Shown here one piece after another: positions 1-64,000 of a DNA stretch of 64,000 nucleotides. A program made the position numbers and the translations under genes. The stretch lies in NCBI RefSeq assembly GCF_003018115.1, contig NZ_CP027457.1; one strand, written 5' to 3'. The notes under the pieces are model-generated. The model saw nothing but the letters and a program-made list of their open reading frames with translations. It had not been told where the DNA came from and did no database searches. The stretch is from Escherichia coli. GTDB lineage: Bacteria; Pseudomonadota; Gammaproteobacteria; Enterobacterales; Enterobacteriaceae. How positions within the stretch are numbered: position 1 is the stretch's first letter; each line of letters opens with the position of its first letter.

Positions 1-14533: not shown

Positions 14534-16322
14534 GGGTATCTCCTTGGACGTCTGTGAAAGTTTTTTCGGGAATAAAGGTGACCACCACTTCGGTGCCACC
14601 TGATTCACGACGGCGGACGCGGCAATCGCCTCGTAAACTTTGCGCACGGTCGCGCATTATTATCATGCCGTAGTGATTGCTGCGGATGGCATTTTCAGGC
14701 ACGCCGCAGCCGTTATCCTGGACGGTCAGTTTGACCTGATTATCGTTTTGCGCCACCGTCACCACGACCTCACTCGCTTGCGAATGTTTGAGGGCGTTAC
14801 TTAATGCCTCACGGGCAATTTGCAACAAGTGGATTGCCTGATGCGAAGGCACCAGACGAGGCGGCAATTGATAATCCAGCTTCACCGGGAAGCCAAATTT
14901 GGCGCTGTACTCTTCGCAACTCGCCTCCAGCGCCGGACGTAATCCAGGCTCGGTGAGCTGCAAGCGGAATGTGGTGAGCAATTCACGCAACTGCGCCCAG
15001 GATGCATTCAGTTCGTTACGGATCTGACTTAACAGTTCGCGGCTGCTTTCTGGCAGCGCATCGCCCTGCATCTGTAAACAACTCACCTGCATCTTCATGC
15101 AAGAGAGAGATTGGGCAATAGAATCATGCAGTTCGCGCGCAATGGTGGCACGCTCTTCCATCACGATCAACTGTTGCTGACGTTCCTGATGCCGATCCAG
15201 CGCCAGCGTGGCGGTGAGTTGTTCAACCAGGGTATCCACCAGTTGTTGTTGATCATGGCTAAGATGACGCCCCTGCGGCAGGGTCGCCAGCAAAATACCG
15301 TACTGCGTATGAGAGTCAGCCAGCCGCCACTTCAGGGTCGTGCCGCGATCACCAACGGGTAATACGCCGCGCGGGCAGAGCTGGCAGCCTTTATCATCAC
15401 AAGTCATATCTGGCTGGCAGGTAAACTCCTGATGATTCTCTTCATCATCAGTGTCATACACCCGCAGTTCGATATCACGTAGCAGGGTTAAATTCTGTAA
15501 GCCGTTGAGTACAGGTGACAGGCGTTCACACAGCGGGGCGCGGGAATGCAAACGGCGGTTAGCCTGCCATAAAAAAGAGAGGATCTGATTTTTATGCTCC
15601 AGCCCGGCGGTTTTCTCCTGAACCCGCTGCTCAAGTACGGCATAACTTTCGGCCAGTTCTGCAGACATATTGTTCAACGCAGTTCCAAGCATCGCCATTT
15701 CGTTGCGCCCGCTGATGTTTGCGCGTTGGGTAAAATCGCGATGGCTGACGGCACTCGCCATTGCCAGCAGTTGCCGCCACGGTTGTAGCAGTCGCGCCCG
15801 CAACCAGATAATAGTGAACACCAGTAAAAGTGCCATAAATACCGCCATCACCCGATGGACCAGTACCACTGTCTCAATACGCATTTCCGTGGTGCGGTCA
15901 AAACCAGATACCAGCTGATCAAGCCCGGCAACAAACTGGCTGACATCCGCTGATACCGTTTCTCGGTTTTGTGCCCGCATCAGCGCAGGGATCAGTTCAT
16001 TACGCCAGTAATCTTGTAAACCCTGTAATTGCGCCAGTTGTCCGTCTCGTTCTGCTGCTCGAGTCAACTCGGCGCTAAATGCCGTTTGTTCCATCTCTTT
16101 AATTAAGGGCTTGTCTTTCTCGCTTAATGGCACTGCTGCCAACAGACGGTAACTTTGCATGCGCAGCGATCCTGCTTTGTTGATCGCATGGGCGCTGCCC
16201 TGAACGCCTTGCACCAGCCAGCCAGAAACCGCCATCCCTGCCAGTCCAATAGCAGTAGAAAGCAACACAATAAGCGCAACCTGATTAACCAGGGTGAGCG
16301 GAGAGAGACAACGTTTAAGCAT
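14526..16322 (-). CDS. narX: nitrate/nitrite sensor histidine kinase NarX
   Basis: 598-aa ORF with two TM segments, HAMP and H-box (ELHDSIAQ); 8-nt overlap with narL. Confidence 0.95.
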
Positions 16323-16549
16323 GTAAACCTCTTCCTTCAGGCTTTAAATGAGCAATAACCTTAATGAATGTGACGATACATTCTGGAATGGCAGTATTCT
16401 CGGCTATTGGCTGAAGTATACCCATACCCGGAAAGAGTTACTCCTTATTTGCCGTGTGGTTAGTCGCTTTACATCGGTAAGGGTAGGGATTCTACAGCGC
16501 CGTGAAAAATCTCATAATTTTTATGAAATCACTGTACTCACTATGGGTA

Positions 16550-16563
16550 ATGATAAATATCAA
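16550..16563 (+). promoter_or_regulatory. FNR-box-like site in narK promoter (aTGATaaatATCAA)
   Basis: near-consensus TTGAT-N4-ATCAA dyad about 100 bp upstream of narK. Confidence 0.5.
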
Positions 16564-16660
16564 TGATAGATAAAGTTATCTTATCGTTTGATTTACATCA
16601 AATTGCCTTTAGCTACAGACACTAAGGTGGCAGACATCGAAACGAGTATCAGAGGTGTCT

Positions 16661-18052
16661 ATGAGTCACTCATCCGCCCCCGAAAGGGCTACTGGAGCTG
16701 TCATTACAGATTGGCGACCGGAAGATCCTGCGTTCTGGCAACAACGCGGTCAACGTATTGCCAGCCGCAACCTGTGGATTTCCGTTCCCTGTCTGCTGCT
16801 GGCGTTTTGCGTATGGATGTTGTTCAGTGCTGTTGCGGTGAACTTACCGAAAGTCGGTTTTAATTTTACGACCGATCAGCTATTTATGTTGACTGCGCTG
16901 CCTTCGGTTTCTGGCGCGTTATTACGTGTTCCATACTCCTTTATGGTTCCTATCTTCGGTGGTCGTCGCTGGACGGCGTTCAGCACCGGTATTCTGATTA
17001 TTCCTTGTGTCTGGCTGGGTTTTGCCGTGCAGGATACCTCCACGCCTTATAGCGTCTTCATCATCATCTCTCTGCTGTGCGGCTTTGCTGGCGCGAACTT
17101 CGCTTCCAGTATGGCAAACATCAGCTTCTTCTTTCCGAAACAGAAGCAGGGGGGCGCGCTGGGTCTGAATGGTGGTCTGGGCAATATGGGCGTCAGCGTC
17201 ATGCAGTTGGTTGCTCCGCTGGTGGTATCACTGTCGATTTTCGCAGTATTTGGTAGCCAGGGCGTCAAACAGCCGGATGGGACTGAGCTGTATCTGGCGA
17301 ATGCGTCCTGGATATGGGTGCCGTTCCTTGCCATCTTCACCATTGCGGCGTGGTTTGGCATGAACGATCTTGCTACCTCGAAAGCCTCCATCAAGGAGCA
17401 GTTGCCGGTACTCAAACGGGGTCATCTGTGGATTATGAGCCTGCTGTATCTGGCAACCTTCGGCTCCTTTATCGGCTTCTCCGCGGGCTTTGCGATGCTG
17501 TCAAAAACGCAGTTCCCGGATGTTCAGATTCTGCAATACGCTTTCTTCGGGCCGTTTATTGGTGCGCTGGCGCGTTCTGCAGGTGGTGCATTATCTGACC
17601 GTCTGGGCGGAACTCGTGTCACGCTGGTGAACTTTATTCTGATGGCGATTTTCAGCGGCCTGCTGTTCCTGACCTTACCGACTGACGGGCAGGGCGGAAG
17701 CTTCATGGCGTTCTTCGCGGTCTTCCTGGCGCTGTTCCTGACAGCTGGGCTGGGTAGTGGTTCCACTTTCCAGATGATTTCAGTGATCTTCCGTAAACTG
17801 ACAATGGATCGCGTGAAAGCAGAAGGGGGTTCTGACGAACGTGCGATGCGTGAAGCGGCAACCGACACGGCGGCGGCGCTGGGTTTCATCTCTGCGATTG
17901 GCGCGATTGGGGGCTTCTTTATCCCGAAAGCGTTTGGTAGCTCGCTGGCATTAACGGGTTCGCCAGTCGGCGCAATGAAAGTATTTTTAATTTTCTATAT
18001 CGCCTGCGTAGTGATTACCTGGGCGGTATATGGTCGGCATTCTAAAAAATAA
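16661..18052 (+). CDS. narK: nitrate/nitrite transporter (MFS)
   Basis: ORF 16655..18052; NarK sequence starts at second Met (MSHSSAPERATGAVITDW...), 463 aa. Confidence 0.93.
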   Translation: MSHSSAPERATGAVITDWRPEDPAFWQQRGQRIASRNLWISVPCLLLAFCVWMLFSAVAVNLPKVGFNFTTDQLFMLTALPSVSGALLRVPYSFMVPIFGGRRWTAFSTGILIIPCVWLGFAVQDTSTPYSVFIIISLLCGFAGANFASSMANISFFFPKQKQGGALGLNGGLGNMGVSVMQLVAPLVVSLSIFAVFGSQGVKQPDGTELYLANASWIWVPFLAIFTIAAWFGMNDLATSKASIKEQLPVLKRGHLWIMSLLYLATFGSFIGFSAGFAMLSKTQFPDVQILQYAFFGPFIGALARSAGGALSDRLGGTRVTLVNFILMAIFSGLLFLTLPTDGQGGSFMAFFAVFLALFLTAGLGSGSTFQMISVIFRKLTMDRVKAEGGSDERAMREAATDTAAALGFISAIGAIGGFFIPKAFGSSLALTGSPVGAMKVFLIFYIACVVITWAVYGRHSKK

Positions 18053-18189
18053 ATCTTAATATTTGATTATCCTTTGCGCGGCATGATGTCGCGCTTTTTT
18101 TATGCGTCATTTAGTTACAACATACTAATGTTATATGGTTTATTTCGCCGGATTTCATTAAGAGCCATTAATATGTTACCCATGGGGAA

Positions 18190-18206
18190 TACTCCTTAAT
18201 ACCCAT
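18190..18206 (+). promoter_or_regulatory. NarL heptamer pair (TACTCCT / TACCCAT) upstream of narG
   Basis: two TACYYMT heptamers about 200 bp upstream of the FNR box. Confidence 0.55.
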
Positions 18207-18339
18207 TTGCATAAAAATCTTAATAGTTTAAATAACTACAGGTATAAAACGTCTTAATTTACAGCATGTTATGCTGTAACTGTTAATTATCCTAAAGGGG
18301 TATCTTAGGAATTTACTTTATTTTTCATCCCCATCACTC

Positions 18340-18353
18340 TTGATCGTTATCAA
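18340..18353 (+). promoter_or_regulatory. FNR box (TTGATcgttATCAA) of narG promoter
   Basis: perfect TTGAT-N4-ATCAA dyad about 90 bp upstream of narG start. Confidence 0.8.
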
Positions 18354-18444
18354 TTCCCACGCTGTTTCAGAGCGTTACCTTGCCCTTAAACATTAGCAAT
18401 GTCGATTTATCAGAGGGCCGACAGGCTCCCACAGGAGAAAACCG

Positions 18445-21400
18445 ATGAGTAAATTCCTGGACCGGTTTCGCTACTTCAAACAGAAGGGTGAAACCTTTGC
18501 CGATGGGCATGGCCAGCTTCTCAATACCAACCGTGACTGGGAGGATGGATATCGCCAGCGTTGGCAGCATGACAAAATCGTCCGCTCTACCCACGGGGTA
18601 AACTGCACCGGCTCCTGCAGCTGGAAAATCTACGTCAAAAACGGTCTGGTCACTTGGGAAACCCAGCAGACTGACTATCCGCGTACCCGTCCGGATCTGC
18701 CAAACCATGAACCTCGCGGCTGCCCGCGCGGTGCCAGCTACTCCTGGTATCTTTACAGTGCCAACCGCCTGAAATACCCGATGATGCGCAAACGCCTGAT
18801 GAAAATGTGGCGTGAAGCGAAGGCGCTGCATAGCGATCCGGTTGAGGCATGGGCTTCTATCATTGAAGACGCCGATAAAGCGAAAAGCTTTAAGCAGGCG
18901 CGTGGACGCGGTGGTTTTGTTCGTTCTTCCTGGCAGGAGGTGAACGAACTGATCGCCGCATCTAACGTTTACACCATCAAAAACTACGGCCCGGACCGTG
19001 TTGCTGGTTTCTCGCCAATTCCGGCAATGTCGATGGTTTCTTACGCATCGGGTGCACGCTATCTCTCGCTGATTGGCGGTACTTGCTTAAGCTTCTACGA
19101 CTGGTACTGCGACCTGCCTCCTGCGTCGCCGCAAACCTGGGGCGAGCAAACTGACGTACCGGAATCTGCTGACTGGTACAACTCCAGCTACATCATCGCC
19201 TGGGGTTCAAACGTGCCGCAGACGCGTACCCCAGATGCTCACTTCTTTACTGAAGTGCGTTACAAAGGCACCAAAACTGTTGCCGTCACACCAGACTACG
19301 CTGAAATCGCCAAACTGTGCGATCTGTGGCTGGCACCGAAACAGGGCACCGATGCGGCAATGGCGCTGGCGATGGGCCACGTAATGCTGCGTGAATTCCA
19401 TCTCGACAACCCAAGCCAGTATTTCACCGACTATGTGCGTCGCTACACCGACATGCCGATGCTGGTGATGCTGGAAGAACGCGACGGTTACTACGCTGCA
19501 GGTCGTATGCTGCGCGCTGCTGATCTGGTTGATGCGCTGGGCCAGGAAAACAATCCGGAATGGAAAACTGTCGCCTTTAATACCAATGGCGAAATGGTTG
19601 CGCCGAACGGTTCTATTGGCTTCCGCTGGGGCGAGAAGGGCAAATGGAATCTTGAGCAGCGCGACGGCAAAACTGGCGAAGAAACCGAGCTGCAACTGAG
19701 CCTGCTGGGTAGCCAGGATGAGATCGCTGAGGTAGGCTTCCCGTACTTTGGTGGCGACGGCACGGAACACTTCAACAAAGTGGAACTGGAAAACGTGCTG
19801 CTGCACAAACTGCCGGTGAAACGCCTGCAACTGGCTGATGGCAGCACCGCCCTGGTGACCACCGTTTATGATCTGACGCTGGCAAACTACGGTCTGGAAC
19901 GTGGCCTGAACGACGTTAACTGTGCAACCAGCTATGACGATGTGAAAGCTTATACCCCGGCCTGGGCCGAGCAGATTACCGGCGTTTCTCGCAGCCAGAT
20001 TATTCGCATCGCCCGTGAATTTGCCGATAACGCTGATAAAACGCACGGTCGTTCGATGATTATCGTCGGTGCGGGGCTGAACCACTGGTATCACCTCGAT
20101 ATGAACTATCGTGGTCTGATCAACATGCTGATTTTCTGCGGCTGTGTCGGTCAGAGCGGGGGCGGCTGGGCGCACTATGTAGGTCAGGAAAAACTGCGTC
20201 CGCAAACCGGCTGGCAGCCGCTGGCGTTTGCCCTTGACTGGCAGCGTCCGGCGCGTCACATGAACAGCACTTCTTATTTCTATAACCACTCCAGCCAGTG
20301 GCGTTATGAAACCGTCACGGCGGAAGAGTTGCTGTCACCGATGGCGGATAAATCCCGTTATACCGGACACCTGATCGACTTTAACGTCCGTGCGGAACGC
20401 ATGGGCTGGCTGCCGTCTGCACCGCAGTTAGGCACTAACCCGCTGACTATCGCTGGCGAAGCGGAAAAAGCCGGGATGAATCCGGTGGACTATACGGTGA
20501 AATCCCTGAAAGAGGGTTCCATCCGTTTTGCGGCAGAACAACCAGAAAACGGTAAAAACCACCCGCGCAACCTGTTCATCTGGCGTTCTAACCTGCTCGG
20601 TTCTTCCGGTAAAGGTCATGAGTTTATGCTCAAGTACCTGCTGGGGACGGAGCACGGTATCCAGGGTAAAGATCTGGGGCAGCAGGGCGGCGTGAAGCCG
20701 GAAGAAGTGGACTGGCAGGACAATGGTCTGGAAGGCAAGCTGGATCTGGTGGTTACGCTGGACTTCCGTCTGTCGAGCACCTGCCTCTATTCCGACATCA
20801 TTTTGCCGACGGCGACCTGGTACGAAAAAGACGACATGAATACTTCGGATATGCATCCGTTTATTCACCCGCTGTCTGCGGCGGTCGATCCGGCCTGGGA
20901 AGCGAAAAGCGACTGGGAAATCTACAAAGCCATCGCGAAGAAATTCTCCGAAGTGTGCGTCGGCCATCTGGGTAAAGAAACCGATATCGTCACGCTGCCT
21001 ATCCAGCACGACTCTGCCGCTGAACTGGCGCAGCCGCTGGATGTGAAAGACTGGAAAAAAGGCGAATGCGACCTGATCCCAGGCAAAACTGCACCGCACA
21101 TTATGGTCGTAGAGCGCGATTATCCGGCAACTTACGAACGCTTTACTTCTATCGGCCCGCTGATGGAGAAAATCGGTAACGGCGGTAAAGGGATTGCCTG
21201 GAACACCCAGAGCGAGATGGATCTGCTGCGTAAGCTCAACTACACCAAAGCGGAAGGTCCGGCGAAAGGCCAGCCGATGCTGAACACCGCAATTGATGCG
21301 GCAGAGATGATCCTGACACTGGCACCGGAAACCAACGGTCAGGTAGCCGTGAAAGCCTGGGCTGCCCTGAGCGAATTTACCGGTCGTGACCATACGCATC

Positions 21401-22188
21401 TGGCGCTGAATAAAGAAGACGAGAAGATCCGCTTCCGCGATATTCAGGCACAGCCGCGCAAAATTATCTCCAGCCCGACCTGGTCTGGTCTGGAAGATGA
21501 ACACGTTTCTTACAACGCCGGTTACACCAACGTTCACGAGCTGATCCCATGGCGTACGCTCTCTGGTCGTCAGCAACTGTATCAGGATCACCAGTGGATG
21601 CGTGATTTCGGTGAAAGCCTGCTGGTTTATCGTCCGCCGATCGACACCCGTTCGGTGAAAGAAGTGATAGGCCAGAAATCCAACGGCAACCCGGAAAAAG
21701 CGCTCAACTTCCTGACGCCGCACCAGAAGTGGGGTATCCACTCCACCTACAGCGACAACCTGCTGATGCTGACTTTAGGTCGCGGTGGTCCGGTAGTCTG
21801 GTTGAGTGAAGCCGATGCCAAAGATCTGGGTATCGCCGATAACGACTGGATTGAAGTCTTCAACAGCAACGGTGCGCTGACTGCCCGTGCGGTTGTCAGC
21901 CAGCGTGTTCCGGCAGGGATGACCATGATGTACCACGCGCAGGAACGTATCGTTAACCTGCCTGGTTCGGAAATTACCCAACAGCGTGGTGGTATCCATA
22001 ACTCGGTCACCCGTATCACGCCGAAACCGACGCATATGATCGGCGGCTATGCACATCTGGCATACGGCTTTAACTACTACGGCACCGTAGGTTCTAACCG
22101 CGATGAGTTTGTTGTAGTGCGTAAGATGAAGAACATTGACTGGTTAGATGGCGAAGGCAATGACCAGGTACAGGAGAGCGTAAAATGA
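18445..22188 (+). CDS. narG: respiratory nitrate reductase alpha subunit
   Basis: 1247-aa ORF with N-terminal His/Cys Fe-S motif (HGVNCTGSCSWK) and molybdopterin-oxidoreductase length. Confidence 0.96.
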   Translation: MSKFLDRFRYFKQKGETFADGHGQLLNTNRDWEDGYRQRWQHDKIVRSTHGVNCTGSCSWKIYVKNGLVTWETQQTDYPRTRPDLPNHEPRGCPRGASYSWYLYSANRLKYPMMRKRLMKMWREAKALHSDPVEAWASIIEDADKAKSFKQARGRGGFVRSSWQEVNELIAASNVYTIKNYGPDRVAGFSPIPAMSMVSYASGARYLSLIGGTCLSFYDWYCDLPPASPQTWGEQTDVPESADWYNSSYIIAWGSNVPQTRTPDAHFFTEVRYKGTKTVAVTPDYAEIAKLCDLWLAPKQGTDAAMALAMGHVMLREFHLDNPSQYFTDYVRRYTDMPMLVMLEERDGYYAAGRMLRAADLVDALGQENNPEWKTVAFNTNGEMVAPNGSIGFRWGEKGKWNLEQRDGKTGEETELQLSLLGSQDEIAEVGFPYFGGDGTEHFNKVELENVLLHKLPVKRLQLADGSTALVTTVYDLTLANYGLERGLNDVNCATSYDDVKAYTPAWAEQITGVSRSQIIRIAREFADNADKTHGRSMIIVGAGLNHWYHLDMNYRGLINMLIFCGCVGQSGGGWAHYVGQEKLRPQTGWQPLAFALDWQRPARHMNSTSYFYNHSSQWRYETVTAEELLSPMADKSRYTGHLIDFNVRAERMGWLPSAPQLGTNPLTIAGEAEKAGMNPVDYTVKSLKEGSIRFAAEQPENGKNHPRNLFIWRSNLLGSSGKGHEFMLKYLLGTEHGIQGKDLGQQGGVKPEEVDWQDNGLEGKLDLVVTLDFRLSSTCLYSDIILPTATWYEKDDMNTSDMHPFIHPLSAAVDPAWEAKSDWEIYKAIAKKFSEVCVGHLGKETDIVTLPIQHDSAAELAQPLDVKDWKKGECDLIPGKTAPHIMVVERDYPATYERFTSIGPLMEKIGNGGKGIAWNTQSEMDLLRKLNYTKAEGPAKGQPMLNTAIDAAEMILTLAPETNGQVAVKAWAALSEFTGRDHTHLALNKEDEKIRFRDIQAQPRKIISSPTWSGLEDEHVSYNAGYTNVHELIPWRTLSGRQQLYQDHQWMRDFGESLLVYRPPIDTRSVKEVIGQKSNGNPEKALNFLTPHQKWGIHSTYSDNLLMLTLGRGGPVVWLSEADAKDLGIADNDWIEVFNSNGALTARAVVSQRVPAGMTMMYHAQERIVNLPGSEITQQRGGIHNSVTRITPKPTHMIGGYAHLAYGFNYYGTVGSNRDEFVVVRKMKNIDWLDGEGNDQVQESVK

Positions 22189-23723
22189 AAATTCGTTCAC
22201 AAGTCGGCATGGTGCTGAATCTCGATAAGTGCATCGGCTGCCACACCTGTTCAGTTACCTGTAAAAACGTCTGGACCAGCCGTGAAGGCGTGGAATACGC
22301 GTGGTTCAACAACGTGGAAACCAAGCCGGGCCAGGGCTTCCCGACTGACTGGGAAAACCAGGAAAAATACAAAGGCGGCTGGATCCGTAAAATCAACGGC
22401 AAACTGCAGCCGCGCATGGGTAACCGTGCCATGCTGCTGGGTAAAATCTTCGCTAACCCGCATCTGCCGGGGATCGACGATTATTACGAGCCGTTCGATT
22501 TTGACTATCAGAACCTGCATACCGCGCCGGAAGGCAGCAAATCGCAGCCGATTGCCCGTCCGCGTTCGCTGATTACCGGGGAACGGATGGCGAAAATCGA
22601 AAAAGGGCCGAACTGGGAAGATGACCTGGGCGGTGAGTTTGACAAACTGGCGAAAGACAAGAACTTCGACAACATCCAGAAGGCGATGTATAGCCAGTTC
22701 GAAAACACCTTCATGATGTATTTGCCGCGCCTGTGCGAACACTGCCTGAACCCGGCATGTGTGGCGACCTGCCCGAGCGGTGCGATTTACAAGCGTGAAG
22801 AAGATGGCATCGTCCTGATCGACCAGGATAAATGCCGTGGCTGGCGTATGTGCATCACCGGATGCCCGTACAAAAAAATCTACTTCAACTGGAAGAGCGG
22901 TAAGTCTGAGAAGTGCATTTTCTGCTATCCGCGTATTGAAGCGGGTCAGCCGACCGTGTGCTCAGAAACCTGTGTCGGTCGTATCCGTTATCTTGGCGTG
23001 CTGCTGTACGATGCCGACGCGATTGAATGTGCAGCCAGCACCGAGAACGAGAAAGATCTCTACCAGCGTCAGCTGGAGGTGTTCCTCGACCCGAACGATC
23101 CGAAAGTCATCGAGCAGGCGATTAAAGACGGTATTCCGCTGAGCGTTATTGAAGCTGCACAGCAGTCGCCGGTTTATAAAATGGCAATGGAATGGAAACT
23201 GGCGCTGCCGCTGCATCCAGAATATCGCACACTGCCGATGGTCTGGTACGTGCCGCCTCTGTCTCCGATTCAGTCTGCAGCAGACGCGGGTGAGCTGGGT
23301 AGCAACGGCATTCTGCCAGACGTCGAAAGCCTGCGTATTCCGGTACAGTATCTGGCGAATCTGCTGACCGCCGGTGATACCAAACCGGTACTGCGCGCGC
23401 TGAAACGTATGCTGGCGATGCGTCATTATAAACGTGCTGAAACCGTTGACGGGAAAGTGGATACCCGTGCGCTGGAAGAGGTCGGTCTGACCGAAGCCCA
23501 GGCACAGGAGATGTACCGTTATCTGGCGATTGCTAACTACGAAGATCGCTTTGTGGTGCCGAGTAGTCATCGTGAACTGGCGCGGGAAGCCTTCCCGGAG
23601 AAAAATGGCTGCGGCTTTACCTTTGGTGATGGCTGCCACGGTTCAGATACCAAATTCAATCTGTTCAACAGCCGCCGTATCGATGCCATCGACGTAACCA
23701 GCAAAACGGAGCCGCACCCATGA
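22185..23723 (+). CDS. narH: respiratory nitrate reductase beta subunit (Fe-S)
   Basis: 512-aa ORF with multiple CxxCxxCxxxCP ferredoxin motifs; overlaps narG stop. Confidence 0.96.
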   Translation: MKIRSQVGMVLNLDKCIGCHTCSVTCKNVWTSREGVEYAWFNNVETKPGQGFPTDWENQEKYKGGWIRKINGKLQPRMGNRAMLLGKIFANPHLPGIDDYYEPFDFDYQNLHTAPEGSKSQPIARPRSLITGERMAKIEKGPNWEDDLGGEFDKLAKDKNFDNIQKAMYSQFENTFMMYLPRLCEHCLNPACVATCPSGAIYKREEDGIVLIDQDKCRGWRMCITGCPYKKIYFNWKSGKSEKCIFCYPRIEAGQPTVCSETCVGRIRYLGVLLYDADAIECAASTENEKDLYQRQLEVFLDPNDPKVIEQAIKDGIPLSVIEAAQQSPVYKMAMEWKLALPLHPEYRTLPMVWYVPPLSPIQSAADAGELGSNGILPDVESLRIPVQYLANLLTAGDTKPVLRALKRMLAMRHYKRAETVDGKVDTRALEEVGLTEAQAQEMYRYLAIANYEDRFVVPSSHRELAREAFPEKNGCGFTFGDGCHGSDTKFNLFNSRRIDAIDVTSKTEPHP

Positions 23724-24430
23724 TCGAACTCGTGATTGTATCGCGTCTCCTTGAATATCCGGATGCTGCCTTATGGCAGCATCAACAAGAGATGTTTGAG
23801 GCGATTGCCGCGTCGAAAAATCTGCCAAAAGAGGATGCCCATGCGCTGGGCATTTTCCTGCGCGATTTAACGACGATGGATCCGCTCGATGCCCAGGCGC
23901 AGTACAGCGAACTGTTCGACCGTGGCCGCGCCACGTCACTGTTGCTGTTTGAACATGTGCACGGCGAATCCCGCGACCGCGGCCAGGCGATGGTGGACCT
24001 GCTGGCGCAGTACGAGCAGCACGGCTTGCAGTTAAACAGCCGCGAATTGCCGGACCATCTGCCGCTGTATCTGGAGTACCTGGCGCAGCTGCCGCAAAGC
24101 GAAGCCGTGGAAGGTTTGAAAGATATCGCGCCGATTCTGGCATTGCTGAGCGCGCGTCTGCAACAGCGTGAAAGCCGTTATGCCGTGCTGTTTGATCTGC
24201 TGCTGAAATTGGCCAATACCGCTATCGACAGCGACAAAGTGGCGGAAAAAATTGCCGACGAAGCGCGCGATGATACGCCGCAGGCGCTGGATGCTGTCTG
24301 GGAAGAAGAGCAGGTTAAATTCTTTGCTGACAAAGGCTGCGGTGATTCAGCAATCACTGCTCATCAGCGTCGCTTTGCCGGTGCCGTCGCGCCGCAATAT
24401 CTGAATATCACCACCGGAGGACAGCACTAA
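23720..24430 (+). CDS. narJ: nitrate reductase assembly chaperone
   Basis: 236-aa ORF overlapping narH stop. Confidence 0.94.
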
Positions 24431-25107
24431 TGCAATTCCTGAATATGTTCTTCTTTGATATCTACCCGTACATAGCCGGGGCGGTCTTCCTGATTGGTAG
24501 CTGGCTGCGTTATGACTACGGGCAGTACACCTGGCGCGCGGCGTCCAGCCAGATGCTGGATCGCAAAGGGATGAACCTGGCGTCGAACCTGTTCCATATC
24601 GGTATTCTGGGGATTTTTGTCGGTCACTTCTTCGGTATGCTGACGCCGCACTGGATGTATGAAGCCTGGCTGCCGATTGAAGTGAAACAGAAAATGGCCA
24701 TGTTTGCTGGTGGTGCCAGCGGCGTGCTGTGTCTGATTGGCGGCGTGCTGTTGCTTAAGCGTCGTCTGTTCAGCCCACGCGTGCGTGCAACCACTACCGG
24801 AGCGGATATCCTGATCCTGTCGCTGCTCGTTATCCAGTGCGCGCTGGGCCTGTTGACCATTCCGTTCTCCGCCCAGCATATGGACGGTAGTGAGATGATG
24901 AAACTGGTTGGCTGGGCGCAGTCGGTAGTGACCTTCCACGGTGGCGCTTCTCAACACCTTGATGGTGTAGCGTTTATCTTCCGTCTGCACCTGGTGTTGG
25001 GGATGACGTTATTCCTGCTGTTCCCGTTCTCGCGTCTGGTGCACATCTGGAGCGTACCGGTGGAGTATCTGACACGTAAGTATCAGTTGGTGCGCGCTCG
25101 TCACTAA
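24430..25107 (+). CDS. narI: respiratory nitrate reductase gamma subunit (cytochrome b)
   Basis: 225-aa polytopic membrane ORF overlapping narJ stop. Confidence 0.95.
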
Positions 25108-25128
25108 GCGAATTTTAGTTCACATAGA

Positions 25129-25151
25129 CCCTGCTTCGGCGGGGTTTTTTT
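25129..25151 (+). terminator. rho-independent terminator of narGHJI
   Basis: ccctgc-ttcg-gcgggg hairpin followed by TTTTTTT. Confidence 0.75.
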
Positions 25152-25182
25152 ATGGGCACGGTGCGGGGTGAGTTGTCGGATG

Positions 25183-25207
25183 CGCTTCGCTTATCCGACC
25201 TACAGGG
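25183..25207. repeat. REP-like palindromic element
   Basis: gtcggatgcgcttcgcttatccgacctaca resembles the REP consensus (GCCGGATG...TTATCCGGCCTACA). Confidence 0.5.
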
Positions 25208-25290
25208 GAGGATATTGTAGGCCCGGTAAACGTGGTGCCATCGGGCAAAATTAGCTCGGAGTAACAGGTTTTGATTATTTAAGGAAGCGA

Positions 25291-25468
25291 TGGTGGTGAG
25301 GGAAGGATTACTCAGCGCTGCGCGCTTCGCCCTTCGGGTCGTTGCCAGCGGCAACGCTCTCTCGCTGGCGCTCAAGTCGAACCTTGGTCGAAGCTTCTCA
25401 TCCTTCCCCGCTTGGGCAGAATATTTAATTACGGATTCGTTGGGAAGTTCAGGGACTTTTGAAAGTGA
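25291..25468 (-). repeat. 178-bp tyrT-operon distal repeat unit
   Basis: begins exactly 178 bp downstream of the tyrV 3' end with a degenerate copy of the tRNA 3' 19 nt (tggtggtgagggaaggatt). Confidence 0.55.
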
Positions 25469-25553
<85 letters not shown>

Positions 25554-25587
25554 AGGGGTAATTCAAATTTTGAGGTAATGCTTGAGG

Positions 25588-25672
<85 letters not shown>

Positions 25673-25722
25673 ACGGGGTAATGCTTTTTACTGGCCTGCT
25701 CCCTTATCGGGAAGCGGGGCGC

Positions 25723-25750
25723 ATCATATCAAATGACGCGCCGCTGTAAA
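25723..25750 (-). promoter_or_regulatory. tyrT promoter (-35 TTTACA, -10 TATGAT, GC-rich discriminator)
   Basis: reverse strand reads TTTACAGCGGCGCGTCATTTGATATGATGCGCCCCGCTTCCCGATAAGGG, the classical stringently controlled tyrT promoter. Confidence 0.8.
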
Positions 25751-25831
25751 GTGTTACGTTGAGAAAAATGAACTGGTTGCGTAATTTTCATCCGTAACGG
25801 ATTAAAGGTAACCAGTTATTTTTGCTGGCGA

Positions 25832-26674
25832 TTAAAGAATAATCGTCCGATTACCGTAAACAAAGACGCGCTGCGCCAGTACTTTGTAAAGCGCACGACT
25901 TAAGACGTTTTTCTCGACGTCACGACCTGCGCGCATCATATCTTCAGCTGTGTAGGTATGATCGACATGAATAACGTCCTGCATGATGATTGGGCCTTCG
26001 TCCAGATTGTCATTCACATAGTGAGCGGTTGCGCCAATAATCTTCACGCCACGTTCATAGGCCTGGTGATAAGGACGTGCGCCGATAAACGCTGGCAGGA
26101 AGGAATGGTGAATATTGATGATCTTATTCGGGAAGCGTGACACAAATTCCGGTGTTAATACCCGCATATACTTCGCCAGCACCACGTAGTCAGGTTGATA
26201 AGCATCAATGGCATCCGCCATCTTTTGATCGTGCTCGTTGCGGCTTAACCCTTCATGGCTTACCAGCTCAAACGGTATATCAAAACGCTCAACCAGAGAA
26301 CGTAAAGTATCGTGGTTACCAATCACTGCCGCGATTTCGACATCCAGGCCGCCGTAATTGGCTTTCATCAACAAATCGCCAAGGCAATGCGCTTCTTTAG
26401 TGACCAGAATCACTATCCGGCGACGACCGGCAGGATTCAGCTCACGCACGGAGCCTTCTGGCAATGCGCTATCGAGATCCGCCAGCAGGGTGGAATCATT
26501 AAAAATCCCTTCCAGTTCCGTGCGCATAAAAAAGCGCCCGGTACGGTGATCAACAAATTCATTGTTCTGTACGATATTTAACTCGTGCTTGTAGCAAATA
26601 TTGGTAATACGTGCGATCAGACCTTTTTGGTCCGGACAAATAGTACGCAGAACTTTACGTTGGAGTGAATGCAT
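25832..26674 (-). CDS. purU: formyltetrahydrofolate deformylase
   Basis: 280-aa ORF with N-terminal ACT domain and formyltransferase core. Confidence 0.94.
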   Translation of the reverse strand: MHSLQRKVLRTICPDQKGLIARITNICYKHELNIVQNNEFVDHRTGRFFMRTELEGIFNDSTLLADLDSALPEGSVRELNPAGRRRIVILVTKEAHCLGDLLMKANYGGLDVEIAAVIGNHDTLRSLVERFDIPFELVSHEGLSRNEHDQKMADAIDAYQPDYVVLAKYMRVLTPEFVSRFPNKIINIHHSFLPAFIGARPYHQAYERGVKIIGATAHYVNDNLDEGPIIMQDVIHVDHTYTAEDMMRAGRDVEKNVLSRALYKVLAQRVFVYGNRTIIL

Positions 26675-26723
26675 TGCTGGAAAAACCTTGTTGAGAGTGT
26701 TTGCTAAACCGTACCGTCAACCA

Positions 26724-27182
26724 TTATTGGCCGCAGCACTTTTTAAATTTTTTACCTGAACCACAAGGGCAGGGATCGTTGCGGCCAAACTGCGGACATG
26801 TACCGTCAATATAGTACCATTGACCGTTTTCTTTCAAAAATCGCGAACGTTCAATTATTGCACCTGTTTTGCCACCTTCGGTAAATCGAGCAACAAAACT
26901 GACAAATCCGATATTGTCGGCGTCCTGCCAACAATGTTCAAATACGGTCAATCCCAACCATTCAGTATGCGCAAATCCGGCAATCAATTCGGCACGTAAC
27001 GCCGCTGCTCCACAAGATGGATGCCAGGTCTTTATTAAATAATCTGCGTCTTGCATCACAAAAGCGCAGTAACGCGAACGCATGAGATGTTCTGGATCAG
27101 GTGCAACCTTTTCACCAGACACATAAGGGTGGCAACATAGGCTATACTCGACAGCACTACCACAGGGACAAAGCTGAGACAC
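26724..27182 (-). CDS. ychJ: SEC-C motif protein YchJ
   Basis: ORF 26724..27203 trimmed to GTG start (152 aa); N- and C-terminal CPCGS SEC-C zinc motifs. Confidence 0.88.
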
Positions 27183-27294
27183 AAATAATCTCCCTGGAAA
27201 CAATAACGGCGTATTAACCGCCTGAGTAGCACTATGTTAACCGAGCAGTAGCGATGTGGCTACGATTGCATTCCAGGGGAATCTTGCGGGAATA

Positions 27295-28200
27295 ATGAGA
27301 AAGATAAAAATAGGGCTGGCGCTGGGATCTGGCGCGGCGAGAGGTTGGTCGCATATTGGCGTTATTAATGCGCTAAAAAAAGTGGGTATTGAAATTGATA
27401 TCGTTGCAGGATGTTCAATTGGTTCGCTGGTGGGCGCGGCCTATGCATGCGATCGATTATCTGCGCTGGAAGATTGGGTAACCTCTTTCAGTTATTGGGA
27501 TGTTTTACGCCTGATGGATCTCTCCTGGCAGCGCGGTGGGTTACTGCGCGGCGAGCGTGTCTTCAATCAATACCGCGAAATAATGCCGGAAACAGAGATC
27601 GAAAATTGTTCCCGTCGCTTCGCGGCTGTTGCCACCAATTTAAGTACTGGGCGTGAATTATGGTTTACTGAAGGCGATCTCCATCTTGCTATTCGCGCAT
27701 CATGCAGTATTCCAGGACTCATGGCACCCGTTGCGCATAACGGCTACTGGCTGGTTGATGGGGCAGTCGTTAACCCAATTCCTATTTCGCTCACGCGTGC
27801 ATTGGGTGCTGATATTGTGATAGCGGTCGACCTGCAGCACGATGCTCATTTGATGCAACAAGATTTGCTCTCCTTTAATGTCAGTGAAGAAAATAGCGAG
27901 AATGGTGATTCTCTGCCGTGGCATGCGCGTCTGAAAGAAAGGTTAGGCAGCATAACGACACGTCGGGCGGTGACAGCACCAACGGCAACAGAGATTATGA
28001 CCACTTCTATCCAGGTGCTGGAGAACCGCCTTAAAAGGAACCGCATGGCAGGTGATCCGCCCGATATTCTGATTCAACCTGTTTGCCCGCAAATATCTAC
28101 GCTTGATTTCCATCGCGCGCACGCTGCCATTGCGGCCGGACAGCTGGCAGTGGAAAAGAAAATGGACGAACTTTTGCCGTTGGTACGCACCAACATTTGA
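27295..28200 (+). CDS. rssA: patatin-like phospholipase RssA
   Basis: ORF 27256..28200; internal ATG gives 301 aa (MRKIKIGLALGSGAARGW...); GxGxxG and GCSIG serine-hydrolase motifs. Confidence 0.9.
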   Translation: MRKIKIGLALGSGAARGWSHIGVINALKKVGIEIDIVAGCSIGSLVGAAYACDRLSALEDWVTSFSYWDVLRLMDLSWQRGGLLRGERVFNQYREIMPETEIENCSRRFAAVATNLSTGRELWFTEGDLHLAIRASCSIPGLMAPVAHNGYWLVDGAVVNPIPISLTRALGADIVIAVDLQHDAHLMQQDLLSFNVSEENSENGDSLPWHARLKERLGSITTRRAVTAPTATEIMTTSIQVLENRLKRNRMAGDPPDILIQPVCPQISTLDFHRAHAAIAAGQLAVEKKMDELLPLVRTNI

Positions 28201-28291
28201 CCAGAATTTTTATCTACACTTAAGTTAATTCTGACAGGCGCAGGTGGCAATAGCATGCCACTATTGAGTAAAGCCAGTCAGGGGAGAGAAC

Positions 28292-29305
28292 ATGACGCAG
28301 CCATTGGTCGGAAAACAGATTCTCATTGTTGAAGATGAGCAGGTATTTCGCTCGCTTCTGGATTCGTGGTTTTCCTCATTGGGAGCGACAACGGTACTGG
28401 CGGCTGATGGGGTGGATGCCCTTGAGTTGCTGGGAGGTTTCACTCCAGACCTGATGATATGTGATATCGCGATGCCACGAATGAACGGGCTTAAACTGCT
28501 GGAGCATATACGTAACAGAGGCGACCAGACCCCAGTTCTGGTGATATCTGCCACTGAAAATATGGCAGATATTGCCAAAGCGTTACGTCTGGGCGTTGAA
28601 GATGTTTTGCTGAAACCAGTTAAAGATCTGAATCGCTTGCGCGAGATGGTTTTTGCCTGTCTCTATCCCAGCATGTTTAATTCGCGCGTTGAGGAAGAGG
28701 AAAGGCTTTTTCGCGACTGGGATGCAATGGTTGATAACCCTGCCGCAGCGGCGAAATTATTACAGGAACTACAACCGCCGGTTCAGCAGGTGATTTCCCA
28801 TTGCCGGGTTAATTATCGTCAATTGGTTGCCGCGGACAAACCCGGCCTGGTGCTTGATATTGCCGCACTTTCGGAAAACGATCTGGCATTTTATTGCCTT
28901 GATGTCACCCGAGCTGGACATAATGGCGTACTTGCTGCCTTGTTATTACGCGCATTGTTTAACGGATTATTACAGGAACAGCTTGCACACCAAAATCAAC
29001 GGTTGCCAGAGTTGGGCGCGTTATTGAAGCAGGTAAACCATTTACTTCGTCAGGCCAATCTGCCGGGGCAGTTTCCGCTATTAGTTGGCTATTATCATCG
29101 CGAACTGAAAAATCTCATTCTGGTTTCTGCGGGTCTGAATGCGACGTTAAATACCGGCGAACACCAGGTGCAAATCAGTAATGGTGTTCCGTTAGGCACT
29201 TTAGGTAACGCTTATTTGAATCAATTGAGCCAGCGATGCGATGCCTGGCAATGCCAAATATGGGGAACCGGTGGTCGACTGCGCTTGATGTTGTCTGCAG
29301 AATGA
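28292..29305 (+). CDS. rssB: RpoS-degradation adaptor response regulator RssB
   Basis: 337-aa ORF with CheY-like receiver (ILIVEDE...DLMICDIAMPRMNG) and PP2C-like C-terminus. Confidence 0.94.
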   Translation: MTQPLVGKQILIVEDEQVFRSLLDSWFSSLGATTVLAADGVDALELLGGFTPDLMICDIAMPRMNGLKLLEHIRNRGDQTPVLVISATENMADIAKALRLGVEDVLLKPVKDLNRLREMVFACLYPSMFNSRVEEEERLFRDWDAMVDNPAAAAKLLQELQPPVQQVISHCRVNYRQLVAADKPGLVLDIAALSENDLAFYCLDVTRAGHNGVLAALLLRALFNGLLQEQLAHQNQRLPELGALLKQVNHLLRQANLPGQFPLLVGYYHRELKNLILVSAGLNATLNTGEHQVQISNGVPLGTLGNAYLNQLSQRCDAWQCQIWGTGGRLRLMLSAE

Positions 29306-29506
29306 GCAAACGATAACGCGGGCTAAATTTGCATTACCTGCTAATGTCGGCTGGTGGTACTATCGTCGCCATTCGTATAAGTAATTGTCTTAATTATGCT
29401 AACTCGCCTCCTTTTCAGAACTTAGCCCCTTCGGGGTGCTGATATACTGGGATGCGATACAGAAATATGAACACGTTCAAAACACGAACAGTCCAGGAGA
29501 ATTTAA

Positions 29507-30415
29507 ATGGCTGCCATTAATACGAAAGTCAAAAAAGCCGTTATCCCCGTTGCGGGATTAGGAACCAGGATGTTGCCGGCGACGAAAGCCATCCCGAAAG
29601 AGATGCTGCCACTTGTCGATAAGCCATTAATTCAATACGTCGTGAATGAATGTATTGCGGCTGGCATTACTGAAATTGTGCTGGTTACACACTCATCTAA
29701 AAACTCTATTGAAAACCACTTTGATACCAGTTTTGAACTGGAAGCAATGCTGGAAAAACGTGTAAAACGTCAACTGCTTGATGAAGTGCAGTCTATTTGT
29801 CCACCGCACGTGACTATTATGCAAGTTCGTCAGGGTCTGGCGAAAGGCCTGGGACACGCGGTATTGTGTGCTCACCCGGTAGTGGGTGATGAACCGGTAG
29901 CTGTTATTTTGCCTGATGTTATTCTGGATGAATATGAATCCGATTTGTCACAGGATAACCTGGCAGAGATGATCCGCCGCTTTGATGAAACGGGTCATAG
30001 CCAGATCATGGTTGAACCGGTTGCTGATGTGACCGCATATGGCGTTGTGGATTGCAAAGGCGTTGAATTAGCGCCGGGTGAAAGCGTACCGATGGTTGGT
30101 GTGGTAGAAAAACCGAAAGCGGATGTTGCGCCGTCTAATCTCGCTATTGTGGGTCGTTACGTACTTAGCGCGGATATTTGGCCGTTGCTGGCAAAAACCC
30201 CTCCGGGAGCTGGTGATGAAATTCAGCTCACCGACGCAATTGATATGCTGATCGAAAAAGAAACGGTGGAAGCCTATCATATGAAAGGGAAGAGCCATGA
30301 CTGCGGTAATAAATTAGGTTACATGCAGGCCTTCGTTGAATACGGTATTCGTCATAACACCCTTGGCACGGAATTTAAAGCCTGGCTTGAAGAAGAGATG
30401 GGCATTAAGAAGTAA
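29507..30415 (+). CDS. galU: UTP-glucose-1-phosphate uridylyltransferase
   Basis: 302-aa [36 protein letters not shown]... Confidence 0.95.
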
Positions 30416-30439
30416 CATCCGTATCGGTGTTATCCACGA

Positions 30440-30471
30440 AACGGCGTTGAGCAATCGACGCCGTTTTTTTA
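30440..30471 (+). terminator. rho-independent terminator after galU
   Basis: aacggcgt...acgccgtt hairpin followed by TTTTTTT. Confidence 0.75.
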
Positions 30472-30506
30472 TAGCTTATTCTTATTAAATTGTCTTAAAC
30501 CGGACA

Positions 30507-30535
30507 ATAAAAAATCCCGCCGCTGGCGGGATTTT
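30507..30535 (-). terminator. rho-independent terminator after hns
   Basis: atcccgcc-gctg-gcgggat hairpin; A-run on plus strand is the T-run for the minus-strand transcript. Confidence 0.7.
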
Positions 30536-30558
30536 AAGCAAGTGCAATCTACAAAAGA

Positions 30559-30972
30559 TTATTGCTTGATCAGGAAGTCGTCGAGGGATTTACCTTGCTC
30601 ATCCATTGCTTTTTTGATTACAGCTGGAGTACGGCCTTGGCCAGTCCAGGTTTTAGTTTCGCCGTTTTCGTCAACGTAGCTATATTTTGCCGGACGCTGA
30701 GCACGTTTAGCTTTGGTGCCAGATTTAACGGCAGCAAGGCTATTCAGCAGTTCGTTCGGGTCAATACCGTCAGCGATCAGCATTTCGCGATATTGCTGCA
30801 GCTTACGAGTGCGCTCTTCAACTTCAGCAGCAGCCGCGCTTTCTTCTTCGCGACGTTCGTTAACAACAACTTCTAATTTTTCCAGCATTTCTTCCAGCGT
30901 TTCAAGTGTACATTCTCTTGCCTGCGCACGAAGAGTACGGATGTTGTTCAGAATTTTAAGTGCTTCGCTCAT
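30559..30972 (-). CDS. hns: nucleoid-associated protein H-NS
   Basis: 137-aa [44 protein letters not shown]... Confidence 0.96.
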
Positions 30973-31576
30973 TGTAGTAATCTCAAACTTATATTGGGGT
31001 GGTTTGTTGAGGTAATAATAGAGCCTTAAATTCAGTTGTGCAATAGCCAGGAATGTAAGGAATTCAAAATTGTTCTTTATTTTGTGCCGCCAATAAATAT
31101 CTTTTCATAAAATTAGCCAGAAAAGACGCGGCATATAGCCCTATTTACACCGATGATTTCGCAGCACGTGAGGTTAAAACTTCCTGATTCATGTCACATT
31201 TTATGGGGAGATTATCGTAGGCTGACGACCTTTCAGTCTTCTGTATTAGTCGTGTTTACGAGAATTCCCTATTAAGCGAATGATGAAAAGTAGAACAGTC
31301 GCAATAAGAGCAGGGACTTAGTATTGCACTATCTCCTGGAGGTCAACAGAGGGCTATTACTTGCGCAACAGGTTAAAGATTGTAAATAGTTACCAGCAGT
31401 CATTTACCCGCTTATAACAAGCGAGGCAGTTGTAATGATAGCTCAGAAGGATTATGCAAGGCTTCGTAAGGGAGAACGCATATACCCACTTCTGTGCATA
31501 CTGTTGAGCTGAAAAACTGACGAATTATGATAAACTCCTGCCAACTTTATTTCATATCATTGAGGGCCTGTGGCTG

Positions 31577-32194
31577 ATGGCACAGCTATATTTTTACTAT
31601 TCCGCAATGAATGCGGGTAAGTCTACAGCATTGTTGCAATCTTCATACAATTACCAGGAACGCGGCATGCGCACTGTCGTATATACGGCAGAAATTGATG
31701 ATCGCTTTGGTGCCGGGAAAGTCAGTTCGCGTATAGGTTTGTCATCGCCTGCAAAATTATTTAACCAAAATTCATCATTATTTGATGAGATTCGTGCGGA
31801 ACATGAACAGCAGGCAATTCATTGCGTACTGGTTGATGAATGCCAGTTTTTAACCAGACAACAAGTATATGAATTATCGGAGGTTGTCGATCAACTCGAT
31901 ATACCCGTACTTTGTTATGGTTTACGTACCGATTTTCGAGGTGAATTATTTATTGGCAGCCAATACTTACTGGCATGGTCCGACAAACTGGTTGAATTAA
32001 AAACCATCTGTTTTTGTGGCCGTAAAGCAAGCATGGTGCTGCGTCTTGATCAAGCAGGCAGACCTTATAACGAAGGTGAGCAGGTGGTTATTGGTGGTAA
32101 TGAACGATACGTTTCTGTATGCCGTAAACACTATAAAGAGGCGTTACAAGTCGGCTCATTAACGGCTATTCAGGAAAGGCATCGCCACGATTAA
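31577..32194 (+). CDS. tdk: thymidine kinase
   Basis: 205-aa ORF with P-loop (SAMNAGKST) and C-terminal zinc cysteines. Confidence 0.94.
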
Positions 32195-32440
32195 TAAGAA
32201 TTTCTTTACTGACAGGGTGAGCAGGGCACTTTTATCCTGTCAGTTCGTTTTACGCACTTCTTCCGGGCTATACACCCTTCGCGGTAGTTTTTAACGCCGC
32301 TATACGCCTCACAGAGCGCTTAAGCACCGACGTTGACTAATGACCTGTAAAGTACAATATCGCTGTGTGTAGGCGTTATACATCGCTGCAAATATGATGA
32401 AGGCTAATGCTGTCGGTTTATGGAATAGTTGCTTTAGGAA

Positions 32441-32470
32441 AACAAAAAAACGGCCCCAGAAGGGGCCGTT
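32441..32470 (-). terminator. rho-independent terminator after adhE
   Basis: cggcccc-agaa-ggggccg hairpin flanked by A-run (plus) / T-run (minus). Confidence 0.75.
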
Positions 32471-32494
32471 TATGTTGCCAGACAGCGCTACTGA

Positions 32495-35170
32495 TTAAGC
32501 GGATTTTTTCGCTTTTTTCTCAGCTTTAGCCGGAGCGGCTTCTTTTTTCGCTGCAGTTTCGCCTTCTACATAATCACGACCGTAGTAGGTATCCAGCAGA
32601 ATCTGTTTCAGCTCGGAGATCAGCGGGTAACGCGGGTTAGCGCCAGTGCACTGGTCATCGAATGCATCTTCAGACAGTTTATCCACGTTCGCCAGGAAGT
32701 CTGCTTCCTGAACGCCAGCTTCACGGATAGATTTCGGAATACCCAGTTCAGCCTTCAGCGTTTCCAGCCATGCCAGCAGTTTCTCGATCTTAGCAGCAGT
32801 ACGGTCGCCCGGTGCGCTCAGACCCAGGTGGTCGGCAATTTCAGCATAACGACGGCGAGCCTGCGGACGGTCATACTGGCTGAATGCAGTCTGCTTGGTC
32901 GGGTTGTCGTTCGCATTGTAGCGAATAACGTTACAAATCAGCAGGGCGTTTGCCAGACCGTGCGGAATATGGAACTGGGAACCCAGTTTGTGCGCCATTG
33001 AGTGACATACACCCAGGAAGGCGTTCGCAAACGCGATACCCGCGATAGTCGCTGCACTGTGAACACGTTCACGCGCTACCGGATTTTTAGACCCTTCGTG
33101 GTAGGACGCTGGCAGATATTCTTTCAGCAGTTTCAGTGCCTGCAGAGCCTGACCATCAGAGAACTCAGATGCCAGTACAGAAACATAAGCTTCCATGGCG
33201 TGAGTTACTGCGTCCAGACCACCGAAAGCACACAGGGACTTCGGCATGTCCATAACCAGGTTGGCGTCGACAATCGCCATATCCGGGGTCAGCGCATAGT
33301 CCGCCAGCGGGTATTTCTGACCAGTAGCGTCGTCAGTTACAACCGCAAACGGAGTGACTTCAGAACCTGTACCAGAAGTGGTGGTGACAGCAATCATTTT
33401 CGCTTTCACGCCCATTTTCGGGAACTTGTAGATACGTTTACGGATATCCATAAAGCGCAGCGCCAGCTCTTCGAAGTGAGTTTCCGGATGTTCGTACATA
33501 ACCCACATGATCTTCGCGGCGTCCATCGGGGAACCACCACCCAGCGCGATAATCACGTCTGGTTTGAAGGAGTTTGCCAGTTCTGCACCTTTACGAACGA
33601 TGCTCAGGGTCGGATCCGCTTCTACTTCGAAGAAGACTTCAGTTTCAACGCCTGCTGCTTTCAGTACGGAAGTGATCTGATCAGCATAACCATTGTTGAA
33701 CAGGAAGCGGTCAGTCACGATGAGCGCACGTTTGTGGCCATCAGTAATCACTTCATCCAGCGCGATTGGCAGGGAGCCACGGCGGAAGTAGATAGATTTC
33801 GGAAGTTTGTGCCACAACATGTTTTCAGCTCGCTTAGCAACGGTTTTCTTGTTGATCAGGTGTTTCGGACCAACGTTTTCAGAGATGGAGTTACCACCCC
33901 AGGAACCACAACCCAGAGTCAGGGAAGGTGCGAGTTTGAAGTTATACAGGTCACCGATACCACCCTGAGAAGCCGGGGTGTTAATCAGGATACGAGCCGT
34001 TTTCATTTTCTGACCGAAGTAAGAAACGCGAGCCGGTTGGTTATCCTGGTCAGTGTACAGGCAAGAGGTATGACCGATACCACCCATAGCAACCAGTTTC
34101 TCTGCTTTTTCTACCGCGTCTTCGAAATCTTTAGCGCGGTACATTGCCAGAGTCGGGGACAGTTTTTCATGTGCGAACGGTTCGCTTTCATCAACAACGG
34201 TCACTTCACCGATCAGAATCTTGGTGTTTTCTGGTACAGAGAAGCCTGCCAGTTCAGCAATTTTATAGGCTGGCTGACCAACGATAGCCGCGTTCAGCGC
34301 ACCGTTTTTCAGGATAACATCCTGAACAGCTTTCAGCTCTTTACCCTGCAACAGATAGCCGCCGTGGGTTGCGAAACGTTCACGTACTGCGTCATAAACA
34401 GAGTCAACAACAACAACAGACTGTTCAGAAGCACAGATTACGCCGTTGTCGAAGGTTTTGGACATCAGTACAGATGCAACTGCACGTTTGATATCAGCAG
34501 TTTCATCGATAACAACCGGAGTGTTACCCGCGCCTACGCCGATAGCTGGTTTACCGGAGCTGTATGCGGCTTTAACCATGCCCGGACCACCAGTCGCGAG
34601 GATCAGGTTGATGTCTGGGTGGTGCATCAGTGCGTTAGACAGTTCAACAGAAGGTTGATCGATCCAGCCGATCAGATCTTTCGGAGCACCGGCAGCGATA
34701 GCAGCCTGCAGAACGATATCAGCCGCTTTGTTGGTGGCATCTTTTGCACGCGGGTGCGGGGAGAAGATAATGGCGTTACGGGTCTTCAGGCTGATCAGCG
34801 ATTTGAAGATAGCAGTTGAAGTCGGGTTAGTGGTCGGAACGATACCGCAAATAATACCGATTGGTTCAGCGATAGTGATGGTACCAAAAGTGTCGTCTTC
34901 AGACAGAACACCACAGGTTTTTTCATCTTTATAGGCGTTGTAGATATATTCAGAAGCAAAGTGGTTTTTGATCACTTTATCTTCGACGATACCCATGCCG
35001 GATTCGGCAACGGCCATTTTCGCGAGTGGGATTCGAGCATCTGCAGCAGCCAGAGCGGCGGCGCGGAAGATTTTGTCTACTTGCTCTTGAGTGAAACTGG
35101 CATATTCACGCTGGGCTTTTTTTACACGCTCTACGAGTGCGTTAAGTTCAGCGACATTAGTAACAGCCAT
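32495..35170 (-). CDS. adhE: bifunctional acetaldehyde-CoA / alcohol dehydrogenase
   Basis: 891-aa [45 protein letters not shown]...; ALDH plus Fe-ADH domains. Confidence 0.96.
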
Positions 35171-35646
35171 AATGCTCTCCTGATAATGTTAAACTTTTTT
35201 AGTAAATCATCTGCTCGAATACGAGAGTATAGTCAGTGCGGTGATGATTTGCTTAACCGATGAAAATCAAAAGCTTACTCGCGCTCACACTCACTGTGAT
35301 TTACTAAAAGAGTTTAAACATTAGAGTTATTATCTCTAATGCGTCACTTCCAGGTGGCGTAAGCAAGATTACTCACTTCTGGGTACTGATTACGTGATCC
35401 AAATCAAATTTTTGCAAAGCTGACACCTTTCAGCATCGCTTTTCGCCATTATAGCTAACAGTTAATAAATTGTAGTATGATTTGATGGCTACATTAGCAT
35501 GTTTTGTACAACTAGATAACAATAACGAATGATAGCAATTTTAAGTAGTTAGGAGGTGAAAAATGCTGTCAAAAGGCGTATTGTCAGCGCGTCTTTTCAA
35601 CCTTATTTATGGCTAACATTATCCGGCTTTTGCTTCGGAGCTAACC

Positions 35647-36294
35647 GTGATTCAGACCCTTTTTGATTTTCCCGTTTACTTCAAATTTTTCATCGGGTTA
35701 TTTGCGCTGGTCAACCCGGTAGGGATTATTCCCGTCTTTATCAGCATGACCAGTTATCAGACAGCGGCAGCGCGAAACAAAACTAACCTTACAGCCAACC
35801 TGTCTGTGGCCATTATCTTGTGGATCTCGCTTTTTCTCGGCGACACGATTCTACAACTTTTTGGTATATCAATTGATTCGTTCCGTATCGCCGGGGGTAT
35901 CCTGGTGGTGACAATAGCGATGTCAATGATCAGCGGCAAGCTTGGCGAGGATAAACAGAACAAGCAAGAAAAATCAGAAACCGCGGTACGTGAAAGCATT
36001 GGTGTGGTGCCACTGGCGTTGCCGTTGATGGCGGGGCCAGGGGCGATCAGTTCTACCATCGTCTGGGGTACGCGTTATCACAGCATTAGCTATCTGTTTG
36101 GTTTCTTTGTGGCTATTGCATTGTTCGCTTTATGTTGCTGGGGATTGTTCCGCATGGCACCGTGGCTGGTACGGGTTTTACGCCAGACCGGCATCAACGT
36201 GATTACGCGTATTATGGGGCTATTGCTGATGGCATTGGGGATTGAATTTATCGTTACTGGTATTAAGGGGATTTTCCCCGGCCTGCTTAATTAA
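35647..36294 (+). CDS. ychE: MarC-family inner membrane protein
   Basis: 215-aa polytopic ORF with GTG start; conserved position before oppA. Confidence 0.88.
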   Translation: MIQTLFDFPVYFKFFIGLFALVNPVGIIPVFISMTSYQTAAARNKTNLTANLSVAIILWISLFLGDTILQLFGISIDSFRIAGGILVVTIAMSMISGKLGEDKQNKQEKSETAVRESIGVVPLALPLMAGPGAISSTIVWGTRYHSISYLFGFFVAIALFALCCWGLFRMAPWLVRVLRQTGINVITRIMGLLLMALGIEFIVTGIKGIFPGLLN

Positions 36295-36307
36295 TTCCTC
36301 TCAAATG

Positions 36308-36335
36308 AAACGGAGCTGCCATGCTCCGTTTACTT
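36308..36335 (+). terminator. putative terminator after ychE
   Basis: aacggagc-tgccat-gctccgtt hairpin with short T-tract. Confidence 0.5.
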
Positions 36336-37031
36336 CGTCATTATTTTTACTTTGTTCCTGCGCAGTTATCAAAAGCAAAAGGAATAGGTAAAAATATTCT
36401 TCTCAAATTACAGTTAGTTATAAGGATTTCCTTAACTGCTTCTCTTCACCATCATGTTATTTTCGCCACATCATAATCCTGGGCTTGCTGAAGAATAATT
36501 GAAATGATATTAGTAATTCCACTGCCTTTGGTAGAGGAAAGTGCTAAATAATAATCAATTGTTAAATTATTGTGCATTTCACTACTGGAACTGTAATCAG
36601 AAAAGATAGACATGCTTAACCAATCTCTATTTGATTGAATTGAAAGATGTTTGTTAAGACATGGATGCAAGCTATAGATTCTGATACGGTCAATAAAAGA
36701 GAATTGCTTAACAATTTTGCAAAATGTATTGGCGAGTAAGAAGCGCATTTGGTACTTTCCGGGCAACCGCCAGGCGATTCTTTATTGGTAATGAGAATAA
36801 TTAACAATTAAAGAGCGTCGTGAAAGAATAATGTGTCTCGACAGGGGAGACACAGTACGAATCGACATAAGGTGATCGTCTGAATCACCAGAATAAATAA
36901 AGTCGGTGATAGCAATACGTAACGATAAAGTAACCTGACAGCAGAAAGTCTCCGAGCCTGTGCAGGGTCCCAATCCGGGATTACACATGCTGGTTAATAC
37001 CAGTAATTATAATGAGGGAGTCCAAAAAACA

Positions 37032-38663
37032 ATGACCAACATCACCAAGAGAAGTTTAGTAGCAGCTGGCGTTCTGGCTGCGCTAATGGCAGGGAATGTC
37101 GCGCTGGCAGCTGATGTGCCCGCAGGCGTCACACTGGCGGAAAAACAAACGCTGGTACGTAACAATGGTTCAGAAGTTCAGTCATTAGATCCGCACAAAA
37201 TTGAAGGTGTTCCGGAGTCTAATATCAGCCGAGACCTGTTTGAAGGCTTACTGGTCAGCGATCTTGACGGTCATCCAGCACCTGGCGTCGCTGAATCCTG
37301 GGATAATAAAGACGCGAAAGTCTGGACCTTCCATTTGCGTAAAGATGCGAAATGGTCTGATGGCACGCCAGTCACAGCACAAGACTTTGTGTATAGCTGG
37401 CAACGTTCTGTTGATCCGAACACTGCTTCTCCGTATGCCAGTTATCTGCAATATGGGCATATCGCCGGTATTGATGAAATTCTTGAAGGGAAAAAAACGA
37501 TTACCGATCTCGGCGTGAAAGCTATTGATGATCACACATTAGAAGTCACCTTAAGTGAACCCGTTCCGTACTTCTATAAATTACTTGTTCACCCATCAAC
37601 TTCACCGGTGCCAAAAGCCGCTATCGAGAAATTCGGCGAAAAATGGACCCAGCCTGGTAATATCGTCACCAACGGTGCCTATACCTTAAAAGATTGGGTC
37701 GTAAACGAACGAATCGTTCTTGAACGCAGCCCGACCTACTGGAACAACGCGAAAACCGTTATTAACCAGGTAACCTATTTGCCTATTGCTTCTGAAGTTA
37801 CCGATGTCAACCGCTACCGTAGTGGTGAAATCGACATGACGTATAACAACATGCCGATCGAATTGTTCCAGAAGCTGAAAAAAGAGATCCCGGACGAAGT
37901 TCACGTTGATCCATACCTGTGCACTTACTATTACGAAATTAACAACCAGAAACCGCCATTCAACGATGTGCGTGTGCGTACCGCACTGAAACTAGGTATG
38001 GACCGCGATATCATTGTTAATAAAGTGAAGGCGCAGGGCGACATGCCCGCCTATGGTTACACTCCACCGTATACTGATGGCGCAAAATTGACTCAGCCAG
38101 AATGGTTTGGCTGGAGCCAGGAAAAACGTAACGAAGAAGCGAAAAAACTGCTGGCTGAAGCGGGTTATACCGCAGACAAACCGTTGACCATCAACCTGCT
38201 GTATAACACCTCCGATCTGCATAAAAAGCTGGCGATTGCTGCCTCTTCATTGTGGAAGAAAAACATTGGTGTAAACGTCAAACTGGTTAACCAGGAGTGG
38301 AAAACGTTCCTCGACACCCGTCACCAGGGTACTTTTGATGTGGCCCGTGCAGGCTGGTGTGCTGACTACAACGAACCAACTTCCTTCCTGAACACCATGC
38401 TGTCGAACAGCTCGATGAATACCGCGCATTATAAGAGCCCGGCCTTTGACAGCATTATGGCGGAAACGCTGAAAGTGACTGACGAGGCGCAGCGCACAGC
38501 TCTGTACACTAAAGCAGAACAACAGCTGGATAAGGATTCGGCCATTGTTCCTGTTTATTACTACGTGAATGCGCGTCTGGTGAAACCGTGGGTTGGTGGC
38601 TATACCGGCAAAGATCCGCTGGATAATACCTACACCCGAAATATGTACATTGTGAAGCACTAA
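37032..38663 (+). CDS. oppA: oligopeptide ABC transporter periplasmic binding protein
   Basis: ORF 36960..38663 trimmed to internal ATG (MTNITKRSLVAAGVLAALMAGNVALA signal peptide), 543 aa. Confidence 0.95.
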   Translation: MTNITKRSLVAAGVLAALMAGNVALAADVPAGVTLAEKQTLVRNNGSEVQSLDPHKIEGVPESNISRDLFEGLLVSDLDGHPAPGVAESWDNKDAKVWTFHLRKDAKWSDGTPVTAQDFVYSWQRSVDPNTASPYASYLQYGHIAGIDEILEGKKTITDLGVKAIDDHTLEVTLSEPVPYFYKLLVHPSTSPVPKAAIEKFGEKWTQPGNIVTNGAYTLKDWVVNERIVLERSPTYWNNAKTVINQVTYLPIASEVTDVNRYRSGEIDMTYNNMPIELFQKLKKEIPDEVHVDPYLCTYYYEINNQKPPFNDVRVRTALKLGMDRDIIVNKVKAQGDMPAYGYTPPYTDGAKLTQPEWFGWSQEKRNEEAKKLLAEAGYTADKPLTINLLYNTSDLHKKLAIAASSLWKKNIGVNVKLVNQEWKTFLDTRHQGTFDVARAGWCADYNEPTSFLNTMLSNSSMNTAHYKSPAFDSIMAETLKVTDEAQRTALYTKAEQQLDKDSAIVPVYYYVNARLVKPWVGGYTGKDPLDNTYTRNMYIVKH

Positions 38664-38748
38664 TGGCAATACGTGGGGCAGGAGTGTCCTGCTCCACGGT
38701 GTCTGATTTTTATCGCATTACAGAAGGCACAGGCCAGAAGGTAGGGCA

Positions 38749-39669
38749 ATGTTAAAATTTATTTTACGTCGCTGTCTGGAAGCGATTCCGACGCTATTTA
38801 TTCTTATTACTATTTCGTTCTTTATGATGCGCCTCGCGCCGGGAAGTCCTTTTACCGGCGAACGTACTTTACCGCCAGAAGTGATGGCCAATATCGAAGC
38901 GAAATATCATCTTAATGATCCGATCATGACACAGTATTTCAGCTACCTGAAACAACTGGCGCACGGTGATTTCGGTCCATCGTTTAAATATAAAGATTAT
39001 TCGGTCAATGACCTGGTGGCATCCAGTTTTCCCGTTTCTGCCAAACTGGGAGCCGCAGCATTTTTCCTTGCGGTAATACTGGGTGTTAGTGCTGGCGTTA
39101 TTGCCGCATTAAAACAAAACACCAAATGGGACTATACCGTGATGGGGCTGGCAATGACCGGGGTTGTTATCCCCAGTTTTGTGGTTGCGCCATTATTAGT
39201 CATGATATTTGCGATCATTTTGCATTGGCTGCCGGGCGGTGGCTGGAATGGTGGGGCGCTTAAATTCATGATATTGCCGATGGTGGCGTTGTCACTCGCC
39301 TATATCGCCAGTATTGCGCGTATTACCCGTGGCTCTATGATTGAAGTATTACACTCCAACTTTATTCGTACTGCCCGGGCGAAAGGGTTACCTATGCGGC
39401 GGATCATTTTACGCCACGCATTAAAACCTGCTCTGTTACCCGTGCTCTCCTATATGGGCCCCGCATTTGTCGGCATTATTACCGGTTCTATGGTTATCGA
39501 AACCATTTATGGTTTGCCGGGGATTGGGCAACTGTTCGTTAATGGCGCATTGAACCGTGACTATTCCTTAGTGTTAAGCCTGACCATCCTGGTTGGTGCG
39601 TTAACCATTTTGTTTAATGCCATTGTCGATGTGCTATATGCGGTTATCGACCCGAAAATCCGTTACTGA
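38749..39669 (+). CDS. oppB: oligopeptide ABC transporter permease
   Basis: 306-aa membrane ORF with ABC-permease EAA-like loop. Confidence 0.94.
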   Translation: MLKFILRRCLEAIPTLFILITISFFMMRLAPGSPFTGERTLPPEVMANIEAKYHLNDPIMTQYFSYLKQLAHGDFGPSFKYKDYSVNDLVASSFPVSAKLGAAAFFLAVILGVSAGVIAALKQNTKWDYTVMGLAMTGVVIPSFVVAPLLVMIFAIILHWLPGGGWNGGALKFMILPMVALSLAYIASIARITRGSMIEVLHSNFIRTARAKGLPMRRIILRHALKPALLPVLSYMGPAFVGIITGSMVIETIYGLPGIGQLFVNGALNRDYSLVLSLTILVGALTILFNAIVDVLYAVIDPKIRY

Positions 39670-39683
39670 TACTGGAGCTCGCG

Positions 39684-40592
39684 ATGATGTTAAGTAAGAA
39701 AAGCAGCGAGACGCTGGAAAATTTCAGTGAAAAGCTGGAGGTCGAAGGGCGCAGCTTGTGGCAGGACGCACGTCGACGTTTTATGCATAACCGTGCGGCG
39801 GTTGCAAGTCTGATAGTGCTGGTGCTGATCGCGTTATTTGTAATCCTGGCACCGATGCTTTCGCAGTTTGCCTATGACGATACTGACTGGGCGATGATGT
39901 CCAGCGCCCCGGATATGGAGTCCGGTCACTACTTTGGTACTGACTCATCCGGTCGCGACCTGCTTGTGCGCGTTGCGATTGGCGGGCGTATCTCACTCAT
40001 GGTCGGTGTTGCTGCGGCACTGGTGGCAGTGGTCGTGGGGACACTTTACGGTTCGCTTTCCGGTTATCTGGGCGGTAAAGTGGATTCGGTAATGATGCGT
40101 CTGCTGGAAATCCTCAACTCCTTCCCATTCATGTTCTTCGTCATTTTGCTGGTGACCTTTTTCGGCCAAAACATCCTGCTGATTTTCGTGGCGATTGGCA
40201 TGGTTTCCTGGCTGGATATGGCTCGTATTGTGCGTGGGCAAACCCTGAGTCTGAAGCGCAAAGAGTTTATTGAGGCGGCACAAGTTGGCGGTGTATCGAC
40301 GCCGGGCATTGTTATTCGCCACATTGTGCCGAACGTACTCGGTGTGGTGGTGGTCTACGCATCGCTACTGGTGCCCAGCATGATCCTCTTTGAATCTTTC
40401 CTTAGCTTCCTGGGGTTGGGTACGCAAGAGCCGTTAAGCAGCTGGGGGGCATTGCTGAGTGATGGCGCGAACTCGATGGAAGTCTCTCCATGGTTACTGT
40501 TGTTCCCAGCGGGATTCCTCGTGGTGACGCTGTTTTGTTTCAACTTTATCGGCGATGGCTTGCGTGATGCCCTCGACCCGAAAGATCGTTAA
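39684..40592 (+). CDS. oppC: oligopeptide ABC transporter permease
   Basis: 302-aa membrane ORF. Confidence 0.94.
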   Translation: MMLSKKSSETLENFSEKLEVEGRSLWQDARRRFMHNRAAVASLIVLVLIALFVILAPMLSQFAYDDTDWAMMSSAPDMESGHYFGTDSSGRDLLVRVAIGGRISLMVGVAAALVAVVVGTLYGSLSGYLGGKVDSVMMRLLEILNSFPFMFFVILLVTFFGQNILLIFVAIGMVSWLDMARIVRGQTLSLKRKEFIEAAQVGGVSTPGIVIRHIVPNVLGVVVVYASLLVPSMILFESFLSFLGLGTQEPLSSWGALLSDGANSMEVSPWLLLFPAGFLVVTLFCFNFIGDGLRDALDPKDR

Positions 40593-40603
40593 GGAGTGCA
40601 GCC

Positions 40604-41617
40604 ATGAGCGTAATTGAACCTGCAACTGTGCCGCTCGCACAACAACAGGCTGACGCACTGCTGAACGTGAAAGATTTGCGTGTCACCTTTAGTACCCCGG
40701 ACGGCGACGTCACGGCGGTCAATGATTTAAATTTTTCCCTACGTGCCGGAGAAACGCTGGGCATTGTAGGTGAGTCTGGTTCGGGTAAATCGCAAACTGC
40801 ATTTGCGTTGATGGGCCTGTTGGCTGCCAACGGACGCATTGGCGGATCGGCAACCTTCAATGGGCGTGAAATCCTCAATTTGCCAGAGCGTGAACTCAAT
40901 AAACTGCGCGCTGAACAAATCTCAATGATTTTTCAGGACCCAATGACTTCGTTGAATCCCTATATGCGCGTCGGTGAGCAGTTGATGGAAGTGCTGATGC
41001 TGCATAAGAACATGAGCAAAGCTGAGGCGTTTGAAGAGTCGGTGCGGATGCTCGATGCGGTAAAAATGCCGGAAGCGCGTAAACGCATGAAAATGTACCC
41101 GCACGAATTTTCTGGCGGCATGCGTCAGCGAGTCATGATTGCGATGGCATTGCTATGTCGGCCTAAGCTGCTGATTGCGGATGAACCCACTACTGCGCTG
41201 GACGTCACCGTACAGGCGCAGATCATGACGCTATTAAATGAACTGAAGCGGGAATTTAATACCGCCATCATTATGATCACCCACGATCTTGGCGTGGTGG
41301 CGGGGATCTGCGACAAAGTGCTGGTAATGTACGCCGGGCGCACGATGGAATATGGCAACGCGCGCGATGTCTTTTATCAACCTGTTCATCCTTATTCTAT
41401 CGGTTTGCTCAACGCGGTGCCTCGTCTCGATGCGGAAGGTGAAACAATGTTGACTATTCCGGGTAATCCGCCAAACCTGCTGCGATTACCGAAAGGTTGC
41501 CCGTTCCAGCCACGTTGTCCGCATGCGATGGAAATTTGTAGTAGCGCACCGCCGCTGGAAGAGTTTACGCCTGGCCGTCTGCGTGCTTGCTTTAAACCGG
41601 TGGAGGAACTGTTATGA
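40604..41617 (+). CDS. oppD: oligopeptide ABC transporter ATP-binding protein
   Basis: 337-aa ORF with Walker A (GESGSGKS), ABC signature (FSGGMRQR), Walker B. Confidence 0.95.
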   Translation: MSVIEPATVPLAQQQADALLNVKDLRVTFSTPDGDVTAVNDLNFSLRAGETLGIVGESGSGKSQTAFALMGLLAANGRIGGSATFNGREILNLPERELNKLRAEQISMIFQDPMTSLNPYMRVGEQLMEVLMLHKNMSKAEAFEESVRMLDAVKMPEARKRMKMYPHEFSGGMRQRVMIAMALLCRPKLLIADEPTTALDVTVQAQIMTLLNELKREFNTAIIMITHDLGVVAGICDKVLVMYAGRTMEYGNARDVFYQPVHPYSIGLLNAVPRLDAEGETMLTIPGNPPNLLRLPKGCPFQPRCPHAMEICSSAPPLEEFTPGRLRACFKPVEELL

Positions 41618-42618
41618 ATGCTGTAACCGAAGGAAGAAAAGTCCTCCTCGAAATCGCCGATCTGAAAGTGCACTTTGAAATCAAAGATGGCAAACAGTGG
41701 TTCTGGCAACCGCCGAAAACGCTCAAAGCCGTCGATGGTGTCACTCTTCGCCTGTATGAAGGGGAAACATTAGGTGTGGTAGGGGAATCGGGATGCGGTA
41801 AGTCCACCTTTGCTCGCGCCATCATCGGTTTGGTCAAGGCGACCGACGGTCATGTTGCCTGGTTAGGTAAAGAGTTGCTGGGCATGAAGCCCGATGAATG
41901 GCGTGCCGTTCGCAGTGATATTCAGATGATTTTCCAGGATCCGTTGGCATCGCTAAACCCGCGTATGACCATCGGCGAGATCATCGCTGAACCACTGCGT
42001 ACTTATCATCCGAAAATGTCACGCCAGGAAGTTCGCGAGCGCGTGAAGGCGATGATGCTGAAAGTCGGGTTATTGCCTAACCTGATTAACCGCTATCCGC
42101 ATGAGTTCTCTGGTGGGCAGTGCCAGCGTATCGGGATTGCTCGTGCTCTTATTCTTGAACCGAAGCTGATTATCTGTGATGAGCCGGTGTCGGCGCTGGA
42201 CGTGTCAATTCAGGCACAGGTGGTCAACCTGCTCCAGCAATTGCAACGTGAGATGGGATTGTCATTAATTTTTATCGCTCATGACCTGGCCGTGGTAAAA
42301 CACATTTCCGATCGTGTGTTGGTGATGTATCTCGGCCATGCGGTAGAACTGGGGACCTATGATGAGGTCTACCACAATCCACTACATCCTTACACCAGGG
42401 CATTGATGTCGGCAGTCCCCATACCTGATCCGGATCTGGAGAAGAACAAAACCATCCAGTTACTGGAAGGGGAATTACCGTCGCCGATCAACCCGCCTTC
42501 CGGTTGTGTTTTCCGTACCCGTTGCCCGATTGCCGGTCCGGAGTGCGCCAAAACACGTCCTGTTCTGGAGGGGAGTTTCAGACACGCCGTTTCTTGCCTG
42601 AAAGTCGATCCGCTTTAA
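41614..42618 (+). CDS. oppF: oligopeptide ABC transporter ATP-binding protein
   Basis: 334-aa ORF with Walker A (GESGCGKST) and signature (FSGGQCQR); overlaps oppD stop. Confidence 0.95.
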   Translation: MNAVTEGRKVLLEIADLKVHFEIKDGKQWFWQPPKTLKAVDGVTLRLYEGETLGVVGESGCGKSTFARAIIGLVKATDGHVAWLGKELLGMKPDEWRAVRSDIQMIFQDPLASLNPRMTIGEIIAEPLRTYHPKMSRQEVRERVKAMMLKVGLLPNLINRYPHEFSGGQCQRIGIARALILEPKLIICDEPVSALDVSIQAQVVNLLQQLQREMGLSLIFIAHDLAVVKHISDRVLVMYLGHAVELGTYDEVYHNPLHPYTRALMSAVPIPDPDLEKNKTIQLLEGELPSPINPPSGCVFRTRCPIAGPECAKTRPVLEGSFRHAVSCLKVDPL

Positions 42619-42625
42619 ACACAAT

Positions 42626-42652
42626 AAGGGCTGACAGTTGTCAGCCCTTTTT
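42626..42652 (+). terminator. rho-independent terminator after oppF (also faces yciU)
   Basis: agggctgaca-gttg-tcagccct hairpin followed by TTTTT. Confidence 0.75.
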
Positions 42653-42666
42653 CACGCCGAAAGCGA

Positions 42667-44491
<1,825 letters not shown>

Positions 44492-44633
44492 AGATTAGAA
44501 ATCCTTTTGAAAGCGCATTGTTATGAGTTTACGCATATGGATTCATCTGGCAAATAAAAACGCGGGAAAAGCACTGGTCAGCGTCGGGGGTGGGGGTATA
44601 ATGACCATTCTGTTATTGCATAGAGTAGTTAAC

Positions 44634-44807
44634 ATGAAGCGGAGTAGAACGGAAGTGGGGCGCTGGCGCATGCAGCGTCAGGCTAGCCGACGTAAATCGC
44701 GTTGGCTTGAGGGGCAATCGCGCCGAAATATGCGTATCCACAGCATCAGGAAGTGCATTCTAAACAAACAGCGTAACTCGTTATTGTTTGCGATCTACAA
44801 TATCTAA
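44634..44807 (+). CDS. yciY: small basic protein YciY
   Basis: internal ATG of ORF 44523..44807 gives 57 aa MKRSRTEVGRWRMQRQASRRKSRWLEG... Confidence 0.7.
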   Translation: MKRSRTEVGRWRMQRQASRRKSRWLEGQSRRNMRIHSIRKCILNKQRNSLLFAIYNI

Positions 44808-44861
44808 ATGTACTGGGCACCATTGCGGTGCCCAATAAGTTTACTCTTCCGTCTTTAAACT

Positions 44862-46115
44862 CTATTTTTGCGCCGATTCTTTACTGTCAGCTTTCGTTTC
44901 TTGTTCATCGTTATCGCTGAAAATACCATGACCTGAGTTCAACAACATTGAAACGAGCATATCATTATTAATCTCTTCACCATTTAAAACTCGCGCCAGA
45001 ATTTCGCTGCCAAACAGTTGCGGTGAGAGAATGATATCCGGATGTACCATCTTAATCTTATTCAGGTTTTTGCTATCACTGACGGCGAGAACTGTTTTGA
45101 CATCACTGCTCATATCTTTTGCCGAGAGTACAACAAACGCGTTATCTGCATCGTTATCACTCAGCGCCAGAATGGCCCGGCAACGATCGATTCCCGCTTT
45201 CTTTAATACTGAACTGTCATTACTGTCACCGGGGATAACATCAGCGTTATCGCCTAAGCGTTGCTCAAGTTGCTTGATATCATCTTCAGGCAAGTTGCTG
45301 ATAACCGTTACGTTTTGTCCGCGTTGATTCAGTTGCAGGATCGTATTGATGGCGAGAATCGAATGTCCGCAAACAATAAAATGATCTTTACGATGCATTG
45401 TATGATTGTTTCCTTTTACAAGTTTGTTGAATCCCCCGCGGATAAGCGGACCAAAAATTGAGGTCATAGATGTGGCAAAAACGGTAATGCCGGAAATAAT
45501 GACCGAAATAGTGAACAATCGTGCTGATTCAGAAACAGGGACAATATCGCCATAGCCGACGGTTGACATGGTTTCTATCGAAAAATAGAACGCGGTCATC
45601 AAACTTTCTATTCGCGGATTAAAACCTTCGCTTAAATAAAGCGCACCGTAGGTGGAGTAAAACAGTAACGTCGTGAAACTAATAAATGCAAAAATTGTCC
45701 CGGCTGCGGCGCTACTGTGGGAGAAGTCTTTGCGCAGTATCAGCAAAAACACCAGCGTAAAAATGCAAAATCCAATACTAAATTTTAGCCAGGGATAAAA
45801 ATGCAGGGTGTAAATTAGCGCTATCAACAACAAAATGATACTGATTGCCCATGCGAGCTTTGCCCGGAACAGTAAGCCAATGGAGTTCAGGACAAGAAAG
45901 ACGCCGAGCATAAATAGTGGGGCGTTTGCCAGCAAGGAGAGATCCAACTCTGAAAATGCTTTGATATGGAAAATATCAAGCAAATTGACCGACATACCAT
46001 AGATTGTTTTAAAAATAAGCAATCCATTTAAAAAGACGGCCAGCGCGAGAATGTCGTGCCGTAGGGTCACCCATAAATTTGTTGCTGTTTGTTTGAATGT
46101 AGCCCAGTGACTCAC
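44862..46115 (-). CDS. kch: voltage-gated K+ channel Kch
   Basis: ORF 44862..46133; K+ selectivity filter TVGYGD, TM segments, C-terminal RCK/TrkA-N domain; likely GTG start (417 aa). Confidence 0.92.
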   Translation of the reverse strand: MSHWATFKQTATNLWVTLRHDILALAVFLNGLLIFKTIYGMSVNLLDIFHIKAFSELDLSLLANAPLFMLGVFLVLNSIGLLFRAKLAWAISIILLLIALIYTLHFYPWLKFSIGFCIFTLVFLLILRKDFSHSSAAAGTIFAFISFTTLLFYSTYGALYLSEGFNPRIESLMTAFYFSIETMSTVGYGDIVPVSESARLFTISVIISGITVFATSMTSIFGPLIRGGFNKLVKGNNHTMHRKDHFIVCGHSILAINTILQLNQRGQNVTVISNLPEDDIKQLEQRLGDNADVIPGDSNDSSVLKKAGIDRCRAILALSDNDADNAFVVLSAKDMSSDVKTVLAVSDSKNLNKIKMVHPDIILSPQLFGSEILARVLNGEEINNDMLVSMLLNSGHGIFSDNDEQETKADSKESAQK

Positions 46116-46414
46116 TGATACCTCTGTAACCACAATTTTGTTTAATTATCTTAGCGTGCACATTTTCTGAACATACATGCAGCGCGTGAATGTGTTAAAC
46201 AATAGTAGATGACTTTATCCGCAGTAATCAAAGGTTTTGAGCGAGCAACTGTACCTCAGGAAAGGTCATTTTTCCTGAATATGCTCACATCATATAAAGA
46301 AATACAGATAAAGTTATTATCTGCTTGTGGTGGTGAATGCACTGACCGGCTATAAGGAAAGGCCAAACAAGAACACGGTTGCAAAAACCGTGCCCTTAAA
46401 TATTGGATCTCTAT

Positions 46415-46711
46415 TCAGAACACTTTCTTAAATGGTTTCACTGAAACGTGTTCATAGACACCTGCCGCTACGTACGGGTCAGCATCGGCCCAGGCCTGAG
46501 CTGCTTCCAGCGATTCAAATTCAGCAATAACGGTTGAGCCAGTAAATCCCGCAGCCCCTGGATCGTTACTGTCTACCGCTGGCATTGGACCAGCTGTCAA
46601 CAAACGACCTTCATCATGCAGTAACTGTAAACGTGCTAAATGTGCCGGACGAACGGAAAGGCGTTTTTCGAGGCTATCAGCTTTGTCTTGAGCGTAAATA
46701 ACATACAACAC
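46415..46711 (-). CDS. yciI: YciI-like protein
   Basis: ORF 46415..46807 trimmed to GTG start giving 98 aa ([21 protein letters not shown]...). Confidence 0.85.
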
Positions 46712-46867
46712 GGGCACAACTCCTTGTTCGGGAAAGTTGTAAAGTACGTTATTTGAAAGGGCGAAGATCTGCAACGGAAAGATGATGTCTTTGTTAAGAC
46801 CATGCATAAAGTAAGGTTAATTACGCCAAAAATGACATTTTCACTGATCCTGATCGTCTTGCCTTAT

Positions 46868-46896
46868 TGAATATGATTGCTATTTGCATTTAAAAT
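46868..46896 (+). promoter_or_regulatory. Fur box in tonB promoter
   Basis: tgaatatgattgctatttgcatttaaaat, AT-rich Fur-type dyad about 45 bp upstream of the tonB start. Confidence 0.65.
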
Positions 46897-46934
46897 CGAG
46901 ACCTGGTTTTTCTACTGAAATGATTATGACTTCA

Positions 46935-47654
46935 ATGACCCTTGATTTACCTCGCCGCTTCCCCTGGCCGACGTTACTTTCGGTCTGCATTCATGGTGCT
47001 GTTGTGGCGGGTCTGCTCTATACCTCGGTACATCAGGTTATTGAACTACCTGCGCCTGCGCAGCCAATTTCTGTCACGATGGTTGCGCCTGCTGATCTCG
47101 AACCGCCACAAGCCGTTCAGCCGCCACCGGAGCCGGTGGTAGAGCCAGAACCGGAACCTGAGCCGATCCCCGAACCGCCAAAAGAAGCACCGGTGGTCAT
47201 TGAAAAGCCGAAGCCGAAACCTAAGCCAAAACCGAAGCCGGTGAAAAAGGTACAGGAGCAGCCAAAACGCGATGTCAAACCCGTAGAGTCGCGTCCGGCA
47301 TCACCGTTTGAAAATACGGCACCGGCACGCCCGACATCAAGTACAGCAACGGCTGCAACCAGCAAGCCGGTTACCAGTGTGGCTTCAGGACCACGCGCAT
47401 TAAGCCGTAATCAGCCGCAGTATCCGGCACGAGCACAGGCATTGCGCATTGAAGGGCAGGTTAAAGTTAAATTTGATGTCACGCCGGATGGTCGCGTGGA
47501 TAACGTACAAATCCTCTCAGCCAAGCCTGCGAACATGTTTGAGCGTGAGGTGAAAAATGCGATGCGCAGATGGCGTTATGAGCCGGGTAAGCCAGGCAGT
47601 GGGATTGTGGTGAACATCCTGTTTAAAATTAACGGCACCACCGAAATTCAGTAA
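46935..47654 (+). CDS. tonB: energy transducer TonB
   Basis: ORF 46884..47654 trimmed to [17 protein letters not shown]...; (EP)n and (KP)n proline-rich repeats; 239 aa. Confidence 0.95.
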
Positions 47655-47665
47655 GCATAAAGTCA

Positions 47666-47688
47666 AAAGCCTCCGACCGGAGGCTTTT
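47666..47688. terminator. bidirectional rho-independent terminator between tonB and yciA
   Basis: aaaagcctccg-a-cggaggctttt perfect hairpin flanked by A-run and T-run. Confidence 0.85.
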
Positions 47689-47693
47689 GATTA

Positions 47694-48092
47694 TTACTCA
47701 ACAGGTAAGGCGCGAGGTTTTCCTTCAGGATCAACCGCGACATACTTAAATAATGCTTCTGTCGCTTTATAGCGTTGCCCGATTGGTTCAGACGCTACTT
47801 TTTTCACCCACACCTCAATATTAATGCTGACCGATGTCGTCCCTTTCTGGACACAGCGTGCATAGCAGCACACCACATCGCCGACCGCAACCGGCCGTAA
47901 GAAAGTCATTCCTTCAACCCGCACAGTCACTACGCGACCGTGGGCAATTTCTTTTGCCAGAATAGCGCCGCCAATATCCATTTGTGACATTAACCAACCA
48001 CCAAAGATGTCACCATTGGCATTGGTATCGGCGGGCATGGCTAAAGTACGTAAAACAAGATCGCCCTGAGGGACGTTATGTGTTGTAGACAT
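47694..48092 (-). CDS. yciA: acyl-CoA thioesterase (hotdog fold)
   Basis: 132-aa ORF MSTTHNVPQGDLVLRTLAMPADTNANGDIFGGWLMSQMD... Confidence 0.92.
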   Translation of the reverse strand: MSTTHNVPQGDLVLRTLAMPADTNANGDIFGGWLMSQMDIGGAILAKEIAHGRVVTVRVEGMTFLRPVAVGDVVCCYARCVQKGTTSVSINIEVWVKKVASEPIGQRYKATEALFKYVAVDPEGKPRALPVE

Positions 48093-48196
48093 GGTAAAAC
48101 CGACTTAAAAGGAAAATCACAGGCGCGATGCTACTATGATTTTCCTGAGGAGAACAGAGGAGATACAGCGCCAGCCCCGAAGGACTGGCAGTCTGG

Positions 48197-48736
48197 TTAG
48201 GATTTATCTTCCTGCGGCATGTGGCGGTAGATATAGATACCGCTTAACAATGTGAAGATTAAGGTAAGGGCGGTCAGGCCAAAGACTTTAAAGTTGACCC
48301 AAATATTTTGCGGCAGCCAGAATGCGATGTAGATGTTTGCCAGACCGCAAAGGATAAAGAAAACAGCCCAGGCCAGATTCAGCTTCGACCATACCGGTTG
48401 CGGCAGCGTGAGTTCTTTACCCAGCATCCGCTGAATTAGCGGCTTTTTCATCACCCATTGGCTGACTAACAGGGCTCCCGCAAACAGAGCATAAATGACT
48501 GTAACCTTCCATTTAATAAACTCATCATTGTGGAAGAACAGCGTCAAGCCACCGAAGACGACCACCAGAACAAAAGTGATCAGGGCCATCTTCTCAACCT
48601 TACGAAAGCGAACCCAGCTATAGATAAGCACAATCGCCGTGGCGACGATCAGCGCCGCAGTAGCCGCATAGATATCATAAATCTTGTAAAACGCGAAAAA
48701 GACAACCAGCGGTAAAAAATCAAGAAACTGCTTCAT
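48197..48736 (-). CDS. yciB: inner membrane protein YciB (intracellular septation protein family)
   Basis: 179-aa polytopic ORF. Confidence 0.9.
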
Positions 48737-48765
48737 TTTACGATTCCGTAATCAAATGCTTAAGG

Positions 48766-49509
48766 TTATTGGCGAATCAACATATACAGACGGAACAGAT
48801 AGATGAGCAATACGGCTGAAATCAGGTTGCTCAAGGTGTTCGCCAGTACGGCACCAATTTCCGGGGTTAATGCGGCAAAAGAAGAGGCAAAAAGCAGCAA
48901 CAGTGTTTTTGCCAGCAACCAGCTCAGTACTGCGGGTGCCACCAGACGCATATTCGCCCAAGTCAGCCGCATACTGCTACGCATCGAGGCAAAAATGCCC
49001 ATTTTGTCCTGTACCAACATCACCGGTGCCAGGGCCAGTAAAATGGCCATGATAATTCCCGGAACGACCACTAGCATGATGCCAATCTGTACTAAAAGGG
49101 TAGTCAGAAAAATCAGAATAAATAACTTGGGCAATATCGGCGCACTGGCACCAATAGCTCGCAGCGCACTGACTCTCTGACCCGCAGACACCAGCTGGAT
49201 AATTAATATTACGCCTCCGGCGAGAATGGCGTTACCGATTAATCCTGAAAAAGTGGACGCCGCTGAAGCCTGCAGCAAAATTTGTTGCTGTTCCGGTGAC
49301 ATATTCTGAACCAGGTCGAACAACCCACTACTGCCGCTAACGGGAACGCCGTCATTGAGCTGCGCAAGCTGTGCATCACTGGGTGAGAAAACATGCCCTA
49401 ACACCACTGTGATAAACGCACATAGCAACGATACCAACAGAATGGTCATAAATTGATTACGGAAGAAATTTCCGGTGTCACGGTATACGGACTGCGCCGT
49501 GATAGACAT
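48766..49509 (-). CDS. yciC: UPF0259 membrane protein YciC
   Basis: 247-aa polytopic ORF. Confidence 0.9.
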
Positions 49510-49865
49510 GCACTCTCCTTGAGTTTTATGCAGGTGTTAATTAGCGGGCAATTGTACCCTGGTTAAGCCTCGGGTGGCAGCATCAGGTCTTGTATGGAAA
49601 AGCATATCTTTGTAAAGCGGAGGTAATTGCTGGCCTTCAGGCGTGGGCAAACCGCGGCAAGTGGCGATCGAGTTAATATTTGCGTAGCGAAAATATTTAA
49701 AAATTGATTTAAATCACGTTAACCAGGATTCTCAATGCAACTTCTAAATTAATCCAGATCAATAAAGGGTGAATTATCATATGTAATGTGATCTATGTAG
49801 GATCATTTGTTACTCCAATGTAGGTATATTCGTCACGTTTTTATAACCATAACGACGGAGCGGAT

Positions 49866-50519
49866 ATGAAAAAGTTAACAGTGGCGGCTTTGGCAGTAAC
49901 AACTCTTCTCTCTGGCAGTGCCTATGCGCATGAAGCAGGCGAATTTTTTATGCGTGCAGGTTCTGCAACCGTACGTCCAACAGAAGGTGCTGGTGGTACG
50001 TTAGGAAGTCTGGGTGGATTCAGCGTGACCAATAACACTCAACTGGGCCTGACGTTTACTTATATGGCGACCGACAACATTGGTGTGGAATTACTGGCAG
50101 CGACGCCGTTCCGCCATAAAATCGGCACCCGGGCGACCGGCGATATTGCAACCGTTCATCATCTGCCGCCAACACTGATGGCGCAGTGGTATTTTGGTGA
50201 TGCCAGCAGCAAATTCCGTCCTTATGTTGGGGCAGGTATTAACTACACCACCTTCTTTGATAATGGATTTAACGATCATGGCAAAGAGGCGGGGCTTTCC
50301 GATCTCAGTCTGAAAGATTCCTGGGGAGCTGCCGGGCAGGTGGGGGTTGATTATCTGATTAACCGTGACTGGTTGGTTAACATGTCAGTGTGGTACATGG
50401 ATATCGATACCACGGCTAAGTATAAATCTGATGGTCGTAAACTGGCTAAAGGCAGTTATAGCGACAATGTACGCCTTGATCCGTGGGTGTTTATGTTCTC
50501 TGCAGGGTACCGTTTTTAA
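49866..50519 (+). CDS. ompW: outer membrane protein W
   Basis: 217-aa ORF with signal peptide MKKLTVAALAVTTLLSGSAYA and C-terminal aromatic beta-barrel signature (SAGYRF). Confidence 0.93.
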   Translation: MKKLTVAALAVTTLLSGSAYAHEAGEFFMRAGSATVRPTEGAGGTLGSLGGFSVTNNTQLGLTFTYMATDNIGVELLAATPFRHKIGTRATGDIATVHHLPPTLMAQWYFGDASSKFRPYVGAGINYTTFFDNGFNDHGKEAGLSDLSLKDSWGAAGQVGVDYLINRDWLVNMSVWYMDIDTTAKYKSDGRKLAKGSYSDNVRLDPWVFMFSAGYRF

Positions 50520-50524
50520 TTTGC

Positions 50525-50558
50525 TCTGCAAAACCTCTGCAAAACTCTTCTGCAAAAC
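50525..50558 (+). repeat. three direct repeats of tctgcaaaac immediately after the ompW stop (putative attL / integrase-binding region)
   Basis: tctgcaaaac at 50525, 50536 and 50549, followed by ctggtca..tgaccag hairpin plus T-run overlapping the int stop. Confidence 0.5.
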
Positions 50559-50564
50559 TGGTCA

Positions 50565-51695
50565 TCAAATGACCAGTTTTTTCCATTCCTTACCGCGTGC
50601 GTCGTTGTAAATATCGGTCATTTTTTGATTCGAATGGCCCAGCAAAATTTTGGTATCAATTCCCTGTTCTCTGAACAATCGTTCTGATAAAGATCTCTGC
50701 TCATGGAAAGAGGGTGGGGTGCCATTAGCACGCCAGTTGTAATCCACAGAATCCCGGGCTTTTTTAAATGCAACGGTTAACGTTGCTGGCTTAACCATCC
50801 CGCCGCGCTTAGCTGTCCCTTTAGCATGATGGTGGTGCAATAGCCACGGACTAAGAACGCAATCGCGACAGGATGACACCACATCATCCAGGGTGAGATT
50901 TAATTTATCGCAACGCAGAGCCAGAGGGATGGCAATCCGGGTTCCTGTTTTTTGCTGTTCGACATGAAGATAACCATCCCTGATATCCGAAAATTTCATT
51001 TTGCAAATATCTGAAAGGCGCTGGCCTGTCATCAGTGCCAGCAGCATACCACGCTGTAAAAAGTAACCATCCTTTTCCGCTGCATTATAAATCATCATCC
51101 ACTCATCAAAGGTCAGTCGTTGCCGTGATATCCGTACCTGTGGTTTTTTTGCCGATTCTGCAGGGTTAAAGCCTGGCGGGACATCGCCCGTTTGCTGGGC
51201 CTCCCGGAAAACATCAATCAGTACTTTCCTGAAAATTTGTCCCATTCTGTTATGTCCTTTTGCCTTGTAATCTTCCAGCACCGATACCACATCTTTTACG
51301 GTTATGGCATCTAAAGGTCTGGTACCAAAACGTTCATCAAATACCCTGAGAGGGGATGCTTTCTGTTTCAGTGTGTTGAGTTTGATCTCTCCGTTTTCAT
51401 ATCTTTCCTGTTGAATTTTTCGGTAACTATTCAGAAAAACCGAAACGGTTGATGAACCACCGGTATCACGAATAATTTTCTCCTGCAGAGTGAGCATTTG
51501 TTCCATTTGTTGCCTGGCAAGACGGCTGTTCGCTTCTGCTGCAATAGCTTCTGCCTGTTTCTGGTCAATACTGCCGAGCCCGTGATTTTTTCCTGTTATG
51601 GGATGCCTGTAACGCCAGTAAACTTTGTTATTTCTTTTGTCAAAATACGGAGATAATCCCGGAACTTCAGTTTTATATTTTCGTGGGCGCGCCAT
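50565..51695 (-). CDS. int: phage integrase (tyrosine recombinase, lambda Int-like)
   Basis: 376-aa ORF; N-terminal arm-binding-like region, C-terminal catalytic region with R...HxxR...Y pattern (HEQRSLSERL...LGHSNQKMTDIY). Confidence 0.9.
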   Translation of the reverse strand: MARPRKYKTEVPGLSPYFDKRNNKVYWRYRHPITGKNHGLGSIDQKQAEAIAAEANSRLARQQMEQMLTLQEKIIRDTGGSSTVSVFLNSYRKIQQERYENGEIKLNTLKQKASPLRVFDERFGTRPLDAITVKDVVSVLEDYKAKGHNRMGQIFRKVLIDVFREAQQTGDVPPGFNPAESAKKPQVRISRQRLTFDEWMMIYNAAEKDGYFLQRGMLLALMTGQRLSDICKMKFSDIRDGYLHVEQQKTGTRIAIPLALRCDKLNLTLDDVVSSCRDCVLSPWLLHHHHAKGTAKRGGMVKPATLTVAFKKARDSVDYNWRANGTPPSFHEQRSLSERLFREQGIDTKILLGHSNQKMTDIYNDARGKEWKKLVI

Positions 51696-51921
51696 CTTCC
51701 AGTATCCTCTTCAAAGCAGGGTGATCTGTGGCGATCACTTCCGGCTTGTTTACCATTCCGACAAAGCGAGCTCGAGGATCCACTCGCCAGTGTCTTCCAA
51801 CTTTTTTGGGGAGAGGAAATATCATTCCGGCTTTAGCGTATTTACTTAACGTGCCCGGAGTCGGGACCGGGTCACTGAATTCCTCTTTTGCCCACTCAGT
51901 GAGAAGAATAAGTCTTGCCAT
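51673..51921 (-). CDS. xis: excisionase (Xis-like)
   Basis: 82-aa ORF overlapping int start by 23 nt; lambda-Xis-like winged helix (EWAKEE...IFPLPKKVGRHWRV). Confidence 0.8.
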   Translation of the reverse strand: MARLILLTEWAKEEFSDPVPTPGTLSKYAKAGMIFPLPKKVGRHWRVDPRARFVGMVNKPEVIATDHPALKRILEDGAPTKI

Positions 51922-51985
51922 GAGAGTTGTTCGCTAATCATGGTCGCCGCCACTATAGCTTGCGGGCGACGACCGGGGTTGAACA

Positions 51986-54457
51986 TTAAAAATCAGCCTG
52001 ACTCGGGATCAGTTTTTGCCAGATGGCTGAAACGTATTTTGCCTGGTAACGCGCATCGTGCAGCGCGTTATGGCGTTCACCTTCGAATGGAATAGTCGTT
52101 CTTGCGTCGAAATCCATCACCAGTCCCAGAGCAACCATCGTTCTTACATCGCGATCATTGGTGTAACGCCACGGGCAGGGGATCCCCTGCCGTTCATATG
52201 AACGGCGTAAAATCACGTTGTCGAAAGTTGCACCGTTACCCCAGACCTGAACAAAAAATTCACCGGAGTTTTCGTCGATAAATTCCCGGAATTGCAGCAG
52301 TGCATCATCCAACGGGATTTCATCGGTCAGAATGGCGGATTGTGCTTCGCGTGACTGTTTCAGCCACCACTTAATGGTGCCCCGATCGATGACCCCGCCT
52401 GCGGTTTCCAGATCGATAGTTTTGCTGAATTCTGGCCCCATCTCTCCGGTTGCCGGATCAAAAAACTTACCGGCTATAGCGTTTATTGGCGCATCAGGAT
52501 TTTTTCCCATTGTTTCAAGGTCAATCATCAGATGGTGCCACAACCTGCTGGTGGATGTGATTTCATGATGACCGTTCACTTTAATTAAGGGATTTGCTGT
52601 CTCGCCAGTTTTATTATCGCTGGCGTGATACTGATCGCTGATAGTGTTCTCCTTGTGCAGATGTTCAGTGCCTTCCATTTCCTCCGGATCATTTTCCTGA
52701 GCTTCAGCCTGATTCTCTTCATCGAATGTTTCCTGGTAGGTTGCGTTCCCCATCACCGCACCACAGTCAGGACAGTTGCCGCCACCGGTCTGACCGCATG
52801 CGGTGCAAACTTTTTCCGGTTCTTGTTGCACTTCTGGTTCAGGCAGTTTCGTTTCTGGCTCGTTTTGTAACGCATTTGGACTGTTTTGTTCCGCTTTCTG
52901 GTCGTTTTGTTCCGATTCGGGCTGGTTCTGGTTCACAGAATCGCGGGTTTCAATCCCCTTAACCCATTTCGGATCATTCGGGTCGCTAATCCCTTCAACA
53001 AATTCACCACGTGATGCAGCAAGCAATTTATCGGTGTCAGGCTGGCTGATATTGGCTGCCTGCATAATTTTGTTTACTTCGTCAGCGGTAACTTTTACCG
53101 GCTCTGGTTGTTCTGAATCTTCTGCGGTATCTGTATTTTGCTGTAAGCCCGTATATGTGCCATTTTTTCGGGCAAAATATTCTTCTTTTGAGATTTCGGT
53201 ACCACCGGCAGCCAGCGCCTTGTCCAGGCCAGAAAGTTTGTTTGCCCTGCCGTATTTTTCCCCGTCCTTATCGGTAAAGACGAAATAAAACGGTCCTTCA
53301 CGCTCTACAGATGGTTCAGCTTCCACCAGGATTTCATTTTTTTGAGAATTGGATTCCGCCGTCTCCACTGGATCAGTTTGTGCTGCTGACGACAGGATAG
53401 CATCAGCAGAGCTCTGGTCTGTTTCTTCATGTTCAAACACGCCCTTTGTCGTCAGGTATTCGCTGATGTATTTGTTCAGTGCAACGGGATCTTTGTGAAT
53501 GTCGATCGGGCGCTCACGAACAAGGCCAAAAATAGTCTGACGGTCATAGCGAAGCGCATCAGGCTGTTTGCGCATTGATGCAGAGATACGCTTCCAGTCT
53601 TCGCGATCCTTGTCGATAACCTCATTTTTAGCCCAGCGATGGATGGTACCGTCAATGTTTCCGGCATCAATATCACCAGGCCAGAGAGCGTAAGCCAGCT
53701 CTTCATCCAGGGTTTTCCATGTCTGCTTGTATTCGCGACGAATGGCAGTAGTGACAGGGTTGATTTTTGCTGCTGAGTTTTCAGTGTGCTGTTGGTTGAC
53801 TCTGGCGCGGGCCAGCTCAACAACAGAAGTATGTTTCCCGGTTTCTTTTCGTTCTGCTTCGCGACGTTTTTTCCAGGTGCGCATCTCTGCCTGAATTTCT
53901 GGCCATTTGGCACCAGGCTTACATTTATGCTTAACCCACCCGATGGCATACAGCTTAAGCTCCGGATACATGGCGTTAACTTCTGGCATTTTCATCAAAG
54001 CTTCCACGATATGTCCGTCGAAGGTTGCCATGTCTTCCTGCAACAATTCCTGTGCGCTAATCACCATATCAACGGTGATGTTTTCACATGTATCGAACTT
54101 AACCATGACAGCGTTCTGTACTTCAGGGGCCAGCTTGTCAAAAGTGACGTTCATCGGATCTGATTCAGGTTCGACCGGGACAAAGGAAGCAGACGCCTCA
54201 TCCCAGCGGTTTTCCAGCATATATTCAGCATCCCAGGAGTCGAGGGCTGGGCGGGGTGTACCGGGTTTATCCTCACAGACAAGAAATTTATAAGCGCAGT
54301 CCTGAGCAGCCGGATAATGTTCAAGGAATTGCCAGTGAAATTTTGCGCGGGCGCGACGTTCATCACCGGCTTCAATGGCTGTGGCCACAGCAACAGCGCC
54401 CTCGTTTTTTATTGCCTGTTCGTCAGGAATGGCGGCGCAAATAAATATTTTACTCAT
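51986..54457 (-). CDS. large phage protein with C-terminal DEDDh (DnaQ-like) 3'-5' exonuclease domain and CxxC-x10-CxxC zinc ribbon
   Basis: 823-aa ORF; Exo I MIDLETMG, Exo II NGATFDNVIL, Exo III HNALHDARY at C-terminus; central acidic low-complexity region; CTACGQTGGGNCPDCG. Confidence 0.8.
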   Translation of the reverse strand: MSKIFICAAIPDEQAIKNEGAVAVATAIEAGDERRARAKFHWQFLEHYPAAQDCAYKFLVCEDKPGTPRPALDSWDAEYMLENRWDEASASFVPVEPESDPMNVTFDKLAPEVQNAVMVKFDTCENITVDMVISAQELLQEDMATFDGHIVEALMKMPEVNAMYPELKLYAIGWVKHKCKPGAKWPEIQAEMRTWKKRREAERKETGKHTSVVELARARVNQQHTENSAAKINPVTTAIRREYKQTWKTLDEELAYALWPGDIDAGNIDGTIHRWAKNEVIDKDREDWKRISASMRKQPDALRYDRQTIFGLVRERPIDIHKDPVALNKYISEYLTTKGVFEHEETDQSSADAILSSAAQTDPVETAESNSQKNEILVEAEPSVEREGPFYFVFTDKDGEKYGRANKLSGLDKALAAGGTEISKEEYFARKNGTYTGLQQNTDTAEDSEQPEPVKVTADEVNKIMQAANISQPDTDKLLAASRGEFVEGISDPNDPKWVKGIETRDSVNQNQPESEQNDQKAEQNSPNALQNEPETKLPEPEVQQEPEKVCTACGQTGGGNCPDCGAVMGNATYQETFDEENQAEAQENDPEEMEGTEHLHKENTISDQYHASDNKTGETANPLIKVNGHHEITSTSRLWHHLMIDLETMGKNPDAPINAIAGKFFDPATGEMGPEFSKTIDLETAGGVIDRGTIKWWLKQSREAQSAILTDEIPLDDALLQFREFIDENSGEFFVQVWGNGATFDNVILRRSYERQGIPCPWRYTNDRDVRTMVALGLVMDFDARTTIPFEGERHNALHDARYQAKYVSAIWQKLIPSQADF

Positions 54458-54552
54458 TGTGTTTAAACCTCATTACAGATTTCAGGGTGAACGAATCCCT
54501 GCCATTGCTGGCATTTTTAATCCGTTGGTATGGCGTTAATATGGCTGGCGGG

Positions 54553-54741
54553 TTATCCAGCCGGTATTTCGTTATTCAGGTACAGCGATACTTTGTTTAA
54601 CGGGAGACATTCACCGGAAATTTTTTGCTCGTCTCTTGCCTGATGGCAGGATTCTTTACTGGCATAAATTCCGGTAATCACTTTCTGTGGCTCACCTGTT
54701 ATCAGAAAAACCGTCATCATCAGTGTAAACGCTGAACTCAC
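54553..54741 (-). CDS. hypothetical small protein with N-terminal signal-like hydrophobic segment
   Basis: 62-aa ORF MSSAFTLMMTVFLITG...; start overlaps upstream ORF stop (ATGA). Confidence 0.45.
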   Translation of the reverse strand: MSSAFTLMMTVFLITGEPQKVITGIYASKESCHQARDEQKISGECLPLNKVSLYLNNEIPAG

Positions 54742-54926
54742 TGCTGCCCTCCGAAAATGCCAAGTTCAAGAAGGGCAATTCTGGAGAGTATGGAATTATC
54801 ATTGAGAAGATAAGGCTCATATTTTCTCATCCTGATGGCGTCCTCAGTAAACTCCCGGTTACTGAGCAGAATACCAATATTAAAACACCCTTCAGACGTA
54901 TTAACGTTTGGTAGTGACGTTTCCAT
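54738..54926 (-). CDS. hypothetical small phage protein
   Basis: 62-aa ORF translationally coupled to 54553..54741. Confidence 0.4.
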   Translation of the reverse strand: METSLPNVNTSEGCFNIGILLSNREFTEDAIRMRKYEPYLLNDNSILSRIALLELGIFGGQQ

Positions 54927-55101
54927 TATCGCGTCCTCAACAATGAATTTTGTGATGTGGTGCCTGGTGCCTCCAGGTGACGTTAACCAGTTAACAATTA
55001 ACGCCGGATTGTTAGTTGATGTCTGTTACGCCAGTAAAAGACCGCTTGTTTTAACTGTTCCGCGTGCGCTTAGCCGCATTCACCGCATCACAAAATACAC
55101 T

Positions 55102-55131
55102 TTAAAAATGGCGGATATCCATTTCCGCCGA
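55102..55131 (-). terminator. putative leftward-strand terminator within prophage early-left region
   Basis: ggcgga..tccgcc / aaatgg..ccattt inverted repeats with adjacent A-run on plus (T-run on minus). Confidence 0.4.
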
Positions 55132-55475
55132 ATCACCAGAAAAGTGATAACAGAGGTTGTTGTGGCGGTGTTGTCACTCAGGCGCATGGTCAACCTGACA
55201 ACCCGGTGCATTTTCTGGAGCAATGGAGGAAGCCCCAGCCATACTTACCGCCGCGCCATTTCGCGGATTGCCACAACCGGAAGCGCACGATCGAATTAAA
55301 TTTAACGACAAGCCTTATATTCTCGCCGTGCGCTTTCGTGTTATGCCCTGACTTTTCAGGGATATGTTCTTTCAGCAAACTGTCAGTGCCGGATTCTTAT
55401 CCGTGTCCGGCGCACGACCACACGTGACAGCGTGTTGGTCTCCATTTTTAACCCAGAACCTCTATGGAGGATAAA

Positions 55476-55778
55476 ATGCACTCTAAATCAAATCGATATT
55501 ATGTTCATGTGCAGTTATTTGAAGCAACAATGGAACAGGAGAAAAAGTTCGAGACTCTGATGCCAAATTTTAAATACTCCAGGATGATTAATGAAGGTGA
55601 CGTTGAATATAAATTGTTGCCAGGGGCATACGTTATTCAGTCAACGCTCAATTCGAATCAAATACTTGAACAAACCTTTTCTGTTGCTAATTCAGTTGGT
55701 GTTAATGCTCACATTTTTGTTTGCCCTTATGATGAAAGTGCAACCCTTTTGCCTTGTGCTGATTTTGGCACTTACTAA
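55476..55778 (+). CDS. hypothetical AT-rich accessory (moron-like) protein
   Basis: ORF 55464..55778; second ATG at 55476 has strong SD (tggaggataaaATG); 100 aa; opposite orientation to the surrounding leftward operon. Confidence 0.55.
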   Translation: MHSKSNRYYVHVQLFEATMEQEKKFETLMPNFKYSRMINEGDVEYKLLPGAYVIQSTLNSNQILEQTFSVANSVGVNAHIFVCPYDESATLLPCADFGTY

Positions 55779-56082
55779 CTAAATTTAATTTATGTTCAAG
55801 TTCGGCTATTTGCATACGTAGTGCTTTAACCATTGTTTCATGATAAATCTCACTCACTCCACCTGGGTGTGGGGTGAATTTAGGTGAATAATCTTTGTTT
55901 TCAGAACTCAGCTTCTCTTCGTACAGCTTGATAAAGGCATTACGCACATTATGGGATATATTGTCGATGGTTTCTTTTTCTACGGTACTCAGGTCAAGAG
56001 TCGCCAGTTGAGAACGAACTATATTCGCTGCCATATCCTGGAATGGTACTGGTAAATCTTTAAATTCCATCGTCAACCTCAT
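55702..56082 (-). CDS. hypothetical phage early-left protein
   Basis: 126-aa ORF whose ATG overlaps stop of the YdaF-like gene; 3' end overlaps the convergent plus-strand ORF by 77 nt. Confidence 0.5.
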   Translation of the reverse strand: MRLTMEFKDLPVPFQDMAANIVRSQLATLDLSTVEKETIDNISHNVRNAFIKLYEEKLSSENKDYSPKFTPHPGGVSEIYHETMVKALRMQIAELEHKLNLVSKCQNQHKAKGLHFHHKGKQKCEH

Positions 56083-56237
56083 CAGTCAGTGTTTCTGGCT
56101 AACCAGCGATGCGCGCCAGCTTCAGTTTTAAACGTTTTGCTTCTGGTATACGTCATCGCGGTAAACGTGCCGTCCTGGTTAGGGAACACACCGCATACCA
56201 GAGATTCGTTGTTGCCAAGATTGAGTGTATCCATGTT
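56082..56237 (-). CDS. YdaF-like small phage protein (first gene of leftward operon)
   Basis: C-terminal 51 aa of ORF 56082..56390 (MDTLNLGNNESLVCGVFPNQDGTFTAMTYTRSKTFKTEAGAHRWLARNTD) recalled as Rac YdaF-like; the upstream part of the ORF overlaps the predicted OL/pL. Confidence 0.5.
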   Translation of the reverse strand, partial: NMDTLNLGNNESLVCGVFPNQDGTFTAMTYTRSKTFKTEAGAHRWLARNTD

Positions 56238-56349
56238 GACCTCATTTGCCCTTAACGCCGGGTAGCGGAACTGTTTGCTGAGAACACCGTGCGGTGTCTT
56301 GATGGATTGTAATTTAGTTTTCTCATGGTGCTTGGTCAAGTGTTTTTGA

Positions 56350-56363
56350 TGAGAAAACTCAAC
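56350..56363. promoter_or_regulatory. putative left operator (OL), gagaaaactcaa motif
   Basis: same 12-nt motif as in the repressor–cro intergenic operator, located just downstream of the repressor gene. Confidence 0.45.
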
Positions 56364-56423
56364 ATTTAATGCAAAACAAAGCCAATACATTGAAATGTAA
56401 GGCTTTAAATTTTGTGAAGGGGG

Positions 56424-56831
56424 TTATTGATGTTTGTTACGTTTGCGAGCTTCTAGTAGCTCGGTGAATAGGCGATTAAAATTCTCAACGCGGGCACGGA
56501 GTTCGCTGATCTGTGCTTGCTGCTCTGATTTTGGAAGTGCGCGATACAATCGCAACATCTCCGACTCATCTTCCGATAAGTCTAAGGCGCTGTTGAGTGC
56601 AACTGGTGGATCTGGTGTTTTATCCTCGTCACCAAACAGTATCCAAGTTGGTGAACATTGCAATACCTCAGCCAGGCGATGCAAATTTTGCCCGCGCGGG
56701 GCTGTATGGTCGCTTTCCCATAGTGAAATTGATGAGCCAGATACACCAGCAGCTTTGCTTAAATCGTTTTGACTTAAACCAACCTGTTTGCGTCTTTCTC
56801 TAATTCGTTGACCTAAAGTTTTCTCGTTCAT
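56424..56831 (-). CDS. DicA-like HTH (XRE family) prophage repressor
   Basis: 135-aa ORF; HTH LSQNDLSKAAGVSGSSISLWE; strong resemblance to DicA incl. VLQCSPTWILFGDEDK and C-terminal RARVENFNRLFTELLEARKR. Confidence 0.88.
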   Translation of the reverse strand: MNEKTLGQRIRERRKQVGLSQNDLSKAAGVSGSSISLWESDHTAPRGQNLHRLAEVLQCSPTWILFGDEDKTPDPPVALNSALDLSEDESEMLRLYRALPKSEQQAQISELRARVENFNRLFTELLEARKRNKHQ

Positions 56832-56849
56832 ATTTAGATATCTTAATAA

Positions 56850-56900
56850 CCCTTGACTTGAGATTCCTTGAGTGATTACTATTGAGAAAACTCAAGCCTG
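56850..56900. promoter_or_regulatory. divergent immunity promoter/operator region (OR)
   Basis: TTGACT -35-like element, cttgag repeats and palindrome ttgag-aaaa-ctcaa (56883..56896) between repressor and cro-like gene. Confidence 0.55.
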
Positions 56901-56908
56901 GAGGGGTG

Positions 56909-57136
56909 ATGTTTAAATCAGACGTAATTAATTTTTATGGGACGAAAGCCAAAGTAGCGAAAGCTGCTGGTGTTGATCCATCTGCTGTTTCTCAATGGGG
57001 GAAACTGGTCCCTGAAGGTCGCGCGATGCGCCTGCAAGAGGCATCCGGCGGGGAGCTTCAGTATGACCCCAAAGTTTATGACGAATATCGTAAGACGAAG
57101 CGGGCGGGGCGGTTGAACAATGAAAATCACCCTTGA
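56909..57136 (+). CDS. Cro/DicC-like regulator
   Basis: ORF 56882..57136, likely starting at MFKSDVINFYG; divergent from repressor; DicC-like (YGTKAKVAKAAGV...VPEGRAMRLQEASGGELQYDPKVYDEY). Confidence 0.75.
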   Translation: MFKSDVINFYGTKAKVAKAAGVDPSAVSQWGKLVPEGRAMRLQEASGGELQYDPKVYDEYRKTKRAGRLNNENHP

Positions 57137-57641
57137 GCAGGCACGCGATGCCCTGGATGCCTGGATAAGCCGACCAGGAATGACGCAGGAGCAGGCGACG
57201 ATATTAATTACTGAAGCCTTCTGGGCTCTACAGGAACGCCCGAACATCGATGTTCAGCGTGTCACGCTTGATGATGGCGGGGTTGATCAGCGTGCGCTTG
57301 GCGTTAACCGGGTGAAGATATTCGAACGCTGGAAGGCTATCGACACCAGGGATAAGCGTGAAAAATTCACGGCGCTGATTCCGGCAATTATGGAGGCTAT
57401 CCGGATTAGTGATTTCAGGTTGTACCGCGAAATTACTGACGGAAAAAGCATTACGTACATGATTGCCGGGTTAAACAAAGAATATGGCGATGTGGTGGAG
57501 TCCGGGCTGCTTTTTGCAGATCCAGCTGTTGTGGAACGTGAGACAGACGAGCTTATAGAAAAAGCAATCGCTTTCAAGCGTGCCTATCGTCACCAGTACC
57601 AACAAAAAGCCGGATGGAATTATGAGCCTTCTTTTTGCTGA
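57120..57641 (+). CDS. YdaT-like protein (cII-position, Rac YdaT family)
   Basis: 173-aa ORF in the position of Rac ydaT; shares the ...ALIPAIMEAI... segment as recalled. Confidence 0.6.
   Translation: MKITLEQARDALDAWISRPGMTQEQATILITEAFWALQERPNIDVQRVTLDDGGVDQRALGVNRVKIFERWKAIDTRDKREKFTALIPAIMEAIRISDFRLYREITDGKSITYMIAGLNKEYGDVVESGLLFADPAVVERETDELIEKAIAFKRAYRHQYQQKAGWNYEPSFC

Positions 57642-64000: not shown

Follow-up and report, generated by a model that had tools for sequence, protein, structure and literature searches.

The narK-narG intergenic region of an Escherichia coli genome carries the known FNR and NarL sites of the narGHJI control region

The DNA analysed here is a 64,000-nucleotide stretch from Escherichia coli, referred to below as the window, and the region between its narK and narG genes is almost certainly the control region of narGHJI (nitrate reductase A): a class II FNR promoter, co-activated by distant phospho-NarL and IHF. 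By direct reading, the intergenic DNA occupies positions 18053-18444, between narK (16661-18052) and the narG ATG at 18445. The gene order is narL-narX / narK-narGHJI, with narX and narL divergent upstream and narH, narJ and narI following narG. The motifs, their geometry, enrichment and conservation, and the intactness of narX, narL and narK, were observed directly, and the transcription start, site occupancy and activation at this locus are carried over by analogy with K-12. An earlier note on this DNA had regarded the locus as expected biology, a view we share: this is the textbook E. coli narG promoter, with its sites at the published positions.

The promoter-proximal element is an FNR dyad, TTGATCGTTATCAA, at 18340-18353, a symmetrical site to which no strand was assigned. 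It matches the TTGAT-N4-ATCAA consensus at 10 of 10 positions in a pattern search, and its position in the earlier note proved exact to the base, both by direct reading and by that search. Relative to an inferred +1 at 18388 the dyad is centred at -41.5, as is appropriate to a class II activator site. Three perfect TTGAT-N4-ATCAA dyads occur in the 64-kb window, against 0.13 expected from shuffled sequence, and none of 100 shuffles gave three. For scoring we used a position weight matrix (PWM) trained on 56 K-12 sites, taken from the 63 ChIP-seq-bound sites in Table S6 of Myers et al. 2013 (PMC3688515); narG, narK and other sites homologous to the window were left out of the training set. With this leave-out matrix the narG dyad scored 14.7 bits (training minimum 11.8, median 15.1). 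A PWM scan was the check that the earlier note had proposed, with scores below threshold as grounds for doubt; at 14.7 bits for narG and 20.3 bits for the narK site, neither FNR site fell below it.

Random sequence would yield about 0.5 scores of at least 14.7 bits per 64 kb and about 0.003 per 392-bp intergenic region. What makes the narG dyad convincing is therefore not its score but its location, in a 392-bp intergenic region and at the exact offset. Motif quality alone is no proof of occupancy, because scores of this level are to be expected by chance at that rate and because a third perfect dyad in the window, TTGATAAGCATCAA, at 26195-26208 inside the purU coding sequence, is predicted but unbound by ChIP-seq in K-12 (PMC3688515 Table S6). 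This purU dyad, an example of a silent consensus site, was ruled out as a part of nar control, being intragenic and not ChIP-bound in K-12. At K-12 narG, the identical 14-mer is bound in ChIP-seq, with a PatSer score of 14.78 and an ln p of -13.34, which passes that study's threshold of -10.75 (PMC3688515 Table S6). K-12 narG is also listed with a ratio of 0.02 in the transcriptome table of that FNR study (PMC3688515), where an fnr-dependent expression change is reported.

Elsewhere in the window, one-mismatch FNR sites at 35394-35407, 49704-49717 and 49749-49762 are the counterparts of ChIP-bound K-12 sites at adhE/ychE and, for the last two, ompW. Among the best FNR PWM hits in the window, five of seven are identical to ChIP-bound K-12 sites; the remaining two are the second narK site, described below, and the unbound purU dyad.

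The transcription start was placed by adding 41.5 to the centre of the FNR dyad, which gives A18388, a position transferred from K-12. The core promoter (18376-18388, plus strand) then consists of this inferred start and a weak -10 hexamer, TACCTT, at 18376-18381, which agrees with the consensus at 3 of 6 positions. A promoter scan found no sigma-70 promoter matching at least 9 of 12 positions at narG, as expected because a class II promoter is activator-dependent. The block GCGTTACCTT at the -10 region is nonetheless conserved across genera. With +1 at 18388, the site centres are -208, -195, -185, -89 and -41.5, and all four NarL sites fall together on their K-12 labels, which by analogy would give strong indirect support to 18388 as the start. 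Three of the K-12 labels (-41.5, -89 and -195) come from papers; the -185 and -208 labels we take to be those in use for the K-12 narG heptamers. The "expected distances" from narG that had been asserted for the FNR and NarL sites are borne out, in that -41.5 for FNR and -195 for NarL are the offsets published for K-12 (PMC3688515 Table 1; PMC4549865).

Three NarL heptamers lie far upstream on the plus strand: TACCCAT at 18177-18183 (centre -208), TACTCCT at 18190-18196 (centre -195) and TACCCAT at 18200-18206 (centre -185). The last two had been reported as TACTCCT/TACCCAT within 18190-18206, and the pattern search recovered both exactly; the -208 heptamer is absent from the earlier note. Closer to the promoter is the -89 NarL region, TTATCCT-AA-AGGGGTA, at 18287-18302 (no strand assigned). 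Its right arm, AGGGGTA, is a perfect heptamer, reading TACCCCT on the minus strand at 18296-18302 and centred at -89. Its left arm at -98, TTATCCT, is degenerate, with 5 of 7 consensus positions and 4 of 7 shared with the right arm. A 7-2-7 site in the sense of two consensus heptamers, inverted and separated by a 2-bp spacer, is therefore not present at narG by this definition, and the heptamers at -208, -195 and -185 are direct repeats. K-12 narG is likewise described as being without 7-2-7 sites, and footprints of NarL-P there cover the -89 (high-affinity) and -195 regions (PMC4549865).

Between the two groups of NarL sites, the best candidate for an IHF site is an IHF-like core, TTACAGCATGTTA, at 18259-18271 on the plus strand, with its centre at about -123 and three mismatches to WATCAANNNNTTR. 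A consensus search for WATCAANNNNTTR at up to two mismatches gave no match where the site would be expected in E. coli, and this poor E. coli match was found through cross-species alignment only. The E. coli columns align with WATCARNNNNTTR of other genera, which is perfect in 21 of 104 regions; a 21-taxon alignment shows no variation at C18262, A18263 or T18270, and at least 90% of the taxa retain A18271. We take the published IHF position at narG to be about -125. That IHF is required at narG has been reported (PMC3688515, PMC4549865). Every motif named in the earlier note was thus correct, but its list lacks three elements on which the known narG mechanism depends: the -208 heptamer, the NarL site of high affinity at -89 and the IHF-like core near -123.

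A perfect 9-bp inverted repeat, TTACAGCAT-GTT-ATGCTGTAA, at 18259-18279, overlaps the IHF-like core and was flagged by a terminator scan. It is completed by a lineage SNP, G18276, where K-12 has T. We rejected it as a feature, because K-12 has an imperfect version and other Escherichia do not conserve it either, so that the repeat is probably fortuitous.

Relatives of the locus were collected by searching a species-representative genome collection with a degenerate pattern for the NarG N-terminus, which returned 120 loci. Of these, 104 were narG-type (MSKFL...) with at least 400 bp upstream and 8 were narZ-type (MSKLL...); the 104 narG upstream regions come from species of Enterobacteriaceae and Hafnia. 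An FNR dyad of the form TTGATC-NNN-RTCAA is present in 104 of 104 narG regions, 93.5-114.5 nt before the ATG, with variation confined to the spacer. In 77 of 104 species a TACYYMT heptamer stands upstream of the dyad at a distance of exactly 153.5 bp from its centre, corresponding to -195; 88 of 104 have one no more than 4 bp from that position. The -185 heptamer keeps the strict consensus in 10 of 104 species, although its first four bases, TACC, are nearly invariant and belong to the conserved block TACYCCTTAATACC; the -208 heptamer keeps it in 2 of 104 regions, one in the window and one in another E. coli genome. As the strict consensus at -185 and -208 is essentially confined to Escherichia, the contribution of these two sites rests on K-12 genetics.

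The GGTA core of the -89 heptamer is invariant in the 21-taxon alignment. Column conservation and that alignment together delimit five conserved islands, namely TACYCCTTAATACC (-198 to -185), a CA-N6-TA core at about -123, the GGTA core at -89, the dyad and the GCGTTACCTT block of the -10 region, whereas columns between the islands reach a consensus of merely 30-50%. Judged from the alignments, this footprint bears the mark of selection on precisely the elements established in K-12. The 153.5-bp spacing between FNR dyad and -195 heptamer is fixed across Enterobacteriaceae, and it therefore supports, rather than reveals, a looped FNR-IHF-NarL architecture.

By the mechanism known for K-12, a [4Fe-4S] FNR dimer would bind TTGAT-N4-ATCAA at -41.5 when oxygen is absent and recruit RNA polymerase to the weak core promoter (TACCTT). 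Nitrate would cause NarX to phosphorylate NarL, and NarL-P would then fill the high-affinity -89 site together with the lower-affinity direct heptamers at -208, -195 and -185. IHF would bend the DNA near -123, so that the distal NarL complex would be brought up to the promoter-proximal one. Just upstream, narK would be served by an FNR and NarL promoter of its own. Uninterrupted open reading frames were found for narL (216 aa), narX (598 aa) and narK (463 aa), and narX and narL are so annotated in a record 99.95% identical to the window. The earlier description of the locus as regulatorily intact holds for the cis elements and for full-length narX, narL and narK, but is slightly over-broad in that neither fnr nor the IHF genes fall within the window.

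Between narK and narG, the sequence shows 100% identity to E. coli strain F9792, 99.7% to an O157:H7 strain and, across 387 alignable bases, 98.5% to K-12. On these identities and the genome matches, sequence comparison assigns the window to E. coli, O157:H7/O55:H7 lineage. The narG control region was matched in 5415 of 5426 complete E. coli genomes, leaving 11 without a match, and a 71-bp stretch containing the FNR dyad and core promoter was likewise present in 5415 of 5426. Of 5417 E. coli records, 4219 have this 71-bp stretch exactly as it is in the window. A 51-bp block spanning -208 to -185 is window-identical in 430 records, which carry the lineage allele, and the rest differ by 1-2 bases.

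Some records depart from this picture or add to it. Thirteen matches to the narG control region are on records classed as plasmids. In E. coli FDAARGOS_943 (segment 3248-3249, corresponding to about 18300 in the window), an IS1A copy lies inside the -89 NarL heptamer, AGGGG|GGTGATGCTGCC..., and cuts the FNR core promoter off from the NarL and IHF module upstream of it. In the F9792 record, otherwise 99.95% identical, narK (record positions 3611-5000) is annotated as a frameshifted pseudogene, whereas narK of the window is intact at 463 aa; the alignment between the two contains two gaps, so the frameshift could be either an artefact of assembly or a true lesion of F9792.

Several explanations compete with an FNR-, NarL- and IHF-regulated promoter. 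The motifs could be without regulatory role, AT-rich intergenic DNA having matched short, degenerate consensus sequences by chance; we give this negligible credence. Single TACYYMT heptamers are indeed near chance in the window (41 against 32 expected), a PWM score at the level of narG turns up about 0.5 times per 64 kb, and a perfect dyad, that of purU, goes unbound in K-12. Against this, five site centres coincide with K-12 labels, three of them from papers and two taken to be in use, and three TACYYMT heptamers within 30 bp, as in the narG cluster starting at 18177, 18190 and 18200, arose in 1 of 300 simulations. The dyad is retained in 104 of 104 regions and the -195 heptamer at its exact offset in 77 of 104, while the flanks have diverged, and the identical 14-mer is ChIP-seq bound in K-12. 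The cross-species footprint and the identity to a ChIP-bound site effectively refute chance, which we regard as excluded. It is also very improbable that paralogous regulators are the main binders, with CRP taking the place of FNR or NarP that of NarL. CRP and FNR are homologous proteins with related 22-bp dyads, NarP recognises the same heptamer, and an engineered construct combining a narG upstream segment with a CRP core promoter is functional (PMC9314961). The half-sites, however, are TTGAT/ATCAA, of the FNR type, and not TGTGA/TCACA, of the CRP type, and both FNR ChIP-seq binding and an fnr-dependent expression change are reported for K-12 narG. As for NarP, the -208, -195 and -185 heptamers are direct repeats, and the -89 region, with 5 of 7 positions in its left arm, makes a poor 7-2-7 pair. 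NarP reportedly needs 7-2-7 inverted pairs, according to work by Darwin et al. in 1997 that PMC9314961 cites.

The remaining alternative accepts the promoter and concerns its strength. Three SNPs distinguish the window from K-12 within 18180-18360, at 18207 (-181), 18276 (-112) and 18338 (-50), none of them in a motif, and they might quantitatively alter narG regulation in the O157/O55 lineage relative to K-12. We consider this quite unlikely. T18207 does abut the -185 heptamer, in the 51-bp stretch that is identical in 430 records only and looks lineage-restricted; G18276 is near the IHF-like core and completes the inverted repeat at 18259-18279; and T18338 is 2 bp from the FNR dyad. Yet no SNP falls inside a recognised motif, these columns are poorly conserved between genera, and the 71-bp stretch that includes the -50 base is window-identical in 4219 of 5417 records, so that K-12 apparently carries the minority type there. 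The reading that we retain is the standard narGHJI promoter, activated by FNR and co-activated by phospho-NarL and IHF.

The one mildly unexpected finding falls beyond the coordinates given in the earlier note. Just downstream of the control region, the 57-nt narG leader (18388-18444) shows cross-genus conservation above that of most of the promoter and contains a box, GCAATGTCGATTT, that is near-invariant across genera. A hairpin at 18415-18428, with a 5-bp stem of the form GRGCC-loop-GGCTC, stands directly before the Shine-Dalgarno sequence; its loop varies in sequence and in length (3-6 nt), and the stem is kept. One position of the stem is a G-U pair in E. coli versus A-U in other genera, and Hafnia has a complementary stem of its own, GGGGMT...ATCCCC. 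The covariation is thin, amounting to 2 pairs with compensatory changes, all from Hafnia, and the predicted RNA fold of the whole leader is of unremarkable stability (z = -1.1). The Rfam gathering scan gave no match in the narK-narG intergenic region, and a literature search found no description of the leader element. From conservation and folding, the box and hairpin might be an undescribed post-transcriptional element, acting in mRNA stability, translation, or protein or sRNA binding, but we think this unlikely.

Upstream, narK has two candidate FNR sites, neither assigned a strand. Site 1, TTGATTTACATCAA, at 16588-16601, is a perfect dyad scoring 20.3 bits; this is the second FNR-like dyad before narK that the earlier note had mentioned, and it is a perfect match. 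Site 2, ATGATAAATATCAA, at 16550-16563, has one mismatch, scores 13.6 bits and is centred 38 bp upstream of site 1, a position that we take to be about -79.5. In K-12, narK site 1 is ChIP-seq bound, with its centre at -41.5 (PMC3688515).

At the other end of narK, the terminator scan identified an intrinsic terminator on the plus strand at 18076-18100, consisting of an 8-bp stem (18076-18094) followed by T7, which sets the upstream bound of the narG control region. In Salmonella, RNase E releases NarS, an Hfq-dependent sRNA, from the narK 3' UTR (PMC7038943). The segment at about 18036-18100 of the window, comprising the narK 3' end and this terminator, appears from its sequence to be the counterpart of the Salmonella NarS source, and the terminator would form the 3' end of a NarS homologue.

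Rfam matches in other parts of the window include two rdlD-type antitoxin RNAs of ldr/rdl modules (8560-8625 and 9095-9160) and an RtT RNA with two tRNAs between narI and purU (25291-25672). Matches to isrK, C4 antisense RNA and sok are clustered at 60495-61562, and this cluster at 60.5-61.6 kb points to DNA of prophage origin close to where the window ends.

The control region holds nothing new: it is among the best-characterised of E. coli promoters and is already known. Its significance here is that a strain of the O157/O55 lineage carries the standard anaerobic and nitrate switch, with the known cis elements and narXL undisrupted. Respiratory nitrate reductase has a bearing on growth in the inflamed gut, and beyond annotation the result matters little.

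Compared with the narGHJI promoter of K-12, the locus is orthologous and has the same gene order; the FNR 14-mer, the four NarL heptamers, the spacing, the -10 hexamer and the 57-nt leader are all identical. The two differ, apart from the SNPs considered above, by an insertion in the narK 3' UTR. K-12 has a 123-bp imperfect palindrome right after the narK stop codon (1876-1998 of the compared K-12 segment), which the window lacks at 18053-18058 and which we take to be an ERIC/IRU-like element. Many E. coli probably carry this element too, because about half of the E. coli records among the 30 matches listed align from query base 6, as K-12 does.

The narK promoter of the window resembles that of narG in belonging to the same regulon and in having a class II perfect dyad and TACYYMT heptamers (at 16419, 16439 and 16543). 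It differs in having two FNR sites versus one, a shorter control region and another arrangement of heptamers. The narZYWV promoter belongs to a homologous operon, that of the paralogous nitrate reductase Z, whose product has a nearly identical N-terminus (MSKLL versus MSKFL). Unlike narG, however, it is without an FNR dyad: in the narZ regions, searched from 40 to 220 nt upstream of the ATG, none was found and the best score was at most 4.4 bits. This fits the known FNR independence of narZ, which is independent of FNR activation (PMC8139620).

The narG promoters of other Enterobacteriaceae, including Salmonella, Citrobacter, Klebsiella and Enterobacter, share with the window the FNR dyad, the heptamer 153.5 bp upstream of it, the GGTA core at -89, the CA-N6-TA columns of the IHF-like core, the GTTACCTT block at -10 and the leader. 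Most other genera have a near-palindromic 7-2-7 arrangement, TACCNCT-TT-GGTGGTA, at -98/-89 and a better IHF consensus, whereas E. coli has a degenerate -98 left arm and extra heptamers at -208 and -185.

Follow-up and report, generated by a model that had tools for sequence, protein, structure and literature searches.

The stretch of DNA analysed here (64 kb; hereafter, the window) holds ompW on the plus strand and, convergent with it on the minus strand, a lambda-type integrase gene, int, beyond which lie an excisionase gene and then an exonuclease gene (Table 1). The chromosomal flank corresponds to the E. coli order tonB-yciA-yciB-yciC-ompW. In Pfam, residues 2-71 of the int product match PF09003, the lambda Arm-DNA-binding domain (E 5.7e-22), and the catalytic domain PF00589 is also present; its catalytic R/K/H/R/H/Y columns are the same as those of lambda Int, and its N-domain gives a weak match to the lambda Int N-domain structures 1KJK and 2WCC.

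The int product is 96.5% identical to the integrases of PPompW_699, PPompW_14040, and PPompW_EH2246, and the homologous locus in Sakai is annotated as 'prophage Sp9'. Judged by its sequence, the element is PPompW, a known lambdoid prophage that integrates in ompW (Sp9 in O157 Sakai). A previous study described PPompW as a lambda-like prophage in the ompW gene of STEC and reported its excision, circularisation, attP, and a 121-bp att duplication, with no mention of arm-type sites or a terminator (Nakamura et al. 2021, PMC8112680). The 21-bp attB-in-prophage sequence from the same study (PMC8112680) is absent from the window. The junction, with int adjoining ompW, is present in 1,725 of the 5,426 complete E. 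coli genomes. The closest genome, NZ_CP027586, is 99.5% identical to the window; its prophage is about 59 kb long and ends at attR beside yciE. As attR lies outside the 64-kb window, its sequence was taken from NZ_CP027586. Beyond the window (L005 40852-42006 and L006 6214-10206), the NZ_CP027586 prophage also contains an ompC porin gene among the tail genes and, close to attR, a YadA-like gene and one for an S6-family (SPATE) peptidase.

Table 1. Features at the ompW-int junction, in window coordinates
Feature	Position	Strand	Remarks
ompW ORF	49866-50519	+	Pfam OmpW PF03922, E 2.7e-78; collinear with K-12 ompW
ompW part from host, up to attL identity segment	49866..50390	+	
attL identity segment (core/crossover region), TGGTACATGGATATCGATACCAC	50391..50413	.	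contains dyad TGGTA...TACCA; host-type left, phage-type right
Substitute 3' end of ompW from phage (last loop, last beta-strand, and stop)	50414..50519	+	15 bp longer than common variant
P' arm-type site 1 (putative), CTCTGCAAAAC	50524..50534	+	
P' arm-type site 2 (putative), CTCTGCAAAAC	50535..50545	+	
P' arm-type site 3 (putative), TTCTGCAAAAC	50548..50558	+	its AAAAC doubles as outer left hairpin arm
Terminator-like hairpin, 12-bp stem, loop CAA, A-tract left, T-tract right	50554..50582	.	fold energies, z-scores
int, lambda-type tyrosine integrase, 376 aa, arm-binding N-domain	50565..51695	-	PF09003 and PF00589
xis (excisionase)	51673..51921	-	Pfam PF07825 Exc, 4.9e-07; annotated excisionase in homologous genomes

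The attachment core and the exchanged end of ompW

The sequence TGGTACATGGATATCGATACCAC is common to attL in the window, attR (L006 10948-10970, NZ_CP027586), the empty attB site of K-12, and two contiguous attP-like loci (L036 and L048). The comparison places strand exchange within or beside this segment. A shared core is what the first-pass annotation of this DNA had proposed to look for by comparing both prophage ends with an empty ompW, and finding it bears out the view that the site is attL.

Directly after the core, the sequence departs from that of K-12, while the host version is displaced to attR. This segment is identical across the prophage-bearing genomes despite their differing upstream ompW alleles. 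Since the boundary between host and phage sequence falls at the core, the phage carries a replacement ompW end of about 106 bp, and everything to the right of 50413, including the repeats and the hairpin described below, is phage DNA. The idea that the phage rebuilds the 3' end of its target gene is correct as to the rebuilding, but not as to the place, because the rebuilt segment lies upstream of the interval that had been flagged and is not identical to the host end.

Among about 3,700 empty-site E. coli genomes, the repeats are absent and the alignment stops at the ompW stop, which indicates that the repeats are phage-borne. The empty site of K-12 has unrelated sequence after the ompW stop, including its own terminator, GACCCCGTAATATACGGGGTC. 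Repeats downstream of ompW in a genome without the prophage, which the first-pass annotation had named as the observation that would speak against its reading, were not encountered in these alignments.

The exchange also affects the protein. By standard barrel topology, the loop between the last two OmpW beta-strands is outward-facing. This segment reads KSDGRKLAKGSYSDN in the window, where OmpW has 217 aa, KLGGAQQHDS in the host, KSGVTTVKDS in EDL933/Sakai-type prophages, and KFNGTPVKDA in the phage-borne end of L048, and at least three phage-borne versions of the loop were counted; a natural long loop allele, KSNGAVLPAGRYSDN, is present in the prophage-free strain A42. It seems unlikely, on the whole, that the prophage alters OmpW as a phage or colicin receptor, or the expression of OmpW, through the swapped last loop and a phage-made 3'UTR (three CUGCAAAAC units and the hairpin). 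If it did so, this would be a case of lysogenic conversion riding on the attachment site.

In the IMG/VR contigs with L036 and L048, the P arm, core, and P' arm are contiguous inside larger prophage contigs. This layout is in keeping with prophages inserted in tandem, or inside another prophage, at ompW-like copies of attB, as described by Nakamura et al. (PMC8112680).

The triple repeat and the hairpin beside the int stop codon

Three exact copies of TCTGCAAAAC are located on the plus strand (50525-50534, 50536-50545, and 50549-50558), between the ompW stop codon (TAA, 50517-50519) and the int stop codon (TGA, minus strand, 50565-50567); these are precisely the positions (50525, 50536, and 50549) at which three copies of tctgcaaaac had been noted between the two stops. 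The start-to-start spacing of the copies is 11 and 13 bp, the third copy ends 7 bp before the int stop, and no other exact copy occurs in the 64-kb window. Triple clusters of a 10-mer, defined as three non-overlapping copies within 40 nt, appeared in none of 300 first-order Markov simulations, with an analytic expectation of about 1e-5 per window. The repeat units do not differ among PPompW variants, in contrast to the spacer separating sites 2 and 3, which is variable. In E. coli MS 21-1 (L127, NZ_CP146670 2352835-2353165), the CTCTGCAAAAC unit is present in four copies instead of three, indicating that the array is able to gain an 11-bp unit.

The only further triple 10-mer cluster in the window is a 12-bp tandem array located at about 58087-58122. 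It belongs to a larger region (57951-58129) made up of five iteron-like GGTCAAAATG repeats, at intervals of about 23 bp, and then four tandem units of 12 bp (ACAGAGAATACA). The region lies within an ORF (57580-58599) just upstream of another ORF (58606-59346) encoding a DnaC/IstB-like ATPase, and it is probably the replication origin of the prophage inside its initiator gene.

The repeats are followed by a hairpin with the core arms ctggtca (50558-64) and tgaccag (50570-76) and a T6 run (50577-82), all of which had been noted before; folding extends the stem to 12 bp, AAAACUGGUCAU/AUGACCAGUUUU (50554-50580), with four G-C pairs in the 7-bp core, and the structure overlaps the int stop. The final int codons (...KKLVI*) make up the right arm and the T-run, with the int stop codon at the loop. 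The predicted energy is -14.4 kcal/mol on the plus strand and -14.9 kcal/mol on the minus strand (z about -5 to -5.7), and none of 200 shuffled sequences was as stable. The hairpin is invariant in all PPompW variants; for this reason, and because half of it is int coding sequence, no covariation is seen. A consensus terminator scan did not flag the hairpin, as the extended stem probably consumes part of the T-run, and no other hairpins were found between the ompW stop and int.

The native terminator of ompW has been displaced by integration to attR, about 59 kb away. Because of this displacement, and because the sole hairpin follows the repeats with T6 on the ompW strand, the hairpin and T-run are probably a replacement ompW terminator. 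A phage-supplied terminator had been suggested earlier, and a structure of this stability with a T6 run in phage DNA makes that suggestion plausible. Given the symmetry of its A-tract and T-tract, the hairpin may also end the convergent int transcript, which is less certain than termination of the ompW transcript because the U-run on the int strand is 4 nt.

Probable arm-type integrase sites and competing explanations

Related integrases were drawn from phage records, IMG/VR, and one genome per species. Most IMG/VR loci end exactly at the int stop and are unusable for the P' arm, so flanks were obtained from a scan of genome contigs instead, giving 38 relatives with enough flanking sequence. 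A triple NNNNNCAAAAY repeat is present just 3' of int in 35 of these 38 relatives (about 37-100% Int identity), with a spacing of 11-12 and 13 bp, and the target genes of the relatives with the repeat are ompW, icd, potC, a 5'-nucleotidase gene, and a rhodanese gene. The repeats fall into three motif classes that track the Int lineage and are all found in E. coli phages, namely CTGCAAAAC (contained in the repeats of the window), CCCCAAAAC, and CTCCAAAAC. This distribution makes it likely that the motif is read by a phage protein rather than a host factor. The Int N-domain has class-specific residues (G13/S15/Y17/R28 versus N/Y/K/Q); as the motif classes coincide with Int clades, this covariation does not count as independent evidence. 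Outside this motif family, Pseudorhodoferax aquiterrae (L122, Int 33% identity) has three copies of TTGGCGCA at the same position downstream of int, beside a tRNA-like sequence, so the three-site P' layout reaches beyond the CAAAAC motif.

The P arm, across the core from the triple repeat, holds a fourth motif copy, which has the same orientation and lies at -145..-136 from the core centre in three diverged variants. For comparison, P1 of lambda occupies -142..-133 from the core centre. The homology among the three diverged P arms begins at the fourth copy, so this copy is the outer boundary of attP, the part played by P1 in lambda. The P arm also has an exact IHF consensus, AATCAATCAGTTA (a match to WATCAANNNNTTR), at -117..-105, which is kept in the variants. 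The icd phage 4A7 (Int 51% identical) is arranged in the same way: its P arm has one copy of its repeat motif and, 29 bp further along, an IHF site, and the triple repeat precedes int. No P2-like inverted arm site was found at up to two mismatches within 300 bp of the P arm, where a more degenerate site may exist, and no IHF consensus was found between the core and the P' sites.

The P' sites lie at +123 from the core in the window variant, +108 in the common PPompW variant, and +54 in lambda. The difference between the two PPompW variants is due to a 15-bp indel in the loop-coding segment (1.4 helical turns), and the greater distance relative to lambda is due to the substitute ompW coding sequence, about 106 bp, that lies between. 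These distances, like the two negative searches above, weigh against the arm-site reading given next.

Taken together, the interval is very probably the P' arm of a lambda-like attL of the PPompW/Sp9 type in the 3' part of ompW, with the repeats as arm-type Int sites and the hairpin as a replacement terminator. By analogy with lambda, we infer that the repeats are sites for the integrase N-terminal domain, equivalent to P'1-P'3. The earlier proposal that the repeats are integrase binding sites is thus the best-supported reading, favoured by the P-arm copy at the position of lambda P1 and by the family-wide triple repeat at the 3' end of int. According to the lambda model, Int would hold the P' repeats and the P1-like site with its N-domains and the core with its catalytic domains, thereby linking arm to core sites within the recombination complex; this complex would serve integration and, when Xis takes part, excision. 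IHF would bend the P arm and Xis would direct excision; the P1-like copy and the IHF site on the P arm, which lie at attR outside the window, would complete the set of sites.

The repeats and hairpin might alternatively work mainly as RNA, either as a phage-made ompW 3'UTR or as an sRNA derived from it, with three CUGCAAAAC motifs and the terminator binding a target RNA or a chaperone. Since they follow the ompW stop and precede the only terminator-like hairpin, the repeats would be part of every ompW mRNA in a lysogen, and a stable hairpin with a U-tail does resemble the 3' end of an sRNA. However, 4A7, L072, L093, L098, and others have a strong terminator between the target gene and the repeats, which puts the repeats outside the target-gene transcript; a further copy of the motif is located on the far P arm at the lambda P1 position, and the motif tracks the Int lineage and has no Rfam match (a scan of 49700-51000 at E<=10 returned only noise). 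A mainly RNA-level role is accordingly improbable, while an RNA-level function of the repeats could exist as a secondary role. A lead towards the e14 co293 / NC-SV svsR sRNA was dropped, as svsR is located at the 3' end of cI and not at an att site.

It is also very unlikely that the repeats bind another protein instead of Int, such as excisionase or a host factor (IHF or Fis). Xis of lambda binds direct repeats about 10 bp apart and a xis gene is present here, but Xis repeats in lambda-type sites cluster on the P arm only, whereas the present motif is found on both arms. A host factor is difficult to reconcile with three motif classes that follow the Int lineage in phages of the same host, and IHF in particular with a motif that is unlike its consensus and with the separate exact IHF match on the P arm. 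The copy number in MS 21-1, with its four units, could be taken to mean that the repeats are a functionless, neutral product of replication slippage. This explanation is hardly credible, because the equally spaced triple repeat persists across genera and target genes with Int identity down to about 37%, because the spacers vary and the units do not, and because an exact P-arm copy at a fixed offset cannot come from local slippage.

Comparison with known attachment sites and terminators

The kind of element described here is textbook. The literature searched, outside which lie the original phage 21/e14 att papers, gave no account of the specific motifs of this integrase clade, and a full-text search with the motif strings returned nothing relevant. 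The motif, spacing, and layout of putative arm-type sites are now given for a widespread clade that includes PPompW/Sp9, phage 21/e14-like icd phages, potC phages, and others, and the ompW version of the module is carried by about one third of complete E. coli genomes. The triple repeat beside the int stop marks the exact P' end of such prophages and the single P-arm copy the other limit of attP. The value of this is practical (annotation, prophage boundaries, and integration vectors), and the understanding of site-specific recombination is unchanged.

The module resembles that of phage lambda in having a heterobivalent tyrosine integrase with a PF09003 N-domain, xis adjoining int, three tandem direct arm-type repeats directly 3' of the convergent int end, and one copy, equally oriented, about 140 bp to the far side of the core with an IHF consensus after it. 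It differs from lambda in its motif (TCTGCAAAAC here, C/AAGTCACTAT in lambda) and in its spacing (11/13 bp here, 10/11 bp among the three direct repeats P'1-P'3 of lambda, where P'3 overlaps the int stop). Neither an inverted site like P2 of lambda nor an H' consensus was found here, and the integrase is just 36% identical to lambda Int.

Bidirectional intrinsic (Rho-independent) terminators share with the hairpin a stable stem-loop, flanking A- and T-tracts, and, in this case, a position between the convergent ompW and int genes; the present hairpin is unlike them in that the T-run and one half of the stem code for Int, and in its short U-run of 4 nt on the int strand.

With PPompW/Sp9, the element shares the locus, an integrase 96.5% identical, and the confirmed duplication of the ompW 3' end at attL and attR, and the published 121-bp att duplication (PMC8112680) matches the core and the substitute ompW end. 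The window differs in representing a less common variant, with a duplicated segment 15 bp longer and an OmpW of 217 aa.

The phage 21/e14-type icd modules, represented by Escherichia phage 4A7, and the potC phage vB_EcoS-640R1 belong to the same Int clade (51% and 44% identity, respectively). Like PPompW, they insert within the 3' end of a gene and supply a substitute for that end, and the int stop is preceded by a triple repeat of CAAAAC type. The repeat motif reads TTCCCCAAAAC or TCTCCAAAAC, in contrast to TCTGCAAAAC in PPompW. In many relatives, 4A7 among them, a GC-rich terminator separates the substitute gene end from the repeats; PPompW lacks one at that place, and its hairpin comes after the repeats and overlaps the int stop.

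Follow-up and report, generated by a model that had tools for sequence, protein, structure and literature searches.

A divergent ompW 3' end at the left junction of a lambda-like prophage in Escherichia coli

Prophages in gene ends and the ompW junction

Integration of e14 and of phage 21 in icd is well established (see also Bobay et al. 2013, PMC3603311). In these systems the 3' end of a protein-coding gene is targeted, and a diverged substitute end keeps the open reading frame intact. The ompW gene is the site of the lambda-like PPompW prophages of STEC and EPEC described by Nakamura et al. (2021, PLoS Pathog, PMC8112680; GenBank LC567818-LC567841), who reported integration with a 121-bp "att/duplication" and assigned integrases to PPompW at >90% identity and >90% coverage. 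Here we analysed a stretch of 64,000 nucleotides of E. coli DNA (contig NZ_CP027457.1), referred to below as the window, in which the end of ompW lies next to phage genes. We are highly confident that this region is the left junction (attL) of a lambda-like PPompW-family prophage integrated in the ompW 3' end. The gene and the two parts of its divergent end are as follows.

49866-50519, plus strand: chimeric ompW open reading frame, 217 aa (list of open reading frames, match to OmpW PF03922, comparison with PDB entries)
50414-50468, plus strand: phage-supplied codons 184-201, covering the outer end of beta-7, the L4 tip and the outer end of beta-8 (low identity to K-12; AlphaFold2 model)
50469-50519, plus strand: phage-supplied codons 202-217 and stop, covering the membrane part of beta-8 and the C-terminal signal ...GYRF (protein identical to the native one)

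The window gene was compared with ompW of K-12 MG1655 by pairwise alignment, with positions counted on the alignment. The 5' UTR is 100% identical, codons 1-173 are 98.8% identical (of the 6 mismatches only F20Y, in the signal peptide, changes an amino acid), and positions 50386-50413 are again 100% identical. At 50413/50414 identity breaks, 50414 being the third base of codon 183. From there to 50468 it is 36%, a 15-nt insertion included. It recovers to 92.5% over 50469-50521, where all 4 differences are synonymous, and past 50521, after the stop codon, the sequences are unrelated (about 33%). Codons 1-183 are of host origin, and codons 184-217 plus the stop (34 codons) come from the prophage. 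F20Y is the sole non-synonymous difference from K-12 within the host-derived part; codon 20 (49923-49925) reads TAT (Tyr) where K-12 has TTT (Phe), just ahead of the signal-peptide cleavage site.

The protein of the window ends in ...TTAKYKSDGRKLAKGSYSDNVRLDPWVFMFSAGYRF after 217 aa, and that of K-12 in ...TTANYKLGGAQQHDSVRLDPWVFMFSAGYRF after 212 aa. The reading frame continues through the phage codons up to a stop, neither beta-8 nor the terminal GYRF deviates from the native protein, and the chimeric protein matches the OmpW family PF03922 from end to end (1-195/195, E 2.7e-78).

A preliminary description of this DNA had stated that the last ~35 codons of ompW differ from K-12 while the rest matches. 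This observation is confirmed, and the 35-residue peptide it quoted (T183-F217) is correct, but the start it gave for the divergence, 50440, has to be moved 26 bases upstream, to 50414. It had also suggested that the C-terminal end was supplied by a phage, and that identity to native ompW should be followed toward the stop codon. Identity is lost at the break given above and does not continue through the stop. The phage-supplied reading is supported, as the break falls exactly at the attachment core, int and xis adjoin it, and the native end is found at the attR of a related chromosome, that of E. coli JNE151685.

Attachment core, integrase and the displaced native end

Five features define the attachment region and the genes beside it.

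50386-50413, unstranded: common core CAGTGTGGTACATGGATATCGATACCAC, 28 bp (three-way alignment of the window attL, the JNE151685 attR and the K-12 attB)
50524-50558, plus strand: three direct repeats (C/T)TCTGCAAAAC in the P' arm (repeat search)
50554-50582, unstranded: perfect 12-bp hairpin AAAACTGGTCAT/ATGACCAGTTTT flanked by A and T runs (inverted-repeat search)
50565-51695, minus strand: tyrosine integrase of the lambda type, 376 aa (Pfam Arm-DNA-bind_1, PF09003, 5.7e-22; Phage_integrase, PF00589, 6.8e-17)
51673-51921, minus strand: excisionase, 82 aa (Pfam Exc, PF07825, 4.9e-07; excisionase annotation in the co-linear genome)

When attR was sought within the window, only one copy of the beta-8 sequence was present there, which means that attR lies outside the window, and it was therefore taken from JNE151685. 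Positions 29870-64000 of the window (about 34 kb) form one co-linear block with the chromosome of that strain at 99.33% identity, and JNE151685 has an annotated lambdoid prophage of about 53 kb that reaches from ompW to yciE. Its far end, adjoining yciE, holds a 126-nt fragment annotated as "OmpW family, missing N-terminus" (L003, 32566-32691), and the K-12-like 3' end of ompW is displaced there by about 53 kb. The displaced native end for the long-tail prophage is thus seen in a 99.3% co-linear relative, beyond the source window. An integrase next to ompW was present in all five of the long-tail lysogens inspected, and the annotation of another genome shows one too.

The comparison of the two junctions locates the crossover. 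The window attL is host-like as far as ...GATACCAC and phage-like beyond, and the JNE151685 attR is phage-like ahead of CAGTGTGG... and then K-12-like, with the native loop, beta-8, stop and native terminator. Only CAGTGTGGTACATGGATATCGATACCAC is identical across attL, attR and attB, so strand exchange must fall within these 28 bp. A perfect dyad inside the core, GTGGTA (50390-50395) and TACCAC (50408-50413), has the layout expected of Int core-type sites and may represent them; the exact positions of Int cleavage would lie within the core.

One could also imagine that the phage recombines further downstream, in a 23-bp block of beta-8, GATCCGTGGGTGTTTATGTTCTC, and supplies the last few codons, in which case the changed loop would be host sequence. 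This block is identical in the phage tail and in native ompW, and PMC8112680 treats the whole 121 bp as att sequence. We give this possibility practically no credence. At attR the native loop stands with the native beta-8 and at attL the phage loop with the phage beta-8. This arrangement places the exchange ahead of the loop, within the 28-bp core, and refutes an exchange in the beta-8 block; moreover, an attP record, CP025907.1, carries the phage loop.

Directly past the new ompW stop come int and then xis, both on the minus strand, followed by an 823-aa open reading frame that is annotated as an exonuclease in co-linear JNE151685. The motif TCTGCAAAAC is present in 3 exact copies in the window, where 0.29 would be expected, and a fourth copy, found in the P arm at some 120-130 bp to the left of the core, is kept in three otherwise diverged P arms. 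The occurrence of the repeats in both arms, together with the lambda Arm DNA-binding domain of the integrase, suggests that they are candidate arm-type integrase binding sites. In the lysogen E. coli 2013C-4465 two of the three TCTGCAAAAC repeats are left as a result of a 13-nt deletion, and its integrase is annotated as a longer open reading frame that overlaps the ompW end.

The hairpin overlaps the int stop codon. Its RNA fold has a calculated energy of -18 kcal/mol (z = -5.7 versus shuffles). A simple consensus terminator scan made no call at 50554-50582, and we infer a terminator function from the fold calculation, which supports the hairpin. It would be a putative phage-supplied terminator for ompW, taking the place of the native one between ompW and yciE, and it probably also terminates transcription of int on the opposite strand.

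Other elements were seen nearby. Within the prophage, three Rfam matches score above the gathering score: isrK (60495-60569), C4 antisense RNA (60595-60679) and the sok antitoxin RNA (61388-61562). In the co-linear genome hokD is annotated beside sok; this is ordinary lambdoid cargo. In the gap between yciC and ompW, at about 49541-49630 (by co-linearity with L002, 19672-19761), a 90-nt pseudogene fragment of a "YkgJ family cysteine cluster protein" is annotated in related genomes. Nakamura et al. (PMC8112680) traced one intra-prophage attB sequence to the ykgJ-ecpE region.

In the mechanism that we propose, the attP would consist of a P arm, the 28-bp core (equal to ompW codons 174-183), a 106-nt surrogate ompW 3' end, the three arm-type repeats, the terminator hairpin, int and xis. 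Int-mediated exchange in the core would join codons 1-183, from the host, to 34 codons and a terminator from the phage, and because this fusion keeps the reading frame, ompW stays an intact, full-length open reading frame of the OmpW family. The native 3' end would move to attR, as a fragment lacking a promoter. The surrogate 3' end keeps the beta-8 membrane strand and the C-terminal signal and encodes a different extracellular tip between beta-7 and beta-8.

Much of this layout resembles lambda, which also has an Int with Arm and catalytic domains, an Xis, an attP directly beside int, direct repeats in both arms (three in P') and a short core identical to attB. The lambda core lies between gal and bio, whereas the core of the window is inside coding sequence, and the P' arm of the window, unlike that of lambda, has a coding portion of 106 nt; the binding sites here are predicted from sequence. 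The icd systems of e14 and phage 21 share with the window the targeting of a gene end and its replacement by a diverged substitute, but they differ in target gene and integrase lineage, and in the window the substitute adds 5 codons and alters the exposed loop of an outer-membrane protein.

The PPompW family and its two tail types

Over 50386-51700 the window has 93.8% nucleotide identity, at 100% coverage, to the intE region of the LC5678xx records. By the published thresholds this places the window element in the PPompW family. The published prophages have the ompW site, the core and the order of tail, three repeats, hairpin, int and xis in common with the window. When both ends of their 121-bp "duplication due to insertion" were aligned, the duplication proved to be imperfect and of the same kind as in the window: the same 28-bp identical core is followed by the phage ompW end at attL and by the native one at attR. 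What was published as a "121-bp att" is in fact a 28-bp identical core plus an imperfect duplication. The published members have a short tail encoding TAKYKSGVTTVKDSVRL, and their OmpW stays at 212 aa. The window has a 136-bp version with 15 extra bases, a 217-aa OmpW and an L4 tip that is longer and more basic.

A separate extrachromosomal record, CP025907.1 ("Escherichia phage 204576"), contains an uninterrupted P arm, core, ompW-like tail, three repeats, hairpin and int. From this intact attP it is directly evident that the ompW-like codons belong to the phage, at least in the short-tail type. The long tail was searched by DNA and protein in 50,697 phage records, with no free-phage or attP record found, and the long-tail attP was therefore reconstructed from attL and attR. 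The tail matches among these records were short-tail PPompW records, phage 204576 and a piece of attR in P-EibA. The latter, AF151091.1 (prophage P-EibA of ECOR-9), has an ompW attR at 1501-1621, made up of P arm, core, native ompW 3' end and yciE-side chromosome. As this old and partial record ends in an ompW attR, which is unannotated, P-EibA was also integrated in ompW. The integration site and the mechanism were already known; what the window adds to the PPompW family is a member with the less common long tail, which had not been remarked on before.

Both tails are found in many E. coli strains. Of 5,426 complete genomes, 1,701 (about 31%) have the phage-side ompW junction. The short tail, which gives the 212-aa protein in EDL933, O145:H28 strains, AR_0058 and phage 204576, is present in 1,479 (about 27%), and the long tail, encoding TAKYKSDGRKLAKGSYSDNVRL, is the rarer one with 161 (about 3%). 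The two tails have the first ~20 phage bases after the core in common and differ in the loop.

The origin of the tail was addressed by a scan in which the C-terminal 70 residues were compared with one genome per species for 100,044 species, and the best 80 of 244 matching stretches were translated. Native OmpW ends fall into two classes, a short-loop class that is K-12-like and a long-loop class, for example KYKSNGAVLPAGRYSDNVRL, which occurs in E. albertii, E. whittamii, cryptic Escherichia, Citrobacter amalonaticus, C. sedlakii and Pluralibacter. A minority allele of E. coli itself, in strain FDAARGOS_1252, is also native and long-loop, with 217 aa. The tail of the window has the length of the long-loop class. 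The loop residues of the window, DGRKLAKGS, were absent from the best 80 of the 244 stretches; indeed neither the long-tail nor the short-tail phage loop was found among these stretches in native ompW of the species representatives. The closest tail among the matches listed is that of Citrobacter sp. On2M, with 82% nucleotide identity. With the window loop in none of the best 80 stretches and the closest tail among them at 82%, the phage copy appears to be a homologue of a long-loop ompW end that diverged long ago and not a recent capture.

The existence of native 217-aa long-loop alleles, in E. coli FDAARGOS_1252 and in the Escherichia, Citrobacter and Pluralibacter species named above, lends some plausibility to another explanation, namely that the host itself has this C-terminus as a natural allele, or as a patch recombined from a long-loop ompW lineage, and that the neighbouring prophage is a coincidence. 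The peptide of the window is in none of these native alleles, even that of On2M being no closer than stated. The break also coincides exactly with the att core, with the native tail sitting at attR. Furthermore, a synthetic query of the long tail joined to K-12 downstream DNA was covered in both parts by none of the 5,426 complete E. coli genomes. A host allele is thereby largely refuted, and we consider it very unlikely. Two observations on the divergent allele itself may be added. In FDAARGOS_1252 (NZ_CP069528.1), which is prophage-free and whose ompW has about 85% nucleotide identity, trpA directly follows ompW, and yciE, yciF and yciG are apparently missing. AR_0058 has the same divergent ompW gene body, joined to a short phage tail.

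Returning to the phage-supplied end, its variation within each type is nearly all silent. Two long-tail sub-lineages differ by 6 bases, all synonymous, and the short-tail variants show 2/0 and 5/1 synonymous/non-synonymous changes, which gives 13 synonymous to 1 non-synonymous difference within tail types. In the beta-8 part, both phage tails have only silent changes compared to K-12 (4 and 3). The near absence of amino acid changes within types indicates that the phage-borne codons evolve as translated sequence under purifying selection.

The altered loop of OmpW and its meaning

All amino acid differences between the phage-supplied tail and K-12 fall within residues 185-201, and residues 202-217 are identical. 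They comprise N185K, L188S, the replacement of GGAQQH by DGRKLAKGSYS, and N201 in place of K-12 S196. The tip of the phage beta-7/beta-8 hairpin is 5 residues longer than the native one and more basic. An AlphaFold2 model of the chimeric OmpW, built on 77 Enterobacteriaceae sequences (mean pLDDT 81.8; 84-89 over the C-terminal region), has an 8-stranded barrel with beta-7 at 169-188, the tip at 189-195 (DGRKLAK), beta-8 at 196-216 and the L3 helix at 137-141. Across the 77 sequences VRLDPWVFMFSAGYRF is nearly invariant. The L3 helix is extracellular in the crystal structure and was proposed as the contact for colicin S4 (PMC2649078). Barrel topology, together with the extracellular L3 helix, places the beta-7/beta-8 turn of the model outside the cell, as loop L4. 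Compared with the E. coli OmpW structures (PDB 2F1T, 2F1V and 2MHL), the mature protein of the window is identical through residue 184 and in the final 16 residues, and its predicted fold is likewise an 8-stranded barrel with an L3 helix; it differs solely at the tail (N185K, L188S, N201 and the beta-7/beta-8 tip). Indirect evidence, in the form of this confident barrel model and the 13 synonymous to 1 non-synonymous differences within tail types, suggests that the chimeric OmpW would fold and function normally.

Does the changed loop serve the phage? Possibly, recoding of the loop is not a neutral by-product, and lysogeny alters an exposed epitope of OmpW in a way that would shield the lysogen against a phage or colicin that targets this protein, or against re-adsorption of the phage's own progeny. 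In the AlphaFold2 model all amino acid changes are confined to the tip of the extracellular hairpin. There are two phage-specific loop alleles, each conserved at the protein level, and neither was seen in native ompW among the best 80 of the 244 stretches. OmpW is in fact a receptor, for colicin S4 (PMC2649078) and for phage RB68, which uses it in K-12 and was described as the first known case of OmpW use by an E. coli phage (bioRxiv 10.64898/2026.04.02.716166). In O157:H7, RB68 uses OmpF in place of OmpW, and O157:H7 carries the short phage tail. BL21 shows the same behaviour, however, and its ompW tail is native, and we have dropped the idea that the phage tail is the cause of RB68 not using OmpW in O157:H7. 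The proposed colicin S4 contact, moreover, is the L3 helix and not L4, which speaks against escape from this colicin through L4. L4 also varies among the native OmpW proteins of different species, so that a relaxed constraint on the loop suffices to explain the difference. Use of OmpW is not known for any lambdoid phage. All in all, we regard receptor remodelling as improbable. The simplest reading is that the phage need only keep OmpW foldable, which would constrain beta-8 and the C-terminal signal and leave the loop free to differ.

If receptor remodelling were nevertheless true, about 30% of E. coli strains would have a phage-encoded L4 that alters their susceptibility to OmpW-targeting phages or colicins, or that prevents the re-adsorption of progeny phage. 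This would amount to lysogenic conversion without an extra gene, a cost-free change of the host surface by the prophage. Work that relies on OmpW, be it for receptor studies, as an antigen in vaccines or for typing, has to consider that L4 comes in two phage-encoded forms. In current records the displaced attR fragment is annotated as a pseudogene and the chimeric gene plainly as ompW. The finding matters mostly for annotation and typing: in about one third of the complete E. coli genomes OmpW is a chimera, of which the last 34 codons are phage.

Follow-up and report, generated by a model that had tools for sequence, protein, structure and literature searches.

RecE and RecT are a standard pair for recombineering, yet the large N-terminal region of RecE has no known function (PMC11611040). 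The locus described here raises the question of what a protein is and does when it joins a DnaQ-like nuclease domain to a long N-terminal part and has no annealase gene beside it. It lies in a 64,000-nucleotide stretch of Escherichia coli contig NZ_CP027457.1 (assembly GCF_003018115.1), which we analyzed at its full length and refer to as the window. A sequence-only reading had suggested either an atypical recombination exonuclease or a defence-related nuclease.

Identity and genomic setting of the gene

The open reading frame listing of the window placed the gene on the minus strand, with an ATG start and 823 codons. The coding sequence and its neighbors are:

51986..54457, minus strand: whole coding sequence of an intact YdfE-family prophage exonuclease (PHROG match, identical copies, dN/dS)
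54553..54926, minus strand: upstream operon partners dicB (54738-54926) and a DUF1482/ydfD-like gene (54553-54741) (RefSeq annotation, phrog_1251, phrog_1092)
50565..51921, minus strand: downstream excisionase (51673-51921) and integrase (50565-51695) genes, followed by ompW (attachment site)

The profile phrog_2082 spanned residues 1-823 of 823 with 1757 bits, and the precomputed Pfam assignments for the identical protein were YdfE_N (PF27430) and YdfE_C (PF27432). Residues 1-256 were 90% identical to YdfE of the Qin cryptic prophage of E. coli K-12 (pseudogene b1577), which has the same upstream genes (ydfA/B/C, dicF, dicB and ydfD) but is interrupted by IS2 some 256 codons in and has neither the RecE-like linker nor the nuclease domain. 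To judge from this match, the window gene is the intact version of K-12 ydfE. The same gene was found identical in many E. coli genomes, and the identical protein was present on at least 1000 contigs in public collections, where it is named “exonuclease” or “3'-5' exoribonuclease.” The YdfE family is already catalogued, as PHROG 2082, as Pfam YdfE_N/YdfE_C and under the RefSeq name “exonuclease,” and what we describe is a catalogued yet uncharacterised gene rather than a new kind of system; our literature search found no functional study of the ydfE / PF16473 / Rv2179c-like / Exonuc_VIII family.

Names for the upstream genes were taken from the RefSeq annotation of a 99.5% identical locus (L001), and the same order is seen in K-12 Qin. 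The window gene is the last before xis and int in the order dicB, ydfD, exonuclease, xis, int, and this order was kept at the ompW, mtfA/tRNA-Ser and yccA attachment sites as well as in other genera. The gene thus closes the repressor-controlled early-left operon and, based on the gene order and on K-12 Qin, would be co-transcribed with dicB; no promoter-like site was found directly upstream of it. The proposal that it is cargo of an int-proximal hotspot did not hold up, given that it occupies this fixed operon end at several attachment sites. The complete genome of phage Tritos carries a copy 87% identical to the window protein. The same operon carries the sRNA DicF in both K-12 Qin and phage Tritos, while in the window DicF was not detected at the Rfam gathering score.

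A RecE-type scaffold with an interchangeable C-terminal head

We divided the protein into the following regions, with the supporting evidence in brackets:

53843..54457, minus strand: aa 1-205, folded N-terminal module (YdfE_N) composed of one alpha/beta and one helical domain
53438..53725, minus strand: aa 245-340, helical module common to the RecE N-terminal region (BLASTP, hhalign, pLDDT >90, dN/dS ~0.1)
53303..53425, minus strand: aa 345-385, disordered, fast-evolving linker (pLDDT <50, dN/dS 0.7-2.3)
53153..53302, minus strand: aa 386-435, small beta-hairpin/helix module, GPFY...GRANK (predicted structure, motif survey, dN/dS)
52583..53035, minus strand: aa 475-625, linker region close to Rac RecE aa 455-591, whose end is the domain-swap junction
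52964..52993, minus strand: aa 489-498, GISDPNDPKW, short conserved linear motif (motif survey of representatives)
52763..52807, minus strand: aa 551-565, four-cysteine zinc ribbon CTACGQTGGGNCPDC, CxxC-x7-CxxC
52538..52762, minus strand: aa 566-640, acidic low-complexity linker before the nuclease domain (composition, dN/dS 0.33-0.5)
52019..52537, minus strand: aa 641-813, DEDDh 3'-5' exonuclease domain, PF16473, DexA/Rv2179c-like (Pfam, PDB, MAFFT, dN/dS)

The protein is thus a lambdoid-prophage early protein made of a RecE-family non-catalytic scaffold, in which the two N-terminal modules are folded with confidence, and a C-terminal DEDDh head of the DexA/Rv2179c type. Residues ~171-625 were homologous to the N-terminal region of RecE (exodeoxyribonuclease VIII of the K-12 Rac prophage), the most similar stretch being aa 475-625, which includes the zinc ribbon. 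BLASTP aligned residues 262-625 with K-12 RecE 278-591 (E 3e-61), hhalign aligned residues 171-432 with RecE 186-446 at 99.6% probability, and DNA identity to Rac recE was 76% over window positions 52584-53033. The N-terminal ~550 aa, which the sequence-only reading had taken to be free of recognizable motifs, therefore match YdfE_N, YdfE_C and the RecE N-terminal region; K-12 RecE has nothing that corresponds to the first ~170 aa or to the aa 386-435 module.

The BLASTP alignment ended at RecE aa 591, which is inside the zone (aa 564-606) within which the RecE nuclease domain begins (PMC11611040). Past this point, the PD-(D/E)XK domain of RecE, a C-terminal 5'-3' dsDNA exonuclease that the window protein does not have, has been exchanged for a DEDDh domain, which bears out the earlier view that the nuclease is not of the RecE type. 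We rejected a canonical RecE, since the NCBIfam RecE equivalog NF007259, whose cut-off is 1269 bits, scored 268 and matched only profile positions 446-602 of 877, with the PD-(D/E)XK domain and recT both missing; there was accordingly no full-length RecE match. Rac recE has the same early-left operon place, between kil/dicB-type genes and xis-int, but is followed downstream by recT, whereas no recT follows the window gene. As had been noted before, no annealase is adjacent: neither RecT, Bet, Erf nor Sak was found next to the window gene, and 11 related contexts, a near-identical whole prophage and phage Tritos likewise yielded no phage annealase. RecE-type relatives, which served as positive controls for this search, directly adjoined recT. 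In a third group of relatives, from other Enterobacterales, the same scaffold is fused to a Rad52-fold annealase, and the C-terminal head is therefore interchangeable among relatives, being a DEDDh nuclease, a PD-(D/E)XK nuclease or a Rad52-fold annealase.

Several short elements of the scaffold could be followed across these classes. The aa 386-435 module is predicted to form two strands (390-396 and 399-405) and a helix (408-416) with pLDDT ~95; its GPFY motif occurred in 30 of 150 representatives, and the module was found in relatives of all three C-terminal classes but not in K-12 RecE. GISDPNDPKW was present in 13 representatives across the DEDDh, PD-(D/E)XK and annealase-fusion classes and also at RecE aa 469, and we propose that it may be a partner-binding site. 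The ribbon cysteines (C551, C554, C562 and C565) are real and are shared with RecE, although their spacing is CxxC-x7-CxxC instead of the x10 given previously. Among the 150 representatives, the ribbon was restricted to the window protein's own cluster and K-12 RecE (aa 517), so we regard it as lineage-specific and rejected it as a family-defining feature. The acidic low-complexity linker was recognized correctly from the outset, with 12 D/E and 0 K/R in aa 561-600.

The DnaQ-like motifs reported for the C-terminal part were likewise present, and PF16473 (Rv2179c-like 3'-5' exoribonuclease) matched aa 641-813 over model positions 1-177 of 177 (E 5.3e-61). MIDLETMG was located at aa 644-651, ATFDN at aa 743-747 and HNALHD at aa 796-801; the Exo I, II and III motifs were complete and provide the catalytic pentad D646, E648, D746, H796 and D801. 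None of these residues has been lost, as all five align with T4 DexA (exonuclease A): MAFFT placed DexA D7, E9, H186 and D191 against D646, E648, H796 and D801, with D746 falling in the aligned ATFD/SFD motif. DexA, a 3'-5' DNA exonuclease (T4 record annotation; PMC12153337) of the same PF16473-type DEDDh fold family, was the sole significant PDB sequence match of the domain (8KEL/8KEN), and no PDB ribonuclease chain was significant. It is nevertheless distant (phmmer E 3e-7 with the domain alone) and differs in being a stand-alone protein of 227 aa with extra loops and no scaffold. Rv2179c of Mycobacterium tuberculosis, the founder of PF16473, belongs to the same Pfam family, whose whole model the window protein matches, but the Pfam description presents it as a small exoribonuclease that stands alone and is encoded in a cellular genome. 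The pentad was kept in 6 of the 7 divergent fusion relatives covering those positions. Two catalytic positions were substituted in representative P0232, which hints that the scaffold could have a function independent of catalysis.

Prevalence and selection

The DEDDh form was found in 4039 of 5426 complete E. coli genomes (74%), at 8021 places, compared with 1730 of 5426 (32%) for the canonical RecE nuclease domain. Across E. coli prophages, the scaffold was joined to a DEDDh nuclease ~4x more often than to the RecE nuclease. The DEDDh form is thus the prevalent form in E. coli, and the description “atypical” had to be dropped. Up to 7 copies of the DEDDh-form gene were counted per genome. Pathogenic strains carried several copies.

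Overall dN/dS of the gene was 0.17-0.26, while the folded modules gave 0.04-0.19, as expected under purifying selection, with 0.10-0.19 for the DEDDh domain and 0.04-0.09 for aa 386-435. Low dN/dS in all folded modules indicates a real, maintained gene, and a decaying pseudogene was rejected on the basis of these values, the thousands of intact copies and the presence of the gene in a complete phage genome.

Candidate roles of the protein

Based on its domain make-up, the protein would most likely serve to process DNA ends in the 3'-5' direction at an early stage of lytic growth, without a phage annealase, a proposal that we consider could as easily turn out wrong as right. On induction or infection, the repressor-controlled early-left promoter would drive joint transcription of dicB, ydfD and the exonuclease gene, and DNA 3' ends would then lose nucleotides through two-metal DEDDh chemistry. 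The scaffold would bring the nuclease to the same partner or DNA structure to which it would also bring RecE and the annealase fusions, and DNA ends or recombination/replication intermediates would be processed during lytic growth, with host functions taking the place of a phage single-strand annealing protein. This targeting role of the scaffold is a guess, since we found no informative structural match for the scaffold. A positive role in recombination is also not obvious, because a 3'-5' exonuclease would destroy the 3' tails needed by RecA and annealase pathways. More tentatively, and we think it rather doubtful, the YdfE/RecE scaffold could serve the lambdoid phages of enterobacteria as a general platform for recruitment that takes three swappable heads to one common host target via linker motifs like GISDPxDPKW; the DEDDh form would then represent an undescribed, annealase-independent, 3'-end-directed pathway of DNA-end processing, acting for or against recombination.

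A weaker rival to DNA-end processing, and in our view an unlikely one, is that the protein is a superinfection-exclusion or anti-phage nuclease which shields the lysogen by degrading incoming DNA, for example T-even hydroxymethylcytosine DNA, in the manner of EcD. The gene is very widespread and multicopy, DexA is the only PDB sequence relative of its domain, and the upstream dicB is also a prophage gene in the same operon; protection against some phages has been reported for DicB. The defence-related function suggested by the sequence-only reading draws its one source of support from a report on DexA homologues published in 2025, in which plasmid-borne EcD (“HREX,” GenBank HAK9828821.1), a stand-alone E. 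coli DexA homologue, degraded T4 DNA and protected against T4, and in which Escherichia dominated the bacterial DexA homologues (PMC12153337). EcD resembles the window domain as a bacterial/prophage DexA-like DEDDh exonuclease, but it stands alone, and a stand-alone relative was only 38% identical to the window domain. Its ends, which are available from the cloning primers only, read MIDTET...TIPETY, compared with MIDLET at aa 644 and a ...SQADF end in the window protein; when the primers were searched against IMG/VR, the forward primer matched 26 loci, none ending in ...TIPETY, and the reverse primer had no match. EcD-type behaviour has been tied to the loss of the tetramer-forming DexA D90 (A78 in EcD) and to conservation of the 5hmC-recognition residues DexA W152 and D169 (PMC12153337), and the window protein does not clearly follow this pattern: in a MAFFT alignment of low identity, and hence moderate reliability, DexA D90, which has no equivalent in EcD, aligned with a retained D718, while W152 aligned with T766 (Y765 and W763 nearby) and D169 with A785 (D782 and D784 nearby). 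We also rejected a known defence system, as no PADLOC-DB 2.0 model matched, the best hit covering only 23 residues at E 0.024. The scaffold is common to recombination proteins rather than defence proteins, and the gene, as the last one in the repressor-controlled early-left operon, would be expected to be silent in a lysogen, to judge from gene order and K-12 Qin.

Two further roles seem to us quite improbable. One is a scavenging nuclease that breaks fragments of host or competitor DNA down to mononucleotides, from which the phage would synthesize its own DNA, and that has no part in recombination. Expression early in the lytic cycle would suit such an enzyme; temperate lambdoid phages, however, are not known to break down the host chromosome. 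Homology to DexA speaks for this role in that the literature treats the scavenging of host DNA by DexA as well characterised (PMC12153337; T4 annotation), but stand-alone DexA-like proteins of ~190-230 aa suffice in other phages, and a conserved 640-aa scaffold, which RecE and the annealase fusions also have, would be superfluous for bulk scavenging. The other, with similarly slim prospects, is an RNA exonuclease that trims RNA 3' ends, either in maturation or turnover of the operon's own ydfABC-dicF-dicB transcript or on host RNAs. An RNA substrate is possible because PF16473 is named for, and defined by, the exoribonuclease Rv2179c; RefSeq often uses the name “3'-5' exoribonuclease,” and DicF is part of the operon in K-12 Qin and Tritos. 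Its non-detection in the window weighs on the other side, as do the domain's match to the DNA exonuclease DexA, with no significant ribonuclease chain in the PDB, and a scaffold common to DNA recombination proteins only.

Whichever role applies, the window protein shows that the N-terminal region of RecE is a reusable module, which offers a concrete route to finding what the scaffold binds, and it raises the question of what a gene carried by 74% of complete E. coli genomes, which places it among the most widespread E. coli prophage genes, does on induction. An effect on recombination among lambdoid prophages that share a host, if there is one, would be relevant to the reshuffling of Shiga-toxin and other prophages, and EcD-like action, should it occur, would make the protein a very common phage-exclusion factor.

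Architecture of the exonuclease

ORF calling returned the 823-codon gene that the sequence-only reading had taken for a DEDDh exonuclease, and all of the motifs claimed for it were found in the protein.

51986-54457 (-): exonuclease gene (query), 823 codons
52964-52993: GISDPxDPKW linker motif, aa 489-498 of the query

The sole Pfam domain found was PF16473 (Rv2179c-like 3′-5′ exoribonuclease), which matched over its whole model at aa 641-813 (E = 5e-61), and a PDB sequence search gave the 8KEL/8KEN chain, T4 DexA (PMC12153337), as the only significant relative of the nuclease domain. A MAFFT alignment of the query, six divergent relatives and T4 DexA placed D7, E9, H186 and D191 of DexA opposite D646, E648, H796 and D801 of the query, and D746 within the aligned ATFD/SFD Exo II motif; the DEDDh pentad is intact. 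A DEDDh-type metagenome relative (P0232, locus L007 6001-8259) has lysine for the Exo I glutamate and alanine for the Exo II aspartate, and may be a catalytically dead version retaining the non-catalytic scaffold.

The N-terminal ~550 aa, in which no motif had been recognized, proved to have clear homologs. Query residues 1-823 matched the 823 positions of PHROG 2082 (“exonuclease”), precomputed tables assign the identical protein to two more recent Pfam families, PF27430 (YdfE_N) and PF27432 (YdfE_C), and the IS2-truncated K-12 Qin pseudogene ydfE shares 90% identity with residues 1-256. Similarity to RecE was also evident. BLASTP against K-12 RecE aligned query 262-625 with RecE 278-591 (E = 3e-61), a profile of 37 relatives aligned query 171-432 with RecE 186-446 (probability 99.6%), and by far the closest stretch was query 475-625, which holds GISDPNDPKW and the zinc ribbon. 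The match to RecE was not full-length: the NCBIfam RecE equivalog matched only at profile positions 446-602, scoring 268 bits where the cut-off is 1269. Similarity stops at RecE residue 591, where the RecE nuclease domain, reported to span 564/606-866 (PMC11611040), starts. Since the C terminus is PF16473, the N terminus is YdfE/RecE-like and RecE similarity ends at this point, the query is a scaffold of RecE type on which the catalytic head has been swapped, DEDDh in the query as opposed to PD-(D/E)XK in RecE.

The four-cysteine ribbon is as described, except that the cysteines (C551, C554, C562 and C565) give a CxxC-x7-CxxC spacing rather than x10, and the acidic linker was borne out by 12 acidic and 0 basic residues at 561-600. 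AF2 modeling of aa 1-450 from an alignment of 37 sequences (mean pLDDT 86.4) showed confident folded modules at aa 1-205, 245-340 and 388-432 and disordered segments at 226-236, 345-381 and 440-450. Comparing four E. coli or phage copies in pairs gave dN/dS values of 0.04-0.19 for each of the folded modules; the RecE-like linker stood at 0.33-0.5 and the disordered linker at 346-385 at about 0.7-2.3. Selection maintains the gene along its full length.

Family and distribution

A search with the N-terminal 440 aa against 1.84 billion proteins, clustered at 50% identity, found no more than 189 cluster representatives, and the scaffold is thus a narrow family. Its long members fell into three C-terminal classes, comprising DEDDh heads, RecE-type PD-(D/E)XK heads, and a third class (16 representatives), fused to a Rad52-fold annealase, whose C-terminal ~230 aa had no match in Pfam and PDB sequence searches. 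Two short conserved motifs recur in all three classes inside otherwise variable linkers: GISDPxDPKW, carried by the query and RecE, and GxGxFS[IV][DE]GL, missing from the query and K-12 RecE. Their recurrence suggests a binding partner common to the three classes, and together with the three head classes it indicates a scaffold tied to recombination proteins, with an interchangeable head. In a motif survey of family representatives, the zinc ribbon was limited to the query's own cluster and K-12 RecE.

The label “atypical” did not hold, as the DEDDh form is the common one. Of 5426 complete E. coli genomes, 4039 contained the 575-nt DEDDh-domain DNA (coverage ≥80%), at 8021 places and up to 7 per genome, versus 1730 genomes (1827 places) for RecE nuclease-domain DNA. 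At least 1000 public contigs encode a protein identical to the query, labeled “exonuclease” or “3′-5′ exoribonuclease”; it is already catalogued in RefSeq, PHROGs and Pfam and is functionally uncharacterized, and our literature search found no characterization of ydfE or of the DEDDh fusion.

Prophage context and the missing annealase

E. coli chromosomal genes (kch, yciI, tonB, yciA/B/C, ompW) make up the flanks, and after them comes a lambdoid prophage inserted beside ompW. An E. coli O178:H19 locus is 99.5% identical to the window across 20.5 kb; near the antisense and antitoxin RNAs listed below, its annotation also has a RelE/ParE-family toxin and, beside that, a helix-turn-helix gene. 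A partial ompW copy at the far end of a near-identical strain's ~52 kb prophage (L020 2104-2229; NZ_CP024289.1 1627103-1627228) is consistent with integration into the ompW 3′ end and duplication of that end. Further features of the window were as follows.

55464-55778 (+): 104-aa ORF, phrog_8894 (unknown function), opposite strand within the early-left operon, between ydfA-like genes and dicB
55448-55477 (+): promoter-like site overlapping the start of that ORF
~55100-55420 (-): 79.5% identity to K-12 Qin ydfC-dicF-dicB-ydfD-ydfE
55129-55110 (-): terminator-like hairpin
57120-57641 and 56882-57136 (+): Cro/CI-family regulator and YdaT-family “toxin” protein, right of the repressor, as in Rac and Qin
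60495-60679, 61388-61562 (+): isrK next to C4 antisense RNA, and sok antitoxin RNA beside prophage hokD (Rfam calls)

The Cro/CI-family regulator and YdaT-family protein place the prophage in the Rac/Qin rather than the lambda group of lambdoid phages. Rfam made no DicF call in the window at gathering score, although the Qin identity and hairpin indicate that a diverged DicF may be present.

The window's gene order (DicA-like repressor, ydfA-type genes, dicB, DUF1482/ydfD, exonuclease, excisionase, integrase) recurred in K-12 Qin, phages Tritos and vB_EcoM-606R7, and E. coli prophages at the mtfA/tRNA-Ser, yccA and ompW sites, with equivalent layouts around more divergent DEDDh-type relatives in other assemblies. 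This constancy across sites speaks against the suggested int-proximal hotspot. No promoter-like site was found immediately upstream of the exonuclease gene; the simplest reading, given the conserved order, makes it the final gene of a repressor-controlled early-left operon. In none of these contexts did an annealase adjoin the gene, extending the reported absence to homologs, and none was annotated anywhere in the complete Tritos genome or in the near-identical strain's whole ~52 kb prophage, where rusA was the only other recombination-related gene. In contrast, recT lies directly downstream of K-12 recE, of a divergent PD-(D/E)XK-type relative, and of all E. coli recE among the matches listed.

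Possible functions

The architecture of the query, its intact active site, the selection acting on it, and its context and distribution are documented above; the functions considered here are inferences. The reading we favor, at about even confidence, is an early-lytic nuclease that would process DNA ends 3′-5′, targeted by its RecE-type scaffold and acting with no phage annealase. An exclusion nuclease resembling EcD, a stand-alone E. coli homolog that is reported to break down T4 DNA and confer protection from T4 (PMC12153337), seems unlikely: the residues linked to that behavior are not clearly matched, since the DexA D90 equivalent is kept, W152 corresponds to T766 and D169 is ambiguous in the MAFFT alignment, and PADLOC returned no match for the query, results that also leave the proposed defense role unsupported. 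A stand-alone relative shares 38% identity with the query's nuclease domain. Scavenging of DNA and exonucleolytic action on RNA are both more doubtful still.

The query can best be regarded as a RecE-kind variant in which the nuclease has been swapped for one of opposite polarity. Four points are new and most useful: the junction at which the head is swapped, the strict lack of an annealase, the sister class of annealase fusions, and the linker motifs common to the classes.

Follow-up and report, generated by a model that had tools for sequence, protein, structure and literature searches.

The window, by which we mean the whole 64,000-nt stretch of DNA that was analysed, carries on its minus strand two overlapping small genes that lie between a repressor gene and an exonuclease gene of a prophage (Table 1). 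Both are real, conserved and already known: they are the dicB and ydfD pair of a Qin-like lambdoid prophage. They belong to the expected protein families, stand in a known gene order, are under purifying selection and share a conserved 4-nt stop/start overlap. Since the pair is already known, the finding is real but ordinary.

Prophage setting of the pair

The operon reads DicA-like repressor, ydfA, a hypothetical gene, a DicF-like element, dicB, ydfD, exonuclease, xis and int, and is followed by ompW, an order that agrees with that of the K-12 Qin prophage and of phages PPompW, Tritos and 813R8. As in K-12, the pair thus occupies a dicBF-type setting, under a DicA/DicC-like immunity region and downstream of a DicF element. 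Across the locus, one RefSeq chromosome is 99.9% identical to the window and has dicB, DUF1482, exonuclease, xis, int and ompW annotated at matching coordinates; the same record gives a 50-aa DUF1391 protein at the ydfA position, a 'hypothetical protein' for the gene that follows ydfA, and a Cro/CI family regulator for the product of the divergent gene. Sequence matching the locus was found in 4718 of 5426 complete E. coli genomes, and dicB and ydfD stand side by side in most E. coli genomes and also in phages.

Table 1. Genes and elements of the dicB-ydfD region, with their positions in the window and the evidence for each
Feature	Position	Strand	Evidence
ompW	49866..50519	+	Pfam
int (lambda-type integrase)	50565..51695		Pfam
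xis (excisionase)	51673..51921		Pfam
Exonuclease, 823 aa	51986..54457	-	phrog_2082 full length; 87% identity to Tritos exonuclease
ydfD homologue (DUF1482 family), 62 aa, GTG start	54553..54741	-	Pfam PF07358 51.2 bits
Putative coupling junction: SD GGAGG(G) 54752..54747 inside dicB, then GTGA 54741..54738	54738..54752	-	Sequence
dicB homologue, cell-division inhibition protein, 62 aa	54738..54926	-	Pfam PF05358 115.7 bits, E = 7e-34
Short DicF-like element, 39 nt	55104..55142	-	Aligned to K-12, Tritos, PPompW, 813R8
Hypothetical phage protein at the ydfB/ydfC position, between ydfA and the DicF element	55702..56070	-	phrog_6937 2.5e-30; phrog_1363
ydfA homologue (DUF1391), first gene of the operon	56082..56234	-	Pfam PF07151 99.6 bits
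DicA-like (CI-type) repressor, 135 aa	56424..56831	-	55% identity to K-12 DicA; HTH_3 domain
Cro/DicC-like regulator, divergent from the repressor	56909..57136	+	Pfam P22_Cro 62.8 bits

The early-left arm, from the repressor to int, is shared with the PPompW prophages of Shiga-toxin-producing E. coli (e.g. LC567836) and with Tritos, mEp460 and 813R8. PPompW also has the intE/xisE-type integration module and is named for its ompW site; the prophage in the window adjoins ompW. The DicB and YdfD proteins of PPompW are 90% and 81% identical, respectively, to those of the window, and a GTGA overlap between the two genes is common to both. The likeness is not complete, however: PPompW, Tritos and 813R8 carry a canonical 53-nt DicF in place of the short form of the window, and the middle genes of the operon differ.

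The initial annotation had placed the two ORFs upstream of an exonuclease gene, which is correct: the exonuclease ORF starts after a 95-nt spacer downstream of ydfD. Its K-12 counterpart, ydfE, has been interrupted by IS2 and survives as a truncated pseudogene, whereas the gene in the window is full-length. The sole domain match of the exonuclease, at residues 641-813, is to an Rv2179c-like 3'-5' exoribonuclease; a Pfam search assigned no domain to the ~600 N-terminal residues, and along most of its length the protein is not RecE-like (268 bits against NCBIfam exoVIII, for a cutoff of 1269).

Other features of the surroundings were also recorded. On the strand opposite the dicB operon, a 104-aa ORF (55464..55778, +) runs between the DicF element and the hypothetical gene; profile searches relate it to the YmfI phage family (109 bits in NCBIfam, for a cutoff of 140; phrog_8894 7e-34), and it is absent from the annotation of the 99.9%-identical RefSeq record. 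Elsewhere in the window, Rfam matches at 60495..60679 (+), 61388..61562 (+), 8560..9160 (+) and 25291..25672 (-) belong to isrK and C4 antisense RNA (a prophage antirepressor-type region), sok antitoxin RNA, two rdlD antitoxin RNAs, and RtT with two tRNA genes.

The dicB and ydfD genes and their junction

The proximal ORF has an ATG start at 54926 and a Shine-Dalgarno (SD) sequence, GAGGA, at 54938..54934. Its Pfam match spans residues 1-62 of 62 (cutoff 27 bits), the PHROG match has a value of 2e-38, and NCBIfam NF049927 is passed marginally, with 102.2 bits against a cutoff of 100. The exact protein sequence occurs on ~1000 public contigs under the name 'cell division inhibition protein DicB', and pairwise dN/dS of dicB ranges from 0.10 to 0.45. 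All 16 invariant columns of the DicB family alignment are kept (L5, C14, F15, G18, S22, N23, F26-I31, K35, L40, I46 and S48). A sequence search of the PDB returned no solved relative. The AlphaFold2 model, mostly helical in its C-terminal two-thirds, is of low confidence, at pLDDT 64.4 overall and below 50 for residues 1-19.

The window DicB is 58% identical to that of the K-12 Qin (Kim) prophage (b1575), which is likewise 62 aa long with a full-length Pfam DicB match. The 5' UTR and the SD are identical, and so is the placement of the gene: dicA/dicC, ydfA and dicF precede it, and ydfD follows. Residues 5-35 are near-identical, including L5 and the motifs PNVNTSEGCF and FTEDAI, and the divergence is mainly C-terminal: the last 28 residues have diverged strongly (dN 0.71) and represent a second allele class (…EPYLLNDNSILSRIALLELGIFGGQQ), common to the PPompW, O157:H7 and Salmonella copies. 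Residue 2 is E in the window and K in K-12. In K-12 DicB, the N-terminus and L5 are essential, K2 tolerates substitution and the final 8 residues are dispensable, while truncations of more than 8 residues lower activity (PMC4967827). K-12 DicB is a division inhibitor that depends on MinC and ZipA, and it also blocks ManYZ-dependent entry of phage DNA; this inhibition of ManYZ goes through the same DicB-MinC interaction and gives ~100-fold resistance to lambda-like phages (PMC6832061). By analogy with the K-12 allele, the window DicB would be expected to bind MinC, to reach the septum in a ZipA-dependent manner, to cause filamentation and to inhibit ManYZ.

In a broader sense DicB is comparable to other division inhibitors of prophages, such as lambda Kil and Rac KilR, which are also small early-operon proteins, repressed in the lysogen, that block assembly of the FtsZ ring; moreover, lambda Kil is reported to be ZipA-dependent too (PMC3961180). 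Lambda Kil and Rac KilR have, however, no sequence relationship to DicB, and DicB acts through MinC. Thus, of the host functions first put forward for the pair, a kil-type role suits the proximal ORF in kind, as a DicB, but membership of the Kil family is not supported, given that Pfam at E ≤ 1 returned only DicB and DUF1482. Nor does this search result support restriction alleviation, another of the suggestions. No match to the Lar/RalR, Kil or YdaC profiles was obtained in Pfam (E ≤ 1), NCBIfam, PHROGs or PADLOC, and PADLOC gave no defence-family match for either ORF.

The distal ORF encodes a member of the DUF1482 family. The Pfam match (gathering score 25, E = 1e-13) covers residues 4-61, and phrog_1092 is matched at 1.2e-31. 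The protein has the N-terminus (M)SSAFTLMMTVFLITG and two cysteines, C32 and C45, so that the hydrophobic start and cysteine pair noticed in the initial annotation are indeed present. F5, L7, G16, C32, C45 and P47, which are invariant in 15 diverse DUF1482 members, are all kept, as is the hydrophobic F/L/TV motif of the N-terminus. Pairwise dN/dS of ydfD lies between 0.20 and 0.50, and the exact protein is found on ~1000 public contigs as 'DUF1482 family protein'. The family is small (25 clusters at 50% identity among 1.84 billion representatives, in an exhaustive representative search); those members that carry a name are from Escherichia, Shigella and Klebsiella phages, and the K-12 paralogue YebW also belongs to the family. 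One cluster returned by this search, P0135 (723 aa), is repetitive and of low complexity and was dismissed as spurious. A sequence search of the PDB found no solved relative of YdfD.

YdfD of the K-12 Qin prophage (b1576), which carries the RefSeq label 'lysis protein' and is described as an IspG inhibitor, is 47% identical to the window protein and of the same length class (63 and 62 aa). Both have a hydrophobic N-terminus, two invariant cysteines, a CxP motif and a C-terminal IPAG; the C-terminal part is less acidic in the window (K+R 4 and D+E 5, against 3 and 5 in K-12). Expression of K-12 YdfD lyses cells, and this lysis is abolished by co-expressed DicB or SulA, because it requires ongoing division (PMC8835842). 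The window YdfD may, on the model of the K-12 protein, lyse cells, bind IspG and be antagonized by DicB or SulA in the same way.

The start of ydfD overlaps the stop of dicB by 4 nt, and the junction reads …GGAGGGCAGCAGTGAGTTCA…. Two 62-codon minus-strand ORFs with such an overlap had been described from the outset, and this stands, except that the tetranucleotide is GTGA and not the ATGA first reported, because ydfD starts with GTG. The same overlap is ATGA in K-12, where ydfD starts with ATG, in Tritos, in 813R8 and in the O157:H7 copy, and GTGA in PPompW. Our analysis favours the GTG at 54741 as the start, giving 62 aa, over an internal start at Met8 that would give 55 aa, because K-12 YdfD homology reaches upstream of Met8, because a GGAGG is present, and because the position of the ATG/GTG start is conserved. 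A 55-aa, Met8-start version of this exact allele (P0002) is annotated on 110 public contigs. Occasional public proteins of 92-108 aa (P0242, P0245) contain both a DicB and a DUF1482 domain and look like frameshift fusions across the 4-nt overlap.

Translational coupling of the two genes, proposed in the initial annotation, agrees with the geometry of the junction, which combines a conserved stop/start overlap with a GGAGG inside dicB, 6 nt upstream of the ydfD start. The overlap (RTGA) and an upstream GGAG/AGGA are kept in K-12, PPompW, Tritos, 813R8, O157:H7 and Klebsiella phages. Given that the GTG overlaps the dicB stop and that the SD lies within dicB, YdfD is most likely translated by ribosomes finishing dicB, and ydfD most likely coupled to it. 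We found no published experiment on dicB-ydfD coupling. A hairpin sequestering the SD was also looked for at four homologous junctions; they fold differently, and none beats shuffled controls (z = -0.63 to +0.79).

In the Klebsiella phages ST13-OXA48phi12.4 and ST16-OXA48phi5.1 (L006 and L007; 2891..3192), DicB is replaced by an unrelated ORF of 37 codons, with an internal GGAG, that overlaps the YdfD homologue by ATGA; the exonuclease comes next. Because the ATGA is kept in these phages despite the unrelated upstream gene, coupling to an upstream small ORF might be a property of ydfD itself.

The short DicF-like element

The DicF-like element consists of a 5' seed, UUUCUGGUGA, followed by a hairpin (55129..55110, predicted at -11.1 kcal/mol) and a U-run, which together resemble a terminator. 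Compared with the 53-nt DicF of K-12 it is 19 nt shorter in the interior, where UUUUACUCCGUGA is absent, and the missing part takes in the stretch that base-pairs with the ribosome-binding site of ftsZ (pairing regions from PMC5069750). The 5' seed is the one used for xylR in K-12. Rfam did not report DicF (RF00039), either in the whole window at the gathering score or in 54400-56900 at E ≤ 10. The short form is present in 441 of the 5426 complete E. coli genomes (~8%), among them O157:H7, where it lies at the corresponding position ahead of dicB and DUF1482, and the canonical form is present in 3968. A sub-threshold Rfam match to STnc100, a Salmonella sRNA family, was also seen at 54894..55111 (-), scoring 33 bits (gathering score 47, E = 8e-5); the match spans the DicF-dicB spacer and the dicB 5' UTR, which are nearly invariant relative to K-12.

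It is conceivable, though we hold it doubtful, that the entire DicF-dicB-ydfD module of the window forms an allele class of its own, each of its three parts having shifted from the studied K-12 versions. The short DicF and the DicB/YdfD allele class are not strictly linked, because PPompW has the same DicB/YdfD class together with a long DicF.

The YdfD N-terminus and the proposed mechanism

The hydrophobic N-terminus of YdfD was initially taken as signal-like. The hydrophobic run covers ~12-13 residues, at 4-15 (best 11-residue Kyte-Doolittle average 2.37), and the best 19-residue average, 1.12, falls short of the threshold commonly used for transmembrane segments. Neither the window protein nor K-12 YdfD has any Lys or Arg in residues 1-19. 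An AlphaFold2 model built with 15 diverse family members (pLDDT 80.9, core 86-93) consists of a strand at 5-12, a strand at 18-26, a helix at 29-39, a strand at 44-47 and a helix at 48-55, and the first two strands pair with each other within a small globular fold. The model thus predicts that the segment is a strand of a small globular domain and not a helix. When the model was compared with the PDB by Foldseek, no match fell below E = 1, and no fold is therefore assigned to YdfD.

One alternative is that an N-terminal transmembrane segment holds YdfD in the inner membrane and that the protein kills through a membrane-associated step of envelope synthesis, and not through IspG. A membrane-anchored YdfD was reportedly proposed by Masuda et al. 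in 2016. The family-wide conservation of the hydrophobic N-terminus, the dependence of lysis on cell division and the state of the IspG model, which comes from a single study without enzyme kinetics or structure (PMC8835842), are all compatible with such an anchor. The run of ~12-13 residues is nevertheless short of the transmembrane threshold over 19 residues and is modelled as a β-strand; moreover, purified K-12 YdfD and IspG form a complex in solution, and extra ispG or HMBPP rescues the cells (PMC8835842). We therefore regard membrane anchoring as unlikely.

Export is disfavoured more plainly, and we give little credence to a Sec-exported, periplasmic YdfD with a cleaved signal peptide and disulfide-bonded cysteines, although the h-region-like run at 4-15, a possible I-T-G|E-P cleavage motif and two family-invariant cysteines could be read as pointing to it. 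The absence of Lys and Arg from residues 1-19 means that the basic n-region of a Sec signal is missing, and AlphaFold2 makes residues 5-12 a paired strand. In addition, the K-12 homologue is reported to act on IspG, which is cytoplasmic; mutants that lack its cysteines retain IspG binding, and killing is reduced when either end is deleted (PMC8835842). According to the discussion of Lu et al., earlier work found the C-terminal domain without the hydrophobic N-terminus to be still toxic, but less so. The small exported protein suggested at first is thus better described as a YdfD homologue.

That one or both ORFs are merely untranslated chance frames in the exonuclease leader has next to no probability and is already refuted by the conservation data: although both are short (62 codons), the distal one starts with GTG and some public annotations prefer the 55-aa Met8 start, both have full-length family matches (Pfam, NCBIfam, PHROG), dN/dS of 0.10-0.50, and K-12 homologues with experimentally shown phenotypes, ydfD has a strong SD, a conserved start position and homology upstream of Met8, and both are conserved in K-12, PPompW and Tritos. 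The initial annotation had named a lack of conservation in related prophages as grounds against its own reading of the pair, and such a lack is thus not seen.

Taken together, we put at roughly 0.85 the probability that the ORFs are dicB and ydfD of the dicBF operon of a Qin-like ('PPompW'-type) prophage beside ompW and that they work as their K-12 homologues do. The steps of this mechanism are all drawn from published studies of those homologues, to which the window proteins are 58% (DicB) and 47% (YdfD) identical. DicA represses the operon in K-12, where a ydfABC-dicFB-ydfD transcript was also observed (PMC10448788). The window's DicA-like repressor would likewise hold off the operon in the lysogen, from ydfA through the DicF element and dicB to ydfD. 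Once expressed, DicB would form a complex with MinC that reaches the septal ring via ZipA, and the FtsZ ring would be dismantled, so that cells would filament. Through the same MinC interaction DicB might block ManYZ and thereby exclude lambda-like phages. YdfD, a small lysis protein, would bind IspG and block the MEP isoprenoid pathway, with the result that dividing cells lyse, and the division block imposed by DicB would counter this lysis. Ribosomes finishing dicB would start ydfD, which would tie the output of YdfD to that of DicB, and the lytic protein would thus not be made without its antagonist.

As a discovery this has little weight, since RefSeq already names and annotates both genes and there is experimental work on their K-12 homologues. 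Its use is first that the annotation of the locus is fixed, with ydfD starting at the GTG at 54741 and encoding 62 aa, not the 55-aa Met8 version, and second that the leads of an exported protein and of restriction alleviation are removed. The short DicF without the ftsZ-pairing segment and the predicted N-terminal β-strand of YdfD are flagged as modest follow-ups. If the N-terminus of YdfD is a core β-strand of a soluble mini-domain, as the model predicts, this may revise the published description of a 'hydrophobic membrane domain'. If the module is functionally rewired, DicB alone would carry division control, the targets of the sRNA would be narrower or different, and the target of YdfD might have shifted; were this true, the window would hold a naturally occurring separation-of-function variant of this classic prophage module.

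Follow-up and report, generated by a model that had tools for sequence, protein, structure and literature searches.

A short DicF allele and a folded dicB leader in the probable long UTR of a Qin-type dicBF operon

The DNA analysed here (the window, a stretch of 64,000 nucleotides from Escherichia coli) includes the left arm of a lambdoid prophage that is inserted beside ompW. The window is 100% identical to the RefSeq record NZ_CP027462.1, and the annotation of this record was used for the genes that flank the segment of interest, positions 54927-55463. On the minus strand, genes follow in the order DicA-like HTH repressor, DUF1391, hypothetical gene, non-coding gap, dicB, DUF1482, exonuclease (a product of 823 aa), xis, and int. 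Pfam scores of the flanking DUF1391 and DUF1482 genes are 99.6 and 51.2 bits, respectively. The genes and signals that frame the gap are listed below.

56831..56424, minus strand: DicA-like HTH repressor gene (annotation of the identical record)
56311..56339, minus strand: promoter-like site TTGACC-17-TAAATT, located between the DicA-like repressor gene and the DUF1391 gene (consensus scan)
56082..55702, minus strand: hypothetical gene (annotation of the identical record)
55476..55778, plus strand: gene of the phrog_8894 family, 100 aa from the likely start ATG 55476, with GGAGG at 55466-55470 (profile match)
54934-54938, minus strand: Shine-Dalgarno sequence GAGGA of dicB
54738..54926, minus strand: dicB, cell-division inhibitor of 62 aa (Pfam DicB 115.7 bits; RefSeq annotation)

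This layout, in which a co-directional repressor is followed by small genes, a long untranslated region (UTR), dicB and a DUF1482/ydfD-like gene, is that of dicBF-type operons. The dicB cell-division-inhibitor system has been known since about 1990. Its K-12 representative, the Qin dicBF operon (ydfABC-dicF-dicB-ydfD), shows the same gene order, orientation and co-directional repressor, while ydfB and ydfC are swapped here for another gene and the plus-strand phrog_8894 gene. Unlike Qin of K-12, the prophage studied here is located at ompW and its left arm is apparently complete (int, xis, exo). By comparison with the dicA-ydfA interval of K-12, the site at 56311-56339 may represent the counterpart of PdicB.

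Alignment of the minus strand with the ydfC-dicF-dicB segment of K-12 gave ~ 85-90% identity within 55420..54927, with a mean column identity of 78% overall. The same segment, 54927-55420, is conserved across 90 distinct homologous loci found in IMG/VR, and the homology stops at ~ 55420. Only this portion can be considered as a conserved cassette, because 55421-55463 shares no homology with other dicBF loci. The segment had been described from its letters as devoid of a convincing ORF, and this was corroborated by the homologues: tested ORFs of at least 36 aa, located in the region or overlapping it, each carry frameshifts or stops in half or more of the 90 homologous sequences, whereas the first 19 codons of dicB, used as a control, are intact in 90/90. 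A small protein encoded on either strand is thus hardly credible; ORFs of 36-154 aa do exist on both strands, but besides being disrupted, they lie in an alignment of homologues whose variable sites lack 3-nt periodicity, and in an interval left without a CDS both by PGAP and in the K-12 annotation. The search for a protein-coding gene conserved in homologues was negative, and the non-coding reading survives it.

The last ~ 45 nt of the segment have to be regarded separately. It was proposed in the first-pass annotation that the promoter of the adjacent plus-strand gene may reside here, and this is possible for 55421-55463 only, which a real phrog_8894 gene follows; the rest belongs to the conserved cassette, and promoter matches are weak. 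In a fuller version of this reading, 55421-55475 would be the promoter and 5' leader of the phrog_8894 gene, and the gene would be a moron that entered between early-left genes and DicF cassette, beginning where homology of the dicBF loci ends. The ORF belongs to a genuine phage protein family (E 6.6e-34, residues 10-100 on profile positions 2-93 of 94) and has a strong GGAGG 5 nt ahead of its ATG. It is unannotated by PGAP in the identical record and lies outside the conserved cassette. The gene needs a promoter of its own, because there are no plus-strand genes upstream of it in the left arm. By reading, GTGACA (55425-55430) followed after 17 nt by TTTAAC can be recognized as a weak sigma-70-like match, but the -10 element of this candidate does not end in the conserved T, and the sole match obtained by scanning, TTAACC-18-TAAAAT (55448-55477), would start transcription past the start codon. 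Independent contexts of the gene were not found, as relatives in IMG/VR are all in the same prophage type and tblastn against GenBank phages gave no hits. We consider a promoter in this place doubtful; in any case it accounts for at most 45-55 nt of the 537-nt segment and is compatible with the dicBF UTR reading of the remainder.

Three dyads pointed out in the first-pass annotation exist, each within 1-3 nt of the coordinates claimed for it. The sequence cgttaac (54981-54987) pairs with ttaacg (54998-55003). An overlapping double dyad is composed of GGCGGA (55110-55115) with TCCGCC (55124-55129) and of AAATGG (55106-55111) with CCATTT (55119-55124), and the A-run next to it (55104-55108) corresponds to a U5 tail on the minus strand. 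The third dyad, CCCTGA-CTTT-TCAGGG, is at 55346-55361. Predicted folds of the region are more stable than those of shuffled sequences (z -4.05 for 526 nt and z -3.28 for the 226-nt 3' part). The plus strand folds about equally well, and therefore thermodynamics assigns no strand. The number of terminators is by itself not significant (5 found versus 2.1 +/- 1.2 expected).

The double dyad is located at the position of DicF in the Qin prophage of K-12, and both the leftward terminator and the small RNA suggested earlier for this region are found in one short DicF allele, whose 3' hairpin is the terminator detected by the minus-strand scan.

55104..55142, minus strand: short DicF allele of 39 nt, with the single-stranded 5' seed UUUCUGGUGAUUC, the hairpin GGCGGA-AAUGGAUA-UCCGCC and A-UUUUU (alignment with K-12 dicF, pattern match, fold)
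55110..55129, minus strand: intrinsic terminator hairpin of the allele, with a G+C-rich stem of 6 bp, a loop of 8 nt and the U5 tail at 55104-55108 (terminator scan, inverted repeat)

The allele reads UUUCUGGUGAUUC-GGCGGAAAUGGAUAUCCGCC-AUUUUU, compared to UUUCUGGUGACGUUU-GGCGGUAUCAGUUUUACUCCGUGACUGCUCUGCCGCC-CUUUUU in K-12, and aligning the two opens gaps of 2 nt where the seed ends and of 17 nt within the hairpin. Shared with K-12 DicF (RF00039) are nucleotides 1-10, the GGCGG...CCGCC terminator stem, the U-tail, and the site ~ 175 nt before dicB (176 nt here, 174 nt in K-12). The differences are a hairpin of 20 nt instead of 37 nt, a seed shorter by 2 nt and divergent from UUUCUGGUGACGUUU at nt 11-15 (UUC vs CGUUU), and the loss of the loop sequence CAGUUUUACUCCGUGACUGC, which is the ftsZ-pairing part of K-12 DicF. 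Pairing of GGCGGA with UCCGCC has a predicted energy of -11.1 kcal/mol, and its stem is invariant among 76 distinct homologues (GC/GC/CG/GC/GC). Pairing of AAAUGG with CCAUUU, considered as a regulatory alternative structure, reaches -3.8 kcal/mol and is disrupted in the CCGCCC variants, which are the commoner forms of the allele; being weak and not conserved, this dyad is treated as incidental.

The Rfam DicF model found no match in 4 kb at E<=1 and none in 81 nt at E<=10, so that its gathering threshold of 48 bits is not reached here, while DicF of K-12 scores 76.7 bits. Weak matches of AgvB and S15-leader to the hairpin (12 bits each) were judged to be due to chance. The allele is nevertheless a recurrent form and no private deletion. 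It was found in 441/5426 complete E. coli genomes (~ 8%) at 527 places, with up to 3 per genome, and canonical DicF was found in 3974 of the 5426. In the O157:H7 strains listed, there are three canonical DicF places and one short place; the short allele may or may not be among the "four dicF copies" credited to EHEC. Prophages carrying the short allele differ in their repressor, which is of the HTH type here and of the LexA family in O157:H7 TW14359. The allele sequence and its variants recur also in IMG/VR, where loops vary (AAATGGATAT, AAATGAATAT, AAACGGATAT) and the stem and U-tail stay intact. Faubladier and Bouché are said to have reported dicF-like sequences from Rac and other prophages in 1994.

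Between the allele and dicB, the transcript would continue into a spacer in which a long closing helix surrounds three internal hairpins.

54946..55108, minus strand: STnc100-like structured spacer and dicB leader (Rfam, model R1, covariation)
55081..55099, minus strand: 5' arm of the closing helix, a few nt past the DicF U-tail; candidate RNase III site (inverted repeat, RNAalifold)
~ 54980-55006, minus strand: cgttaac...ttaacg hairpin of 11 bp (fold, RNAalifold, covariation)
54963..54977, minus strand: CCUGG-AGGCA-CCAGG hairpin, the most conserved motif in common with STnc100 (aligned to the STnc100 consensus CCGGGAGGCACCCGG; helix 5 of the covariation analysis)
54944..54962, minus strand: 3' arm of the closing helix, directly upstream of the dicB ribosome-binding site (inverted repeat, RNAalifold, covariation)

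The closing arms form a 19-nt inverted repeat with 89% complementarity at a distance of 118 nt, and RNAalifold predicts 19 pairs in this helix, with one-sided changes that preserve pairing. Sequence conservation is high throughout the spacer, which has a variability of 0.037 per site, compared to 0.046-0.088 at codon positions of dicB; bin 54968-54992 is 100% identical over the 90 homologues. Rfam STnc100 (RF02076) aligns with the spacer along its full length (1-206) at 33.0 bits and E 1.3e-4, which is short of its gathering score of 47, and matches the homologous K-12 spacer in the same place at 34.4 bits. Reciprocally, a covariance model built from 24 diverse spacers (R1) matches canonical STnc100 copies along the full length at 43-59 bits. 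Two canonical copies that were checked score 136-165 bits with Rfam STnc100 and have tRNAs and a methylase adjoining on the same contig.

Among close homologues only (88 spacers), a double change was observed in 1/39 pairs, and covariation became informative only once canonical STnc100 copies were added through R1. In the joint alignment, 96.3% of paired cells can pair, compared to 34-40% when partners are slid, and changes on both sides occur in 14/33 pairs, including 5/10 in the closing helix (helix 1) and 5/10 in the cgttaac hairpin (helix 4). The covariation score is 0.278 versus 0.113 in shuffled alignments, with 0/500 shuffles reaching the observed value; this alignment was fitted to the R1 model, and independent covariation events are few, because most double changes come from one lineage of about five related canonical STnc100 copies. 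Several invariant G-U pairs, and those in the cgttaac hairpin, fit only the minus strand, and the RNA sense is thus minus. Structure conservation across homologues, suggested before as a check, is accordingly seen for this 3' domain with its compensatory changes; the upstream 280 nt, described below, are without any.

Based on reciprocal covariance-model matches and compensatory changes, the DicF-dicB spacer is a diverged structural relative of STnc100. It has in common with the STnc100 and PasD prophage sRNAs the four helices, including the closing one, the GGUGAAU...GCG motif and the UCACCnGGAGGCACCnGGCACC hairpin. Canonical STnc100 sequences are described as stand-alone sRNAs and lie in the late region by tRNAs, methylase or stx genes, whereas the sequence studied here is the 5' leader of dicB in an early-left operon. 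Canonical STnc100/PasD copies have been described downstream of stx2 as well (PMC12370729). The same structured spacer follows DicF in Qin of K-12, where RNase E generates the 5' end of DicF, and the 3' end is formed by termination or by RNase III, giving DicF of 53 nt and 72 nt (PMC5069750; PMC9438474). Coordinate arithmetic puts nt 72 of K-12 DicF inside the homologous 5' arm, and therefore we infer that the closing helix would be the RNase III site at which DicF is separated from the dicB mRNA.

A search anchored on the spacer, and not on DicF, revealed several different seeds and hairpins at the position ahead of it, and dicB or another small ORF behind it. Alleles with the canonical hairpin score 61 bits on the DicF model, and five other allele types found in this slot did not match any Rfam family. 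In the Rac prophage of K-12, KilS is located 175 nt upstream of kilR and is followed by an STnc100-like spacer as here, with two both-side changes (G-C to U-A, U-A to G-C) that keep the stem of the cgttaac hairpin. KilS is an sRNA of 98 nt, verified by northern blot and with a reported promoter of its own (PMC8175672). As at the locus studied here, a GGCGG...CCGCC hairpin and U-tail form the end of the sRNA, and a small gene for an FtsZ inhibitor lies 175 nt further on. Different are the sRNA body and the upstream sequence, which are unrelated, and the downstream gene, kilR instead of dicB.

In K-12, DicF base-pairs to the ribosome-binding site of ftsZ through its 3' region and to xylR through its 5' end (PMC5069750). 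As duplex prediction with whole sRNAs over-extends pairings, predictions were rerun on isolated seeds and loops. For the K-12 seed, a duplex with xylR is predicted at +9..+21 (-15.8 kcal/mol, z -3.8). The short seed, in which the K-12 extension used for xylR is absent, loses this site; by eye, contiguous pairing drops from ~ 11 bp to ~ 7 bp. The K-12 loop reaches -22.3 kcal/mol (z -4.3) on the start region of pykA, -22.0 kcal/mol (z -2.2) on manX, and -16.9 kcal/mol on the start region of ftsZ (-22..+1), the last with z -0.6 and so not above shuffles. On ftsZ, pykA and manX, the short loop is limited to -2.7 to -7.3 kcal/mol. No pairing of the short allele with the ftsZ ribosome-binding site was predicted, the corresponding K-12 part (~ nt 23-45) being absent in the 17-nt gap. 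Therefore, if active, the allele should not inhibit division via ftsZ, and by these predictions it should have a different or narrower set of targets than K-12 DicF.

The predicted loss or weakening of all four validated K-12 target interactions, together with silence of the Rfam model even at E<=10, could also mean that the short DicF is a decayed remnant. It would then retain only the role of an intra-operon terminator, with no trans-acting activity, and its seed would hitch-hike on the conserved UTR. Conservation of the flanking UTR does equal that of the 10-nt seed, and for this reason seed conservation provides no independent evidence. On the other hand, the allele is widespread in varied prophage backgrounds, its loop varies whereas the stem and U-tail persist, and according to the predicted fold it has the minimal design of Hfq-type sRNAs (single-stranded 5' seed, GC hairpin, U-tail); presumably it would depend on Hfq. 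In addition, DicF and KilS, which are alleles of the same slot, are verified sRNAs (PMC5069750, PMC8175672). We regard such a remnant as conceivable, but rather unlikely.

With similar caution, we tentatively suggest that a modular "sRNA slot" precedes division-inhibitor genes (dicB, kilR and others), built on an STnc100-type platform cleavable by RNase III, with seeds and loops exchanged between prophages. The platform follows the hairpin and U-tail, and occupants of the slot may include DicF, KilS, and at least five allele types without an Rfam family. The short allele would in that case be a live, re-targeted minimal DicF that has shed the pairing module for ftsZ, pykA and manX, and functions would be divided among the DicF paralogues of lysogens, O157:H7 included. 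STnc100 and PasD would be the same platform put to use again in the late region.

The remaining part of the cassette extends upstream of the allele.

55143..55420, minus strand: conserved 5' part of the long UTR, precursor RNA upstream of DicF (alignment with K-12 ydfC-dicF, 90 homologues)
~ 55389-55412, minus strand: predicted hairpin GCCGGA...UCCGGC
55346-55361, minus strand: predicted hairpin CCCUGAAAAGUCAGGG
~ 55252-55267, minus strand: predicted hairpin CCGCG-AAAUGG-CGCGG

Mean identity in the 90 homologues is 0.73-0.99 per 25-nt bin. Compensatory changes were found in 0/56 pairs among 76 UTRs, and pairs are kept by invariant positions or one-sided changes. Speculatively, a small predicted hairpin would place the 5' end of DicF in an A/U-rich loop, which would suit RNase E.

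In the first-pass annotation it was also considered that the terminator is of the tL type and needs antitermination. The first half of this idea holds. As in lambda tL, an intrinsic terminator is located within a repressor-controlled leftward early operon, ahead of recombination and integration genes. Unlike tL with N/nut, the terminator here doubles as the 3' end of an sRNA, and antitermination is unsupported: a boxA-like motif was not found on either strand of 54900-56500, and no N-like gene was recognized by Pfam among the five flanking ORFs scanned. The upstream ORFs encode DUF1391 and a phrog_6937-like protein, not N. These negative results would also fit an N-free mechanism, in which the RNA 55420..55143 acts in cis as an antiterminator similar to put RNA of HK022 and allows read-through to dicB, exo, xis and int. 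A strong intrinsic terminator does interrupt the operon midway, although recombination and excision require the genes beyond it, and the upstream 280 nt are conserved, non-coding and highly structured by prediction. Nevertheless, this RNA does not match any Rfam family and shows no covariation for a defined structure, Rac has KilS and the same spacer yet unrelated upstream sequence, and termination accompanied by read-through and RNase III processing has been described in K-12 (PMC5069750; PMC9438474), where partial read-through alone explains expression of dicB (PMC5069750). An antiterminator of this kind is in our opinion quite improbable.

Taken together, the element found here is of a known kind, the DicF-containing UTR of a dicBF operon, and the region, read on the minus strand, is very probably the long untranslated region of a Qin-type operon with a short DicF and a folded dicB leader. 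The promoter, the efficiency of termination and the processing sites proposed below for this locus are drawn by homology from K-12. Transcription would start at the repressor-controlled early-left promoter at ~ 56311-56339 and cross the DUF1391 and hypothetical genes into the non-coding cassette of ~ 500 nt (55420..54927). The 39-nt DicF allele (55142..55104) would owe its 3' end to its own hairpin and U-tail, acting as an intrinsic terminator, and its 5' end would probably be cut by RNase E in A/U-rich sequence, between CAC and UUUUCUGG, as in K-12. Polymerases that read through would make the four-helix domain of ~ 160 nt (55108..54946), in which the closing helix of ~ 19 bp would span from the U-tail to the edge of the dicB ribosome-binding site. 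This helix is a likely substrate of RNase III, and the cut would split a 3'-extended DicF, comparable to the 72-nt DicF of K-12, from the dicB-DUF1482-exo-xis-int mRNA.

Two features extend beyond the textbook picture of this operon, the short DicF allele without the ftsZ-pairing module, missed by standard models, and the DicF-dicB and KilS-kilR spacers as diverged members of STnc100. As regards annotation, ~ 8% of complete E. coli genomes hold an allele of the DicF locus that is invisible to the Rfam DicF model. Counts of "dicF copies" in EHEC, and designs of deletions, may consequently cover or overlook a copy whose pairing capacity differs. The orphan STnc100/PasD family gains a role that can be tested, namely that of a platform for RNase III processing and of the leader to a toxic gene. 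Ahead of it, the variable sRNA slot would be a compact case of modular sRNA evolution among prophages.

The small-RNA slot immediately 5' of the STnc100-like spacer is occupied by different RNAs in different prophages. In the Rac prophage of K-12 it holds KilS, the counterpart of DicF in position, with the same spacer 3' of both (coordinates of locus L199):

2906-3003, minus strand: KilS, annotated small RNA in the DicF-equivalent slot
2754-2910, minus strand: spacer after KilS, the same as that behind DicF

KilS lies 175 nt upstream of kilR, and in the cgttaac hairpin of the Rac spacer two pairs differ from those of Qin through compensatory changes. At least five further combinations of hairpin and seed, none with an Rfam family at the gathering score, were found in this slot among IMG/VR prophage loci (L139, L155, L127/L150, L006 and L161); one of them is GTGTGTAGTCTTGGCGGCATCAGTTTTTTCTTGAAGTTCGGCTGATGTCCGCC. 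The gene 3' of the spacer also varies among loci, being dicB, a kilR-like ORF (MIAHHFG...) or an ORF beginning MLNVAIENQ....

The opposite strand of every spacer copy is matched by the spacer covariance model as well, at 24-30 bits (54935-55097, plus strand, in the window), because the domain consists mostly of palindromes. Covariance-model scores alone would be an unsafe basis here for calling the strand, which is decided by G-U pairs.

Canonical STnc100 copies were found in the late region of L003, a contig that also contains a dicF-dicB cassette. The three copies are arranged in tandem within about 700 nt (351-1028, minus strand), two of them canonical (165 and 136 bits) and the third weak (30 bits), and the array adjoins three tRNAs (1107-1353) and a DNA methylase gene (1403-2452).

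In the survey of E. coli genomes, the O157:H7 genomes listed have three canonical DicF copies and one short allele, which may or may not be the set referred to in EHEC as "four dicF copies".

Other RNAs were identified in the window, as follows:

60495-60679 (within), plus strand: isrK, Rfam hit of 51 bits, at the gathering score
60495-60679 (within), plus strand: C4 antisense RNA, directly after isrK, Rfam hit of 69 bits, at the gathering score
61388-61562, plus strand: sok antitoxin RNA, adjoining hokD, Rfam hit of 117 bits, at the gathering score
8560-9160, plus strand, and 25291-25672, minus strand: rdlD antitoxin RNA in two copies, scoring 84 and 92 bits, and RtT RNA (131 bits)

The first three are all located in the right arm of the prophage. 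The rdlD RNAs and RtT RNA, the latter adjoining two tRNAs, are features of the host chromosome outside it.

One further gene was detected on the plus strand:

55476-55778, plus strand: ORF of 100 aa, phrog_8894 (phage family match, E 6.6e-34), with a strong GGAGG

This ORF lacks annotation in a RefSeq record 100% identical to the window, and shares 77 nt with the 3' end of an annotated minus-strand hypothetical gene. Because the match of that neighbour to phage families (phrog_6937) is limited to its N-terminal ~74 aa, the phrog_8894 gene looks like an inserted moron that changed the C-terminus of the neighbouring product.

Follow-up and report, generated by a model that had tools for sequence, protein, structure and literature searches.

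A convergent ymfI-ymfJ-type cassette in the early-left arm of an Escherichia coli prophage, and a predicted GhoS/DUF2622 fold for YmfI

Two convergent gene pairs from prophages of Escherichia coli K-12, i.e., ymfI-ymfJ from e14 and sieB-ydaF from Rac, belong to the core convergent excludome of MG1655 as identified by ExcludonFinder, which comprises pairs recurring in at least 50% of 58 RNA-seq data sets (PMC12288877). In Rac, the plus-strand gene sieB is located between ydaF and kilR, with the sRNA KilS between sieB and kilR. For the e14 pair, expression data are available from three studies. Following SOS induction of K-12, ymfJ is late up-regulated about 30-fold (log2 4.8) and ymfI weakly; the YmfJ protein accumulates and is not described as toxic there (PMC11002266). 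The gene list of the YmfT iModulon includes ymfJ, ymfH, xisE and intE but not ymfI (PMC12133099), while uninduced K-12 expresses ymfI, whose level is reported to drop under several stresses (PMC9501238). These observations agree with a regulation of ymfI that is separate from that of the leftward genes. A further system of interest is the type V toxin-antitoxin pair GhoT/GhoS, since the best-matching structural family of the protein studied here is that of the antitoxin GhoS (YjdK; PF11080/DUF2622), for which Arg28 is reported to be the most important catalytic residue (PMC4010927). In those parts of the literature that our search covered, we found no mention of DUF2622 and no characterisation of E. 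coli ymfI.

Here, we studied a 64,000-nt stretch of E. coli DNA (contig NZ_CP027457.1; the window), which matches E. coli 07-4299 (NZ_CP027462.1) at 100% identity and carries a lambdoid (Rac/Sp-like) prophage inserted beside ompW. Along the minus strand of its left arm, genes for integrase, excisionase and a RecE-type exonuclease are followed by a DUF1482 gene and dicB, a kil-type division inhibitor gene which lies downstream in the leftward operon (54738..54926). After a gap of about 775 nt without annotated features, a 122-aa gene is found, followed by a DUF1391 gene (YdaF/YdfA-like; 56082..56234), which comes first in the early-left transcript, and by the HTH prophage repressor gene (56424..56831). 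The cro/YdaT/replication genes are located beyond the repressor on the plus strand. A search of Rfam within 53000-58000 did not find DicF; its sole match is a sub-threshold STnc100 at 54894-55111.

The gene of interest is an ORF on the plus strand that extends from an ATG at 55476 to a stop codon at 55776-55778 and encodes 100 aa (55476..55778). As read from the sequence, its Shine-Dalgarno motif GGAGGA (55466..55471) is located 4 nt before this ATG; a second in-frame ATG at 55464 would extend the product to 104 aa. The GC content of the ORF is about 36%, and values of 35-37% are observed across 55500-55900 vs. 45-52% on each side. At its 3' end, it overlaps the 3' end of the minus-strand ORF by 77 nt (55702-55778). 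The preliminary description of the locus had reported this ORF, its strong Shine-Dalgarno motif and the convergent overlap, and both ORFs were confirmed to be genes. Its view of the plus ORF as an AT-rich, separately oriented accessory gene within the early-left arm likewise holds, given that all left-arm neighbours (repressor, DUF1391, dicB, DUF1482, exonuclease, xis, int) are encoded on the minus strand.

Based on BLASTP, the plus-strand protein aligns over 91 aa with YmfI of the e14 prophage in K-12 at 56% identity (E 2e-37). It also matches the NCBIfam model NF051477 ('YmfI family phage protein') at profile positions 2-89 of 89 (E 8e-32, 109.6 bits) and phrog_8894 at positions 2-93 of 94 (E 7e-34), which is the sole PHROG matched and which e14 YmfI matches as well. 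The position of the ORF is that of the YmfI family, i.e., on the plus strand, convergent with a ymfJ-type gene and just downstream of a prophage repressor. A word-based protein search returned only 4 clusters of relatives. An hmmsearch over 1.84e9 representatives revealed homologues of 92-102 aa with identities down to about 33% (P0005, P0006, P0009, P0010), all assigned to NF051477 like the window protein. For the distant homologues, pN values of 0.23-0.5 compare with a saturated pS of about 0.8. The closest variants (window vs. L003, L008) show dN/dS values of 0.4-0.85 on 7-25 substitutions, which is the same as for control frames and thus uninformative. Among the variants of the plus gene, both an in-frame 3-nt indel and a frame-shifted allele (P0004) are observed. 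No YmfI-family member was found by tblastn within 50,697 sequenced phage genomes, and Pfam searches with the plus- and minus-strand proteins returned no match. The plus ORF is a genuine protein-coding gene under selection and a member of the YmfI family. That is, the earlier statement that it has no recognisable motif has to be replaced by its YmfI-family membership and the GhoS/DUF2622 fold described below. The preliminary description had also taken a match to a lambdoid core gene as evidence against its reading; the gene does match a known lambdoid gene, i.e., ymfI, but the latter is an accessory and not a core gene.

Within the family, sequence comparison places the window ymfI on a divergent branch that is unannotated in RefSeq. 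Respective features are missing from two feature tables, i.e., from the identical record and from that of L002. PGAP neither names nor calls the gene, probably because the divergent branch scores below the family cut-off: its 109.6 bits compare with a curated equivalog cut-off of 140 bits at NCBI. The omission is likely to result from both this score and the overlap with a longer ORF. Of 5,426 complete E. coli genomes, 64 carry the DNA of the plus ORF, while 563 further E. coli genomes match only 55440-55480, i.e., 40 nt ending at the start codon.

The minus-strand ORF is open to 56082, such that its first ATG would yield 126 aa. The start used by all homologues and by PGAP (WP_001365839.1) is the ATG at 56070 (MEFKDLP...), which results in the 122-aa product of 55702..56070. 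Its N-terminal 50-70 residues match phrog_6937, phrog_1363, phrog_9419 and phrog_2151, which are PHROGs of differing lengths. Its C-terminal part is related to YmfJ: residues 75-100 match positions 70-95 of phrog_12693 (YmfJ family, E 0.001), and BLASTP aligns residues 65-95 with the YmfJ C-terminus at 47% identity (E 4e-8). No full-length similarity to YmfJ is found, the match being confined to residues 65-100. The YmfJ C-terminal module (residues 65-95, FTPHPGGVSEIYHETMVKALRMQIAELEHKL, minus strand 55786..55878) has the consensus ...V(S/D/N)x(V/I)(Y/F)H(D/E)T(M/L)(V/I)K(A/C)L(R/K)... and adjoins ymfI in 43/43 IMG/VR loci as well as in e14, L003, L008 and L011. NCBIfam returned no match for the minus-strand protein, for the O157 pair introduced below, or for YmfJ. 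Alignments thus identify the minus ORF as a real early-left gene whose last ~35 conserved residues correspond to the YmfJ C-terminal module. Since the match is limited to C-terminal residues and the N-terminus is that of other PHROGs, the gene is a chimera of an N-terminal domain common in Rac/Sp-like prophages and the YmfJ C-module.

To what extent both genes are exchanged together can be seen from blastn limits. Compared to the O157 prophage, homology stops at 55479 and restarts at 55932. The segment in between (55480..55931, GC 35-37%) covers ymfI and the 3' two-thirds of the minus gene and is considered an exchangeable AT-rich cassette. The O157 prophage has an unrelated cassette in the same place, i.e., an identical Shine-Dalgarno motif and ATG are followed by an unrelated 69-aa ORF (phrog_4274), and the C-terminal 150 residues of its minus-strand protein are unrelated, too. 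For L011, homology is restricted to 55496-55877. Within IMG/VR, we identified 43 loci with a YmfI-like gene. In all of them, this gene is convergent on, and overlaps, a minus-strand gene ending in the YmfJ C-module, while the N-termini of the respective minus-strand proteins are of at least 4 unrelated types. Given the blastn limits, ymfI and the YmfJ C-module form one AT-rich unit of ~400-450 bp that is swapped between backbones. Three distant YmfI-like genes (L016/17, L018, L019) are without a YmfJ-module partner. Thus, the check for conservation in related prophages that had been suggested for the pair yields convergent pairing in 43/43 IMG/VR loci. The related suggestion of an independent opposite-strand insert is correct in terms of orientation; the gene travels with the C-module of the minus gene as one cassette, and no consensus promoter was found for it in this lineage.

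Within the 77-nt overlap (55702..55778), plus-strand residues 76-100, which are conserved and include strand beta4, are encoded opposite to minus-strand residues 99-122, a mostly unconserved tail. The conserved cores themselves are apart: 25 nt separate the end of the YmfI core (55760) from that of the YmfJ module (55786), and 30 nt do so in e14. No terminator was detected between the convergent genes. With cores only 25-30 nt apart and no terminator, an ORF without an early stop runs into the other. In the window, the overlapping tail consists of the last 21-24 codons of the minus ORF. In L008 and L027, the minus ORF stops 21 codons earlier after ...LVSKC due to a nonsense change, with the plus frame kept; in L003-L005, the tail of the minus ORF is frame-shifted, again with the plus frame kept; and in e14-type loci, the overlapping tail is a 21-aa extension of YmfI instead. 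Respective overlap lengths are 14 nt (L008/L027), 90 nt (L003), 63-72 nt (e14-type) and 22 nt (Edwardsiella), with a range of 14-77 nt across the 43 IMG/VR loci. As judged from these alignments, the 77-nt overlap is an incidental by-product of tight convergent packing. This also affects the idea of the preliminary description that the antisense overlap couples the expression of both genes inversely. Inverse coupling as such is plausible given the K-12 excludons (PMC12288877), but the 77-nt coding overlap is an unconserved tail.

With regard to transcription signals, a scan for consensus sigma-70 promoters upstream of the plus gene identified none that is usable in the window lineage. The only plus-strand promoter match in its vicinity was rejected, as the -10 hexamer of this match overlaps the start codon. 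A downstream terminator for the plus gene was not found. At 36 nt upstream of the ATG, an imperfect hairpin or inverted repeat (GACCACACG-TGACAG-CGTGTTGGTC; plus strand, 55416..55440) precedes a T-run. A related repeat, ACCAC-N10-GTGGT, is found upstream of e14-type ymfI and of Rac sieB. In L003-L005, the window-type hairpin is wholly inverted. In e14-type ymfI, the ACCAC-N10-GTGGT repeat is part of a conserved 5' block of ~75 nt that also contains TGnTATGCT; the 5' region in the window differs. On the minus strand, the nearest terminator is an intrinsic-terminator-like hairpin between the cassette and dicB (55110..55129), in a region homologous to the 3' end of Rac KilS. Since this terminator is located beyond the cassette, the pL transcript must cross the whole plus gene in antisense before it either terminates or continues into dicB. 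As far as can be read from the DNA, the pair has the properties of an excludon: the genes are convergent, no terminator separates them, and their transcripts must overlap.

We predicted the structure of the plus-strand protein with AlphaFold2 based on a 13-sequence alignment (pLDDT 84.3, pTM 0.73). The predicted topology is b-a-b-b-b-a-b, i.e., ferredoxin/Cas2-like, with residues 91-100 disordered and without membrane segments in the model. When compared with AFDB50 using Foldseek, ranks 5-50 are nearly all DUF2622/GhoS proteins with TM values of 0.70-0.76. On the sequence level, the relation is faint. Among the 13 family members, Pfam GhoS (PF11080) is matched by one at 1.3e-6 (P0010) and by two at <= 0.1, while the window protein shows no match to it even at E <= 10. 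An hhalign comparison with a shallow, E. coli-only GhoS alignment is marginal (E 0.05, probability 1%), and a profile search against PDB sequences returned no match. Within the marginal hhalign register, GhoS Arg28 is paired with Glu26 of the window protein (RLRSLM vs. KFETLM); the same column shows His in P0009 and P0010 and Lys in P0067. Based on the predicted structure, we assign the plus-strand protein to the GhoS/DUF2622 fold superfamily without classing it as a type V antitoxin.

Given these results, we consider it probable that the locus is best explained as a ymfI-ymfJ-type convergent cassette within an accessory slot between the immediate-early-left genes and dicB, combined with a putative excludon behaviour and a putative role of YmfI as follows. 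The two transcripts would overlap and interfere as in an excludon, by analogy to K-12 RNA-seq data on homologous pairs. The ymfI-like RNA would be made in the lysogen while pL is repressed, and pL firing after induction would cause antisense read-through of ymfI and thereby its silencing. Taken together, the K-12 excludon and expression data and the terminator beyond the cassette suggest a mutually exclusive expression, i.e., of YmfI in the lysogen and of the leftward genes after induction. YmfI itself may be a small GhoS-like protein that is directed to RNA or binds a partner, with its predicted target tied to the YmfJ module or to the leftward transcript; such an RNA- or partner-directed role on the leftward arm is the most economical guess in view of the GhoS-type fold and of ymfI being linked to the YmfJ module. 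As the weakest step, YmfI might help to keep toxic leftward genes quiet in the lysogen.

A more specific reading is that the locus constitutes a type V-like toxin-antitoxin system, in which YmfI is an active GhoS-type endoribonuclease that cleaves a toxic leftward mRNA, namely that of the YmfJ-module protein or of dicB/kil. GhoS being the best structural match, the tight linkage of ymfI to the YmfJ module (43/43 IMG/VR loci plus e14, L003, L008 and L011), the transfer of the cassette as a single unit and the toxic division inhibitors encoded downstream are all consistent with this reading. We nevertheless consider it unlikely, since GhoS Arg28 is not conserved in the sole available (marginal) register, the convergent order differs from the co-transcribed ghoST, YmfJ accumulates after SOS induction of K-12 without being described as toxic (PMC11002266), and distant YmfI-like genes exist without a YmfJ module. 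Furthermore, the window encodes no GhoT-like membrane peptide: tblastn with GhoT and GhoS-GhoT fusions over the whole window gave nothing below E 1, and what follows the plus gene downstream is the complementary strand of the YmfJ-like gene. An alternative-frame ORF (55591-55782, 63 aa, hydrophobic tail) was considered as a GhoT-like peptide and rejected, as it shows stops in L003, L011, L016, L018, L019 and e14. It would be quite unlikely, in our view, that the type V analogy extends further, such that the YmfI family as a whole comprises prophage-borne, antitoxin-like factors of the GhoS type that cleave or bind RNA and have the YmfJ C-module or the leftward transcript as partner. The ~400-bp cassette would then be a portable convergent type V-like module, which would degrade leaky early-left mRNA (kil/dicB, xis, int), thereby stabilise lysogeny, and be shut off by antisense when pL fires.

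The preliminary description had favoured an exclusion or defence function. Respective expectations are those of a lysogen-expressed moron, i.e., YmfI would guard the lysogen against superinfection by phages, in the way of SieB, whose gene occupies the same slot. Slot and orientation are indeed those of the Rac exclusion gene sieB, the cassette is AT-rich and exchangeable, and other prophages have different plus-strand genes behind the same Shine-Dalgarno motif and ATG. The expression of ymfI in uninduced K-12, lowered by several stresses (PMC9501238), fits as well. While the shared slot thus stands, a defence function finds no counterpart in the protein: PADLOC returned no match for either of the two proteins, no sequence or fold similarity of the window protein to SieB was detected, and no membrane segments are predicted. 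Neither an own promoter nor an own terminator was detected, and an obligatory linkage to the YmfJ module is unexpected for a stand-alone moron. We therefore regard this reading, too, as improbable.

The locus might also act at the level of RNA or transcription, with the protein being secondary. In this case, convergent plus-strand transcription would act against leaky pL read-through to dicB, xis and int, either as a roadblock or as an antisense brake. This is in accordance with the lack of a terminator between the genes, the minus-strand terminator being located only past the cassette (55110-55129), with the K-12 excludon data (PMC12288877), and with the unrelated ORFs (sieB, the 69-aa gene, ymfI) found in the same slot and orientation. 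On the other hand, purifying selection on the protein is clear, AlphaFold2 folds it with confidence, and a role of the RNA only would not keep a 92-aa core down to 33% identity, which renders this reading very unlikely.

Finally, a spurious antisense ORF, held open by constraint on the minus gene, would explain the missing PGAP call and agree with the absence from RefSeq annotation, the dN/dS of ~0.8 between the two closest lineages and the 4 protein clusters of the word-based search, but its probability is negligible, because three quarters of the ORF (55476-55701) are outside any minus-strand gene, homologues in L016/L017 and L019 have no overlapping minus-strand gene, pN is far below pS at depth, the predicted fold is of high confidence and points to a specific structural family, and the alternative frame is not conserved.

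Returning to the ymfI-ymfJ-type cassette as the preferred reading, its architecture is known from K-12, where it has been listed among the excludons, such that the finding is largely ordinary. Two points appear to be new: YmfI can be placed in the GhoS/DUF2622 superfamily, and ymfI is almost always linked to the YmfJ C-module. The y-gene ymfI gains a predicted structural assignment and is found linked to the YmfJ C-module on many prophage backbones. A conserved gene is missing from RefSeq in at least two records, and its DNA is present in the 64 genomes mentioned above. Together with the use of the slot by sieB and by the 69-aa gene of O157, the linkage suggests that Rac/e14-type prophages keep a conserved position for control or accessory functions where their early-left arm begins, beside toxic division inhibitors. 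Should leftward RNA prove to be the target of YmfI, type V-like control would have a second example, this time borne by a prophage.

When compared to known systems, the locus resembles lambdoid morons by its atypical composition, its opposite orientation and its being swapped between related prophages. It differs from them in that no promoter/terminator pair is recognisable and in that the exchanged unit takes in part of a neighbouring operon gene. The window protein has GhoS as its best-matching AFDB family and shares with it a length of ~95-100 aa, an acidic composition and the ..LM.. motif of helix 1. In contrast, the identity to GhoS is only ~12% with no Pfam match of the window protein, Arg28 apparently corresponds to Glu, and no ghoT is located downstream; furthermore, the window gene is prophage-borne and convergent with its neighbour, whereas ghoST is a two-gene operon.

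Closer counterparts are found in the K-12 prophages. The pair shares with Rac sieB-ydaF the slot between DUF1391 immediate-early gene(s) and a kil-type gene, the location on opposite strands with overlapping 3' ends (4 nt in Rac), and a related inverted repeat upstream, while SieB itself, with 162 aa (phrog_6399), is unrelated and known for its exclusion phenotype. The e14 pair ymfI-ymfJ differs in its backbone, i.e., e14 is inserted at icd while the window carries a RecE/dicB prophage at ompW, and in the N-terminal 46-64 residues of the minus-strand protein, which in the window are unrelated to YmfJ and common to Rac/Sp-like proteins. The window gene also lacks the conserved e14-type block in its 5' region, and its YmfI has no 21-aa C-terminal tail, such that the overlapping tail is supplied by the minus ORF. 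Apart from this, both pairs agree: the plus-strand genes are homologous and belong to the same PHROG and NCBIfam family, the minus-strand genes share the same C-terminal module, and each pair is convergent with overlapping 3' ends (63 nt in e14), without a terminator in between, and located directly downstream of the repressor gene (ymfK in e14).

With regard to the accessory-gene slot before the kil-type gene dicB, the 5' region, Shine-Dalgarno sequence and ATG of an E. coli O157:H7 prophage (locus L009) are identical to those of the window. Here, the plus strand carries a 69-aa gene (L009 3037-3246) that is unrelated to ymfI and belongs to phrog_4274 (unknown function), abutted by a minus-strand gene for a 212-aa protein (L009 3247-3885), in which nothing beyond about residue 46 is shared with the window's minus-strand protein. 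That is, given this unrelated gene and its partner, the slot accepts alternative two-part cassettes.

We also compared the N-termini of the small early-left proteins. Residues 1-42 of YmfJ (gene at 5780-6085 in the e14 locus L021) match three other PHROGs, and the N-terminus of the window's minus-strand protein (55932-56070) matches five. The N-terminal 40-60 residues of such proteins are, judging from these matches, themselves modular, and recombination breakpoints thus recur within these genes.

The ymfI-like gene itself (window 55476-55778; 6177-6479 in L001) is not called by PGAP/RefSeq in the identical E. coli records L001 and L002, where the overlapping 122-aa ORF is retained. The omission is likely due to this overlap together with a sub-threshold NCBIfam score. 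Some genomes carry frame-shifted or truncated alleles (P0004, 84 aa, E. coli; P0007; P0008), so that some lineages, at least, can do without the gene. A tblastn search of INPHARED (50,697 phage genomes) with the YmfI-like protein gave no match at E <= 1e-3, whereas integrated prophages commonly carry the family (43 IMG/VR loci and K-12 e14). It seems to be restricted to elements that are seldom isolated as virions.

Other accessory and toxin genes were also observed. At about 60758-62450 (L001 11459-13151), the prophage in the window carries an ORF6N-domain gene, hokD and an HTH plus RelE/ParE pair. In locus L003, inserted ParE/PaaA2 genes separate the DUF1391 gene from the repressor region.

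Upstream of the plus gene, the window contains an imperfect hairpin, GACCACACG-TGACAG-CGTGTTGGTC (55416-55440), for which L003-L005 show the exact reverse complement (L003 about 5945-5970; ACACGCTGTCACGTGT vs. ACACGTGACAGCGTGT). The entire hairpin is inverted within otherwise collinear surroundings. Upstream of e14-type ymfI, a block of ~75 nt (TGCCTGTCTTTTCACCACTTCAGGCTCGGTGGTATGCTGGAGTTCTCACACAGCCAGCAAGGAAAcCTAATG; L021 5425-5497, L028-L064 about 2925-3000) is nearly invariant in about 35 loci, whose DNA further upstream is unrelated. Its inverted repeat ACCAC-N10-GTGGT overlaps an extended -10-like element, TGGTATGCT, and a similar repeat is found in Rac upstream of the exclusion gene sieB (L010 about 7575-7605). 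The block could be an operator-controlled promoter serving the slot.

Further features lie on the leftward pL transcript downstream of the cassette. The scan flags the hairpin CCCTGA-CTTT-TCAGGG (55346-55361) solely as terminator-like on the plus strand. Its minus-strand reading is GCCCTGAAAAGTCAGGGC, a form that we take to resemble lambda boxB (GCCCTGAAAAAGGGC). It lies on this transcript upstream of a terminator-like minus-strand hairpin (GGCGGAAATGGATATCCGCC then ATTTTTAAAG; 55129-55110). The latter is located in the interval between cassette and dicB (54894-55330, minus strand), which is without annotation and in which three features were found. No DicF was found in this interval. Besides the hairpin, the features are an Rfam match to STnc100 (54894-55111), which stays below threshold (33 bits, cut-off 47), and partial homology to the Rac region of KilS, the sRNA between sieB and kilR. 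The interval probably encodes a KilS-like 3'-derived sRNA.

Follow-up and report, generated by a model that had tools for sequence, protein, structure and literature searches.

The dicA-dicC-dicB immunity locus of the cryptic prophage Qin of E. coli K-12 was reportedly described by Bejar et al. (1986/1988). According to later work on this locus (Yun et al. 2012, PMC3441716; Ragunathan et al. 2023, PMC10448788), the K-12 repressor DicA binds the operator Oc, activates its own gene and represses dicC (PMC3441716). Oc is an experimentally supported operator at the dicC promoter, and in vivo DicA bound to Oc only and not to the sites Om or Oa (PMC3441716). The DicA/DicC pair is bistable and RecA-independent and works with the anti-repressor Rem (PMC10448788). 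In the case of other lambdoid prophages, the YdaT proteins are established functional equivalents of lambda CII (PMC9986795, PMC11879457, PMC8630535), and short repressors of the Gifsy type are controlled by anti-repressors, e.g. via the isrK-orf45-anrP locus of Gifsy-1 (PMC4825925, and Lemire et al. 2011 as cited there).

The locus studied here lies in a 64,000-nucleotide stretch of an E. coli chromosome (the window), which takes in only the first ~13 kb of the prophage. It is very probably the immunity (lysis-lysogeny) switch of a lambdoid prophage situated by ompW, of the DicA/DicC type first described in K-12 Qin. Such a switch is of a well-understood kind and there is nothing new in kind about it, the part of lambda CII being probably played by a gene of the YdaT family; what we describe appears to be a previously uncharacterised specificity allele, with an operator sequence of its own, of the known DicA/DicC system. 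The gene identities, the positions and the conservation of the operators, and the co-variation of the operators with the repressor type are shown at the sequence level. That DicA binds and activates its own gene, what DicC does, which target the YdaT-like protein has and how induction proceeds are inferred from the experiments on K-12, Rac and CP-933P. The original prediction had called the switch 'Rac/Qin-type': the Qin (DicA/DicC) half of that label stands, but the Rac (RacR/YdaS) half does not, the YdaT-family gene alone being common with Rac. The genes of the locus are already named correctly in the public annotation.

The likeness to Qin extends over the order and orientation of the genes (ydfA and dicA leftward, dicC and ydfX/ydaT rightward), the length of DicA (135 aa in both), the main operator on the -10/+1 region of the dicC promoter, the leftward promoter with its TTGACC -35 and two bracketing operator copies, the almost identical ydfA leader, and the presence of dicB and ydfD. 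Unlike in Qin, the operator is TTGAGAAAACTCAA (vs TTGTTAGTTATGACTAACAA) and the HTH residues of DicA and DicC differ, which implies a different immunity specificity. Behind dicC the prophage has an intact gene (173 aa), of which Qin retains a truncated form (YdfX, 96 aa). Moreover, replication genes are present, dicF is partly conserved, a 126-aa ORF stands in place of ydfB and ydfC, and no Rem homologue was found within the window.

With Rac (RacR-YdaS-YdaT) and CP-933P of O157:H7 (YdaS-YdaT) the locus shares a YdaT-family gene between the cro analogue and the replication genes (PMC11879457, PMC9986795, PMC8630535) and an HTH with a conserved recognition-helix Arg-Trp, and with Rac also a candidate box-like sequence over the start codon and a DUF1391 gene (ydaF/ydfA) downstream of the repressor. 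It has, however, DicA and a P22-Cro-type DicC where Rac has RacR (158 aa) and YdaS, and its YdaT-family protein differs from those of Rac and CP-933P in length (173 vs ~140 aa), in sequence (~25-30% identity) and in its two predicted C-terminal helices. As in lambda (CI/Cro/CII) and P22 (C2/Cro/C1), repressor and cro genes are divergent, the operators lie over PR- and PL-like promoters and an establishment activator follows cro; DicC belongs to Pfam P22_Cro and the HTH of DicA resembles that of C2. Unlike in these phages, the repressor lacks an S24 autocleavage domain, the CII analogue has no sequence relationship with lambda CII, one strong right operator is evident instead of three graded ones, and no N-type antiterminator gene adjoins the leftward promoter. 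The features are listed in Table 1.

Table 1. Features of the DicA/DicC immunity region and of the operons on either side (positions are those of the window).
Feature	Position	Strand	Description
dicB homologue, 62 aa	54738..54926	-	Pfam DicB PF05358, 115.7 bits, full length
ydfA homologue (DUF1391), 50 aa	56082..56234	-	first gene of the leftward operon; Pfam DUF1391, 99.6 bits
Leftward promoter-like site (dicBp/PL analogue)	56311..56339	-	-35 TTGACC (56339-56334), 17-nt spacer, -10 TAAATT (56316-56311)
Putative left operator OL2	56313..56326		TTTAGTTTTCTCAT (= ATGAGAAAACTAAA on minus); overlaps -10 and spacer of the leftward promoter
Putative left operator OL1	56349..56362		ATGAGAAAACTCAA; 9 bp upstream of the leftward promoter -35
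Hairpin followed by GUUUUG	56372..56414	-	directly after the dicA stop codon; RNA fold -13.2 kcal/mol, z = -3.55
dicA-type repressor, 135 aa	56424..56831	-	N-terminal HTH_3 and conserved DicA C-terminal region
Oa-like imperfect palindrome	56833..56846		TTTAGATATCTTAA; adjoins the dicA start codon
dicC (PR-like) promoter	56853..56882	+	-35 TTGACT, 18-nt spacer, -10 TACTAT (56877-56882)
Om-like weak operator	56858..56871		TTGAGATTCCTTGA; 9/14 matches to Oc; within the dicC promoter spacer
Putative main right operator Oc	56882..56895		perfect 14-bp palindrome TTGAG-AAAA-CTCAA; overlaps the last -10 base and the dicC transcription start region
dicC (Cro analogue), 75 aa	56909..57136	+	divergent from dicA; NCBIfam DicC PRK09744, Pfam P22_Cro
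Candidate YdaT-box	57113..57130		TTGAAC-AATGAA-AATCAC; spans the ydaT-like start codon; positional analogy alone
YdaT-family, CII-like transcription factor, 173 aa	57120..57641	+	Pfam, profile, PHROGs and predicted structure
O-like replication initiator	57622..58599	+	phrog_391, 1.2e-90
DnaC-like helicase loader	58606..59346	+	NCBIfam PRK12377, 467.5 bits
Candidate induction module	60495..61285	+	isrK-like RNA (60495-60569), C4-like antisense RNA (60595-60679), ORF6N anti-repressor gene (60734..61285)

The repressor matches the NCBIfam model PRK09706 over residues 1-135 of 135 with 237.8 bits (cut-off 101) and is 55% identical to K-12 DicA, and the C-terminal DicA motifs LQCSPTWILFGDED...LPxSEQ...RARVxNFNxLF are invariant in the repressor alignment. 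A Pfam scan of the protein returned HTH models alone and no Peptidase_S24, which bears out the earlier description of a DicA-like repressor consisting of an HTH without a peptidase domain. DicC scores 166.8 bits against NCBIfam PRK09744 (cut-off 130) and 63.2 bits against Pfam P22_Cro; it shares 72% identity with K-12 DicC and departs from it in the N-terminal HTH alone.

The exact 13-mer TGAGAAAACTCAA occurs at two places in the window (56350-56362 and 56883-56895), and a search for more copies brought up a third, inverted one, TGAGAAAACTAAA (56313-56325, minus strand), which has one mismatch to the 13-mer and had been missed before. Together with the copy at 56349-56362 it forms an inverted repeat, the arms of which are 93% complementary and 22 nt apart. 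Allowing at most one mismatch, there are three occurrences in the window where 0.06 are expected, and none of 100 shuffles gets to three; allowing at most two, the four occurrences (1.68 expected, 8 of 100 shuffles get to four) are not above chance. All three copies fall into non-coding DNA, in the two stretches on either side of the repressor gene. The original prediction had placed operators on both sides of that gene: motif copies are indeed found where operators would be expected, including the copy just downstream of the repressor gene (ATGAGAAAACTCAA at 56349-56362), but there are two putative operators on the left rather than one, and the palindrome ttgag-aaaa-ctcaa, though present, lies at 56882-56895, one base lower than the 56883-56896 given for it.

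In the right region, Oc occupies the position equivalent to that of K-12 Oc at the dicC promoter, whose TTGACT -35 also occurs in K-12, PPompW and the Stenotrophomonas phage. The region appears to hold two further, weaker operator-like sites besides Oc. The left half of the Om-like site is conserved and its right half variable. The Oa-like site matches Oc at 10 of 14 positions, and its minus strand includes TAAGAT, a -10-like hexamer, 8 nt ahead of the dicA ATG; the site is invariant in the 22 right-region variants and has a similar counterpart in all four DicA immunity types. The dicA start is without a Shine-Dalgarno sequence, and the -10 within Oa may act as a dicA promoter that gives a leaderless dicA mRNA. 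Since K-12 DicA bound Oc alone in vivo, the weaker Om- and Oa-like sites may not be DicA operators, and the likeness of Oa across immunity types is more easily explained by a promoter element or a DicC site than by a DicA site that determines specificity.

In the left region, the promoter-like site has 9/12 consensus matches in a consensus scan, and its -35, GGTCAA on the other strand, aligns with that of K-12 Qin dicBp. Across 38 locus variants the promoter hexamers are almost invariant and OL2 is near-invariant, while a site equivalent to OL1 occurs in three other DicA immunity types with a different sequence in each. Bracketed by OL1 and OL2 downstream of dicA, this promoter is probably the analogue of dicBp that drives ydfA...dicB. 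The hairpin behind the dicA stop codon was not called by a simple terminator scan; as a candidate intrinsic terminator, it could separate dicA from the leftward operon.

Within the immunity type, the spacers around the operators and promoter hexamers are about ten times as variable as these elements themselves: over 38 distinct variants of the left region the mean variability is 0.014 for operators, 0.007 for promoter hexamers and 0.128 for the other intergenic positions (Mann-Whitney p = 1.4e-4), and in the 22 right-region variants Oc and Oa are essentially invariant. Between types, the layout of the operators is the same in K-12 Qin, PPompW_EH1846 and the Stenotrophomonas phage, the palindromes being TTGTTAGTTATGACTAACAA, CTTAGGAAAATCTAAG and TTGTTAGAAAAATCTAACA, respectively, and in each of these loci its own palindrome recurs in the right and left regions. 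The repressors of the different types are well conserved in the C-terminal half, and much of their variation falls in the HTH region at the N-terminus, where it also affects the stretch of the recognition helix (VSGSSISLWE in the present type); the differences in DicC are likewise limited to the HTH. Conservation and co-variation lend indirect support to a DicA that would bind these operators, repress dicC and the leftward promoter and activate its own gene, as has been shown in K-12 alone. Many E. coli chromosomes carry the module with 100% identity, and the isolated phages HannyBb and mEp460_ev081 have it at ~90%; of 5,426 complete E. coli genomes, 474 contain DNA that matches at least 80% of a 2-kb query.

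The earlier suggestion that the gene after cro is YdaT-like is well supported. The 173-aa protein scores 26.4 bits against Pfam PF06254 YdaT_toxin (threshold 21), is 89% identical to K-12 YdfX over 93 aa and is assigned to phrog_163, 'CII-like transcriptional activator' (1.6e-40); a profile of 16 sequences finds the YdaT structures 8bt1 (7.8e-17) and 3c4r (1.1e-16) in the PDB, although the identity to characterised YdaT proteins is only ~25-30%. In the AF2 model (pLDDT 84.8; helices 5-16, 23-35, 57-73 and 77-97, loop 36-56) the sole confident PDB match is YdaT 8bt1 (probability 1.00, TM 0.64 target-normalised, E = 9e-3). The protein is predicted to have a POU-like all-alpha HTH with a long alpha2-alpha3 loop and an Arg-Trp pair in the recognition helix. 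This pair, R70 and W71, is invariant and aligns with R57 and W58 of Rac YdaT, which are needed for binding and fold (PMC11879457). Where YdaT has one tetramerisation helix, the monomer model has two C-terminal helices (111-130 and 135-164, pLDDT ~72-85). The Pfam scan of the protein returned YdaT_toxin alone and no match to the lambda CII family; the protein would be a functional analogue of lambda CII and is not a member of the CII family. As YdaT proteins are CII analogues, the alternative posed originally, YdaT or a cII-type activator, was a false choice.

The ydaT-like gene follows the cro analogue dicC and precedes the O-like and DnaC-like replication genes, an order shared by HannyBb, PPompW, Citrobacter and Rac. 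The candidate YdaT-box agrees in register with the box of Rac, ATGATT-CATGAA-AATCAA (PMC11879457), and matches 9 of the 12 specified bases of TTGATT-N6-AATCAA (3 mismatches), but at up to three mismatches the pattern is not above chance (35 matches vs 39.7 expected), and the resemblance to the Rac box arises in part because both sequences encode Met-Lys-Ile.

Among the genes of the left operon, the ydfA homologue is 84% identical to K-12 YdfA by tblastn, and RefSeq labels the identical DNA as encoding a DUF1391 family protein; a YdfD homologue is also present. The distal gene of this leftward early operon, dicB, encodes a cell-division inhibitor. For the dicF sRNA no Rfam DicF match was obtained, whether with the gathering score as limit or with E <= 1; of K-12 dicF, just the flanks can be aligned (minus strand, 55086-55156), the core being shorter here. 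As an accessory, this sRNA is not among the defining features of the switch. On the right side, the O-like gene contains internal iterons (GGTCAAAATG, four times at 57971-58073).

Since DicA is without an autocleavage domain, induction would be expected to proceed via an anti-repressor or intrinsic instability of the repressor, and not via RecA-mediated cleavage. The isrK/C4/ORF6N module further downstream is a candidate, and only that, for such a route: both RNAs have Rfam matches above the gathering score, and the ORF6N gene product matches Pfam ORF6N and phrog_2379, anti-repressor (1.1e-77). As in Gifsy-1, a short non-cleavable repressor is combined with an isrK-like RNA upstream of an anti-repressor-family gene in the same prophage; unlike in Gifsy-1, no LexA box was found near the locus and isrK is separated from the anti-repressor gene by a C4-like RNA. 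An action of this anti-repressor on DicA would be a candidate relationship. The module is found also in Stx phages with other repressors (~79% identity), and it was not found at high coverage in HannyBb.

Taken together with the K-12 work, the locus could operate as follows. In the lysogen, DicA dimers would occupy the 14-bp palindrome Oc (TTGAGAAAACTCAA), which lies on the -10/+1 of the rightward promoter, so that dicC, the YdaT-family gene and the O/DnaC-like replication genes would be shut off, and DicA on the two related operators that bracket the leftward promoter would keep ydfA...dicB...xis/int off. By analogy with K-12, Oc-bound DicA would stimulate its own weak promoter, which is without a -35 and has its -10-like element inside Oa by the dicA ATG. 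On loss of DicA, the P22-Cro-type DicC would be made and keep dicA down, which would make the switch bistable. After infection, the 173-aa POU-like HTH protein, as CII analogue, is expected to bind near the dicC/ydaT junction and might drive leftward transcription into dicA, establishing repression.

Other explanations of the same observations have to be weighed. That the repeated 13-mer is a chance or hitch-hiking repeat without regulatory role draws on the lack of enrichment at two mismatches, but is scarcely credible given the 3 copies at one mismatch against 0.06 expected, their intergenic position around the repressor gene and over promoter-like elements, their conservation in 38 variants in which the nearby spacer bases vary freely, and the recurrence in three other DicA immunity types of an own palindrome at the same three places. 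It is highly improbable, too, that the repressor is of the SOS-cleavable lambda CI/P22 C2 type and induced by RecA-stimulated autocleavage: its N-terminal HTH does resemble P22 C2 (~47% identity over residues 1-72) and the copy in mEp460_ev081 is annotated 'Phage repressor protein C2', yet a protein of 135 aa that has HTH models without Peptidase_S24 in Pfam and matches the DicA model from end to end argues against cleavage, as does the finding that K-12 dicBp is not induced by mitomycin C and switches spontaneously in a recA-independent manner (PMC10448788).

The names in the databases would make the cro-like and 173-aa genes a YdaS/YdaT-type toxin-antitoxin pair in which the 173-aa protein blocks division: Pfam offers YdaT_toxin (26.4 bits) and, at 22.2 bits and thus under the threshold of 30, YdaS_toxin, RefSeq uses 'toxin YdaT family protein', and over-expressed Rac YdaT leads to filamentation and death (PMC11879457). 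We consider this very unlikely. The upstream gene encodes a DicC/P22-Cro protein below the YdaS threshold, the 173-aa protein has the YdaT HTH fold and has kept the DNA-binding Arg-Trp pair, and for YdaS/YdaT the toxin-antitoxin hypothesis failed by experiment, context and biochemistry making them Cro/CII equivalents (PMC5917428, PMC9986795, PMC8630535). The original remark that Rac YdaT is toxic and affects division is right as to filamentation on over-expression, which Rac YdaT brings about as a transcription factor, by way of rcsA (PMC11879457); the 'toxin' label is a misnomer of historical origin. Doubtful, though deserving consideration, is a switch that is real but vestigial, in a prophage as defective as Qin, where the module now just silences dicB and other toxic genes of the left operon. 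The homologous K-12 module does exactly so (PMC10448788), the window holds ~13 kb of prophage and dicF is partly conserved; on the other hand, the YdaT-family gene is, unlike in Qin, of full length (173 aa vs the 96-aa remnant YdfX) and intact O-like and DnaC-like genes come after it, int, xis, Q and later genes are annotated in the identical prophage of strain RM7190, and the isolated phages HannyBb and mEp460_ev081 carry the same immunity module. What is at issue there is the condition of the prophage rather than how the switch works.

Beyond the DicA/DicC switch with a YdaT-family CII analogue, a further-reaching reading in three parts can be put forward, which we regard, as a whole, as speculative and rather unlikely. 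The 173-aa proteins might form a distinct YdaT subfamily, which would have one more helix at the C-terminus, recognise a site different from TTGATT-N6-AATCAA and have been recruited to immunity regions of both the DicA type and the YdaS type (the latter in Citrobacter). The near-universal 'Oa' palindrome might not be a specificity-determining DicA operator but a shared DicC site or a promoter element of leaderless dicA. The DicA allele, finally, might be induced via the isrK/C4-RNA-controlled ORF6N anti-repressor ~4 kb downstream; if true, this would tie an RNA-gated anti-repressor to a Qin-type switch.

Taken alone, a textbook-style immunity region is of little importance, and the practical value is modest: a set of operators (Oc, OL1, OL2) and promoters appears to be defined for a common DicA immunity allele. 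The locus does provide a clean natural example of a repressor and its operator changing together across four DicA specificities, and it presents the intact form of a gene that is left in K-12 as the remnant ydfX. Prophages of this kind at ompW can reportedly be integration platforms for Stx phages (PMC8112680), and knowledge of their switch may thus help to predict superinfection immunity and the control of dicB.

The genes at 56082-57641 constitute an immunity module of the Qin type (dicA/dicC) and not of the Rac type (racR/ydaS), because homologues of DicA, DicC, YdfA, DicB and YdfD were identified; from the "Rac/Qin-type" switch of the original prediction, only the Qin part is therefore retained. 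The 135-aa repressor matched the NCBIfam DicA model end-to-end (237.8 bits, cut-off 101) and is 55% identical to K-12 DicA. As had been predicted, it is DicA-like and consists of an HTH only: Pfam yielded HTH models and no S24 peptidase in this protein. The 75-aa protein matched the DicC model end-to-end (166.8 bits, cut-off 130) as well as Pfam P22_Cro, is 72% identical to K-12 DicC and scored under the threshold for YdaS.

Features of the dicA/dicC switch region and its surroundings (positions in the window)
Feature	Position	Strand	Details
DicB (PF05358) and YdfD/DUF1482 homologue	further left	minus	Pfam
ydfA homologue (YdfA/DUF1391)	56082..56234	minus	50 aa; downstream of dicA
Promoter-like site into ydfA	TTGACC 56339-56334; TAAATT 56316-56311	minus	17-nt spacer
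dicA	56424..56831	minus	135 aa
Oa, operator-like sequence	56833-56846		TTTAGATATCTTAA; 10/14 positions match Oc
Sigma-70-like promoter into dicC	56853-56882	plus	TTGACT, 18 nt, TACTAT; promoter scan
Om, operator-like sequence	56858-56871		TTGAGATTCCTTGA; 9/14 positions match Oc
dicC	56909..57136	plus	75 aa
YdaT-family gene	57120..57641	plus	173 aa; 17-nt overlap with dicC
O-like initiator	57622..58599		325 aa; right of the 173-aa gene
DnaC-like loader	58606..59346		246 aa; right of the O-like gene
isrK-like RNA	60495-60569	plus	51.2 bits, above Rfam gathering score
C4 antisense-like RNA	60595-60679	plus	69.4 bits, above Rfam gathering score
ORF6N/anti-repressor gene	60734..61285	plus	phrog_2379, full length, 1.1e-77; the two RNAs directly upstream

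Both non-coding stretches that border the repressor gene carry copies of a single motif, and together they hold all three. Direct reading places the perfect palindrome TTGAG-AAAA-CTCAA (Oc, the main right operator) at 56882-56895, one base lower than originally given, and its 13-mer TGAGAAAACTCAA is repeated exactly at 56350-56362, in line with the predicted recurrence downstream of the repressor gene. The search for further copies that had been suggested recovered one that was overlooked at first, at 56313-56325, inverted and with one mismatch, which forms with the copy at 56349-56362 a 14-nt inverted repeat with arms 22 nt apart. Operators on both sides of the repressor are supported by position, co-variation and conservation, the left operators being two and not one as had been proposed. 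At one mismatch or less the 64-kb window contains 3 copies, versus 0.06 expected and a number reached in no shuffle; at two mismatches the signal within the window is lost in the background. With respect to the promoters, Oc starts at the final base of the -10 of the dicC promoter, and at the ydfA promoter-like site one left copy overlaps the -10 and the spacer while the other is situated upstream of the -35, at a distance of 9 bp.

The same layout is seen in K-12 Qin, where a 20-bp inverted repeat, also termed Oc, has the equivalent position relative to the dicC -10 and where Oc mutations abolish DicA binding in vivo (PMC3441716). The K-12 promoter dicBp has the same GGTCAA -35 as found here, bracketed by two Oc-related copies; it is the PL analogue under DicA repression, and operator sequences are present in both intergenic regions (PMC10448788). 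We compared four DicA immunity types, with the palindromes TTGAGAAAACTCAA (the window and phage HannyBb), TTGTTAGTTATGACTAACAA (K-12 Qin), CTTAGGAAAATCTAAG (PPompW_EH1846) and TTGTTAGAAAAATCTAACA (Stenotrophomonas phage BUCT708), and in all four the sequence peculiar to the locus, as found in the right region, reappears downstream of dicA. The repressors of these types are 49-55% identical, with a well-conserved C-terminal half, and much of their variation falls within the HTH region at the N-terminus, the stretch of the recognition helix included (it reads VSGSSISLWE in the window type versus xxHVxxSQWE in each of the remaining three); the DicC proteins vary in the N-terminal HTH only.

Variation within the type was studied in 80 IMG/VR loci with a repressor 98-100% identical to the one here (a homologue search with the DicA alignment gave no others), from which 38 different left-region cores and 22 different right regions were obtained. 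The mean per-column variability was 0.014 in the two left operators and 0.007 in the promoter hexamers, against 0.128 elsewhere (p = 1.4e-4), and Oc was almost invariant among the 22 right-region variants. That the motif copies arose by chance, or were carried along by hitch-hiking, appears very unlikely from these sequence comparisons, because position, the comparison with K-12, co-variation and the footprint of within-type conservation combine against it.

The ydfA operon leader (56235-56305, minus strand) is near-identical to that of K-12 Qin and the neighbouring operators are wholly different, and therefore the mosaic boundary lies exactly at the operators. The leader carries a short ACACCG..CGGTGT hairpin, but since its folding is no better than that of shuffled sequence (z = -0.36) we do not claim an RNA element there. 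Further to the left, a 126-aa ORF without known function (phrog_6937; 55702-56082, minus) stands in the place of Qin ydfB and ydfC, and a convergent 104-aa ORF that overlaps it (55464-55778, plus) has a weak match to the YmfI phage family (109 bits, cut-off 140). An Rfam DicF match was absent from the window; K-12 dicF aligns at its flanks only (55156-55133 and 55114-55086, minus), with a shorter core here, and an STnc100 match below threshold (31.4 bits versus 47) lies upstream of dicB at 54916-55111. The region 54916-55156 (minus) may encode a divergent sRNA of the dicF region. A Citrobacter locus (L010) was rejected as a fifth DicA type, its 135-aa repressor not being a DicA orthologue outside the HTH; the palindrome belonging to that repressor, AAAACTAnnAGTTTT, likewise occurs on both sides of its gene.

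The K-12 counterparts of the weaker right-region sites Om and Oa are not bound by DicA in vivo (PMC3441716). Oa is unchanged in 22/22 right-region variants, and the Oa-like sequences are alike across all four immunity types. On the dicA strand these contain a -10-like hexamer (TAAGAT here and TAGAAT in two of the others) that precedes the ATG by 8-9 nt, and they lack a Shine-Dalgarno sequence before the dicA ATG. We infer that the hexamer could be a dicA promoter that is weak, depends on an activator and yields an mRNA with almost no leader (compare lambda PRM), and Oa may be the site where DicC shuts off dicA. At the other end of the gene, a hairpin followed by GUUUUG (56372-56414, minus; -13.2 kcal/mol, z = -3.55) starts 10 nt past the stop codon and is probably the dicA terminator; in PPompW_EH1846 a different hairpin with a T-run takes its position.

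The repressor has no autocleavage domain. In K-12, mitomycin C leaves dicBp uninduced, switching is recA-independent and Rem acts as anti-repressor (PMC10448788). A tblastn search of the window gave no homologue of K-12 Rem. No LexA box was found near the locus, and we see no evidence for SOS control because the sole match to CTGT-N8-ACAG in the window (at 34421) is distant and within chance. About 4 kb to the right of the switch lies an isrK/C4/ORF6N module, the arrangement of which resembles isrK-orf45-anrP of Gifsy-1, a prophage that is induced by AnrP (PMC4825925). The module recurs with about 79% identity in Stx phages (Stx2) that have other repressors, and in HannyBb no high-coverage match to it was obtained; its link to DicA would be purely hypothetical. 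The adjacent DNA contains a sok antitoxin RNA (61388-61562, plus; 117 bits) next to the site of hokD in the identical prophage of E. coli strain RM7190, and Qin similarly has a type I TA system within the prophage. Inside the O-like initiator gene, GGTCAAAATG occurs four times without mismatch (at 57971, 57994, 58017 and 58064, phased at 23 bp), and these copies resemble origin iterons. After them comes a perfect tandem repeat of 12 bp, ACAGAGAATACA x3.8 (58087-58132), that codes for TENT repeats.

A 2-kb region around the switch has 100% identity with many E. coli chromosomes, and at least 80% of this query is matched by DNA in 474 of 5,426 complete genomes. In RM7190 it belongs to a prophage beside ompW with annotated int, xis, Q and other genes, and the isolated phages HannyBb and mEp460_ev081 also carry the module. 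By mapping onto RM7190, the prophage starts with the integrase gene beside ompW (about 49870-51990), such that the window holds its first ~13 kb only, the other ~50 kb, to the left, being host chromosome (cls, kch, tonB, yciABC, ompW). The system is of a well-characterised kind; our literature search found no paper with the operator string of this allele, and its operator specificity was not found described.

The gene after dicC was correctly recognized as YdaT-like. The 173-aa protein scored 26.4 with Pfam YdaT_toxin (threshold 21), and over residues 1-93 it shares 89% identity with K-12 YdfX, so that YdfX is a truncated remnant of the same gene. Because a single-sequence PDB search gave marginal matches only (E = 0.025 and 0.038), a homologue profile was needed. 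The profile, A6, comprises 16 full-length homologues from two protein searches and replaces A5, in which frameshifted and chimeric entries from the databases (P0040, P0055, P0069) were included; A6 matched both YdaT crystal structures at about 1e-16. The invariant R70 and W71 correspond in the alignment to Rac YdaT R57 and W58; in Rac YdaT, R57 reportedly stabilises the DNA interaction and W58 maintains the fold, and the H56A/R57A double mutation abolishes DNA binding (PMC11879457). In an AF2 model (pLDDT 84.8) the HTH domain is helical and a long loop precedes the recognition helix; the sole confident PDB match of the model is YdaT (8bt1, probability 1.00). Compared to the characterised YdaT members the protein differs in its length of 173 aa, the identity is about 25-30%, and two C-terminal helices are predicted where those have one tetramerisation helix.

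YdaT had been presented as reportedly toxic in Rac, and alignment of the 173-aa protein to a cII-type activator as the alternative to YdaT. The latter is a false choice, because YdaT proteins are functional equivalents of lambda CII (PMC9986795, PMC8630535, PMC11879457). PHROGs classifies the protein as 'CII-like transcriptional activator' (1.6e-40), the annotation also given to the HannyBb copy, and by analogy the reading as a CII analogue, and not a toxin, is supported. A candidate YdaT-box, so proposed from its position, is TTGAAC-AATGAA-AATCAC at 57113-57130, across the start codon of the 173-aa gene and in register with the Rac box ATGATT-CATGAA-AATCAA. Box-like sequences cover the start codon in Citrobacter homologues too; part of the box consists of codons for a shared Met-Lys-Ile, a consensus search gave 35 matches versus 39.7 expected (i.e. 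not above chance), and a scan of 56900-57700 for short inverted repeats found none at the dicC/ydaT junction.

The same YdaT subfamily (about 44% identity, 165 aa) is encountered in Citrobacter after a cro of the YdaS type accompanied by a 162-aa repressor (locus L008) and, in L010, after the different 135-aa HTH repressor. Judged from the gene arrangements, the CII-like gene is modular, its exchange being independent of the immunity genes.
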